This document shows, piece after piece, positions 1 to 64,000 of a stretch of DNA of 64,000 nucleotides. The translations under genes were made by a program, and so were the position numbers. The DNA is from Macrostomum hystrix (taxonomy: Eukaryota; Animalia; Platyhelminthes). The stretch lies in contig CATNEN010000033.1 in assembly GCA_950097015.1 (NCBI GenBank), positions 4,960,001 through 5,024,000 on the forward strand, given 5' to 3'. Each line of letters starts with the position of its first letter. Within the stretch, counting starts at the first letter, position 1. Below the pieces are notes generated by a model. It saw nothing but the letters and a program-made list of their open reading frames with translations, searched no databases and was not told where the DNA came from.

Positions 1-3000
1 CCGCCCATCTGAGGCCGTCGCAGCCGCTCGCAGGCAGCCGCCGGAGCTCGGCAGGTCTGTTCAGCGACGACAATAACTGCGGGCACAACCGTCAGCATGA
101 AGAACAAGTTGAAGCCGACGGTCAGGGAGGCGTAGATGGCGAACGAATTGATGGCCACAATCGGCGAGATGATGTTGGTGGCGAACGCGGCCACAGTGGT
201 CAGACTGGTGACCGTCACGGAGAGCCCGGCGTGCTGCAGCGTGTCTGACAGCAGCTTCTCTAGGCGGCAGTCGCGGTGGTCCTTTGGATGGGATGGATGT
301 GGAATGCTGGGTGTGGAATGCGGGGTGTGGAATGCTGGGTGTGGAATGCTGGGTGTGGAATGCGGGGTGTGGAATGCTGGGTGTGGAATGCTGGGTGTGG
401 AATGCGAGGTGTGGAATGCGGGGTATGGAATGCTGGGTGTGGAATGCTGGGTGTGGAATGCTGGGTGTGGAATGTGGGGTGTGGAATGCGGGGTATGGAA
501 TGCTGGGTGTGGAATGCTGGGTATGGAATGCTGGGTATGGAATGCTGGGTATGGAATGCGAGGTGTGCAATGCGGATGTGCAATGCGGATGTGGAGTGCT
601 TAGGGGGCCTATTAGAGAATCCTCACCTTTTTGGCGTGTCTCCAGGCTGAGGCGATGACAAACACGTCATCAGAGCCGATGCCCACTGCCAGCACCACCG
701 CCATGGAGTTCAGCATGCTGAAGTTGTTGGAGCCGCTAATTACGGCGCACACAGCGTAGGCCAGGGCCAGGCTGCACAGAATTACAGAAAGCGTGGCTGC
801 CACCAGGAGCAATGATTCCGTGTACACCCATGTCACCAGGGCGATGCCCAGAATGGCCAGGGCCAGCCAGGACAAGCTGCCCAGGACAATCTCGCCGTAG
901 AGCTTCAGCTCCGCCTGGGGACCCAGGGCGATGCCGGCCACGCGGATGGAATGATGCTGCGGCTGCAGCTGGAGGCGCATCAGCTCGGAGAACACTTCGC
1001 TGCGATCGTTGGGAAACTGAAAAACCGTCTGCACAATGCGCCGTGAAGCCGCAGTGTCCAAGGGGAGGTTCAAGCGGAACCCGGCGCCAAGTTGCCAGGG
1101 CCGGCAGCGGGGCGGAGGCTGTCGGTAGCTGACGCTGGAGTTCATGCTCAGATGCGGTGCGCATTCGGAGAGCAATTGCACGAATACGGCCACCTGCGGG
1201 ATTTGTAATATTACTGTGTTTAGGTACATTCTGAACAGGGTAGGGCGTTGAGGCTCGAGAATGTACGTTCGGGACAGAGTAGGGGGCGAGGGCCTAGAAT
1301 GTACATTCGGGACAGAGTAGGTGGTGAGGGTCGAGAATGCACATTCGGGACAGAGTAGGGCGGGGAGGGCCTAGAATGTACATTCGGGACAGAGTAGGGC
1401 GGTGAGGGTCGAGAATGTACATTCGGGACAGAGTAGGGCGGTGAGGGCCTAGAATGTACATTCGGGACAGAGTAGGGCGGTGAGGGCCTAGAATGTACAT
1501 TCGGGACAGAGTAGGGCGGTGAGGGCCTAGAATGTACATTCGGGATAGAGTAGGGCGGTGAGGGCCTAGAATGTACATTCGGGACAGAGTAGGGCGGTGA
1601 GGGTCGAGAATGTACATTCGGGACAGAGTAGGGCGGTGAGGGCCTAGAATGTACATTCGGGACAGAGTAGGGCGGTGAGGGCCTAGAATGTACATTCTGG
1701 ACAAAGTGATCTTTAGGGCGGTGATGTACGTTTGCCAAACAGAATAGAGAGTTAAAAAAGTCGAGAAAGCTAAAACTGAGGAATTTAAACATTTCTAAGC
1801 ATATCGGGGCGCACCTGGCTGGGCCGCAGCTGCCTGCAGGTAGTGAGGTTCGCCAGACTGGCCGCCAGGTTTGGCAGCGACAGCGCCGGCAGGCAGTTGA
1901 CGAAGCTGGCGTCCCGGTGGCAGGCGGCCTTGAAAGCGTCCGTGGCCGCGAGCCGCTCCTCCAGCTCGCAGATGCTGCGCAGTGGCACGAAGTCCAGGAT
2001 GGAGGGCGGCGAGGCGGCCGCGGCGCTCCCGTTGATTCCAGCAGTGGCGGCCGCGGCGGCAGCCTTCTGGTCGGCGATGTAGGCCTCAGTCAGCGAGTAC
2101 ACCACGGCCAGATTGTTCATCAGGTAGTGAGGATCAGCGCTCAGGGCTGGAGGAATCGTCGGGATGGACGGAGACAAGGCTTACGGCTACCCTTCTGATC
2201 TTCACAAAATGCGACATCAAGTGCTACAGGTCTACTAATAGTAGAAGAGCGACAAAAATGAAAACACGACCACATTTAATAAAGCATTTGAATAAGCGGC
2301 AAGCACAGTGGAGCCAAACCAAAAAAATATATTATTTTCCTTTCCTATTTGACTTGTTTTTAGAATTTAACTCAGTTTAATATTTGTTCTAAGTAATTTT
2401 GCTATGCGTAAGCGGTCGTTCTTATTCCTGGGCCCAGCAGTTTTTTTAATCGAGTAAAAGCAATTATTGTAAGCTGTTTAAAAACTGGGTCACGCGAAAA
2501 ATATTAAGGGGATACGGCCGCGCTGTCCCACAGCGGGGTCATGCAAGTCATTAAAACCCAACTGTGGGTCTGGCACGTCTTCTATAGGTGAACAAGTTCA
2601 GAAACAGGCCTTTTCAAATCCTGCTTCAAGCGGAAACAAGCGACAGTGCTTGTGTCCATTTTCTTATTTCGGTCTGCTGGCTCAGTCGTAGAAGATGAAA
2701 GTTATAGCTGAACTGGGGGGAGACGCGAGATCCGGAAAACCGATTTCCTGGAAACTAATTTTCTGTAGAAGCAACGAAAACTGAACTGCCAAGCATGCGC
2801 GACCACAGCTGGTCAGTGGCAGAGCGGTTAGTGCGTTTGCCTCTCGCACCAAGGTCCCTGAGCTCGATTCCGCGGTTAGGCCACATTGAATTGGGGCGCT
2901 GCCACGGGGAGAAGGCTTGGGGGCTTGTCATGCAATTTACGCCCTTGAGGGCCAACCTCCAAGGCACAGTGACAGTGTACACTGCCTGACGATGAGAAAT

Positions 3001-6000
3001 TTAGGACAGATGTACACACCTGTGTGAGCGTATGCCTGCGAACAGTATCTGTGTGCGTGTGTGCTCAGGAGTCAGCGAAATGGGCAGAATTGCCTCCTCG
3101 CTGGCTGCGGGTCTAGTGTCACCAAATGAGGTGCCATTGCCCGCTGCCCTTATTATTATTATATATGCGATCACTCACGGCCTAGCTGCTGCAGTCCCGC
3201 AGTCTGGTCAGCGTCCAGGGTCTTGGCGGCGACATTCACGACAGGCTGGCTGGCGATGTTCCTTGCCACCCTGGCAGCGCTGCCACTGCTGCTGTTTCCA
3301 TCAGCTGTCTGGTCTTCTCTCAGGTAGTCCGGATAGGTGGTGCCATTGTGCAGCAGGCTGTTGAACTGGATCATGCGAGCGGAATAATCCGTGTTCACCG
3401 TGAGGAATTCCTGCGGAGTTAAGGGTGAAGTTCCGGCTTTTCTAACGACACTTGAGGCTGCGCCTAAAATGTGCCATGAACGGCTGTTGCCATTCTGGTC
3501 CTATAGCAAGTGCTACCATTCTGTTCCTACAGTGGGTGCTACCAATATGGTCCTACAGTGGCTGCTACCATTCTGGTCCTACAGCAAGTGGTACTGGCGG
3601 CAGCTCAACGCCTGCACCGTCAGGGACGCGTACCCGCTACCGCACCTGCAGCAGGCCATGGATGCGCTTGTCGGATGCTCCTGGTTCTCCACCATCGACT
3701 GCCGGCAGGGCTACCACCAGGTGGAGGTGGCGGAGGAGGACCGGCACAAGACGGCCTTCTATTCGACGCGCGGCCTGATGCAATTCTGCAAGATGGGCTT
3801 CGGTATGTGCAACGCCCCGGCGACGTTCCAGCGGCTCATGGAGCTTGTGATGTCTGGCCTGTCCGATTCATGGGCGGCGCAGGTTCGCGAGCTGCTGGAC
3901 GGGGCCTCGGTGAGCTCGGCGGGTGTCCTGCTGGTGGGTGGCCGGCCAGTCATTCCCGGTCACCTGCGGCCACATTTCCTGCAGCAGGCGCACTCGTGCG
4001 ACCAGAGCGGACACCTCGGCGTCGACAGGACCGGAGCGAGGCTGTCTGAGCGCTGCTGGTGGCCTGGTCTGCGACGGGACGTCGAGAACTGGGTGGCCAG
4101 CTGCGCGGTCTGCCTGGCCAAGAAGAGTCCAACCAAGCCGCAGAAAGCGCCGCTGCAGTCGACGTGCCAGCCGACGGCTCCGTGGCAGCTGGTGCAGATC
4201 GACATCAAAGGGCCGCTTCCGCGTACGACCGATGGCAAGGCGTACATCCTGAGCATGTGCGACGCCTTCTCCAAGTGGATGGAGACGGCAGCCCTGGCGG
4301 GGATCGACGCGGTGACGGTGGCAGATGCACTGCTCAAGTCGGTAGTTCTGCGTCACGGCGCTCCTCAGGTGCTGCACAGTGACCAGGGGCGTCAATTCGA
4401 GAGCGAGGTGTTCGGCCGGCTCTGCGAGCAGCTGGGCGTCGAAAAGACGCGCACGTCGCCGTTTCATCCGAGCGGAAACGGAATCGTCGAGCGAGGCAAC
4501 CGGACGCTCGGTGACATGCTGGCGACGACGGTGGCCGAGAACCAGCAGGACTGGGACAGCAAGCTGCCGTATGTGACCTGGGCCTACAATACCTCCGTGC
4601 ACAGCACGACCGGCCTCAGCCCATACCAGGTCCTCCACGGCTGGCCACCGAGGCTGGCTCTCGACAGTTGGCTGATAAGCGGCGACCGGCCGGCAGCCGA
4701 CGGTGAACATCACGGCTTCTTGCGGCGGACTCAGGAGAACCTGCAGAGCGCCTTCGACACGGTGCACAGCCGACTGCGAAGCGCCCAGGTCGAGCGCAAC
4801 CGGCTGGCCAACCGGGACTCTCGGTTCGTGCCGTTCGAAGAGGGCCAGCTAGTGATGCTGCGCAACTCTGTCATCAAGCGCGGCCAGACACGGTGCCTCA
4901 GCGCCAAGTGGAAGGGGCCGTACCGAGTCCTGAGGCGCCTGGGTGAGGTCAATTACCGCATCCAGGACGAGGCTGGCCGCAGGCGCCGGCTGGTGGTGCA
5001 CCACGACCGCCTCAAGCGCTTCGTGCAGCGGCGGGCGTCACTGGAGCTTCCAGCCGCTGCAGACCGTCGACCGCCGGCCGCCGACGCCGACAACGACGGC
5101 ACCGCCGCAGAGCAGCCCGGGCAAGCGGCCGATCCTGGCGGCGATGCGGTGGCCTTCTGGCCCGAGCTGCAGGCAGACGAGGTACACGAGGAGCCGCCGG
5201 CGGCACCGGCCGAGCCGGTCATTGTTCCGCGGCGATCGGCTAGAGAGCGGCGGCCACCGGATTTGTACATGGCGGGCTTTGCTTGACTTGGGACTGTCTT
5301 TTGCTTCTAGGGGGAAAGTAGTGTAGTCTGGCTTGTTGGTGCGCGTGCACTTATATGTGCACGCGCGGCTTGTTTGGGGTGGGGGGGTTTAGCGCTGCAG
5401 CGTGCGTTCGCTTAGGGTGGTTGCACCCACCCCAACTTTGCCGTTAAATATATTTGCGTGAGCCAGTGAGGGCTCCTGGCGTGATTGTTATGTTCTACAA
5501 CTTAACCCACGGTCTTACAGTACCATTCTGGTCCTACAGCAAGTGCTACCATTCTGGTCCTACAGCAAGTGGTACCATTCTGGTCCTACAGCAAGTGCTA
5601 CCATTCTGGTCCTACAGCAAGTGGTACCATTCTGGTCCTACAGCAAGTGCTACCATTCTGGTCCTACAGCAAGTGCTACCATTCTGGTCCTACAGCAAGT
5701 GCTACCATTCTGGTCCTACAGCGAGTGCTACCATTGTGGTCCTACAGCGAGTGCTACCATTCTGGTCCTACAGCGAGTGCTACCATTGTGGTCCTACAGC
5801 GAGTGCTACCATTCTGGTCCTACAGCGAGTGCTACCATTCTGGTCCTACAGCGAGTGCTACCATTGTGGTCCTACAGCGAGTGCTACCATTGTGGTCCTA
5901 CAGCGAGTGCTACCATTGTGGTCCTACAGCGAGCGCTACCATTGTGGTCCTACAGCGAGTGCTACCATTGTGGTCCTACAGCGAGTGCTACCATTCTGGT

Positions 6001-7679
6001 CCTACAATGGGTGCTACCAATATGGTCCTACATCAAGTGCTACCATTCTGGTCCTACAGCGGTTGCTACTGCAGGGTGCTGTCGTGTTACTTTAGTACAA
6101 GGGCAGTTATTGGCCAGCCAGGAAGTCCCTAAGGCAGGACTATTCTAATGGCCATCTGGCAGACTTCCCATGCAGAGGCGGATCTGCACTAAATTTGTGG
6201 AGCTGAAAGTACACAGCCATAGTGGAAACACTCAGTGAAAACTCAGGGCAGAACAAGGGCAGGAGAAGTAGATAGGAACTGCATCTCTATTAACAATATC
6301 CTTCTGGCTCTGTTAGTGGGTCTTCATGCACTGCAGAAGAAGTCAGCTGCCCGAACTGATTAGCAATGCCCAAGGCGATGTACGGTGAGTGGGGCTGCGC
6401 CTTCAAGCTCCCATACTCGGCCGATATTACTTCCTCACAATTTGCCCCGTGACTTGTATCCCATTCACTGACCCTTGCACTCACCACGATCAAGATTTAA
6501 TCCCCTCTGCTTAATCTGATGTGTTTCCTTCCCGACTTCCTATCATTGCATACCACTCACCCAGGTCCATCACACCATCCTCTCAGATCCAGTTTCCCAA
6601 TTCTCAATTCTTTAACAATTCTCTCAGATCCCATCTCCCCATTTTCCATTTTCAAACAATTCTCTCAGATCCCATCTCCCCATTTTCCATTTTCAAACAA
6701 TTCTCTCAGATCCCATCTCCCCATTTTCCATTTTCAAACAATTCTCTCAGATCCCATCTCCCCATTCTCCATTGTCTAACAATTCTCTCAGATCCCATCT
6801 CCCCATTCTCCATTGTCAAACAATTCTCTCAGATCCCATCTCCCCATTTTCCATTGTCTAACAATTCTCTCAGATCCCATCTCCCCATTCTCCATTGTCT
6901 AACAATTCTCTCAGATCCCATCTCCCCATTCTCCATTGTCTAACAATTCTCTCAGATCCCATCTCCCCATTCTCCATTGTCAAACAATTCTCTCAGATCC
7001 CATCTCCCCATTCTCCATTGTCAAACAATTCTCTCAGATCCCATCTCCCCATTCTCCATTGTCTAACAATTCTCTCAGATCCCATCTCCCCATTCTCCAT
7101 TGTCTAACAATTCTCTCAGATCCCATCTCCCCATTCTCCATTGTCTAACAATTCTCTCAGATCCCATCTCCCCATTCTCCATTGTCTAACAATTCTCTCA
7201 GATCCCATCTCCCCATTCTCCATTGTCTAACAATTCTCTCAGATCCCATCTCCCCATTCTCCATTGTCAAACAATTCTCTCAGATCCCATCTCCCCATTC
7301 TCCATTGTCTAACAATTCTCTCAGATCCCATCTCCCCATTCTCCATTGTCAAACAATTCTCTCAGATCCCATCTCCCAATTCTCCATTGTCAAACAATTT
7401 TGTCAGATCCCATCTCCCGATTCACTAAATTCCCAGCTCTCGCCAGTATCACCCATCTCCCCAGTCTTCACTCACCTTGGCCGACAGCTCAAAGTTGGGC
7501 GGTCCGTAGTTGAGCAGGGAGAAGAGCAGGCAGGCAGTGGACAGGACGAAGATCACGGAGATGACCAGCCAAGGCCGGGTGGCCAGCAGTCGTGGGTACC
7601 TGGCAAAAGTTAACAGGCAGCTGTCAGAGGGGATTCCGCTAATTTCCCAGGGTCCATTATCAGATTTCAAGCCAGCCAT
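1..7679 (-). CDS. disp: Dispatched-like RND/sterol-sensing-domain membrane protein (5' part; continues beyond left edge)
   Basis: Exons (minus): 7679-7476, 3410-3179, 2179-1815, 1193-627, 281-<1. All introns are GT-AG with consistent phases (0,1,0,0). TM1 is RPWLVISVIFVLSTACLLFSLL. The SSD has NNFSMLNSMAVVLAVGIGSDDVFV (GIGxDD, as in DISP1 GIGADD) and HAGLSVTVTSLTTVAAFATN. ATG 7679 is inferred. Dispatched rather than PTCHD assignment rests on remembered motifs. Confidence 0.82.
290..590. repeat. Minisatellite, 14-bp unit GGAATGCTGGGTGT (disp intron)
   Basis: Direct inspection. Confidence 0.95.
1250..1700. repeat. Minisatellite, 39-bp unit GGGCCTAGAATGTACATTCGGGACAGAGTAGGGCGGTGA (disp intron)
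   Basis: Direct inspection; gives a 13-aa periodic ORF. Confidence 0.95.
2811..3165 (+). mobile_element. tRNA-derived SINE, family A copy 1
   Basis: Pol III A-box-like TGGCAGAGCGG and B-box-like AGCTCGATTCC; (TTA)n tail about 3150-3165. Shares long tracts (TTTGCCTCTCGCACCAAGGTCCCTGAGCTCGATTCCGCGG; GGGCCAACCTCCAAGGCACA) with the copies at 49 kb and 51 kb. Confidence 0.8.
3595..5519 (+). mobile_element. Internally deleted Ty3/Gypsy LTR retrotransposon (RT N-terminal fragment + intact integrase + PPT + single 3' LTR)
   Basis: RT motifs RQLNACTVRDAYPLP, FSTIDCRQGYHQV and FGMCNAPATFQRLM are joined in frame to an integrase with HHCC (AH..GH..CAVC), D-D(35)-E and GPY/F (KWKGPYRV). No YxDD or RNase H. 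Stop at 5286, PPT AGGGGGAAAGTAG about 5309-5321, LTR starts TGTAG at 5322. GTAC occurs on both sides (3591-3594, 5520-5523). Confidence 0.92.
5322..5519 (+). repeat. 3' LTR of the Gypsy element (ends at 5499 CTACA or 5519 TTACA)
   Basis: Follows the PPT directly. Has TG...CA termini with TGTAG/CTACA inverted ends, and a TATA-like TTATAT at 5351. Confidence 0.75.
6610..7420. repeat. Minisatellite, 41-bp unit ATTCTCTCAGATCCCATCTCCCCATTCTCCATTGTCTAACA
   Basis: Direct inspection. Confidence 0.95.
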
Positions 7680-7790
7680 TGCGTGTTTATTTTTGGCATT
7701 CGAGATTTTCGGCACGGAATTCCGGGCAGGCAGAAGCCGATGGCAAATATTTGCTTTGGTCGAGTCGGGCACAGCTGCCGGGGCCGTAGA

Positions 7791-9199
7791 TTAACTGCCA
7801 GCCCGATTTGGCCTGCTCTGCTCGACCTTCGGCCGCATAATTTTCCAACTGGCCGCTGTTTTCTGGGCTCGAGTTTCTGGCACTAGTTCGGCAAAACCGA
7901 ATTGCACTTCTGACAGGAACCGACTGCAGCACTCGCTTTTGACTGTCTTCTGTTGCCCAATACCCACACAGTCTGTCACTGCTGTCCCACACAGTCTGTC
8001 ACTGCTTTCCCACCCAGTCTGTCACTGCTGTCCCACACAGTCTGTCACTGCTGTCCCACACAGTCTGTCACTGCTGTCCCACACAGTCTGTCACTGCTGT
8101 CCCACCAGTCTGTCACTGCTGTCCCACCCAGTCTGTCACTGCTGTCCCACACAGTCTGTCACTGCTGTCCCACACAGTCTGTCACTACTGTCCTACACAG
8201 TCTGTCACTGCTGTCCCACACATTCTGTCACTGCTGTCCCACACAGTCTGTCACTGCTGTCCCACACAGTCTGTCACTGCTTTCCCACCCAGTCTGTCAC
8301 TGCTGTCCCACACAGTCTGTCACTGCTGTCCCACACAGTCTATCACTGCTGTCCCACACAGTCTGTCACTGCTGTCCCACCCAGTCTGTCACTGCTGTCT
8401 CACACAGTCTGTCACTGCTTTCCCACCCAGTCTGTCACTGCTTTCCCACCCAGTCTGTCACTGCTGTCCCACCAGTCTGTCACTGCTGTCCCACCCAGTC
8501 TGTCACTGCTGTCCCACCCAGTCTGTCACTGCTGTCCCACCCAGTCTGTCACTGCTGTCCCATACAGTCTGTCACTGCTGTCCCACACAGTCTGTCACTG
8601 CTGTCCCACACAGTCTGTCACTGCTGTCCCACCAGTCTGTCACTGCTGTCCTTCACAGTCAGTCACTGCTGTCCTTCACAGTCAGTCACTGCTGTCTCAC
8701 ACAGTCTGTCACTGCTGTCCTTCACAGTCTGTCACTGCTGTCCTTCACAGTCTGTCACTGCTGTCCTTCACAGTCTGTCACTGCTGTCTCACATAGTCTG
8801 TCACTGCTGTCCCACACAGTCTGTCACTGCTGTCCTTCACAGTCTGTCACTGCTGTCCTTCACAGTCAGTCACTGCTGTCCTTCACAGTCAGTCACTGCT
8901 GTCTCACACAGTCTGTCACTGCTGTCCTTCACTGTCTGTCACTGCTGTCCTTCACTGTCTGTCACTGCTGTCCTTCACAGTCTGTCACTGCTGTCTCACA
9001 TAGTCTGTCACTGCTGTCCCACACAGTCTGTCACTGCTGTCTCACATAGTCTGTCACTGCTGTCCCACCAGTATGTCACTGCTGTCCCACCAGTATGTCA
9101 CACCTATGCCACCCAGTGTGTCACACCTATCCTGCTCAGTCTTGTTCTCACCAGGTTGGCTGCCTGAGTGGCGGTGGTTCCAGTGTTTTGAGCAGCCAT
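7791..9199 (-). other. Probable spliced 5' leader of the disp-like gene carrying an upstream ORF (68 aa)
   Basis: Donor CTG|GTGAGA at 9152/9151 and acceptor CAACAG|AAG at 7950/7949 bracket the 23-bp array. ATG 9199 gives 16 codons, then 52 codons to TAA 7793-7791. Confidence 0.4.
7965..9110. repeat. Minisatellite, about 23-bp unit CAGTCTGTCACTGCTGTCCCACA
   Basis: Direct inspection. Confidence 0.95.
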
Positions 9200-9784
9200 G
9201 GCTTGGGTGCTGCCATATCCCTGTGAGCAGTGCTTTAATTGGTTTGAACCTGGCAGAAGCAAATCGGAAAGCTGTTCCGCCCCCGCCGATAGCCACAGAG
9301 CAGCAGAAAGCAATAAAGAAACAGAGGTGGAGGAGCTGGCGGAAGAGAAAGGTGAAAGTGACTCTCTGTCAGCGTGTTTGCTGCTCGCATAAGTTTCTGA
9401 AACAGGACTCAGCGACAACCACCCCCCTCCCCCCCACCGCAGTTGAATTCGCGCTCCGGCCCGACTTTTTCTTCTTCAGTTCAATTTTTGCTGTCAAGGC
9501 TGGGGGAGCCGCATTGTCCGCCTTGCCCCACTAACTTCTCTCCCGCTTACTTCACAATTGCTCCTAGTAGAAGAAATTGCTTTACCTTTCGCTAGATTTC
9601 GCTCTCAATTCTCTTCTCTGAGTCAGGCTGCTATTCGCAATGTGCAGTTTGAGCTCACAGTGTCGAGCCCGAAAACACCCACCCCAATAAGGCCAACTTT
9701 AGCGCGAGCTGCTTGGGTCGACTCCAAGGCTGTGATCAATGAAAATCTAATTGGATTTAGGCTCATAGAATAATTGCGAAGTAA

Positions 9785-10915
9785 AGGGATAGACTAGCAA
9801 TCCATTCTGATTCCTTCAACCAAATGGGATAGATTAGCAATCCATTCTGATTCCTTCAACCAAATGGGATAGATTAGCAATCCATTCTGATCCCTTCAAC
9901 CAAATGGGATCGACTAGCAATCCATTCCAATCCAATCCTTTCGATTAGCAATCCGTTCTGATCCCTTCAACCAAATGGGATAGATTAGCAATCCATTCTG
10001 ATTCCTTCAATAAAATGGGATAGATTAGCAATCCATTCTGATTCATTCAACCAAATAGGATAGATTAGCAATCCATTCTGATCCCTTCAACCAAATGGGA
10101 TAGATTAGCAATCCATTCTATTCCTTCAACGAGATGGGATAGATTAGCAATCCATTCTATTCCTTCAACCAAATGGGATAGACTAGCAATCCATTCTGAT
10201 CCCTTCAACCAAATGGGATAGATTAGCAATCCATTCTGATTCCTTCAACGAGATGGGATAGATTAGCAATTCATTCTATTCCTTCAACGAGATGGGATAG
10301 ATTAGCAATCCATTCTGATCCCTTCAACCAAATGGGATCGACTAGCAATCCATTCCAATCCAATCCTTTTCGATTAGCAATCCGTTCTGATCCCTTCAAC
10401 CAAATGGGATAGATTAGCAATCCATTCTATTCCTTCAACGAGATGGGATAGATTAGCAATCCATTCTGATTCCTTTAACCAAATGGGATAGACTAGCAAT
10501 CCATTCTGATCCCTTTAACCAAATGGGATAGACTAGCAATCCATTCTGATCCCTTCAACCAAATGGGATAGATTAGCAATCCATTCTGATTCCTTCAACG
10601 AGATGGGATAGATTAGCAATCCATTCTATTCCTTCAACGAGATGGGATAGATTAGCAATCCATTCTATTCCTTCAACGAGATGGGATAGATTAGCAATCC
10701 ATTCTATTCATTCAACCAAATGGGATAGACTAGCAATCCATTCTATTCATTCAACGAAATGGGATAGATTAGCAATCCATTCTGATCCCTTCAACCAAAT
10801 AGGATAGATTAGCAATCCATTCTATTCCTTCAACGAGATGGGATAGATTAGCAATCCATTCTATTCATTCAACCAAATAGGATAGACTAGCAATCCATTC
10901 TATTCATTCAACGAA
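9785..10915. repeat. Minisatellite, 40-bp unit GGGATAGATTAGCAATCCATTCTGATTCCTTCAACCAAAT
   Basis: Direct inspection. Confidence 0.95.
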
Positions 10916-11404
10916 ATGGACTATCCGTACCGTGAGTGGCACAAAATCGTTTTAACAGAGGCCAGTTATACTCAGAGCCCATTTTGTGAAATGTCGGGCA
11001 AGGCTCAAATTCTTTTAGACGTTAAAAAGTTTAACATTTACGAAACCACTTTTGGGAAGAAAGATTGTAAATATGGGAGAATTAAGAATCGAAGCGGCAA
11101 TATCTTCGGGTTAAACCCGAAATCCCCTGACCTATTTGATGTATCTTTCACAATAGCAACCCACCCACTGATTCACTAGCAAGAAAGCTGACCGAAATTA
11201 TTCATTTGGGAATTTTTATCCCGCAAAGCAGAGTTTGAAATCGCTGACATAAAGTGAACTGTGCCTTTCTGAAGAACAGCAAATCTTCAAAATATCAAAT
11301 TTCTTCTTAGTCCCTTACAAGCCCTTACTTCCAGATTAAACCACGACAGAAATCCTCTTAATCCACCACACAAACAATTACCTACCCGAAGAGTTTAACC
11401 ATAC

Positions 11405-11965
11405 TCTCTGCAGTCTCTCCCACACAATCTCCCTCTGCAGTCTCTACCCACAATCTCCTTCTGCAGTCTCTCCCCATAATCTCCCTCTGCAGTCTCTGCC
11501 ACACAATCTCCTTCTACAGTCTCTCCCACACAATCTCCCTCTGCAGTCTCTCCCCACACAATCTCTCTCTGCAGTCTCTCCCACACAATCCCTCTCTGCA
11601 GTCTCTCCCACACAATCTCTCTCTGCAGTCTCTCCCCACAATCTCCCTCTGCAGTGTCTCCCACACAATCTCTCTCTGCAGTCTCTCCCACACAATCTCT
11701 CTCTGCAGTCTCTCCCACACAATCTCTCTCTGCAGTCTCTCCCCACAATCTCCCTCTGCAGTGTCTCCCACACAATCCCCCTCTGCAGTCTCTCCCACAC
11801 AATCTCCCTCTGCAGTCTCTCCCACACAATCTCCCTCTGCAGTCTCTTCCACAAAATCTCCCTCTGCAGTCTCTCCCCACACAATCTCCCTCTGCAGTCT
11901 CTTCCACACAATCTCCCTCTGCAGTCTCTCCCCACACAATCTCCCTCTGCAGTCTCTCCCACACA
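11405..11965. repeat. Minisatellite, about 27-bp unit CTGCAGTCTCTCCCACACAATCTCCCT
   Basis: Direct inspection. Confidence 0.93.
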
Positions 11966-12749
11966 ACAAACCTAGCAAAGTTGGCCACAAAACGCCACTC
12001 TAAACGGGTTTATCGAGCAGCCAATGTACAAGCTTGATATCCAGCAGGCGATTATCCCATGATCGATTGTCGATAGGTGGGTTGACTGCACCCAAGCACC
12101 ACATCCATTTCCACAGTTCAGCAGCCGGTGAGAATGAAGTGTGAAAACTAGAATATTTTTATAAATATAAAAACAGAAGCAATCCAAAAATTGATTTGCC
12201 TGTTTGTTTCGGAAAATCCATTTTACAAAACAGGCGAGCGACAAAAAACTGCCCCTGGATCGGTAGAAAAATCGGGTCGTCAGTGAAACACGGACCTAAG
12301 CAACCATTGCTGTTCTTTCCCGAAGGAAGCCGCTGCTGCTGCTTTGCAATTCATTTATTTTTAGAACCCGATGAAAGCCATCGAGACCCGAAGAGGCTTG
12401 GCTGCGGGGCGGGGTTCATTGAGCCGGAATACGGCACTGCCTGAGTGTCGCATTGGGTGAGGGGGCCGAGGCATTCTGGCTCTCAGGCGGGAGAGCCGTG
12501 CAGCGCGCTTCGATCTGAAGGCGAAATTTGATGGACAGTCCATTGTGGAGATGTGGCCGCACTTCGCCGGAGTCTGCCGGCAGAGGGGCGCAGGAAAATG
12601 GCGGAGAAGGGCGGAGGAGACCCGGCCTCATCTGACTTCTCCGCCTGAACTTCTTATGCTAGGCACAGCATTTACTAGTACAGCACGCGAGTGTGAGTGT
12701 ACTCTTATCATAGCCCTCCAACACTAGCCCTCTCTTTTGTTCTCTATTT

Positions 12750-13260
12750 CGCCCTCGACTCAGCATCGCCTTCGCCTCAGCATCGCCCTCGCCTAAGCAT
12801 CGCCCTCGCCTCAGCATCGCCCTCGACTCAGCATCGCCCCCGACTCAGCATCGCTCTCGCTTCAGCATCGCCCTCGCCTCAGCATCGCCCTCGCCTCAGC
12901 ATCGCCCTCGCCACAGCATCGCGCTCGCCTCTCCCACGCTTCGCCTCCGCCTTCGCCACAGCATAGCCCTCGACTCAGCATAGCCCTCGCCTCAACATCG
13001 CCCTCGCCTCAACATCGCCCTCGCCTCAACATCGCCCTCGCCTCAACATCGCCCTCGCCTCAACATCGCCCTCGCCTCAACATCGCCTTCGCCTCAACAT
13101 CGCCCTCGCCTCAGAATCGTCCTCGACTCAACATCGCCCTCGCCTCAGAATCGTCCTCGACTCAGCATAGCCCTCGCCTCAGCATAGCCCTCGCCTCAGC
13201 ATAGCCCTCGTCTCAACATCGCTCTCGCCTCAGCATCGCCCTCGACTCGCCCTAGCCTCA
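12750..13260. repeat. Minisatellite, 17-bp unit CAGCATCGCCCTCGCCT
   Basis: Direct inspection. Confidence 0.93.
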
Positions 13261-14009
13261 ACATAGAATCGTCCTCGCCCCATAATCGCCATCGTCTCGC
13301 TCCATCATCGCCATCTCGCCTTTGCCCTCGCCCTCTTCCTCGTTGTCGCTCTGTTTCTCACCCTTGCTTTCGCTCTCCTTGTCGATCTCGCCCTTATCTA
13401 GCCTCCCTCTAGCCAGTGCCTCAACTCGCTCTCCCTCTCGCCCAAACTCCACCTTCGCTCCTCACCCTCACCTCCCTCAGTAAGCTCAATATCGATTGCT
13501 CTGCTCTCAGAATTCGCTGTCACTGCTGAATGTCAGCCAATTCTCAGCAGTTCAAACTGAGTTTTTATTTTCTCTTTCCCAAATCCAGGGGGGCCAGTTT
13601 TGTCAAGAAGCTTTATATTATCCTTAAACTTCATAAGGGCGTCAGTTTCACGTCGACGAGGTCCCCCGACCCAGCCAGTCCGCTGTCTCATCTGTGCCCC
13701 TGCAGCTGGGTGTGAAATCCCGGAACAGCTGGGCGGCACTTTATGCCTCCCACAAGGCGTGGAGGTGTCAATCAAACCTCTTCCGCGTGGGAGTCGGGGG
13801 AGAGGCTGGAGTGCCCGGCCCGCGATAAGACTTCCGCGGTTCTCAGGTTCTTGAGATGATTTGATGTCAGAAATCCCATCCGACCCGAGATGGGATGGAA
13901 AATCCCTCTTTTGAAAGATTTCGCTCAGCGTGAAAATCATGGGCGCACGTTTAGATTTAGCTTAATAGAGGGTGACTTAAAGAAGAGAGCACAACCTCAG
14001 ATTCGGATG

Positions 14010-14700
14010 AGAAGTGGCAGTTTCGCGGAAGAAGTGGCAGTTTCGGGGAAGAAGTGGCAGTTTCGGGGAAGAAGTGGCAGTTTCGAATGAAAAGTGGCAG
14101 TTTCGGGGAAGAATTTCGGTTTCGCAGAAGAAATGGCAGTTTTGGAATCCAGAAGTGACAGTTTCCGCGCGAAGTGTCAATTTAGGAGACAAGTGGCAGT
14201 TTCGGGAAAAAGTGGCATTTTCGGCGAAGAAGTGTCAATTTAGGGGACAAGTGGCAGTTTTGGGTAAAAAGTGGCAGTTTCGGGAAAGAAGTGGCAGTTT
14301 CGGGAAAGAAGTGGCAGTTTCGGGAAAGAAGTGGCAGTTTCGGGAAAGGAGTGGCAGTTTCGGGAAAGAAGAGGCTTTTTCTTGAAAGAAGAGGCAGTTT
14401 CGGGAAAAAAGTGGCGGTTTATGGGAAGAATCGGAAGTTTTGTGGAAGAATTTGCAGTTTCGGGGAAGAAGTTCGGTTTCGCAGAAAAAATGGCAGTTTC
14501 GGATTAAAAGCGGCAGTTTCCACGAGAAGTCTCTATTTAGGGGACAAGTGGCAGTTTTGGGGGGAAAAAGTGGCAGTTTAGGCGAATAATCGGCAGTTTC
14601 GGGAAGAATTCGCAGTTTTGGGGAAGAAGTGGGAGTTTCCGCGCGAAGTGGCAGCTTCAGGGAAGAAGTGGCAGTTTTAGTCGAGAAGTGGCAGTTCCGA
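14010..14700. repeat. Degenerate minisatellite, about 20-bp unit GAAGTGGCAGTTTCGGGAAA
   Basis: Direct inspection. Confidence 0.9.
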
Positions 14701-15624
14701 CAAGTTTCTTGGAAACGTCGCAGCAAAGATGGCTTTCGTACGAGTATATCCATTTCTGTAACTTTATCCCGCAATTCTGTCAATTCATCCTGCTATAAAA
14801 ATATTTTACGGGCGCCAGAGCAAGTGGAAGCGAGAGACGACCCGGCTCAAGTCACATTTTTCTAGCTCAGAGCACCGCTGCGGACTATTGCAGTTATTGC
14901 AGTACCTGTCAATCAAGCCCAGCGGACCAGCCCAGCCCGCTAATCCGCCATTATGAATATTATTATTCCCGCATTGGAAATTCAAAAGCTCTCAGAGACG
15001 GCGCACTCAATGGCGCATTTTTTTCGTTTTTCTCCCCTCTGTGTCTCAGCCTGTCAGTCTGTAATCCCACCACCGAGGCGCCACAAATAGCGGGGGAATA
15101 GGCATAGCCCGGGATAATAGAAATGGATTGGGAAGATTTTTAGCGAGCACTCGCCCGCTTTCAAATTCGAAATCTGGGATTTCTGGGCGGGCGGCGCTGC
15201 AGCGAAAGTCAGTCAGACGACGAGAGGGCGGGGGGCGGCGGAAACGGGGCGGGCGGCAACCAGAAAATCAATCGGACACGGGAAAACTTTCTTGTTTGCG
15301 CGCTCGGCATCCGATCCCCCATTCTAGTTTCCTCCCCAGTTTGGGGTCTGGACGCATCGAGGGACACGCGGGGGTTTCTTGAGGATAAAATAGCCTCATC
15401 GCATGGGAGTGTTTTCCCCTGCGTGTTGGCGGCCCGCCTAGCGTGTCGCCCGGCCGCAGTTGTATTTCTTGTCGAGTTCGAGCGACAGGGAAACGGTGGG
15501 ACACAGAACTGCTCTTTGGCGACTAAAGTGCCCGCTGATTGACACTTCATCCGCCAATGATTTCTCCCAAGCCAGTTATCCTCTCAGGAGGAAACACGAG
15601 TCGCTCATTCCAACTGTTTCGCTT

Positions 15625-16125
15625 ATCAGTCTGTATCTGTTCCATCAGTCTGTATCTGTTCCATCAGTCTGTATCTGTTCCATCAGTCTGTATCTGTTCC
15701 ATCAGTCTGTATCTGTTCCATCAGTCTGTATCTGTTCCATCAGTCTGTATCTGTTCCATCAGTCTGTATCTGTTCCATCAGTCTGTATCTGTTCCATCAG
15801 TCTGTATCTGTTCCATCAGTCTGTATCTGTTCCATCAGTCTGTATCTGTTCCATCAGTCTGTATCTGTTCCATCAGTCTGTATCTGTTCCATCAGTCTGT
15901 ATCTGTTCCATCAGTCTGTATCTGTTCCATCAGTCTGTATCTGTTCCATCAGTCTGTATCTGTTCCATCAGTCTGTATCTGTTCCATCAGTCTGTATCTG
16001 TTCCATCAGTCTGTATCTGTTCCATCAGTCTGTATCTGTTCCATCAGTCTGTATCTGCTCCATCAGTCTGTATCTGTTCCATCAGTCTGTATCTGTTCCA
16101 TCAGTCTGTATCTGTTCCATCAGTC
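15625..16125. repeat. Near-perfect minisatellite, 19-bp unit ATCAGTCTGTATCTGTTCC
   Basis: Direct inspection. Confidence 0.96.
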
Positions 16126-16914
16126 TTTATCCGCTGTAACAGACTCTAACAGTCTATATCTATTGTAGTGTCTTTACTATCTTTCTAGCTTATCTTTATA
16201 AATGTCTAGCTCGAACCTGTTTTTATGTGACCAAAGGGATTTAAGTCGCTAACAGACAATTAATCCTAATCCGTTCTTATTCAGTTCCAGTTCCAACCTG
16301 TCTGCTCCTCATTCCCTTATTTCCGGCTACCAAAAAACGATGAAAGTTGACTCAGTCTCCAAGAAACCCTGAAATTAACCTCCGGCATTTTTCGATCAAG
16401 CAGCAGCAGCAGCCACTCGCGAGCGAGTCCAAGCGAAATAAGCAGCTGCCCAGTCTCATGGCTTGCTGGTTCCGCTTAAGGGCCAACAACTTGCACTTTT
16501 AAAGTGACTTCTTGTCTGGGCATGATAAATTGTCTAAAAATAGCCCGCCGGCATCTTCCAGCTGGGAGGAGCTCTTCAGCCCACGCAAGCTATTCAGCTG
16601 CTGCTGCTGCTGCTGCGGCACGGCTCACTTGGCTTCAGAGAGGAGGGCCGCAGCTTGAAAAATAATGCGTCGAAAGGCAGAAAGTCTTGACAATGCAAAC
16701 AATGAGCGAGTGATTGGGTCGGCTGAGCGATCTCGCATGGGGCTGAGCGCGCGGGAGATGCACTGAAACGTGACCTGACGTTCTGGCGGAATTTCTCAAT
16801 GGGAGAACAATGATTTCTTTGTAAAGAAACTCACAGATCATGCCAGGATTGTTTGGAAGACAAGAGCGACTGAAGAGAAACAAGAAAGACAGACAAACAG
16901 GAATGTGGGATAAG

Positions 16915-18515
16915 TGGGTGGGAATGTGGCATAGACAAGGCGAGAATAGGGGATAAACAAGGGGGAATGTGGCATAGACAAGGGTAGAATGTGGCATAGA
17001 CAAGGGTAGAATGTGGCATAGACAAGGGTAGAATGTGGCATAGACAAGGGGAGAAAGTTAGATAAACAAGGGGAGAATTTTAGATAAACAAGTGGAGAAT
17101 TTTAGATAAACAAGGGGAGAATGTTAGATAAACAAGGGGAGAATGTTAGATAAACAAGGGGAGAATTTTAGATAAACAAGGGGAGAAAGTTAGATAAACA
17201 AGGGGAGAATTTTAGATAAACAAGGGGAGAATGTTAGATAAACAAGGGGAGAATTTTAGATAAACAAGGGGAGAATGTTAGATAAACAAGGGGAGAATGT
17301 TAGATAAACAAGGGGAGAATGTTAGATAAACAAGTGAAGAATGTTAGATAAACAAGTGGAGAATGTTAGATAAACAAGGGGAGAATTTTAGATAAACAAG
17401 GGGAGAATTTTAGATAAACAAGTGGAGAATGTTAGATAAACAAGGGGAGAATTTTAGATAAACAAGGGGAGAATTTTAGATAAACAAGGGGAGAATTTTA
17501 GATAAACAAGTGGAGAATGTTAGATAAACAAGGGGAGAATTTTAGATAAACAAGGGGAGAATTTTAGATAAACAAGGGGAGAATTTTAGATAAACAAGTG
17601 GAGAATGTTAGATAAACAAGGGGAGAATTTTAGATAAACAAGGGGAGAATGTTAGATAAACAAGGGGAGAATGTTAGATAAACAAGGGGAGAATGTTAGA
17701 TAAACAAGGGGAGAATGTTAGATAAACAAGGGGAGAATTTTAGATAAACAAGTGGAGAATGTTAGATAAACAAGGGGAGAATGTTAGATAAACAAGGGGA
17801 GAATGTTAGATAAACAAGGGGAGAATGTTAGATAAACAAGTGGAGAATGTTAGATAAACAAGGGGAGAATGTTAGATAAACAAGGGGAGAATGTTAGATA
17901 AACAAGGGGAGAATGTTGGATAAACAAGTGGAGAATGTTAGATAAACAAGTGGAGAATGTTAGATAAACAAGGGGAGAATGTTAGATAAACAAGGGGAGA
18001 ATGTTAGATAAACAAGGGGAGAATGTTAGATAAACAAGGGGAGAATTTTAGATAAACAAGTGGAGAATGTTAGATAAACAAGGGGAGAATTTTAGATAAA
18101 CAAGGGGAGAATGTTAGATAAACAAGGGGAGAATGTTAGATAAACAAGGGGAGAATTTTAGATAAACAAGGGGAGAATGTTAGATAAACAAGGGGAGAAT
18201 TTTAGATAAACAAGGGGAGAATTTTAGATAAACAAGGGGAGAATGTTAGATAAACAAGGGGAGAATTTTAGATAAACAAGGGGAGAATTTTAGATAAACA
18301 AGGGGAGAATGTTAGATAAACAAGGGGAGAATTTTAGATAAACAAGGGGAGAATTTTAGATAAACAAGGGGAGAATTTTAGATAAACAAGGGGAGAATTT
18401 TAGATAAACAAGGGGAGAATGTTAGATAAACAAGGGGAGAATTTTAGATAAACAAGGGGAGAATGTTAGATAAACAAGGGGAGAATGTTAGATAAACAAG
18501 GGGAGAATGTGGCAT
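16915..18515. repeat. Minisatellite, 22-bp unit GATAAACAAGGGGAGAATGTTA
   Basis: Direct inspection. Confidence 0.96.
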
Positions 18516-19609
18516 GGATTTGAAGAGTTTTGTTTAGGCAGGGGACAATTTAGCATGGTTTTAGGGCAGAGGGGGAGAGAGCAAGTTGCAAGCGGTTCGC
18601 GGCACCATCTCAGGCCGCCTTGAACTGTCTCCGCACTCTCCACGCAGCCAGTCAGCCGCATTCCTGCCAGTGCTCAGACTCCGATGGCTCAATCTCGATC
18701 CCCAGCTCGATTCGCATCCCCGCCAGCTGAAATGCCAGTCTGTCTGGCCAAGCGGCGGCTGCGCCGCAGGCGGGCGTCGGCGGCCCATGTTTTGGCCCCC
18801 ATATTGACAGACTGAGCTGCTCGGCCTATTGATTTCCAGTCTGAGCTGGTCTGTTGGCCCAGAATCCACTTTTCCTACTCTTGCCAAGTGCTCACGCATT
18901 TTTCTCCTCATCTTTGAGTTGTCAGGCGGCTTGTTGAGGCTTCCCCACCCTCCACAATCACAGCTCCTCCAGCCGGTGATTTCCTCTCGTTTTGCTACTT
19001 CGGGCTCTCCATCAACCAAAAGAGAGAGTTGACAGATTGATTGACAGATGATTGACTGAGAGATTGATAGAGAGATAGATATTTACTGATAGATTGACGG
19101 AAGGATGGGTAGCAGGGGGGCGGCAGTCGGTCAGTTTCCTTCATCTGACGAATCGCACACATCGCAGCTGACAGTCCCATTGCCCCCCCAAGCGAAACGG
19201 CCCGGCAAAGTCTGGCCCCGACCCGGCTGCACAATTAAAAATCGCGAAATCCCAAGCTAGAAAGAAATCCCAACTCCTCACTGCGTAACTACAGTCAACC
19301 CCCCTCCGCAGTGTCCCATGGCATTGCTCCGCAGAATCCTTAAATGAAGTCCGCAGCTGGTCGTGACGCGGTCCGCGGGGGCTGGGATGGCCCGGACTTG
19401 TCGGCCTGTTACACAGCGGAGTTAGACAAAGACTAGCGCCGCAGTCGAATTCACCCGCAAGCAAAAAATATGGCTTAGGCGGCCGCTGTCTCTCTTTCTG
19501 CCCCGCCCATTTCTGCCAGCTTTTTACAGTCATAATAATCCGATTTTTGTCAGGCCAAGTCAACAGTTTGGCATGGCCTGTTTGTTTATTCCTGCCTTTG
19601 ATTACCATC

Positions 19610-19785
19610 TCCTAATCTGCCTGCCACCACCTGTGCATCTCCTAATCTGCCTGCCACCACCTGTCCATCTCCTAATCTGCCTGCCACCACCTGTCCATCT
19701 CCTAATCTGCCTGCCACCACCTGTCCATCTCCTAATCTGCCTGCCACCACCTGTCCATCTCCTAATCTGCCTGTTACTACCTGTC
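19610..19785. repeat. Minisatellite, 30-bp unit CCATCTCCTAATCTGCCTGCCACCACCTGT
   Basis: Direct inspection. Confidence 0.93.
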
Positions 19786-20589
19786 CATCTCTCTCCTAAC
19801 ATTTTAGCCTCCCAGTATTTGTTTCTAAGCGGCCAACAGGTCGCAGTTTTTAAAGTGCAGAGTTTGAGCAAAGCAACTCACCGGCCCAGCGGAGAGCAGC
19901 ACACCTGGCAGTTGTCGGAGGACATTCGGCAGGGCTCGAGTGTTCAGTCAGTCTGCAGCGGCAAGGAAATGCTGAACGGCAGCCAGCAACAGCAGAGAGC
20001 GGCCCACAAGTTGGCTAATTTATATTCCAGCCAGACTGTCTTCTGTTAATAAGGCCTCCCCAACTTTGGTCCGGCCTGCCCCCAACCCCACCGACCTCTG
20101 CAAGTTACTGGGCCAGACTGTGCAGGAGGCAGAAACAGGACGGCGAGGGACTGGAGGCCCAGCCAATCAGGACTCGCGCTCAACTGACAGCCGCGGCCTG
20201 CAGAAAACTTAACACCGGTCTGTGGGGGGTGGAGGGGGAAAGTCAAATTGGGATTCCGTGTGCAGTTCTTGCCGTAGGACAAAATCCTGAAGGGGGTTAA
20301 GGGGAGTGCGGGATGAATAGGGAGTGAAATGGGTCGCCTGCAGCGGCCAGACACAATCAATGTTTGAAAAGCACCAGCCACTTGCAGCTGAGTCAGGCTA
20401 AACGGATGAGTGGCGGCAATTACTCTGTCAGAATGATGCTGTCAGATGCTGTCAGATGCTGTCAGATGCTCTGTACAATACCAGGCTGTCTGCCTGCTAG
20501 CCTGTTGCGATTCACTAATGCATAATTAATTTGCACCAGCGCACATCGTTCCTGATAGAAATCCCCTTAGTAAGGGGATTGTAGCCCCC

Positions 20590-20703
20590 ATAAGAGGTGT
20601 TAGAGTGCCGAACTAACGACTTAAAGGTCGGGGGTTCGATTCCTGACTTGAAGGTCGGGGGTTCGATTCCCGACTTAAAGGTCGGGGGTTCGATTTCCGA
20701 CTA
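20590..20703 (+). repeat. tRNA/SINE-head remnant with the T-arm/B-box segment triplicated (27-bp unit)
   Basis: CGACTTAAAGGTCGGGGGTTCGATTCC-like units at 20617, 20644 and 20671. Confidence 0.7.
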
Positions 20704-21087
20704 GATTAGAACAATTTGCATCCTTTATCAAGCCAATAAATCTGCATTGCTTGGGTGGGTGTGGCGTGGGTCCCTCCCAGTCCATGGACTGAACAGCCGT
20801 ACGTACAGAAAAATTATAGAAAAAACAGAGACAAAGATACAAAGCCAGAACCCTTTAAATAAAGACACTAGTGCTGTTATAAAAACGTAGCGCAAGCGCA
20901 GCAATGGTCTAGAATATTTTTGCAAAAAACTTTAGTAGAAGAAGCAGAAAAATTTGTAAAAAAAATCAAAACGACTGAATAAACAAATTCTGCGAGCCAG
21001 AATGAAATCTAGAAAGGGAATAACTATCTGGCACTGAGGCAAGACAAACAACTCGCTGTACAGTCTTCCGGTCTCTGCTCCTGCCAG

Positions 21088-21171
21088 CTAGAATCGGTGC
21101 GCGTGACCCATTGGCGCCAGCTCGTTCAAAGGACTGCGGACAATACGCTGCTGCTGCTGCTGCTGCGGCAT

Positions 21172-21224
<53 letters not shown>

Positions 21225-21231
21225 CACCAGG
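21088..21231 (-). CDS. ccm2: Alternative terminal exon 4b of the CCM2-like gene (PGE-Q17-MP-Q6-RIVRSPLNELAPMGHAHRF*)
   Basis: Phase-0 acceptor TTATTCGCAG|CCT at 21232/21231, 47 open codons to TAG 21090-21088. The last 8 aa are identical to exon 4a. Not in the supplied ORF track. Confidence 0.75.
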
Positions 21232-24200
21232 CTGCGAATAATGTCGCAAATGAATGAGACATTAACCTAATTTTTCCAGAACGGTTTGCACACTGAGAAC
21301 CAGAATATGACAGCAAAACACACTGTTCAGTCACTTGCAACACGAGATGACCAGAAAGAGGATCTCTGCATCAGTGAGCGGATCTGGGAATCAGTGAGGG
21401 AATCAGTGATGAGATCTGGGAGTCAGTGAGGGGATCTGGGAATCAGTGAGGGGAATCAGTGAGGGGATCTGCGAATCAGTGAGGGGAATCAGTGAGGGGA
21501 ATCAGTGAGGGGAATCAGTGAGGGGAATCAGTGATGGGATCTGGGAATCAGTGAGAGGAATCAGTGAGGGGAATCAGTGATGGGATCTGGGAATCAGTGA
21601 GAGGAATCAGTGAGGGGAATCAGTGAGGGGATCTGGGAATCAGTGAGTGGATCTAGGAATCAGTGGTGGGAATCAGTGAGAGGAATCAGTGAGGGGAATC
21701 AGTGATGGGAATCAGTGATGGGATCTGGGAGTCAGTGAGGGGATCTGGGAATCAGTGAGGGGAATCAGTGAGGGGAATCAGAGATGGGAATCAGTGAGGG
21801 GAATCAGTGATGGGATCTGGGAATCAGTGAGAGGAATCAGTGAGGGGAATCAGTGAGGGGAATCAGTGATGGGAATCAGTGATGGGATCTGGGAGTCAGT
21901 GAGGGGATCTGGGAATCAGTGAGGGGATCTGGGAATTAATGAGGGGATTTGGGATGGTGGCTGCTCAGTTAAAGGATCTGGGATTTCGGCCATGAGTAAG
22001 GAGATGTGGGATTTCGGCTGATCAGTGATTGCTTCGTTGAAATGTAAAGCAAGGAAAAGTGGGAAAACTGTGAGTGAGCGGACTCACCAGGGCGGCCGAT
22101 TGCTGCATGCCAGCCACCGCAGCGGCCGAGCTGTCATCAGCAGAGCAGGATCCGGCTCCGCTGTCATCGCGTGGCTCTTTCGAAGTCATGATGCTCGCAG
22201 GTATGGCTATGCTAGAGTATCTAATGGGCGTAGGTGCACCGATTAACTGAAATATCATTGTAGCCTCATTGAACTTTTGCTCTGGAGGCTACAATGAATG
22301 AGATGTGATGCAGTCTTATTCGAATAGAGGAATAGAGGCCATTCTCATGAGAGAATAGAGGCCATTCTCGTGAGGGAATAGAGGCCATTCTCGTGAGGGA
22401 ATAGAGGCCATTCTCGTGAGGGAATAGAGGCCATTCTCGTGAGGGAATAGAGGTCATTCTCGTGAGGGAATAGAGGCCATTCTCGTGAGGGAATAGAGGC
22501 CATTCTCGTGAGGGAATAGAGGTCATTCTCGTGAGGGAATAGAGGCCATTCTCGTGAGGGAATAGAGGCCATTCTCGTGAGGGAATAGAGGCCATTCTCG
22601 TGAGGGAATAGAGGCCATTCTCGTGAGGGAATAGAGGTCATACTCGTGAGGGAATAGAGGTCATTCTCGTGAGGGAATAGAGGCCATTCTCGTGAGGGAA
22701 TAGAGGCCATTCTCGTGAGGGAATAGAGGCCATTCTCGTGAGGGAATAGAGGTCATACTCGTGAGGGAATAGAGGCAATTCTCGTGAGGGAATAGAGGTC
22801 ATTCTCGTGAGGGATTAGAGATCATTCTCGTGAGGGAATAGAGGCCATTCTCGTGAGGGAATAGAGGTCATACTCGTGAGGGAATAGAGGCAATTCTCGT
22901 GAGGGAATAGAGGTCATTCTCGTGAGGGAATAGAGATCATTCTCGTGAGGGAATAGAGGTAATTCTCGTGAGGGAATAGAGGTCATACTCGTGAGGGAAT
23001 AGAGGCCATTCTCGTGAGGGAATAGAGGCCATTCTCGTGAGGGAATAGAGGCCATTCTCGTGAGGGAATAGAGGTCATACTCGTGAGGGAATAGAGGCCA
23101 TTCTCGTGAGGGAATAGAGGCCATTCTCGTGAGGGAATAGAGGTCATACTCGTGAGGGAATAGAGGCCATTCTCGTGAGGGAATAGAGGCCATTCTCGTG
23201 AGGGAATAGAGGCCATTCTCGTGAGGGAATAGAGGCCATTCTCGTGAGGGAATAGAGGCCATTCTCGTGAGGGAATAGAGGCCATTCTCGTGAGGGAATA
23301 GAGGCCATTCTCGTGAGGGAATAGAGGTCATACTCGTGAGGGAATAGAGGTCATTCTCGTGAGGGAATAGAGGCCATTCTCGTGAGGGAATAGAGGCCAT
23401 TCTCGTGAGGGAATAGAGGCCATTCTCGTGAGGGAATAGAGGTCATACTCGTGAGGGAATAGAGGCAATTCTCGTGAGGGAATAGAGGTCATTCTCGTGA
23501 GGGATTAGAGATCATTCTCGTGAGGGAATAGAGATCATTCTCGTGAGGGAATAGAGGTAATTCTCGTGAGGGAATAGAGGTCATACTCGTGAGGGAATAG
23601 AGGCCATTCTCGTGAGGGAATAGAGGCCATTCTCGTGAGGGAATAGAGGCCATTCTCGTGAGGGAATAGAGGTCATACTCGTGAGGGAATAGAGGCCATT
23701 CTCGTGAGGGAATAGAGGCCATTCTCGTGAGGGAATAGAGGTCATACTCGTGAGGGAATAGAGGTCATTCTCGTGAGGGAATAGAGGCCATTCTCGTGAG
23801 GGAATAGAGGCCATTCTCGTGAGGGAATAGAGGCCATTCTCGTGAGGGAATAGAGGTCATACTCGTGAGGGAATAGAGGCAATTCTCGTGAGGGAATAGA
23901 GGTCATTCTCGTGAGGGAATAGAGGCCATTCTCGTGAGGGAATAGAGGCCATTCTCGTGAGGGAATAGAGATCATTCTCGTGAGGGAATAGAGGTAATTC
24001 TCGTGAGGGAATAGAGGTCATACTCGTGAGGGAATAGAGGCCATTCTCGTGAGGGAATAGAGATCATTCTCGTGAGGGAATAGAGGCCATTCTCGTGAGG
24101 GAATAGAGGCCATTCTCGTGAGGGAATAGAGGTCATACTCGTGAGGGAATAGAGGCAATTCTCGTGAGGGAATAGAGGTCATTCTCGTGAGGGAATAGAG

Positions 24201-27200
24201 GCCATTCTTGTGAGGGAATAGAGGCCATTCTTGTGAGGGAATAGAGGTCATACTCGTGAGGGAATAGAGGCCATTCTTGTGAGGGAATAGAGGTCATACT
24301 CGTGAGGGAATAGAGGCCATTCTTGTGTGGGAATAGAGGTAATTCTCGTGAGGGAATAGAGGTCATTCTCGTGAGGGAATAGAGGTCATACTCGTGAGGG
24401 AATAGAGGCCATTCTCGTGAGGGAATAGAGGTCATACTCGTGAGGGAATAGAGGCCATTCTCGTGAGGGAATAGAGGCCATTCTCGTGAGGGAATAGAGG
24501 CCATTCTCGTGAGGGAATAGAGGCCATTCTCGTGAGGGAATAGAGGCCATTCTCGTGAGGGAATAGAGGCCATTCTCGTGAGGGAATAGAGGCCATTCTC
24601 GTGAGGGAATAGAGGCCATTCTCGTGAGGGAATAGAGGCCATTCTCGTGAGGGAATAGAGGCCATTCTCGTGAGGGAATAGAGGTCATTCTCGTGAGGGA
24701 ATAGAGGTCATTCTCGTGAGGGAATAGAGGTAATTCTCGTGAGGGAATAGAGGTCATACTCGTGAGGGAATAGAGGCCATTCTCGTGAGGGAATAGAGGC
24801 CATTCTCGTGAGGGAATAGAGGCCATTCTCGTGAGGGAATAGAGGTAATTCTCGTGAGGGAATAGAGATCATTCTCGTGAGGGAATAGAGGTAATTCTCG
24901 TGAGGGAATAGAGGTCATACTCGTGAGGGAATAGAGGCCATTCTCGTGAGGGAATAGAGGCCATTCTCGTGAGGGAATAGAGGCCATTCTCGTGAGGGAA
25001 TAGAGGCCATTCTCGTGAGGGAATAGAGGCCATTCTTGTGAGGGAATAGAGGTCATTCTCGTGAGGGAATAGAGGCCATTCTCGTGAGGGAATAGAGGCC
25101 ATTCTTGTGAGGGAATAGAGGTCATTCTCGTGAGGGAATAGAGATCATTCTCGTGAGGGAATAGAGGCCATTCTCGTGAGGGAATAGAGATCATTCTCGT
25201 GAGGGAAAGGAGTTGCTAAAATGACAAAGTGAAAACCAGAAGTGTCATTGAATGATTTAATTAATTGTACAATTTCACAAGACTGAATCCTGTAACATTT
25301 ATATTTGTATCTAGGCTAGACCTAGGGTCACAGTGAACACTTGAAGATTCAAAAAAAAGTTGCACATAAAAGAAGTGACACATGGTTTCCATAACAAGGT
25401 TTGAATATTAGCTTTGCAAATTAACAACAACAGAAACGAAACAAAGGAATGCTTGACAATGTCAAAAGAGTGTAAATTAGCTAAGATTAAGAAATTTTAA
25501 TAAGAATGAAAGCTGAATTTGAAAGATTATAAAGATTTCATGGTAATCAACTCACAGCCAGACAGGAAAATCATGCCTAAAATTACAATGATATTATAAT
25601 CAAGAAGTGTGAAAAATTATTCAAGAAGTCCAAATACTTGCTTTTAACAAATTTACAAGCTGATTCAAAAGGCTAAAATGAACACTAGAAAAACAAAATT
25701 TAAACTGACGCGAACTTTTGACATCACAGTGGATTAGGGATTAGAGAGATGAGAGGGTCGGTATATTGAGGGACTGGAGTGGGACTATATGGCCATGGAT
25801 TAACGTGCTGAAGTGGGATTATATGGCCATGGATTACCGTGCTGGAGTGGGATTATATGGCCATGGATTACCGTGCTGGAGTGGGATTATATGGCCATGG
25901 ATTACCGTGCTGGAGTAGGATTATATGGCCATGGATTACTGTGCTGGAGTGGGACTATATGGCCAGGGATTAACGAACTAGGATTGAGATTGTAAGGCCA
26001 GGGATTACCGGAGGGAGTGGGATTATATGGCGATGGATTAACGTGCTGGAGTGGGATTATATGGCCAGGGATTAAAAGACTGGAGTGGGATTATATGACC
26101 ATGGATTAACGTGCTGGAGTGGGATTATATGGCCAGGGATTAAAAGACTGGAGTGGGATTATATGACCATGGATTAACGTGCTGGAGTGGGATTATATGG
26201 CCAGGGATTAACAGACTGGAGTGGGAATATATGGCCAGGGATTAACAGACTGGAGTGGGATTATATGGCCAGGGATTAACAGACTGGAGTGGGATTATAT
26301 GGCCAGGGATTAACGGACTGGAGGGGGATTATACGAGTATTGTGGGATAATGGAAGCGCGAGAACTGCAAGTGGGATGATAAGATAGAATGGCAGGCGGA
26401 CCGGAGGAAGGAGACTGGGATCAGGGCTGGGATAAATCTAAGCGCAGCAGTGCCCAACTGAAATCCCAGTTAACTTTCGATCATGCACACTTAGAAGCGG
26501 TGCGCGTGACCCATCGGAGAGAATTCGTTGGCGGGAATCCGGCCGGTGTCCATTGGCGCCACCATGAAGGCGGGGTCGTCCAGCCCAGTGCCGTCAAGTC
26601 CGAGGTAGCGGCCCGACGGGCCGACGGAACGGCCGACAACCGAGGAGGCGGCCACTGACGAGACTGAGCGAGAGTAACTGGGCTGAGCGAACTGCTGCTG
26701 GCTCATGTCCAGCCTCTGAACCTGGAAAGATTATATGGGATGAGGCTAGCTGGGTGTGGGATGAGGCTAGCTGGGTGTGGGATGAGGCTAGCTGGGTGTG
26801 GGATGAGGCTTGATGGGTGTGGGATGAGGCTAGCTGGGTGTGGGATGAGGCTAGCTGGGTGTGGGATGAGGCTAGCTGGGTGTGGGATGAGGCTAGCTGG
26901 GTGTGGGATGAGGCTTGATGGGTGTGGGATGAGGCTAGCTGGACGTGGGATGAGGCTAGCTGGATGTGGGATGAGGCTTGATGGGTGTGGGATGAGGCTA
27001 GCTGGGTATGGGATGAGGCTAGCTGGGTGTGGGATGAGGCTAGCTGGGTGTGGGATGAGGCTTGATGGGTGTGGGATGAGGCTAGCTGGGTGTGGGATGA
27101 GGCTAGCTGGGTGTGGGATGAGGCTAGCTGGGTGTAAGATGAGGCTAGCTGGGTGTGGGATGAGGCTTGATGGGTGTGGGATGAGGCTAGCTGGACGTGG

Positions 27201-29647
27201 GATGAGGCTAGCTGGATGTGGGATGAGGCTTGATGGGTGTGGGATGAGGCTAGCTGGGTATGGGATGAGGCTAGCTGGGTGTGGGATGAGGCTAGCTGGG
27301 TGTGGGATGAGACTAGCTGGGTGTGGGATGAGGCTTGATGGGTGTGGGATGAGGCTAGCTGGGTGTGGGATGAGGCTTGATGGGTGTGGGATGAGGCTAG
27401 CTGGGTGTGGGATGAGGCTAGCTGGGTGTGGGATGAGGCTTGATGGATGTTGGATGAGGCTAGCTGGATGTGGGATGAGGCTTGATGGGTGTGGGATGAG
27501 GCTAGCTGGGTATGGGATGAGGCTAGCTGGGTGTGGGATGAGGCTAGCTGGGTGTGGGATGAGACTAGCTGGGTGTGGGATGAGGCTTGATGGGTGTGGG
27601 ATGAGGCTAGCTGGGTGTGGGATGAGGCTTGATGGGTGTGGGATGAGGCTAGCTGGGTGTGGGATGAGGCTTGATGGGTGTGGGATGAGGCTAGCTGGGT
27701 GTGGGATGAGGCTAGCTGGGTGTGGGATGAGGCTTGATGGATGTTGGATGAGGCTAGCTGGGTGTAGGATGAGGCTAGCTGGGTGTGGGATGAGCTTGAT
27801 GGGTGTGGGATGTGGGCATTGGCTAGACTACACGGCAGTACACCAGCGCACCTGAGCAACGATGGAGCCGAGGGCCTGATCCATGTCGATCTCGCTGGAG
27901 TCGCGACTGCGGACGCTGCTGGCGGTGCTGCCGATGCTGACCGAGCGGCTGTAGCCGGACGGTCGCAGCCCCCTGTCGTGCAGGAAGTCGTCGAAAGCCG
28001 CCTGGTCCCTGGCTGGAATGAAGGGCCGGAGGCCTAGCAGGAGGTGGCTGCGCTCGGCCGGGAACAGGCGCTCCAGCTGGGGCCTGACACTGCCAGAGAA
28101 GGAGGAGGCGCCGGAGGACCAGGACCTGAACAGCTGACCGAACAGTACCAGCTCCTGCTTGGTGAGGCTTGAGGCCAGGCTGCCAGCTAGGCTGCTGACC
28201 GCCTCCTGGGGACTGTCCCGCCTGTTGAACACCGGACTGCTGGTTGTCGATGTCACAGGGGTGGCGTTTGACTCCCCGCTGCCAGCGCCGGGCACGCCGA
28301 GAATTGAAGCGCCTGAAGCTGACGGAGCGCCGGAAGTTGTTGAAGCGGCGCCGCCCAGAGCCCGGTCGAAGAATTCCAGAGTGGCCTCCGTGTAGGCCAG
28401 CTGCAGCAGCTGACGGGCCACCGCGCAGGCCTCCTAGACAAAGGCAAAACAAGGAGTAACTTGCTGAAATTGATTAACGGCTTGGCCTCAGCACGTCATT
28501 TACGGTTGACAACCCCAACACCGGTTAGCCTGGTTGACATCCCCAACACAGGTTAGCCTGGTTGACATCCCCAACACCGGTTAGCCTGGTTGACATCCAC
28601 AACACCGGTTAGCCTGGTTGACATCCACAACACCGGTTAGCCTGGTTGACATCCACAACACCGGTTAGCCTGGCTGACAACCCCAGCACCGGTTAGCCTG
28701 GTTGACATCCCCAACACCGGTTAGCCTGGTTGACATCCTTAACACCGGTTAGCCTGGTTGACATCCACAACACCGGTTAGCCTGGTTTACATCCCCAACA
28801 CCGGTTAGCCTGGTTGACATCCACAACACCGGTTAGCCTGGCTGACAACCCCAACACCGGTTAGCCTGGTTGACATCCACAACACCGGTTAGCCTGGTTG
28901 ACATCCACAACACCGGTTAGCCTGGCTGACAACCCCAACACCGGTTAGCCTGGTTGACATCCACAACACCGGTTAGCCTGGTTAAGAGCATTTCCTTTCA
29001 CAGACTAACCTGAGCGTGAATCCTGGCATAGACAGCCATTGCGCAGAGCTGGCTAGTACCCGCAGCGTCAGGGCTGAAGTGCAGAGCCAGCAGGTGCCTG
29101 TCGGAGTCTCGAACGTAGGCGACAGCGAGTAGCTGGGAGACAGGCACCCTGAGCAGCACATCTGGCTGGGACGGCTGCTGCAGCTGCTGTTGCTGTTGCG
29201 GCGGCGTCGGCGGCGGCCGGCGCTCAAGCCTCACGCCCGACACGCTGAGGCTGAGCAGGGCGTCAACTGGCGGAGCTCTGGAGCCGCGGACACCGCGCTC
29301 GATTGAGTCTACCAAGCTGAGCAGGTAGGCCCGGTTGCTGATGTCCCGATTGCTGCGCACACCAGACAGGGAGCCCAGCAGGCGGACCGGCCACTCCAGG
29401 TAGGAGTCGATTAGCACGCTTGGATTGACCTGTTGCGTCGGGAATGGGAGAATTGGATGATGCGTTGGTTTGACAGATATGCTACTAGCATACTACTGCC
29501 AGTAATACAGTGGCCTCCGTGGCATCCTTTTTCTACCTGAAAGTCTGGCGGCGCCAGAACGATTCTGGCAGCCCTGAAGAAGCCGGCGCTGCTGCCTCCG
29601 CCGCTGCCGCCGCCTGTCAGACCCGCTGGCCAGAGGCGGTTCAGCAT
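21088..29647 (-). CDS. ccm2: CCM2/malcavernin-like PTB + harmonin-homology-domain scaffold protein
   Basis: Exons (minus): 29647-29537, 29429-29010, 28433-27852, then terminal exon 4a 26721-26491 (or 4b 21231-21088). All junctions are phase 0 GT-AG. PTB matches CCM2: SYLEWPVRLLGSL, LRVPVSQLLAVAYVRD, QLAYTEATLEFFDRAL. HHD matches: LLLGLRPFIPARDQAAFDDFL. Confidence 0.9.
21370..21950. repeat. Compound minisatellite GGGAATCAGTGAG / GGGATCT
   Basis: Direct inspection. Confidence 0.9.
22320..25205. repeat. Large minisatellite, 23-bp unit TTCTCGTGAGGGAATAGAGGCCA (about 125 units)
   Basis: Direct inspection. Confidence 0.97.
25770..26340. repeat. Minisatellite, 34-bp unit GGAGTGGGATTATATGGCCAGGGATTAACAGACT
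   Basis: Direct inspection. Confidence 0.92.
26745..27815. repeat. Minisatellite, 21-bp unit GGGATGAGGCTAGCTGGGTGT (ccm2 intron 3)
   Basis: Direct inspection. Confidence 0.96.
28515..28983. repeat. Minisatellite, 28-bp unit CCGGTTAGCCTGGTTGACATCCACAACA (ccm2 intron 2)
   Basis: Direct inspection. Confidence 0.95.
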
Positions 29648-29789
29648 CGAGTTGTGACGGATAGACTGAAACAGTTAGAGATTAATGCTGGGTTTTTAGA
29701 AAACATAATAATCAATGGATCGCAATGACTAGGACCTATTGAATGATGTTAATACTCCTATTCCCTGGTCCTGATAACTCCCGAGTACT

Positions 29790-30940
29790 CTAATCCCTGA
29801 TCTCAGCACCACTAATCCCTGATCTCAGCACTACTAATCCCTGATCTCAGCACTACTAATCACTGATCTCAGCACTACTAATCCCTGATCTCAGCACTAC
29901 TAATCCCTGATCTCAGCACTACTAATCCCTGATCTCAGCATTACTAATCCCTGATCTCAGCACTACTAATCCCTGATCTCAGCACTACTAATCCCTGATA
30001 TCAGCACTACTAATCCCTGATCTCAGCACTACTAATCACTGATCTCAGCACTACTAATCCCTGATCTCAGCACTACTAATCCCTGATATCAGCACTACTA
30101 ATCCCTGATCTCAGCACTACTAATCCCTGATCTCAGCACTACTAATCCCTGATATCAGCACTACTAATCCCTGATCTCAGCACTACTAATCACTGATCTC
30201 AGCACTACTAATCCCTGATCTCAGCACTACTAATCCCTGATCTCAGTACTACTAATCCCTGATCTCAGCACCACTAATCCCTGATCTCAGCACTACTAAT
30301 CCCTGATCTCAGCACTACTAATCCCTTATCTCAGCACTACTAATCCCTGATCTCAGCACCACTAATCCCTGATCTCAGCACTACTAATCCCTGATCTCAG
30401 CATTACTAATCCCTGATCTCAGCACTACTAATCCCTGATCTCAGCACTACTAATCCCTGATATCAGCACTACTAATCCCTGATCTCAGCACTACTAATCA
30501 CTGATCTCAGCACTACTAATCCCTGATCTCAGCACTACTAATCCCTGATATCAGCACTACTAATCCCTGATCTCAGCACTACTAATCCCTGATCTCAGCA
30601 CTACTAATCCCTGATATCAGCACTACTAATCCCTGATCTCAGCACTACTAATCCCTGATCTCAGCACTACTAATCCCTGATCTCAGCACTACTAATCCCT
30701 GATCTCAGTACTACTAATCCCTGATCTCAGCACCACTAATCCCTGATCTCAGCACTACTAATCCCTGATCTCAGCACTACTAATCCCTGATCTCAGCACT
30801 ACTAATCCCTGATCTCAGCACTACTAATCCCTGATCTCAGCACTACTAATCCCTGATCTCAGCACTACTAATCACTGATCTCAGCACTACTAATCCCTGA
30901 TCTCAGCACTACTAATCCCTGATCTCAGCACTACTAATGC
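29790..30940. repeat. Minisatellite, 22-bp unit CTACTAATCCCTGATCTCAGCA
   Basis: Direct inspection. Confidence 0.96.
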
Positions 30941-31862
30941 CAGGATCAATTAATTTTTACTGAGCAATGTTACGGTAAGAAAAAAATAGGAAAAGCGAAT
31001 TTCGGTGGCCAAGGCAGGGTTTGATTAAAGAGTTTATGATTTTGATTGCAAAATATCTAGAGCAAAAAAATGACAAGCTTAGAAAACGCATATTTTGTTA
31101 CTCTTAAGGGGAATTGTAAAATGATAGACAAACCGGGTGTAGAGGGTGTGGTTCAGGAGATTATTTAATTTCATTTAAACGCAGCAATACGCGAGAACGT
31201 GACAATTGCACAAATATAAGAAGAGATTGACACATTGGCCTGAAATCTTCTGGCGAGCACCCAAAGAGAGCAAATAAAAGCACAATTTTTTAGCAGTAAA
31301 ACACCAGTTGAAACTATTCAATACAGTTTAGAGTGCACAAAAAAGAAAATGGGAATAGAAAAATAAATAACTGACCAACAATGGAAAAGTATTCATGAAA
31401 ATTTAGCCCCCTCACAGTCTCAAAGAACAAGATAAAAAACTGAAAATGCCATTCAAATAGACTGGTTAGAATGTTGCAAACTATGCCGTAAACTATATTA
31501 CTTGTAGTAATATGCTAAGCTAAACTGCGAAACTGAGCCATTGTGAACAAAAATATTTTCAACTTAAAAATAGAGCTATTAGAGATAGCTTCTTAGATTT
31601 ACTATCTAAGGCAGAGGGCATTGGAAGTCAACTGCGCTGTCCAAACACATGACAGCGCAGTTAAAAATAAAATACAAGTACAAAATAAAATAATCAAATA
31701 CAGGCATGCTTGCGCATTTTAAAATAGGATTTCAATATTAGAATGAGTCTCTAATTTAAGGTTAAAATCTTCTGCAAAAATTACAGAAAATGCGCATCGA
31801 CACTACTGACCTACAAGTAGCGCAGTAAGTAGTAAGTAGCGCGCATTTTCTGTTCGATATGA

Positions 31863-37722
<5,860 letters not shown>

Positions 37723-37929
37723 TTTCGCAAGTGCTGGATCACAGGTATTTGGGTTGCTATCCGTGCGCTGAAAGTAATGAAAAGAAATAGTAAATAACTA
37801 GACCGGACGTGAAAAATTTTGCTCAGGTGAAACAATGAAATATTAAAATTTTGTTAAGGTAATGAAAAATCTACTTCAGGTGTAAAAAGATAGACTGAGT
37901 GAAAAATCTTGTTAGGGTATGAAAAACAC

Positions 37930-39290
37930 TAGCTCATGCATCATAAATCTAGCTCAGGTGTGAAAAAAAACTAGCAGTGGCGTAATAAATATTGCTCAGG
38001 AGCAATAAACTCACTCCGGTGTGATGAATCTATCTCAGGCCTGATGAATCTACTCAGCTGTGATTAATCTAGCTCATGCGTAATAAATGTAGCTCAGGCG
38101 TGATAAATCTAGCTCGGGCGTGATAAATCTAGCTCAGGTGTGATAAATCAAGCTCAGGTATGATAAATCTAGCTCAGGTGTGATAAATCTAAACCAGACG
38201 TGCGTAATAAATCTAGCTCAGGCGTGATAAATCTAGCTCGGGCGTGATAAATCTAGCTCAGGCGTGATAAATCTAGCTCGGGCGTGATAAATCTAGCTCA
38301 GGTGTGATAAATCAAGCTCAGGTATGATAAATCTAGCTCAGGTGTGATAAATCTAAACCAGACGTGCGTAATAAATCTAGCTCAGGCGTGATAAATCTAG
38401 CTCAGGTGGATAAATCTAGCTCAGGCGTGATAATCTAACCCAGATTTGCGTAATAAATCAAGCTCAGGGGTGATACATCAAGCTCAGGTGTGATGAATCT
38501 AGCTTAGGTGTGATAAATCTAGCTCAGGTGTGATAAATCTAGCTCAGGGGTGATGAATCTAGCTCAGGCGTGATAAATCTAGCTCAGGTGTGATAAATCT
38601 AGCTCAGGTTTGATTAATATAGCTCAGGTTTGATAAATCAAGCTCAGGTGTGATAAATCTAGCTCAGGTGTGATAAATCTAGCTCAGGTGTGATAAATCT
38701 AGCTCAGGTGTGATGAATCTAGCTCAGGGGTGATGAATCTAGCTCAGGCGTGATAAATCTAGCTCAGGTGTGATAAATCTAGCTCAGGTGTGATAAATCT
38801 AGCTCAGGTGTGCTGAATCTAGCTCAGGGGTGATGAATCTAGCTCAGGCGTGATAAATCTAGCTCAGGTGTGATAAATCAAGCTCAGGCGTGATAAATCT
38901 AGCTCAGGTGGATAAATCTAGCTCAGGCGTGATAATCTAACCCAGATTTGCGCAATAAATCAAGCTCAGGCGTGATAAATCTAGCTCAGATGTGATAAAT
39001 CTAGCTCAGATGTGATGAATCTAGCTCAGGGGTGATAAATCTAGCTCAGGCGTGATAAATCTAGCTCAGATGTGATAAATCTAGCTCAGATGTGATAAAT
39101 CAAGCTCAGGTGTGATAAATCTAGCTCAGGTGGATAAATCTAGCTCGGGCGTGATAAATCTAACCCAGATTTGCGTAATAAATCAAGCTCAGGCGTGATA
39201 AATCTAGCTCAGGTGTGATGAATCTAGCTCAGGGGTGATAATTCAAGCTCAGGTGTGATAAATCTAACCCAGACGTGCGTAATAAATGAA
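37930..39290. repeat. Minisatellite, 20-bp unit TGATAAATCTAGCTCAGGTG with recurring variant units
   Basis: Direct inspection. Confidence 0.95.
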
Positions 39291-39684
39291 ACCTACTCTG
39301 GCGTTATTTTTATAAGGAGAGGAAAACAACAGTAATATCTCATTATCGTTTAAATTGCAGTCATTTATTCAATTGTAAATTATTCTATTTTCGTACAATC
39401 AAACAAGCAAACGAATCAACAAACGAATTTATAACGAATATAAAATTTTTAATGTTGCAAAACAATTCTGACAAAAAACTGCAGTCAAAATTATTTAAGA
39501 ATATGATCATTTCCGCTTCACCAAAAATTATGACTTTCCTAAGATAATGCGAAACTAGATTTTGTCAAGCGACCATGGTAGAATAAAACTTTGTTATCAA
39601 AATCATTCACCAGAAATAGACTTTCGGAACCTTTCGATGGTATAAATTCTAAAAGATGGACAATAATTCCAGACGCAGTTATTG

Positions 39685-42159
39685 CTAGCAGCGCTCAATC
39701 ATGATGGCGATGCCCTGACCGCCGCCAATGCAGGCCGTGCCAATGGCCAGCTTCTTATTGCGCCTGTGCAGCTCGTGTGCCAGATGGCCCATAATGCGGC
39801 TGCCGCTGGCGCCAACCGGGTGGCCCAGAGCAATGGCGCCACCGTTGACATTGGTAACGGCGCGGTCAAGTCCCAGCTCCTGTTCAACGGCCAGGTACTG
39901 CGAAGCGAAGGCTTCGTTCACTTCGACCAGGTCGATTTGGGCCAGGCTGCGGTTGGTCTTGGCCAGCAGGCCCTGCACGGCGGGCACCGGCCCGATGCCC
40001 ATGATGCTGGGGTCGCAGCCGACAAAGTGGTAGCCAACCAGGCGGGCCAGCGGCTTCAGCTTGTGCTGCTTGACGGCCGACTCGGAGGCCAGGACAACGG
40101 CTGCGGCGCCGTCGCAGATGCCGGAGGCGTTGCCGGCGTTGACAACGCCATTCTTCTTGAACACAGGCGGCAGCTTGGCCATGGCCTCCGCCGTGGCCTC
40201 GCGCGGATGCTCGTCTGTGGCGAACTCTACCGGGCCCTTCTTGCCCTTCACCTGGCAGCAACGGCAAGTTTATTTCTGTTCGATTATGGGAATCGAGCTT
40301 GTTGGCAAGGGAGATGGGGATCAAGATCCTAAGGATTAGTACAGAAATCTCTAAAGCTTAGATCGGGTCGATGTAAGTATTTAAGATTCGAAACTTGGGA
40401 TTCTCGATCTTGAAGTTTCGGATTTTGTAATCATGGAATTTAGGACCGGGATTTAGAAGATCAGAATCAAGAGAGCTTGGGAGTTAAGGACCAGAATCGA
40501 AAGGAAGAATATCAGGAACTTGGAGTTAATGATCAGAATTTTGAAATTGTGGATCCAGGATCTTGGAGTTATGGATCGGCATCTTGGAGTTATGGATCGG
40601 GATCTTGGAGTTATGGATCGGGATCTTGGAGTTAATGATCAGGATTTTGAAATTATGGATCCAGGATCTTGGAGTTATGGATCGGCATCTTGGAGTTATG
40701 GATCGGGATCTTGGAGTTTTAGGATTCGGGATCTTGGAGTTAAGCATTAGGGATCTTGGAGTTAAGGATCGGGATCTTGGAGTTGAGCATTAGGGATCTT
40801 GGAGTTATGGATCGGGATCTTGAAGTTATGGATCGGGATCTTGGAGTTAAGCATTAGGGATCTTGGAGTTAAGGATTCGGGATCTTGGAGATATGGATCG
40901 GGATCTTGGAGTTAAGCATAGGGATCTTGGAGTTAAGCATAGGGATCTTGGAGTTAAGCATAGGGATCTTGGAGTTAAGCATTAGGGATCTTGGAGTTAA
41001 GGATTCGGGATCTTGGAGATATGGATCGGGATCTTGGAGTTAAGCATAGGGATCTTGGAGTTAAGCATAGGGATCTTGGAGTTAAACATAGGGATCTTGG
41101 AGTTAAGCATAGGGATCTTGGAGTTAAGGATTCGTGATTTTGGAGTTAAGGATTTGGGATCTTGGAGTTAAGGACCGGGATCTTGGAGTAAAGCATTAGG
41201 GATCTTGGAGTAAAGCATTAGGGATCTTGGAGTAAAGCATTAGGGATCTTGGAGTAAAGCATTAGGGATCTTGGAGTTAAGCATTCGGGATCTTGGAGTT
41301 AAGCAATAGGGATCTTGGAGTTATGGATCGAGATTTTAATCTTAATGGATCGGGATCTGGAATATAAGAATCGGGATCTTTGACTTTAGAGATCGAAATA
41401 TCGTTACGGATCATTATCTAGGAGTTAAGGATCCAAATCTTGGACTACGGATTAGGATCTTTGAATTCAGGACAAAGTGCTGAATTTGGGTTTCCAAAAA
41501 AAGAAACTGTTTATTTTAAATAAGAACAGTTTTACCTGCATCGGCACGATTTCGGCTTTGAAGGCGCCGTCGGCGTTCGCCTTTCGCCAGCGGCTCTGGC
41601 TCAGCACGGCGAATTCGTCGCACTGCTGCCTGGTCAGTTTGTACTTTTCGGCCAAGTTCTCCGCGGTCACACCCATTGGCGTCTTGATCTGCTGATCGAT
41701 GAGTCCGTGCCAGAGCAGGTCCACTAGCTGGTAGTCCGTGCCCAGTTTGGTGCCAAACCGGACGCCCCAGACAGCGTAGGGCGTGCCGCTCATGCTCTCG
41801 GCTCCGCCGGCGATCACAATACTGCTGTCGCCAACTAGAATCTCGTTGGTGCCGCTGACAATGGACTGGAAGCCGGAGCCGCACAGTCGGTTCACGTTGA
41901 AGGCCGGCGTGGAGATTGGCAGGCCAAGGCGGACGGCCACATGGCGGGATAGGAAGGCGGTGTCTCGCTGGCTCTGGATGACGTTGCCAAACACAACGGA
42001 GCTGACGGCGTCCTTGGGCGCTCCGCTGGCCTCCAGAGCGGCTCTGGAGGCGGCCTCGGCCAGGTCAGTGGCCGAGTGGTCCTTCAATGAGCCGCCGAAT
42101 GCGCCAAATGGCGTGCGCTTAGCGGCGACAATAAAGACGCCGGTTTTGGATAGGGCAGC
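39685..42159 (-). CDS. acaa2: Mitochondrial 3-ketoacyl-CoA thiolase (acetyl-CoA acyltransferase 2); initiator ATG not found adjacent
   Basis: Exons 42159-41536 (208 aa) and 40251-39685 (188 aa + TAG), phase 0. Begins AALSKTGVFIVAAKRTPFG. Catalytic motifs NRLCGSG, NEAF, GHP and ACIGGGQG are present. AATAAA (minus) lies at about 39364-39369. Confidence 0.95.
40500..41460. repeat. Minisatellite, about 21-23-bp unit GGGATCTTGGAGTTAAGCATA (acaa2 intron)
   Basis: Direct inspection. Confidence 0.93.
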
Positions 42160-45100
42160 CTGAAAGAGCAATATGTGCGTTACATACTACTAACAAACGA
42201 ATAATAAATTCTTTTATGTTTGAAGAAGTAAACTTTTAATATTTAAATTAGATATTTTTTGCTATTCACTTAGGCATAACCTATCAACTACCCTTATAAA
42301 GCCTTGAAATATAGCTATACTAAGGCCTATAAAATTATATGCTGAAGTCACTTTCAAAGTCAACTTGAAATGCAAGTGCTATTCTTATCCAACTGTATCC
42401 ACTGCTTACTTAGATTATCAGTTGGCATGCTTAAAGCTTTAAACATAACTAATAGACTTTATTGTTATACACCGCTTTATTTACCTTTAAGCTATATTAG
42501 TTAGTAGCTTGATTATTTAGCTATCTGTTAATACTATTGTAAATTAAATACAACACCTTGCTATGGTAGATTGGTCTTTGACTTAGCTTAGCTGCAGGGG
42601 CATCCTTTGGATGCAGCGGGGAGGTGTTGCCGCCCATTCTGCTAGCCCCTGGATGGTAGATTGGTCAACTAGGCTTAAATTAGGTCTAGGATATTATTAA
42701 TCAGAACAAAAAACATGGATATGAACTATGGTACATAGATTGGAATAATAAACTTATTTTTTTACCATTATTTATTGAAATTTGTGTAATAATAAGTTGT
42801 AATCACTTTTGGTACACTTAGAATTTAACTGATTCCAATTAGCCTTCTGAAAAGTAGAAATTACAGGCTCAAGCTAGTCTTGAATATAACTAGTAACCTT
42901 ACACTGAGTTGACAGAGGTAGAATAACAGTATATATGAGTATATTTGAAAGTATATTATAGTTCATATATTATAAAGAACTCCAGAAAACTTCAAACACA
43001 AAAGCAGTTTACCACATCCTAAAATGAATAGCTTTGGGTATATTTATAGCATTAAAAACATTAATTATAGGCCTAGTAACATACATGCACAACCTCCCAA
43101 ATCTTAGCCAGCCGTGCGACTTAGTTTTTGCTCTTATTTGCAACTTAGTTCGTTTCATTGCTCTATTTACAACTTAGTTTGCTCTCATTTGCTCTCTTTT
43201 TCTCTCCCCATTTTCCTTTTCTTCATGCCTTCCTTTTTTGTCTCTTGGTCCCCCTTTGATTTTTTTACGCTTGGTCAATTGGTTTTTGCGACTTACCTTG
43301 CTTGGCCCTTGTTTCACCCAGCCAGTTTGGCCGGGTCGGCCGGGTGTTGCCCAGGTATGCCTAGTAAGCTCCAAAAAGTGCACAAAAATATAACCATGTA
43401 TAATTACATTTATTTATATAGGTTCAAAAACATAATAATTATGATCTAAATCACTAAAATCCATATACTTTAGAAACATCTTGATCCCAAAAATTGTGAC
43501 AAAATAGTTTTACTTAAAGGTAGGGCATAGATGGTACATCATAGCAATCTTCAAATCCTAAGGGACATTGCACTGGGGTTGACTTCCTCCATTTACATAC
43601 TTCATATCCTTGCTTGGGATTGCACTGGCCACTATACATGGCATTGCCTAAATGCTATGCCATGACAACAAGCAAACGGAGGCTTGGTGGTGTCCATGAT
43701 AATACCACAGTCTATTCAAATAGGGAAGGGAATGTAGGTTCTATTCTATATAAATAAATAAAAAGCTCTCTGCCTTTCTTCAATATTAGTAGGCTTGTTT
43801 AGGAAAATTTTGAACTAAGTAAAAATTCTGCACTCCTTAGCCAGCTTATGGTAGTGTCTGATTGGGAAATGTCTAAATCATCTGAATCACTGGTACCATG
43901 CTGACTATATGACAATCCATGAAAATGAATATTTGACTCAGCATCATTTTCAGTAGCACAGCTTGCAGTAAGTGATCTCAAGGTCACAGAGGTTGGCCAA
44001 TGGCCAGAGACAACCTTTTTGACACATGCCAGGTGCCAACACAATGTGAGGAGGGAGGGGTAGTTCTGTTCTAACTTTGAAAACTTTTGTTTTATAGATG
44101 ATGAAGTGTCCACAAGTCTAAATCTCTTTGCCATCCACCCTCTGAGATATTGGACAGATCGTCATCTGGATGACGAAGTTTTAAGATGACGAAGTGTCCA
44201 GGTACCTTTTGACTCCTAGGGCCTACCTCAGCAAGTTCCTCTGGCACCGACTCAAGTTCTGGCCACTTTCCGTACTGGCTGACTGACCCATTACTATGCT
44301 GTGTATTACTGGTTCTCAAGCGCCATGACCTGCTTTACTGCTTTAATAAACTTGCTTTTGTTTGCTTGCTCACAATTCGGATCGAAATAATATAATGCAG
44401 GAATGCAGGAATGCAGGAACATTGCCCATTCAGCTAATTATCTTATTAAAAATTTATCATCCAAGACAAGTAGGCCCTGAAACCATTGTGTAAGAAGTTA
44501 CCTACTGAATCAGGTAAGCACATAATGCTTGAGTCAGTCCTGAGCTCCTGACATTGAATTGAAGTCAGACTGACATAATTGATATTGAAATTAGCAGTAT
44601 AAATATTGATAGCAAAAAGAGTTCAGATTGTGTAATGACGACGCATAGAAACATAAATATTTATAAGTATACAATTTTGCACTCCAGGTTAAAAAAATTC
44701 TTAAGCTTAAAATATACGAGTTTCTTTAAGTAGTTGCAGAATCTAAAACACATGAATAACGTCACGTGCGAATTTGTAAAAAGGGGCGTTTCCAGAAAAC
44801 ATGGTTATTTCTGACGTTCAAAATTCAACTATTAAAACAAATAACTAAGACAACGTATAGAGTTCATGAGAATTTTAGCGCCTTTTTAAATTCGTTTACA
44901 TTATGTGTTTTTGTCGATAGAATTACAGAAGTGTAAACGAGCACGGGACTAATAGTAAATAATAATAGCTAAATTATAGTTTATATCTGCTATTATAATT
45001 TTTATTGTTGATGTTAAATATTCTTTCCACTTCTTATATTTTTCTGAGTAATACACATTTTATAAAACTTCAACTCAAAGTTGAATACAACTTAAGTATC

Positions 45101-45802
45101 ATACCAGTAAGCCATAGGACTCATAGGCCACAAATCTGTGGCCATAAGAAAGCGAACACACTATTTTCTGTTTGAAAATTGCTGGATTTTTTAAGCACAC
45201 AGGTCTATCTGTTTGTTGTAGATATCAATTAGATTATATCTCACAAAATAACTGAGTGATTGATTTTCCTTTGATTGATTTAACTGAGCATTGCCTTTGA
45301 TGCTGGTGTGTTAGAATTATCTTTGATTAAAGCATCTCTCTCTATGTATCGTAAGTGATATTTGGCCTTTCATCAGTTAATTAGTGGAAATGTGAATGTT
45401 AGCTTAGCTTTTTGTCAGACTTTGTAAAATTTCAAAAAATACTTAAATACTGAAGTATATCCTGCTTTTGAAGTACGAAGTTCTATATTATCAGCAGGTG
45501 GTAGAGGTGCACTAAACATTAAACTACTCATATTGCTAGTGCATCAGTAAAATGTTTTGACTGATTGAATGATGGAATTTTGTTGCATAGTACACACTTT
45601 TCTGACTTATTTTAAGAGTTACTAATGTACTCTGTATCTAATGGTCATATTATTATAGTTGTTCTTGTTTAAATTATTATTATATAACTTTGGAGTCACT
45701 ATATGTTCTTCTACCTAGTTCTATATTCTATATTACATTCTATAGCTATTCTAAAACAGCTGCAATGGTACATGCTTGCAGTTACCCTACAAGACCAGAG
45801 CG

Positions 45803-47071
45803 ATGCCGCCCAGAGGCTTCAAGTGCACCGTGGAGGTGAGCATCGAGTCCGTTGCCTCGCCATCGACATGGCTGCCCAACCGAGACCCGCTCTACCTCAC
45901 GGTCGAAATGTTCGGCCAGGCCAAGCGAACTCGACTAGTTGAGCCGGCATTTCCTCTCTGCCTGCACGAGAGATTCGTATTCGAAAAGCTGTTCTGGCCG
46001 GCTGCCGACCCTCAGGACGTATTGGAGATGCTGGACGAGCTGCCAGTGACAGTGGAGCTGCGCCAGGTCACGGATGTCTACCTGGGCGGCTGCCTGCTTG
46101 CCTATTTTGATGCCGGTGCTAGAGATTTTCTCTACCCGGCCGGCGGCACTGCGGCGGCTCTGGCCAGCGGCTGTGCTGTCCACCGCGGCAGCCGGCAGGC
46201 TCAGCTGATTCGCACCGTAGATTTCATTGGTCCCGGGCCCCGCTTCGAGTTCAGCACTCGAGCCGTCATTGAGCAGACAACACCGCAGGCTTGTGAAGTT
46301 GATCTGCTCGGAGGTGACAGCGACGGCCTCGACGACGATGACTATTACGACGACGAAGATGACGAAGATGCGGACCCTGGACCGACGCTGTCGCCTACTC
46401 GACGCCTCCGACGTCGACGCCAAAGACGCGTGCGCCCTGGCTACAGCCGGCAGACTCTGGCAGCCGTCATGCGCTGCCGCTCACCAGGCCGCTTCGCCTC
46501 CGCCGCTGCGGCCGCCGCCCTGCGCGCCAATGGCGACGATCTCGAAGCCGAGGAGCGCCGAGCGATTCGTCTACGTCGAAGGCAACCGCCAGTGACACCG
46601 GCAGCTCCTGTGCGTGTCGACGGCCGGCCTCCGTTCGTCGTTCGACACGTGGACAAGAGTTTGGTCGGCCGGAAGCCGGTACTTCACGACACGCTGACGC
46701 GCCTGGGCGGGCCGCACGGCCCTGTCCGGCTGCCGGCGTCGTCGAGCAGCCTCCGGCGCAGCCGATCCTCATCCGACCTTCGCCGATCGATGCCGACATC
46801 AGGCCGCGGACCCTACGGCGGCGCCGGCGCTGGTCGAGACTACGGCTATGAGTTCGGCGAAGAACTGAACGATTACCGGGCTCCCTCGCCCTACGTGTCC
46901 GGCTGCTCTCGCGACGGCTACCACGGGACTGGCGGCGAGTCGCCGCTGCGGCATCGACTGTACGATGCCTATCTTAGGCGCGGTGTAAACGACTACGACC
47001 ACGGCTACGACAGCGGTGCGGGGCTCGAGCGCGGCATACGTCGGGTTCGAATTCAGGATGAGCGCTACTGA
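45803..47071 (+). CDS. spata6: SPATA6-family protein (single coding exon, 422 aa)
   Basis: N-terminal domain MPPRGFKCTVEVSIESV..LYLTVEMFGQAKRT..FPL..RFVFEKLF..RDFLYP aligns with the SPATA6 N-terminal domain; later RPPFVVRHVD motif. ATG 45803 is in frame with track ORF 45776..47071. Confidence 0.85.
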   Translation: MPPRGFKCTVEVSIESVASPSTWLPNRDPLYLTVEMFGQAKRTRLVEPAFPLCLHERFVFEKLFWPAADPQDVLEMLDELPVTVELRQVTDVYLGGCLLAYFDAGARDFLYPAGGTAAALASGCAVHRGSRQAQLIRTVDFIGPGPRFEFSTRAVIEQTTPQACEVDLLGGDSDGLDDDDYYDDEDDEDADPGPTLSPTRRLRRRRQRRVRPGYSRQTLAAVMRCRSPGRFASAAAAAALRANGDDLEAEERRAIRLRRRQPPVTPAAPVRVDGRPPFVVRHVDKSLVGRKPVLHDTLTRLGGPHGPVRLPASSSSLRRSRSSSDLRRSMPTSGRGPYGGAGAGRDYGYEFGEELNDYRAPSPYVSGCSRDGYHGTGGESPLRHRLYDAYLRRGVNDYDHGYDSGAGLERGIRRVRIQDERY

Positions 47072-47876
47072 GCAATCGCCGAACAAGTCGCGGATATTCT
47101 CATGCTGTTGAAAACTGTTTCATGTGCGGGATGGCTTTTTTATGCTTAATTGTTGCGCTAATCCCCGCTGTTTAATTCGTCTGCTTCTCCGAGCAGCTGC
47201 TGAGCAGTGCGCTGAGTTCGTTTTTCCTTTTCTTCGGCTTCATCCTAGCTCGAGTAGATAAATTAGGGATAGATTCCTCTTCTTATTGATTAATCACTTC
47301 CTGTACTTCTCTTTGCGATAATATTGTTATAGGCGAGTCCCTTTATTATCCGATATGAGTTTTTCAAAAGTCTTAACCTAATTAGTGACATACCGACATA
47401 TTTTACTACAACTGACAGTAATCTAAATGGATTATCAATGCTTCTGCGAGAAGTGATGCACTTTTATTTGACTCTGCCGCGCATTATATTAAACTTCTAC
47501 GAATCAATAAAAGTAAATATAATTACTTGCAAGCCTGTGTTATCAACTGATAATCCTACTGTTTTTAGTGCTATAAATTTCTTGATTTGTATGACTCAGA
47601 GCAGTGCACGATATTTTGCTTAACTGTTTTATCTACTTTGGATTCGGCCTTCTTTGTGTTTTTTATGTAACAGAAACTGTCCAGAATTGGCGACATTTGG
47701 TTATTGCGCAAATCTCATGTCTTTGTTTTTTTCTGTATCAAATTTCGTTTATTTGACTGAATCGAGACAGGTAGACTTAAAGAGCTGATACAGTGTCAGA
47801 AAAAATGAGGCCTGTGATCGTGCCCTACGCTAATTTTACTCATTCCAGCCGCTGAACCAGCAGCCGGCTTCAGAAC

Positions 47877-50800
47877 ATGACTTCGCAGCTGGTGGAATTT
47901 CGCGCCGGCGGCACAGCTTCGCCTGGCGGCAGCGCAGGACCCACGCCGAGAGTGCAGAATCAGGGTGAGTCAGCTACTGGCCAATCAGAATCGACCACTA
48001 CTCAGTCCTTTAATTCGACCCTAAACAGCACCAACCAATCAGAATCGAGTACTTTGTCTTTCGATTCAACCCTGAACAGCACCGACCAATCAGAATAGAC
48101 TACAGTACTGCCATTCAAATTAACCTAAATAACACCGACCAATCAGAAAGGAGGAAATCTGATTCTGCCCATTCCTTTACCCCTAACCACATACGCACAC
48201 GAGCCAATCAGAATCGGGCATTACTCTGGCTTTTCAATTCGACCCCCAACAGCCGTGAAAGATCGGAATGAACCACCACCTTCATTCGAACAGTTCTTCC
48301 GAAAATCAAGCCGGGAGCCAACAGGCCAACAGAAGACCAGCAGAAGAAACAGCAACCGCAGCAGCAGGACCAGTCACACAATGACTACCTACCTGAGGAG
48401 GTGATCTTCTCCCTGACCCAGCCGCCCGACTTTGTCGGCGCCGAGCTGCCCTCCTCGTTGGTCCGGCCTCGCGCCCTACCGAAGCCGTCCAATGTGTGGA
48501 ATTATCCCAAGCGGAGGGAGAAATTGAAGCACCTCACAGATTCCACAATCTGCTTGTGTGGCGCTGGAAAGTGAGTTTTTATGTTTTTTCGTTACTGACT
48601 ACTTATAATAGTATTGAGTAGAGTGTAGAGTAAATGAGCAGCAAAATTGAACGGATCCTTGAACCTCTTGCCGCAGGGACATTTCTTTCCTATACGACGC
48701 GCCGAGCGCGGTGAAGTCGACGGAGGCGAAGGCGACGGCCGGGTCAGCCGGCGACCCTGCGGATCCGACGCTGATCAGGGAGCAGGCGCGAAAGCAGAAG
48801 CAGCAGCGGCGCCGACTGCAGGCTCAGCAGGGCGACTCCAAGGAGGCGCGCCTGCCGGACTCGCTCATACCGGAGGAGTTTCACGTGGTGAAGAACAAAG
48901 GCGTGATCGGCCTTGAGTACAATCCAAGGTTTGTTCCGCCACTCGCTTGAGTATATCTGAGTGTAAATTGGTCAAGTAAATGTGGTCATTCCGTGGAAGC
49001 GAACTGACGACCGCTCGCTTCATAATATTGCGCGCTTGTTAACTAATAATTAATAATTGCAGGAGGGCTGCGGGGCACACATTTACACAGGTGTGTACCA
49101 CTGCCCTGACATTCTCATCGTCAGGCAGTGCACACTCTCACAGTGCCTTGGAGGTTGGCCCTCAAGGACGTAAATTGCACAACAAACCCCCAAGAATGTG
49201 GCCTCGCCGCGGAATCGAGCTCAGGGACCTTGGTGCGAGAGGCAAAAGCGTCAGTCCGCTCTGCCACTCACCCCCTTACTGCATTGTCATTGTTTTCCCT
49301 CTTTGGCACCTGCGTTTCTTACATAAAACAATAAGCTAGCCCTCGCTAACATTTCAGTGACCATTCAACTCTGCCAGAGGACCACGAGAAGCACCTGGTG
49401 ATGTTTCCGTCACTGTAAGTGAAAGCTTCACCATCTTGGCTTGACTTTGTTCCTTCATCGTTGAACACTCGACTCACTCCAGGAAGCCGACGAGCCGCTG
49501 GGAGGTGCTGCAGCTATCCAAGACCTTCGACCAGATGCTCGCCAGCGTCGGTGTCGACGAAGACTTCGAAGTGTCCGGCCCGACCCAGATGCACCGCCTG
49601 CTGGATCTGGTGAAGCGAGAGCAGGATGTGTACAACATTGTGTTCCACGAGCTCATCCGCCAGGTCACGGTGGAGTGCGTTGAGCGCGGCCAGCTGCTGT
49701 CGACCCTACGCGGCCGCTACAACCTGCTGCTGTCCAAGGTGCCTGCCCAGGTGAAGAGTCTGCACGACGAGGTGATGGCGCAGCGAGCTCTGGACCGGCG
49801 CCTCACCGAGGAGCTGCTCCGATTCAAGACGACCATCGGGGTGCTGACTTCAGAGCTGGCCGACGTCAAGGAGCACGACAGGCAGATCAGCGGCGAGGCC
49901 AGGGCCACCCAGGATGAGCTGCGAAAGGCGCTGGAGGAGGCCAAGAGGTCCGCCGACCTGCTGGGTGAATATCACGGACTCTACGAGCTGCAGAGGGCCC
50001 GGTTGGAGGCTCAGGTAAGGCGGCTGGCTACATCTGCTGGTCATGGGCCACGGGTGATCACTGATACACAGGTGGTCATTAATCACAGGTGTCCATTAAT
50101 CACAGGTGGTCATTAATCACAGGTGGTCATTAATCACAGGTGGTCATTTATCACAGGTGGTCATTAATCACTGGTCGTCATTAATCACAGGTGGTCATTA
50201 ATCACAGGTGGTCATTAATCACAGGTGGTCATTAATCACAGGTGGTCATTAATCACAGGTGGTCATTAATCACAGGTGGTCATTAATCACAGGTGGTCAT
50301 TAATCACAGGTGGTCATTAATCACAGGTGGTCATTAATCACAGGTGGTCATTAATCACAGGTGGTCATTAATCACAGGTGGTCATTAATCACAGGTGGTC
50401 ATTAATCACAGGTGGTCATTAATCACAGGTGGTCATTAATCACAGGTGTTCATTTATCACAGGTGGTCATTAATCACAGGTGGTCATTAATCACAGGTGG
50501 TCATTAATCACAGGTGGTCATTAATCACAGGTCGTCATTGATCCCATGTCGTCATTGATATACAGGTGGTCATTGATCGTAAGAAATACAGGTTTTGCAA
50601 TCAACATTAATCACAGGCTTTAAAAGGGCACTAAAAGTGCACGTTTCACCCCAACCCGTCGCTAGGTGAGCCAGCTGACGGAGGAGCGCGAGCTGTGGAG
50701 CCACACGGCCTACTGTCTGGCCCTGAAGGTGATGGAAGAGACTCAGCTGGTTTCGTGCAAGCGGCTGCACGCGACCGAGAAGGCGTGGCAGCACCTGGCC

Positions 50801-53800
50801 GGCCATTTCGCTGTCCTGCTGTCCGAGCGGGACACGGAGGACCTGGCCAGGGTGCAGGCCCTGGTGGACACCTGGCGGGAGAAGGTTGACGCCTTCGTTG
50901 GCCACCTCCGCGTCAGGGACGAGAGCAGCCGAAAGAATCTGGGACGATTGCGCCAGCTGACCTCCAGCCTGCAGGAGACCTTCGAGGATCAGTTCCTGTG
51001 AGTGCGGTCATTGTTGATTTTGTCATAGAGCACACATTGAACTCATCGGGGATTCGGTCTTTGAATTAGTTTGTTGCCATGCTATAAACTGGGGAGCATG
51101 TCGCTGAGTAGTTTGAGCTCCGAAATTTTCATCGAGGTCGGCGGTTCGATTCGCAGCCCACGGAGACAATTTGCGTCCTTGGGCAAGGCTGTTAATTCCC
51201 TAGAGCTTCCGTTGGGGGTGAGTGCCAGATCAGTCTAACGTGTTTGCCTCTCGCACCAAGGTCCCTGAGCTCGATTCCGCGGCGAGGCCACATTCTTTTA
51301 GGGAGCAGCCGCGGAGAGAAGGCTTGGGGGGCTTGCCGTGCAATTTGCGTCCTTAAGGGCCAACCTCCAAGGCACAACGAGAGTGTACAGTGCCTGACGA
51401 TGAGAAAGTCAGGGTATGTGCGTGTGTGCTCGGGAGTCAGTGTAATCAGCAGAATTACCCCATCGCTGGCTGCGAGTGCTCATACTGTCATGAAGTGCTG
51501 TTCCAGGGTGCCAATTCCTTCTTAAAGTACAATCACTTATTTTAAGCGAATGAAGTACCAAGCAATTCGCCCATTGATCTCCATTTTGCAGCGTTGATGA
51601 CATTCGGTAAATCCTGATTTTCGCGTGCCATGAAATTAACCGCATTTGAAAATGTGAAAAAATGTTAAAAATGAACTAGTTTTCAAGTGCTTGTCTGATT
51701 TTCGACTTTTTTTTAACTGACCAGGCACCCGTTGCTTTCTGCAAAGTTTTTGCCATTTTGCTTGCCTCTTGTACTTTTGCACGCGTGCTTTGTGAATTGA
51801 TTTAAGCACTGCTCCTAAGCACGTGTACTTTTATATTTTGCTTCGCTCCTCACCATGGCTACTTTCCCGCCCAAAAATCTTTCAGCGAAGCTCCCGCCCG
51901 TCTAAAAGGCCTCTTGACCGCGGAGAACACCGCCCAGATCCTCGCTCGCCTGCGCGAACTGGAAGCCGTGCTCAACAAGGAGGCCAACTCATTCGGCGGC
52001 GACATCATGCTGGACCTGCAGGAGAACATGGCCTCCATGCGCCGCCTGATGCTCACCTGGAACGACGCCTGCGTCACGCTGTTCGCCCGGCATCGCGCAG
52101 AGGATGGCGCCGAGTTTCCGGAGAAGAAAACGATGAGCGCTGTATCCTCTCTAGTGGAAAAACTGATGCGCCAGATGAACATCCGCCTGATTGGAGAGAA
52201 TGGCGTCGCCAGGGGCGTCATCAATCTGCAGAACATCCTGGAGACCTGGACGACTCGGCTGCAGTCGGTGCTCAACACTGGCAAGCTGCTGCCCGAGCAG
52301 GAGTGGACTCGCTTCTACACCCTGATCGAGGATTGGCTGGCTATCATTGACGAGACTATTGCGGCTGTGAGTCACCGGCTGCTATTTTTAGCATCATCCT
52401 GGGAGTGAGGTTGTTGCCCACTGTATATAACGTTTGTTTCTATTTTTAGCATCAATCGAATGAGTGAGTTTTTTGGCTCTCCAGTGAGTGAGTTTTTTTG
52501 GCTCTCGAATGAGTCATGAAGGGCTATTTTTAGCGCTTTTTCTCACTCCCTCACCTTGCCGAAGGAGGTGTTCACCCATAACAAAAAGTTGATGCAAATT
52601 TTTAGAGCGACGCCTCTTTTGACGCTACTAGAGAAGCAATAAGAGACGCTATAAGAGACGCTATTAGAGACGCCATTAGAGACGCTATAAGAGACGCCAT
52701 TAGAGACGCTATCAGAGACGCCATTAGAGACGCTATTAGAGACACTATTAGAGACACTATTAGAGACGCTATTAGAGACGCTATTAGAGACGCTATCAGA
52801 GACGCCATTAGAGACGCTATTAGAGACACCATCAGAGACGCTATTAGAGACACCATCAGAGACGCTATTAGAGACGCTATTAGAGACGCTATTAGAGACG
52901 CTATTAGAGATGCTATTAGAGACGCCATTAGAGACACTATTAGAGACACCATCAGAGACGCTATTAGAGACGCTATAAGAGACGCTATTAGAGACGCTAT
53001 AAGAGACGCCATTAGAGACGCTATCAGAGACGCTATCAGAGACGCTATTAGAGACGCTATCAGAGACGCCATTAGAGACGCTATTAGAGACGCTATTAGA
53101 GATGCTATTAGAGACGCCATTAGAGACGCAATTTTACGAGTAAACGCTTTTCTTCGCGTGACTGAACTCAGTTAAAAGATGTATAAAGGATCGAAAGCGA
53201 CTCGAAGCTGATTCCCATACTCGAATCTCTTCCAGGTTGGGAGCACAGCAAAGGAGGATCTGCCAGCGAATCAGCGAGAGCCCAGTCTGGACCCCAACAT
53301 GGTGGTGACTGAGGTGGGCAAGTGGGCCAACAAGGTGGCCAGCGGCATCGACAGTGAGGACACGCGCATGACGGAGTCGGCCAAGCAGCTGCACACAGGC
53401 ATGCTTCGCTGGATGATCCAGTCGCTGCTGCGCCTGGCCCCTGATTATCCCGGCAACAGCCAGGAGGCTCACCAGGCTGCCCTGATGGCCTCGGCCACTC
53501 CGGAGGAACTGCTGGCCTCGTTCAAAGAGCTGGGCGAGTGGCTGACCAAGTTCACCGTGTACTTGGCTGACTCCTGCTCCGTGATTGTCAGCGGCATTGT
53601 GGCGCAGCGAATGGCCGTCAAGGACGAGGATTTCGATAGCGAGCAGGCTGAGCTCATTAGGATGAAGGTGAGTGAGCACATTGAGCCAAGCAGTATCTGA
53701 TTGTAATGCATGTCTGGCTTATGTATTTGTTCCTCAAATTACATCCGAACTTAAGAACATCAACATCGCATTGCCCTGCCGACAGTGGAAATATCTGAAT

Positions 53801-56800
53801 TCACGTCGCTTTTTGTTTTAGTAAACGGTCTACAACAAGTTGCTTAGTTTCAAAAGAAACACGAAAACACCTTATTATGCTCGTATTCCAACAATTTTTT
53901 GATCTTTGCCGCTGGCAGCCACAGCGGGATGAGGAGCGAATTAGGGAGCTGCAGTCCGTGGCCAACAAAATTCCGGTAAAACTTGAATGCAGAGACAAAC
54001 AAAAATGCAACATCTCCATCATCTTATTAGATATTTTCAAATTTCTGTTTAACGTAGCCACAATTTTTATTTGATTTTAGTTTCCTGTTTTGAGTTCCTG
54101 CACCCGTTTGAACAGTGCCGCAACTGGCGTGCACTCCGAGACTGTACAACTATTTTATTTGTCTCTGTGCCTCACTTTCTTGTTTTCAAAGAAATGGCTT
54201 CTCAAAGCAAGACACCTTAAAGCGATCTGTCATCGCATCGTCATCGCATCGTCAAGCGGAAAATTTTTTTCAGAGGATAATCAGCCTCAGACAATCAAAG
54301 TGAAAGTCAGTTTACGGTGCGATATTCGAGTGTGCTTTCTGTTTCCTAGAATTTCCGGATTTTTTGCTTCTTTTGACCAACTTGCGTCGTAAGCAAAGTT
54401 TGAAATCGCGCCAAAAATCCCAAACGACGATTTGAAAAGTTTGTTAAGAATGAAAAGTAGCTATTAAAGGGCTTCGAATGAATAGACTTAAACTGCTCAT
54501 AGGTTAGAGCGACTATGTTCTGTTATAATTTGACATAGTAGAATTCGAATTCCTTTAAATGTTAATATAAAGGGCCAAAAGGTTCTCAACCGCTTACAGA
54601 CTCACTCGCTGGTTCGAGTGCTTCCCTGTTGTTCTCCTGTCACTAAGTTGTGCGTCTTCCGTGGAAAATGTTTTTCTTATCGCTTTGCGCTCCTGTTCCA
54701 GGTCATTCAACTTTAGCTTCCAATGCGCAGGTTTCAAGCAAGGTTAGCTCGAGTGCTCCATCAATTGATATTAATCACTCAGTCACCTATTTCTAAGAAT
54801 ATCTGGAACTGTGATATTATCGTGGCACATTGTAAGCAACAAGTCACAACAGTCGCATTATTACATTTTTTAAAGTCGAATTTCTAAATCTGAAAGATTC
54901 ATAAGTATGAACAATACCGAGTCGCTCCAGAGAAAACTTTTGAAGTTCGGCTAAACTGCTTTATTCTGTATTTTCACAACCTGCATAAACTTTCTTGGCT
55001 ATGCGCAGTCTATTTATATATTGCACTGCGATGTTAATGTATTCACAGCCACAGTCACAGCACTTTTAAACCATTTCTGCTATCAGTGTTGCTCAAATGT
55101 GCACTGCCTATTTTCTCTGTGCCCACAGTCCGATTCAAACCCGCTTAGATGCCCTACACAACAATTCACAGATCCACGTCTATCTAGTTCATTACATTTT
55201 TAGAATGCCAAACCAGAACTACGCCTTGGTTCACAGCTTTGTTAAAACTTCCGGATTTTCAGCCTTCTTTAACAACCCCACTCCGCCAACCCCACCCCGC
55301 CAACCCTGCCCATCACACAACCCCAGCCCCACTACCCGACTCTCAATCTCTGCCAATCTCACTCCGCCATACCCACCAACAACCCCACTCCGCCAACCGC
55401 ACTTCTTCGACCCCACTCCGCCAGCCCCGCACTCCACCAACCCCATGCACTCCGCCAGCCCCACTCCGCCAACCGCACTTAGCCAAACCCCACTCCGCCA
55501 AACCCCACTCCGCCAGCCTCACTCCGCCAACTGCACTTAGCCAAACCCCACTCCGCCAAACCCCACTCCGCCAGCCTCACTTCGCCAGCCGCACTTAGCC
55601 AAACCCCACTCCGCCAAACCCCACTCCGCCAGCCTCACTTCGCCAACCCCACTCCGCCAAACCCCACTCCGCCAGCCCCACTCCGCCAACCGCACTTAGC
55701 CAAACCCCACTCCGCCAAACCCCACTCCGCCAGCCTCACTTCGCCAGCCGCACTTAGCCAAACCCCACTCCGCCAAACCCCACTCCGCCAGCCTCACTTC
55801 GCCAACCCCACTCCGCAAAGCCCACTCCGCCAACCACATTGTGCCTATCTAACTCTCTCCCCCATTCGATCGACTCGATCATCCGCAGAGTGAGGCCCGC
55901 GACTGGTGCCACGCGGCCACCTGCATCCTGGAGGATCTGGGCTTTCCCTACCACATGATCCCGGATCCCACTCTCGTGGCCAACCTGACACGGGATCCGC
56001 GCCAGCCGACGCAAAGTAGCCAGGCGACGCAGCCGACGATGCCGATCGAGGACTCACTGCTGGCTCTGCAGGGTCGGCGATTCGAAACGTCGGACGCCAG
56101 TCAGGCAGCCGAGCCAGCTGAGCAGGCTGCTGACGGGTAAACAAGCTCTTTTAAGACACCTGGCTTGCGTGGAGTTGGACTTGAGTGTCACGAGTTTTTA
56201 AGTCCAAACTTAGTAATTATACAAGTTGAGCAATCAATTACCTCGATTTCAGGCAGCAGAAGCAGCAAAAAGTTGAGTTCGCTTCCCCAGAAGCAGCAGA
56301 GGCAGTGGAGCCAGATGCACCGGAGACTCCACTTCCCCAGCAGCAACAGCAGCAGCAGGAGGAGCCGCTGGATGAAACCGTGCAGGCCATTGGACCGGAC
56401 CTTAATGTGCACTCGCGCAGCCTGTCGCAGTCGCCGGAATCGCCTCCGCAGGACGTCGTCGTCATGGAGCCGGGCGTCCGAGCACAGACTCCTGACGCCG
56501 GCCGAGCCTTCGAAGCCCTCGGCGCCGTGCAGCAGCTGCAAGGCCAGCTCAGGGAGGCCGAGCTGCGAGCCACGGAGGCGGAGGACAGGCAGGTGACAGC
56601 CGAGCTGGAACTGCAGGCGTCGAAGGAGCGCGAGGCGATTCTGGCAGCCAAGGTCAGCATTCCCCTCATCTTAGCCTACTCAAATTTGAGCAATGTACTC
56701 ACTTTCCACTCCTAATATTTCAGTTATATTTTCACATCTAATAGTTCACTCTAAGCAGCATTTGAGGTCACTCTAATCAGCATTTGAGTTCACTCTAACC

Positions 56801-57066
56801 AGAATTTGAGTTCACCAGAATTTGAGGGTTCACTCTAACCGGTATTTGAGTTCACTCTAACCAGCATTCGAGTCCACTCTAACCGGTATTTTGAGTTCAC
56901 TCTAACCGGTATTTGAGTTCACTCTAATCATCCTTGAGTACATAATATCAAACAATGCTAACTATGCTCATTATACTCATTGCAGCTCGAAGCGCTGAAG
57001 AAGGAGCTGGAGGAGGCTCGTGCGCCACCGCCGCCAGAGGAGAAGAAGCCGGAGCTGCTGACTTGA
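47877..57066 (+). CDS. axdnd1: Axonemal dynein light chain domain-containing protein 1-like
   Basis: Exons: 47877-47964, 48294-48570, 48677-48928, 49358-49414, 49483-50014, 50666-50997, 51886-52366, 53236-53667, 55889-56136, 56253-56652, 56986-57066. All GT-AG with matching phases. Motifs GAGKDISFLYD, MFPSLKP and [27 protein letters not shown] match AXDND1. Confidence 0.88.
47981..48215 (+). promoter_or_regulatory. Five periodically spaced CCAATCAGAA (CCAAT-box) motifs in axdnd1 intron 1
   Basis: CCAAT at 47981, 48035, 48086, 48139 and 48204; the sequence between them is diverged. Confidence 0.5.
49043..49275 (-). mobile_element. tRNA-derived SINE, family A copy 2 (internally shortened)
   Basis: Reverse-complement match to copy 1. 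Head GGGGGTGAGTGGCAGAGCGG; TAA-type tail at about 49043-49056. Confidence 0.8.
50068..50535. repeat. Minisatellite, 17-bp unit GTCATTAATCACAGGTG
   Basis: Direct inspection. Confidence 0.96.
51090..51205 (+). mobile_element. Fragment of a second tRNA-derived SINE with a CORE/V-like motif
   Basis: B box GGTTCGATTC at about 51144, followed by GTCCTTGGGCAAGGCTGTTAATTCC, resembling the CCTTGGGCAAG core motif of CORE/V-type SINEs. Truncated where family A copy 3 begins. Confidence 0.5.
51214..51520 (+). mobile_element. tRNA-derived SINE, family A copy 3
   Basis: Colinear with copy 1 over about 300 bp (GCCTGACGATGAGAAA; GTGCGTGTGTGCTC(A/G)GGAGTCAG; TCGCTGGCTGCG). Confidence 0.8.
52615..53130. repeat. 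Minisatellite, 12-bp unit TATTAGAGACGC
   Basis: Direct inspection. Confidence 0.95.
55270..55835. repeat. C-rich minisatellite CCCCACTCCGCCAAA with higher-order blocks
   Basis: Direct inspection. Confidence 0.9.
56760..56930. repeat. Degenerate minisatellite, about 22-bp unit TTGAGTTCACTCTAACCGGTAT
   Basis: Direct inspection. Confidence 0.85.
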
Positions 57067-57679
57067 GCAGAGATGCACGACCCGAACAGAACAGCCGAGC
57101 AAACGCTATTTGCTTTTTGTGCAGGACTCAGAAACTGAAAATATTTCCTGATTCTAATGATTCCAATTAAGCCATATTTTATATTCTTAGAATTATGCTT
57201 ATTTTTACGCGCGGTTCTACTTCTTACTGAGTAGCATGAAGGGTGCGCCACTACAAAACTGCTGAGATATCCGTCCATCAAAATATTTTGATCAATGTTT
57301 TAGAAACTATATATTTGTGACTATGTGGTGCAGTTTTATGCTTTAATACTTTTACTCGTATTTACTTTGTTGTATAAAAATTGTCACTATCAAAAACTCT
57401 GAACACACTACTGCTGGTGAGTAGTAGCGAGCGCGTCTAGTTTAATACTGGCCTAAAACTCTCGATGTGCTGTAGAGCGCGTAGATTTTAATTTACAAAA
57501 ATATAATAACGAATAAATTTAGATTGGAGGATTTGAGATGCACTCACCTCCACTGACAAGAGTCACAATAACGAAAATGTTGTTTCGTGTTAAGTTTTTT
57601 TTCTAGCGCGATTCCTGCCGCGAAAAATTCTACGACTCACAAGAAAAATTCTAAACTATACAGTTCCTGATGCGATTCG

Positions 57680-58490
57680 ATTGGTCATCTTGCTGCGATT
57701 CCATTGACAGACCCTGCTGCGATTCTATTGACAGACCCTGCTTCGATTCTATTGACAGATCCTGCTTCGATTCTATTGGCAGATCCTGCTTCGATTCTAT
57801 TGGCAGATTTAGCTTCGATTCTATTGGCAGATCCTGCTTCGATTCAATTGACAGATCCTGCTTCGATTCTATTGACAGATCCTGCTTCGATTCTATTGAC
57901 AGATCCTGCTTCGATTCCATTGACAGATCCTGCTTCGATTCTATTGGCAGATTCTGCTTCGATTCTATTGGCAGATCCTGCTTCGATTCCATTGACAGAT
58001 CCTGCCTCGATTCAATTGGCAGATCCTGCTTCGATTCAATTGACAGATTTTGCTTCGATTCTATTGGCAGATTCTGCTTCGATTCTATTGGCAGATCCTG
58101 CTTCGATTCTATTGGCAGATCCTGCTTCGATTCTATTGGCAGATTTTGCTTCGATTCTATTGGCAGATTTTGCTTCGATTCTATTGGCAGATTTTGCTTA
58201 GATTCCATTGACAGATCCTGCTTCGATTCAATTGACAGATCCTGCTTCGATTCAATTGGCAGATCCTGCTTCGATTCAATTGACAGATCCTGCTTCGATT
58301 CTATTGACAGATCCTGCTTCGATTCAATTGACAGATCCTGCTTCGATTCTATTGACAGATCCTGCTTCGATTCCATTGACAGATCCTGCTTCGATTCTAT
58401 TGGCAGATTCTGCTTCGATTCTATTGGCAGATCCTGCTTCGATTCCATTGACAGATCCTGCTTCGATTCTATTGGCAGATCCTGCTTCGA
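57680..58490. repeat. Minisatellite, 24-bp unit GATTCTATTGACAGATCCTGCTTC
   Basis: Direct inspection. Confidence 0.95.
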
Positions 58491-59439
58491 CTACAACCTT
58501 TGGCTTTTACGATTCCAGCTACATATGAAATATTATTTTTATAAAAATCAGTACCCATTTTTTTTCAATTTGGTAATTGTTAATAAGTCACAGACTCACA
58601 CTGCTACTCACAGTAAGTCAGTGTGTATAATTGACATAATTAATAAGAACGAAAATGCTTACAGCAGATCAGTAAGATCAAAGCAACATTTTCTTAAGCT
58701 CTCGCCGACGTAGATAAGCAGAAAATGCCAGACTAAATGTAGAAATAGAATAAATTGCACACCGTACTAATTGAATGCAATCGTAGCTAGAAATAAATTG
58801 CGAGTAGTATGTATAGCAAAATAGCCCCTAAAAATAGGATTCCTGACCATTACTGAATGGCAGAATATTTAATACGGAAAATATGAATGATTATAAATGG
58901 TATTAAGCAGCGCGAAAAAAAGTAGCAAAATAAACAAATAGCTGTGTGGGCTTTTATTATGTTCTGAGCAGCTGCGCGAAAGTTAGTACAACCATGCCTT
59001 AAAAATGCCTCGCTAGCCAAGAATTTACCGCTAGTGTCGCTTGCGAGTAAACGGCGTGAGTAACTATACCTAAATCCAACGGTTTAAATGCTTCGGCATC
59101 TTCATAGTCAGCGCCTGCTCTAATCAATCGCGCAGATGCTCAACGCAAAAATTCTCTAAAAAAATGAAAAATGGACAAAACTTGCACAGCTGAGAAAATT
59201 AAATAGGCGGATCGACACTAAAATTAATAGAGAATTGCGCTGCCAGAATTTGCATTTGTACTAAAATGATTGCAAATGTAAATTGTGTAAATATATCATT
59301 AAAAAGACACGGGTTGTTTGGCATGCGCGAATGTCAGAAATAATTTGTTTAGACATCAGAGCCAATTTCGCCTGAGTACAGACTCACAGAGAGTAATAGA
59401 TTGTAACACGGACTGCGATAAATTATATGCAAAAGACAC

Positions 59440-60090
59440 ACGAGACATGAGAAACGTGAGGAAATGAGAGATGGTTGACAGAGACATGAGAAACGTGAGG
59501 AAATGAGAGATGGTTGACAGAGACATGAGAAACGTGAGGAAATGAGAGATGGTTGACAGAGACATGAGAAACGTGAGGAAATGAGAGATGGTTGACAGAG
59601 ACATGATAAACGTGAGGAAATGAGAGAAGATTGACAGAGACATGAGAAACGTGAGGAAATGAGAGAAGATTGACAGAGACATGAGAAACGTGAGGGAATG
59701 AGACAAGGTTGACAGAGACATGATAAACGTAAGGAAATGAGACAAGGTTGACAGAGACATGAGAAACGGGAGGAAATGAGACAAGGTTGACAGAGACATG
59801 AGAAACGTGAGGAAATGAGAGATGGTTGACAGAGACATGAGAAACGTGAGGAAATGAGAGATGGTTGACAGAGACATGAGAAACGTGAGGAAATGAGAGA
59901 TGGTTGACAGAGACATGAGAAACGTGAGGAAATGAGAGATGGTTGACAGAGACATGAGAAATGTGAGGAAATGAGAGATGGTTGACAGAGACATGAGAAA
60001 CGTGAGGAAATGAGAGATGGTTGACAGAGACATGAGAAATGTGAGGAAATGAGAGATGGTTGACAGAGACATGAGAAATGTGAGGAAATG
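59440..60090. repeat. Minisatellite, 39-bp unit GACAGAGACATGAGAAACGTGAGGAAATGAGAGATGGTT
   Basis: Direct inspection. Confidence 0.95.
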
Positions 60091-60169
60091 AGAAGGGTGC
60101 AAGGAAAGCAGACAAAAAAATGAGAAATTAGAGTGATGGAAACATGCATGAGAAAGTGAGGATCTAGAG

Positions 60170-63100
60170 TCAGTGGTGCAGCAGCTCGCACAGGTAGGTA
60201 ACGGCAGTGATGGGGCTGGCCATGTGCTGGTTGGCTGACCGTTTCATCACCCAGTCCGGCTCCACGCGAACCAGCAGGGCGCCCGAGGCCTTTAACTGGC
60301 TGACCAGGCGGCTCTCCTCCAGGCCGGCCCGCCTCAGGAGGGCGTCTCGGGTCTCCCGCAGGCGGACCGTGGCCCGGCGGGACAGGGCGAAGCCGCTGGA
60401 CACCAGCGAAGCCAGCAGGCCGGCGCAGGCCTTCACCAGCTCCTTCAGCGGCGTGGCGGGGTGGGCGAGGGGAGTTAGGCCTGTCTGTCCCATCACAATA
60501 TCCTGCCTGCCAGCCTCACCTTATCCCTTGACTGTCTCACCTTATCCTATTTCTGTCTCACTTATCCCTTGTCTGTCTCACCTTATACCTTGACTGTCTC
60601 ACCTTATCCTATTTCTGTCTCACCTTATCCCTTGACTGTCTCACTTATCCCTTGACTGTCTCACACTGCTCATTTGCCTCTCTCACATGTCAACAGGTCA
60701 GTCGTCAAGGAACACGCCAGCTCACCTGTTGCAACGGAGAGGCCCGAACAACCGCGCCGGACACCAAAGCGTCGGTCAAGACGTCGCCAGCATTGGCCGG
60801 ACACTCTTTGGCCACGCTGGCGGCGGTGGCCGAGTGCCGAATGAGATTGTGTAGCACCTGCACACTGTGCAGCACAATGTACTGGTGCGGCAGGCTCCGG
60901 TTGCAGCCGGCCATCAGTGCGAACAGGGCGGAGACTGCGCCAGCCTGCGCAGATTGGTTTGCGGTAGTGAATAGCTTTTATAGGCTTGCACGTTTTCAAT
61001 TAAATAAGCTTTTCTCCCCAAAGACAACCTCAGTCTCACCTGGCTGCAGAGCAGTTCGCACAGCTTGGCGGAGTGGCTAGTGCCGGCGCGCAGGTCGGCC
61101 AGCTGCTGGGCCACAGCCGCTGGCGGTTGCTGGCGCGCGAAACGGAGCGCCGATCGAGCGCGCGCCAGGAGACGCCGTTCCGGGTAGCGACAGGCGTCGG
61201 CGTAAGCCGCAGAGATTCGACGACGCAACTGCGGCATGGCGGCCACCTGGCAGCGGGCGCGAACTCGCCAGCCGCGGAAGGCCGCCTGCAGAGTCGTGGC
61301 CGCCCGACTACGCTGCTCCTGCTCCGATTGCTGGCGTCTGAGTCGCCTGGCAACTAAGCCACGCCAGGCACGTTGGATGCGGCAGGCGGCAAGGCTCTCA
61401 GATTGACGCTGAAGCTCCAGCCTTACTTGATCCCTTTTCTGCTGCTCAAGTTGCTCCTGCTCGAGTCTCTCCTGCTCAAGTCGTTCCTGTTCAATTCGCT
61501 CCAGCTCAAAACGTTCCTGTTCAAGTCGCGCCTGCTCAAGCCGTTCCTGCTCAAGCCGTTCCTGCTCAAGCCGTTCCTGCTCAAGCCGCTCCTGCTCAAG
61601 GCGTTCCCGTTCTATGCGTTGTTGCTCAATCCGTTCTTGTTCAAGCCGTTCCTGCTCAATCCGTTCTTGTGTAAGGCGTTGCTGCTCAAGGCGTTCCTGC
61701 TCAATCCGTTCTTGTTTAAGGCGTTGCTGCTCAAGGCGTTGCTGCTCAAGGCGTTCCTGCTCAATCCGTTCCTTGTCAATCCGTTCCTGCTCAAGGCGTT
61801 CCTGCTCAAGGCGTTCCTGCTCAAGGCGTTCTTGTTCAAGCCGTTTCTGTTCAAGCCGTTCCTGGTCAAGCCGTTCTCGTTCCAGTCGCTCCAGCTCAAG
61901 CCGCTCCTGCTCAAGCCGCTCCTGCTCAAGCCGTTCTCGTTCCAGTCGCTCCAGCTCAAGCCGCTCCTGCTCAAGCCGTTCCTGCTCGAGCCTCTCTTGC
62001 TCAAGCCGTTCCTGCTCAATTCGCTCCTGCTCAAGTCGTTCCTGCTCAAGCCGCTCCTGCTCAAGCCGCTCCTGCTCAAGCCATTCCTGCTCAAGCCGTT
62101 CCTGCTCGAGCCGTTCCTGCTCGAGCCTCTCCTGCTCAAGCCTCTCCTGCTCAAGCCGTTCCTGCTCAAGCCGTTCCTGCTCAATTCGCTCCCGCTCAAA
62201 CCGTTCCTGCTCAAGTCGCTCCTGCTCAAGCCGTTCCTGCTCAATTCGCTCCCGCTCAAGCCATTCCTGCTCAAGTCGTTCCTGCTCGAGCCGTTCCTTC
62301 TCAAGTCGCTCGTGCTCAAGCCGTTCGCATTCCAACCTTTCCTGCTCGAGCCGCTCTTGCTCAAGCCGTTGTCGTTCTAGCCTCTCCTGCTCCCTCCGTC
62401 TAGTGAAGAACAGGCGCCATGCCCGCTGTACAGTGCAAGCAGCATGCACTCGTGCAAGCCTCTCGCGTTCCATCCGTCTCAATCGATGCGCCCTCCAAAC
62501 CTCTTGAATGCACAACGCTGCTGCCAGTCTGCGAGCCAGCCAGCTTGTCACGTGACTCTGCAGCGCCGCGAAAGCCCGATTACGCCTGCTAATCCGATAA
62601 TTGGTCAGGATGACCAGGATTGCTCGCCGACGCCGGCGCCGCTCAATCTCGCGTCGAATCCGGCCCAGACGGATCTGCCGCCCGTACCGATACCAGCGCT
62701 GGATGGAGCTTGCGGCCGCGGAGCGTCGAGCCGCCTCCTCGTCGCGCAGGCAGCGGACCGGAGTGTCGGCCGGCTTGCAGGACGGCCCAGGTGTGCCGGG
62801 CCAGAAGCCGATGCCGAAATCGGTGACGGTAGCGACGAAGCAGCTAGCATTTTCTGCTGGCAGCGCGTCGACGCGATCTTCCTGCGCGGCGGGTGGACCG
62901 GTGCGCTGTGCCCGACGCCGGCGCCAGGCCGCCTGAATGACGCGAGCGGCTCGGGACTCGGTGTTGAGATTCAACAGGCAGCCAGCCAGGGCGGCCAGCT
63001 GAGCGAGCAGCATGCTGCGGTCCGGCCGGTCTGACGAAGTCGGCAGAATGAGCGCCGGACACTGTCCCAGCTCAGCTAACCGTTCAGACACGGTGCGCCA

Positions 63101-64000
63101 ATCTTGATCCTCTTCGGCGCTGGAGGCCGGTGGCGCGGCGCAGTAGTGCCTTAGCAACCGCATGACAACGCGACTATCGTCCTCGGCCGGAGGCGGTAGA
63201 CCAGCTGGCCAATCGAAGGCGGCCACGCAGGCGGCCCAGCAGGGCAGGAGGCTGGCCGGTTTCGGGTCGGTGGGGGCCGGCGGGCAAGCGGCGCCGCGGT
63301 CGTGGAGGGCGCGTCGAAGGGCGCGGATTTCGAAAAGGAGGCGGCCAACTAGCTTGGGATCCTCAGCCAGGGCAAAGCGAGCCAGGCAGCGCCAGAGTAG
63401 GCTTAGTGTTTTCTCTCTGTGGCCGTCAACAATATCGCGCGGGTCGATCGGGTTGCCTGGAGTAGGGATGAAGTCATGGAGGTAAGGGAGGTCAATAGAA
63501 TGGCATGATAACTTCGGAAAATTATCAAATCTTTAGTGGTGAAGATAATATATAATGTACTATCTTGATTAATTAACTACTACATGATCCCAGATCCTAG
63601 ATACCAGATCCTAGATCCCAGATCCTAGCTCCCAGATCCTAGATCCCAGATCCTAGATCCTAGATCCCAGATCCTAGATCCCAGATCCTAGATCCCAGAT
63701 CCTAGATCCCAGATCCTAGATCCCAGATCCTAGATCCCAGATCCTAGATCCTAGATCCTAGATCTTAGATCCCAGATCCTAGATCCTAGATCCCAGATCC
63801 CAGATTCCAGATCCTAGATCCCAGATCCTAGATCCCAGATCCTAGATCCCAGATCCCAGATTCCAGATCCCAGATGGATACCTAACTAATACAAGGTAAA
63901 GAAAGTAAGGTAATAGAATGGCTGAAATGATATAGCCAATGCAATGTACGACAGATGGGCACTCACCGGAGGTCCAATCCAGCGACACGCCCAGTCCGCG
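60170..64000 (-). CDS. aspm: ASPM/abnormal spindle-like protein (3' part: CH domains, IQ motifs, EQERL repeat, C-terminal Arm-like domain)
   Basis: Exons (minus): >64000-63967, 63456-61040, 60944-60726, 60442-60170 (last acceptor inferred from a CTAAC branch point + AAG). Motifs [16 protein letters not shown] (ASPM CH), about 8 IQ-like motifs, and [20 protein letters not shown] (ASPM IRSCNRSIP). Confidence 0.87.
60515..60665. repeat. Minisatellite, 21-bp unit CTCACCTTATCCCTTGACTGT (aspm last intron)
   Basis: Direct inspection. Confidence 0.9.
61405..62392 (-). repeat. Coding 15-bp repeat encoding about 65 EQERL-type pentapeptides in ASPM
   Basis: In frame between IQ motifs, with synonymous codon variation between units. 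Confidence 0.9.
63585..63875. repeat. 7-bp repeat GATCC(C/T)A (aspm intron)
   Basis: Direct inspection. Confidence 0.93.

What the first reader, a model, noticed from the sequence alone, without database searches (positions are those of the whole stretch)
21088..26721. CCM2-like gene has two alternative terminal exons, 5.4 kb apart, ending in the identical peptide PMGHAHRF*
Seen: exon 4a (26721-26491) ends IPANEFSPMGHAHRF-TAA. A second phase-0 acceptor at 21231 opens a 47-codon exon, PGE-Q17-MP-Q6-RIVRSPLNELAPMGHAHRF-TAG. Both fit the phase-0 donor at 27852. Upstream of NE-x-x-PMGHAHRF the two exons are unrelated (Ser-rich 76 aa versus polyQ 47 aa), and the shared codons differ synonymously (CCG/CCA, CGC/CGA, TAA/TAG). 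Inference: an old exon duplication in which selection kept only the C-terminal motif. That would mark an uncharacterised C-terminal binding motif on a CCM-complex scaffold, delivered on two different linkers. I know no such tail in vertebrate CCM2.
Basis: partly seen in the sequence, partly recalled or inferred. Interest (0 to 1): 0.78.

Follow-up and report, generated by a model that had tools for sequence, protein, structure and literature searches.

The report
Duplicated tail exon downstream of flatworm CCM2
A flatworm (Macrostomum hystrix) CCM2 scaffold gene is followed 5.3 kb downstream by a spare last exon that ends in the same short peptide; this exon is what remains of an old partial gene duplication that a second Macrostomum species also carries, and whether it is spliced onto CCM2 is untested.

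Summary
**Observation:** confirmed. On the minus strand, exon 4a (26721-26491) and a second phase-0 open frame, 4b (21231-21088), both end in PMGHAHRF-stop. The similarity covers 16 codons (R-x-P-x-N-E-[FL]-x-PMGHAHRF). Differences inside the 8-residue motif are synonymous only.

**Gene and genome:** the gene is a true CCM2 ortholog (PTB domain plus harmonin-homology domain, HHD). The genome is Macrostomum hystrix.

**New context from M. lignano:**
- Its CCM2 ends in the same PMGHAHRF.
- 4.9 kb further downstream, on the same strand, lies a 24-codon phase-0 terminal exon ending RSPVDELAPVGHMHRL-stop.
- That exon is preceded by an exon encoding a second, diverged HHD.
- Satellites flanking these exons are collinear between the two species.

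**Reading:** 4b is not a simple exon duplicate. It is the surviving last exon of a tandem partial duplication (HHD plus tail) at least as old as the species split. M. hystrix has lost the second HHD.

**Selection:** the 4b tail looks constrained (dN/dS about 0.1-0.2; neutral-drift P of 0.002-0.03).

**Distribution:** the tail is absent from 22 non-Macrostomum CCM2 homologs. AlphaFold2 predicts it to be disordered.

The scan had not noted this feature before.

The parts
29537..29647 (-). CCM2 exon 1 (37 codons, ATG at 29647; TTTCAG acceptor 18 nt upstream of the ATG, possibly an SL site)
   Evidence: 83% aa identity to M. lignano exon 1
29010..29429 (-). CCM2 exon 2 (140 codons), PTB domain
   Evidence: PDB 4wj7 malcavernin, E 3.3e-10
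27852..28433 (-). CCM2 exon 3 (194 codons), harmonin-homology domain; phase-0 donor CAG|GTGCGC
   Evidence: Pfam CCM2_C 7.3e-10; PDB 4ykc 5.3e-9
26736..27812 (.). 21-bp satellite filling intron 3
26491..26721 (-). Exon 4a (76 codons plus TAA), the conserved last exon of CCM2; 16-codon tail RIPANEFSPMGHAHRF at 26541-26494
   Evidence: The exon 3/4a junction and the tail are present in the M. lignano annotated protein P0037. dN/dS 0.23 against M. lignano
25773..26333 (.). 34-bp satellite (TAATCCCACT core) after exon 4a, positionally conserved with M. lignano
25240..25720 (-). AT-rich stretch with ATTAAA hexamers; likely 3' end region of the 4a mRNA (inferred)
   Evidence: read by eye only
22329..25207 (.). 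23-bp satellite, 125 copies
22088..22246 (-). Candidate 'exon X': tatttcag|TTA acceptor (SL type, phase 0), 53 open codons, CTG|GTGAGT donor (phase 0). It sits where M. lignano has its second-HHD exon. It shows no HHD similarity and no GC3 coding signature.
21370..21954 (.). 13/20/92-bp satellite (TCCCAGATCC core) upstream of 4b, matching the satellite in the M. lignano intron between the second HHD exon and its tail exon
21088..21231 (-). Exon 4b (47 codons plus TAG): PGE, a CAG/CAA run (21147-21222), then tail RSPLNELAPMGHAHRF at 21138-21091
20860..21040 (-). AT-rich stretch after 4b, 3'-UTR-like (inferred)
   Evidence: read by eye only

Best explanation
**What 4b is.** Exon 4b is the surviving, still-coding last exon of a 'second 3' unit'. 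This unit was created by a tandem partial duplication of the 3' half of CCM2 (HHD plus C-terminal tail) before M. hystrix and M. lignano diverged. M. lignano keeps both exons of the unit: a second HHD exon, a satellite-filled phase-0 intron, and a 24-codon tail exon. M. hystrix has lost the HHD part, and its tail exon has picked up a CAG-repeat polyQ run.

**What the tail is.** The tail, roughly R-[SI]-P-x-[NDK]-E-[LF]-[AS]-P-[MV]-G-H-[AM]-H-R-[FL]-COOH, is a Macrostomum-specific, disordered C-terminal peptide kept by purifying selection in all four copies. I infer that it is a docking motif that works together with the HHD scaffold.

**Shown:** gene identity, the duplication, the collinearity between species, and the selection signal.

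**Inferred:** how 4b is expressed. My estimates are:
- About 30%: an independently expressed downstream unit.
- About 25%: recently dead.
For: - **Gene identity:** PTB and HHD hits. The thiolase-BRCT-CCM2 gene order is shared with M. lignano locus L007.
- **Tail is the true C-terminus in M. lignano:** P0037 and P0003 end in ...KELSPMGHAHRF.
- **Second unit in M. lignano:** an HHD' open frame at L007 16393-16662 with donor TGG|GTAAGC (phase 0), and a tail exon at 18022-18096 with acceptor cgcgcag|GCT (phase 0). The tail exon lies 4.9 kb after the 4a stop, against 5.3 kb in the window.
- **Satellite collinearity:** the two longest shared words (11 nt) fall exactly in the positionally matching arrays, against a background of 6-8 nt.
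- **Age of the duplication:** outside a 21-codon gene-conversion block, HHD' is as far from M. lignano HHD (dS 1.2) as from M. hystrix HHD (dS 1.0). The interspecies dS over the same codons is 0.84.
- **Selection on the 4b tail:** 12-13 of 16 residues match the 4a tails. dN/dS is 0.09-0.19. Neutral drift over half the species distance gives this much conservation with P of 0.002-0.03. The upstream half of the tail (RSP..EL) resembles the M. lignano tails rather than the M. hystrix 4a tail, so recent conversion from 4a does not explain it.
- **Disorder:** the tail has pLDDT below 40 in an AlphaFold2 model of P0037.
- **Lineage restriction:** the tail is absent from 22 other CCM2 homologs.
Against: - No transcript evidence of any kind could be reached.
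- The selection tests rest on only 16 codons (about 11 synonymous sites).
- A tree of the four tails is unresolved. 4b is in fact nearest to the M. lignano 4a tail (9/48 nt differences, against 13/48 to the M. lignano second tail).
- The NCBI annotation of the M. lignano locus, as listed, calls no gene on the second unit.
- Exon X has no coding-type base periodicity.
- A 4b isoform would break the conserved C-terminal helix that spans the exon 3/4a junction.
Confidence: 0.6

Rival explanations
1. A single-exon duplication gives two alternative terminal exons, both spliced from the donor at 27852. One CCM2 scaffold then carries the same C-terminal peptide on two different linkers.
For: - The donor and both acceptors are phase 0.
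- The 4b tail is under constraint.
- With HHD' gone, attachment to CCM2 is the simplest way for the tail to keep its usual context.
- The 4b acceptor is a plain CAG type, not the [TC]TNCAG type enriched at SL sites.
Against: - The duplicated unit was HHD plus tail, not one exon.
- Phase compatibility is inherited, not diagnostic.
- Splicing must bypass exon 4a, its probable poly(A) region and three satellites.
- A better in-phase donor lies nearer, at 22087.
- The resulting isoform truncates a helix that recurs at the C-terminus of many CCM2 homologs.
Confidence: 0.3
2. 4b is the last exon of an independent downstream unit (exon X plus 4b in M. hystrix; HHD' plus tail exon in M. lignano). The unit is expressed from CCM2 read-through transcripts by spliced-leader trans-splicing, operon-style. 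Its product would be a small protein that mimics or competes with the C-terminal end of CCM2.
For: [quoted passage not shown]
- The same SL 3' end followed by GTAAG is present 19 times in this genome.
- The exon X acceptor TTTCAG is of the SL type and phase 0, so the SL AUG would open the frame. Its GTGAGT donor is phase 0 into 4b.
- The layout of exon, satellite intron and tail exon mirrors M. lignano.
- UniProt lists the M. lignano unit as a separate 83-aa model, P0008.
Against: - Exon X lacks a coding signature and any recognisable domain.
- In M. lignano the only SL-type acceptor near the start of HHD' would put the SL AUG out of frame (sequence).
- No gene is called there in the Mlig_3_7 annotation as listed.
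Confidence: 0.3
3. 4b is a non-functional relic. The second unit died in M. hystrix when the HHD' exon was lost, and the tail simply has not decayed yet, or was refreshed by gene conversion from exon 4a.
For: - HHD' is completely gone.
- A pure run of 14 CAG repeats looks young.
- Gene conversion between the two units is demonstrable in M. lignano: 21 codons with dS of 0.11.
- There is a 17-nt perfect core between 4a and 4b.
- The statistics rest on only 16 codons.
Against: - Changes assigned to the 4b lineage are about 5-6 synonymous against 1 conservative replacement (P of 0.001-0.003).
- The frame and the stop position are kept.
- Synonymous sites between 4a and 4b are near saturation (pS 0.69), which argues against recent conversion.
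- The upstream half of the 4b tail differs from 4a but matches the M. lignano state.
Confidence: 0.22

Closest known systems
Vertebrate CCM2 / malcavernin (PDB 4wj7 PTB; 4fqn, 4ykc HHD; the HHD binds the MEKK3 N-terminus, PMC4526114)
   Same: Same domain order: PTB, linker, harmonin-homology domain, then a short acidic C-terminal helix. The matches are significant by sequence.
   Different: The vertebrate CCM2 representatives P0012, P0024 and P0032 end right after that helix (...DQDSA). Macrostomum CCM2 continues for about 60 more residues and ends in PMGHAHRF. None of the 22 non-Macrostomum homologs has this tail.
M. lignano 'CCM2_C domain-containing protein' A0A1I8IDC5 (P0008) and the read-through gene models A0A1I8G9P7 (P0038) and A0A1I8F1R8 (P0036)
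   Same: It lies downstream of CCM2 on the same strand and ends in a tail of the same type (RSPVDELAPVGHMHRL-stop) on a short phase-0 last exon.
   Different: It still has an exon for a second HHD, which M. hystrix lacks. It has no polyQ run. Its tail is more diverged (11/16 residues identical to 4b).
Tandem exon or partial gene duplication giving alternative 3' ends or mutually exclusive exons (general phenomenon, from my own knowledge)
   Same: Homologous coding pieces in tandem on one strand, with the intron phase preserved.
   Different: Only the last 16 codons remain homologous, and alternative use has not been shown. The parent of the duplicate started in mid-exon, so it did not inherit an acceptor.
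C-terminal PDZ-binding motifs, classes I-III (from my own knowledge)
   Same: A conserved extreme C-terminus on a disordered tail, ending in a hydrophobic residue (F or L).
   Different: Position -2 is His in all four tails, not S/T, hydrophobic or D/E. The conserved block (16 residues) is much longer than a PDZ ligand.
Downstream genes of SL trans-spliced operons in Macrostomum (PMC8629364)
   Same: A promoterless unit on the same strand after a gene, separated largely by repeats; an SL-type acceptor is present at exon X.
   Different: The raw distance is 4-5 kb, and no SL reads were available to check.

Membership tests
CCM2 / malcavernin | N-terminal PTB domain | tested here: met
   Exon 2 against PDB 4wj7 malcavernin, E 3.3e-10, residues 1-131. 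The AlphaFold2 model of the M. lignano ortholog has a confident fold at residues 40-210.
CCM2 / malcavernin | C-terminal harmonin-homology domain (Pfam CCM2_C, PF16545) | tested here: met
   Exon 3: 39.3 bits against a cut-off of 27.3, E 7.3e-10. PDB 4ykc and 4fqn at E 5e-9 to 1.5e-8.
CCM2 / malcavernin | Orthology with an annotated CCM2 of a relative (synteny) | tested here: met
   M. lignano BOX15_Mlig011054g1 (P0037): 83-88% aa identity in exons 1-3 and 74% in exon 4a. The thiolase-BRCT-CCM2 gene order is the same.
Tandemly duplicated alternative terminal exons | Two homologous exons in tandem on the same strand | tested here: met
   62 nt at 73% identity, 12/16 residues identical, with the stop at the same position. 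Homology is limited to the tail.
Tandemly duplicated alternative terminal exons | Both acceptors compatible in phase with one upstream donor | tested here: met
   All are phase 0. This is inherited from the parent intron, so it is weak evidence.
Tandemly duplicated alternative terminal exons | Transcripts that use each exon alternatively | not testable with these tools
   No RNA data could be reached. The word search with exon 4a found nothing. The only transcript-based model available, from M. lignano, uses 4a.
SL trans-spliced downstream (operon-type) gene | The genome has an SL RNA, and the unit begins at an unpaired acceptor of the SL type | tested here: inconclusive
   An SL ending in AUG is present. 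The exon X acceptor TTTCAG fits [TC]TNCAG, but the 4b acceptor TCGCAG does not. No SL reads were available.
Canonical PDZ-binding C-terminus (classes I-III) | Position 0 hydrophobic and position -2 S/T, hydrophobic or D/E | tested here: not met
   The tails end A-H-R-F or M-H-R-L. Position -2 is His in all four.
Neutral pseudo-exon / relic | Substitution pattern without coding constraint | tested here: not met
   dN/dS 0.09-0.19. P(5 or fewer of 13 changes non-synonymous) is 0.004 if both copies are neutral and 0.04 if only 4b is neutral. The drift simulation gives P of 0.002-0.03. The sample is small.

The most novel reading that the evidence does not exclude
Macrostomum has evolved a lineage-specific C-terminal docking peptide on CCM2 that works together with the harmonin-homology domain. 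It also keeps a promoterless second copy of that module: HHD plus tail in M. lignano, tail only in M. hystrix. The second copy would be expressed by SL trans-splicing or alternative 3' processing. It would act as a small decoy or regulator of the CCM2-kinase scaffold, that is, a microProtein born from a partial duplication.
Probability: 0.15. Interest if true: 0.6.

Novelty: new variant of a known kind. Interest (0 to 1): 0.36.

Why it matters
If the tail is a real docking motif, it marks an unknown partner of the CCM2 scaffold in a regeneration model genus. The retained second unit would then be a natural experiment: the tail with its own HHD (M. lignano) or the tail without one (M. hystrix). 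It also shows how a partial tandem duplicate can persist for a long time (dS about 0.7-1) by keeping only a 16-residue C-terminus. On the practical side, several M. lignano database models are fused or misnamed because predictors splice out the stop codon at the GT inside the motif.

Tried and rejected
- **Word searches:** exon 4a alone found nothing. Exon 3 alone found only two fragmentary M. lignano models because of the length filter.
- **Exact look-ups:** The look-up of encoding contigs for P0001 and P0002 found nothing on record.
- **Second HHD in M. hystrix:** tblastn across window 18000-27000 and Smith-Waterman alignment of the two unique segments both stayed at noise level. The idea that 4b has a hidden HHD exon is rejected.
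- **Paralog on contig C10:** rejected as a real paralog. It is identical to the window gene except for homopolymer insertions, and it sits at a contig end.
- **Intramolecular docking of the tail:** not supported. The tail has pLDDT below 40 in the AlphaFold2 model, although the alignment had no depth there.
- **Resolving 4b orthology from the four 48-nt tails:** too short. The four-point sums are 22, 24 and 26 differences.
- **G|GTCAC inside the motif as a real donor:** considered, because two M. lignano gene models use it. It is probably a predictor artefact, since C at +3 does not fit the GT[GA]AG consensus.
- **Poly(A) signals:** read by eye only. There is no calibrated signal for this species, so they carry no weight.
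- Exons were searched one by one by reference. Full-length analyses used natural M. lignano database proteins.


Full report
**1.
- On the minus strand, 26721-26491 translates to 76 residues ending ...RIPANEFSPMGHAHRF, followed by TAA.
- 21231-21088 translates to PGE, 17 Q, MP, 6 Q, then RIVRSPLNELAPMGHAHRF, followed by TAG.
- Exon 3 ends at 27852 with CAG|GTGCGC. Both downstream acceptors and this donor are phase 0.
- A degenerate DNA pattern for the octapeptide occurs only at these two places in the window, with none expected from shuffles. The same holds for the whole assembly.
- Local blastn shows that only 62 nt can be aligned between the two regions (73% identity, with a 17-nt perfect core). 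The flanks are unrelated.
- The shared block is 16 codons, not 8 to 12.
- Half of 4b is a CAG/CAA run that is open in all frames, so the 47-codon frame is not in itself remarkable.

**2. Gene and organism.**
- The gene model is:

| Exon | Coordinates (minus strand) | Codons |
|---|---|---|
| 1 | 29647-29537 | 37 |
| 2 | 29429-29010 | 140 |
| 3 | 28433-27852 | 194 |
| 4a | 26721-26491 | 76 plus stop |

- All introns are phase 0.
- Exon 2 matches the malcavernin PTB structure 4wj7 (E 3.3e-10).
- Exon 3 matches Pfam CCM2_C (E 7.3e-10) and the HHD structures 4ykc and 4fqn.
- The assembly size and contig count (220,453,370 bases in 42 contigs) equal those published for Macrostomum hystrix (PMC10468722).
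- The nearest proteins are from M. lignano.
Every search used single exons by reference or natural database proteins.

**3. The tail is real, conserved and lineage-specific.**
- The annotated M. lignano protein BOX15_Mlig011054g1 (P0037, 465 aa) has the same exon 3/4a junction (...IVAQ|VQRLDMSQQQF...). It ends ...RSPVKELSPMGHAHRF. So does P0003.
- Two older models (P0001, P0002) read ...PMVTRTDSN, which is the same DNA with one G missing.
- Between the two species dS is about 0.7 in all four exons, and dN/dS is 0.12-0.23.
- None of 22 CCM2 homologs from other animals found by the exhaustive search ends in anything similar. Many end shortly after a short helix of the type ...D-x-x-L-x-x-I-x-x-x-[VI]-x-x-[LM]-[ED].
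- In an AlphaFold2 model of P0037 that helix (residues 378-403) spans the exon 3/4a junction. The last 60 residues, including the tail, have pLDDT below 40.
- The tail is therefore a disordered extension peculiar to Macrostomum, as far as this sample shows.
- No paper in the held library mentions both CCM2 and flatworm.

**4. What 4b is: the second 3' unit in M. lignano.**
- Older M. lignano gene models (P0038, P0036) read on past the 4a tail into a second HHD and a second tail. P0008 is that piece alone.
- The syntenic M. lignano locus L007 (thiolase, BRCT gene, CCM2, in the same order as in the window) shows the anatomy:
  - The 4a stop is at 13151.
  - Satellites and an AT-rich stretch follow.
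  - An open frame at 16393-16662 encodes a diverged HHD (HHD') and ends in TGG|GTAAGC, phase 0.
  - A 28-bp satellite fills the next intron.
  - A 24-codon exon at 18022-18096 (acceptor cgcgcag|GCT, phase 0) ends ...DTGRSPVDELAPVGHMHRL, followed by TGA.
- That tail exon lies 4.9 kb after the 4a stop. In the window, 4b lies 5.3 kb after it.
- The read-through models arise because predictors use the GT of ATGG|GTCAC, inside the motif, as a donor.

**5. Orthology of the interval.**
- Comparing every satellite array of the two loci, the two longest shared words (11 nt) fall exactly in the positionally matching pairs:
  - the array upstream of 4b (21887-21370, TCCCAGATCC core) with the M. lignano intron array 16706-17974;
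  - the array after 4a (26333-25773, TAATCCCACT core) with the M. lignano arrays after its 4a.
- The background is 6-8 nt, with one stray 10 (blastn agrees).
- Outside a 21-codon block that has clearly been homogenised by gene conversion in M. lignano (dS 0.11), HHD' is about as far from the M. lignano HHD (dS 1.2) as from the M. hystrix HHD (dS 1.0). Both are at least the interspecies distance over the same codons, 0.84.
- I conclude, at about 75% confidence, that one tandem partial duplication of the 3' half of CCM2 predates the split of the two species, and that 4b is the M. hystrix counterpart of the M. lignano tail exon.
- The four 48-nt tails cannot resolve this on their own. 4b is 9 differences from the M. 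lignano 4a tail and 13 from each of the other two.

**6. M. hystrix has lost the second HHD.**
- tblastn with the M. lignano unit against window 18000-27000 finds only the two tails.
- Nucleotide alignment of HHD' to the two unique segments scores at shuffle level.
- In the slot where HHD' should be, there is a 53-codon open frame at 22246-22088. It has a TTTCAG acceptor and a consensus CTG|GTGAGT donor, both phase 0 and in frame with 4b.
- This frame lacks the GC3 excess of the real exons (0.53/0.60/0.58 by codon position, against GC3 of 0.76-0.80) and has no recognisable domain. I call it exon X and treat it as a candidate only.

**7. Is 4b still coding?**
- Across the 16 codons, 4b keeps 12, 13 and 11 residues relative to the three other tails. 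dN/dS is 0.09, 0.13 and 0.19.
- By parsimony, the 4b lineage carries about 5-6 synonymous changes (counting TAA to TAG) and one conservative replacement. P is 0.001-0.003 under neutrality.
- 5 or fewer non-synonymous changes out of 13 between 4a and 4b has P of 0.004 if both copies are neutral, and 0.04 if only 4b is neutral.
- A drift simulation over half the interspecies distance keeps the frame, the stop and this much identity in 0.2-3% of runs.
- The upstream half of the 4b tail (RSP..EL.P) matches the M. lignano state rather than the M. hystrix 4a tail (RIP..EF.P). Synonymous sites between 4a and 4b are near saturation (pS 0.69). Recent conversion from 4a is therefore not the cause.
- These tests rest on very few sites. 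I take them as good but not conclusive evidence of translation.

**8. How it is expressed remains open.** Three routes fit the data.
- **(a) Cis-splicing from CCM2 exon 3, directly or through exon X.** In its favour: the phases match, a plain CAG acceptor is present, and the tail would stay in its usual context. Against it: splicing must bypass exon 4a and its likely 3' end. It must also compete with the better nearby donor at 22087, and the isoform would cut the conserved terminal helix.
- **(b) An independent downstream unit.** Macrostomum uses an SL that ends in AUG, and many genes lie in repeat-padded operons (PMC8629364). The same SL 3' end is present in this genome. The exon X acceptor is of the SL type and in phase.
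- **(c) A recently dead relic.**
- I put these at roughly 40%, 30% and 25%. In both species the tail is paired with an HHD, or was until the HHD' loss, while the Ser-rich linker and the terminal helix were dropped from the second unit. I read this as a hint that the tail and the HHD work together. In vertebrates the HHD binds MEKK3 (PMC4526114).

**9. Verdict.** The phrase 'two alternative terminal exons of one gene' is one of two live options, not a finding. This is a new variant of a familiar process, partial tandem duplication supplying a second 3' end, on a well-known scaffold protein. It is moderately interesting, mainly for the unexplained conserved tail.

Noticed in passing
G000:C10:3347600-3351707 (L004, L009): There is a second copy of CCM2 exons 2-4a, with its intron satellite, at the very end of contig C10. 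It is identical to the window gene except for single-base homopolymer insertions (for example GGG to GGGG inside the motif). It is probably an unpolished residual haplotig rather than a paralog.
   Followed up: partly
G000:C39:12667898-12753120 and scattered sites: Besides 19 exact copies of the M. lignano-type SL 3' end (...CAATTTATTGCATG|GTAAG), there is a roughly 927-bp tandem array of more than 70 copies carrying a variant...CTCTCTTTTTTGCATG|GTAAG. This could be a second spliced-leader gene family in M. hystrix.
   Followed up: no
window 26736-27812, 28504-28983, 29790-30938; L007 10172-12829: Introns 2 and 3 of CCM2 are each filled by a different short-period satellite in M. hystrix, with a further array upstream of exon 1. 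M. lignano introns 1-3 also carry arrays. The arrays in the interval downstream of 4a keep recognisable cores at matching positions despite dS of about 0.7.
   Followed up: partly
L007 11940-12010 vs 16540-16610: There is a gene-conversion tract of about 21 codons between the M. lignano CCM2 HHD and the downstream HHD' (dS 0.11 inside, about 1.2 outside).
   Followed up: yes
UniProt A0A1I8FRY9, A0A1I8FF61, A0A1I8FII2, A0A1I8FJX2, A0A1I8FRQ6, A0A1I8F1R8: M. lignano CCM2 fragments and fusions carry unrelated names: Autophagy-related protein 13, Polyprotein, Integron gene cassette protein, TOMM20-like protein 1, CHAT domain protein. Several are fused to the upstream BRCT gene or read through the stop, using a GT inside the tail motif as a donor.
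   Followed up: partly
window 29536, 29009, 27851 vs L007 10130, 10961, 12156: The three CCM2 donors of M. hystrix (GTAGAA, GTTAGT, GTGCGC) all depart from the GT[GA]AG consensus, while the three orthologous M. lignano donors are all GTGAGC.
   Followed up: no
window 20617-20702: Three 27-bp repeats on the plus strand contain a tRNA T-arm-like GGTTCGATTCC. This may be a SINE or tRNA-derived fragment, about 0.4 kb downstream of 4b.
   Followed up: no
window 31863-36080 (-): A 1405-codon uninterrupted open frame encodes a multi-BRCT (TopBP1-like) protein immediately upstream of CCM2. The gene order thiolase-BRCT-CCM2 is conserved with M. lignano.
   Followed up: partly
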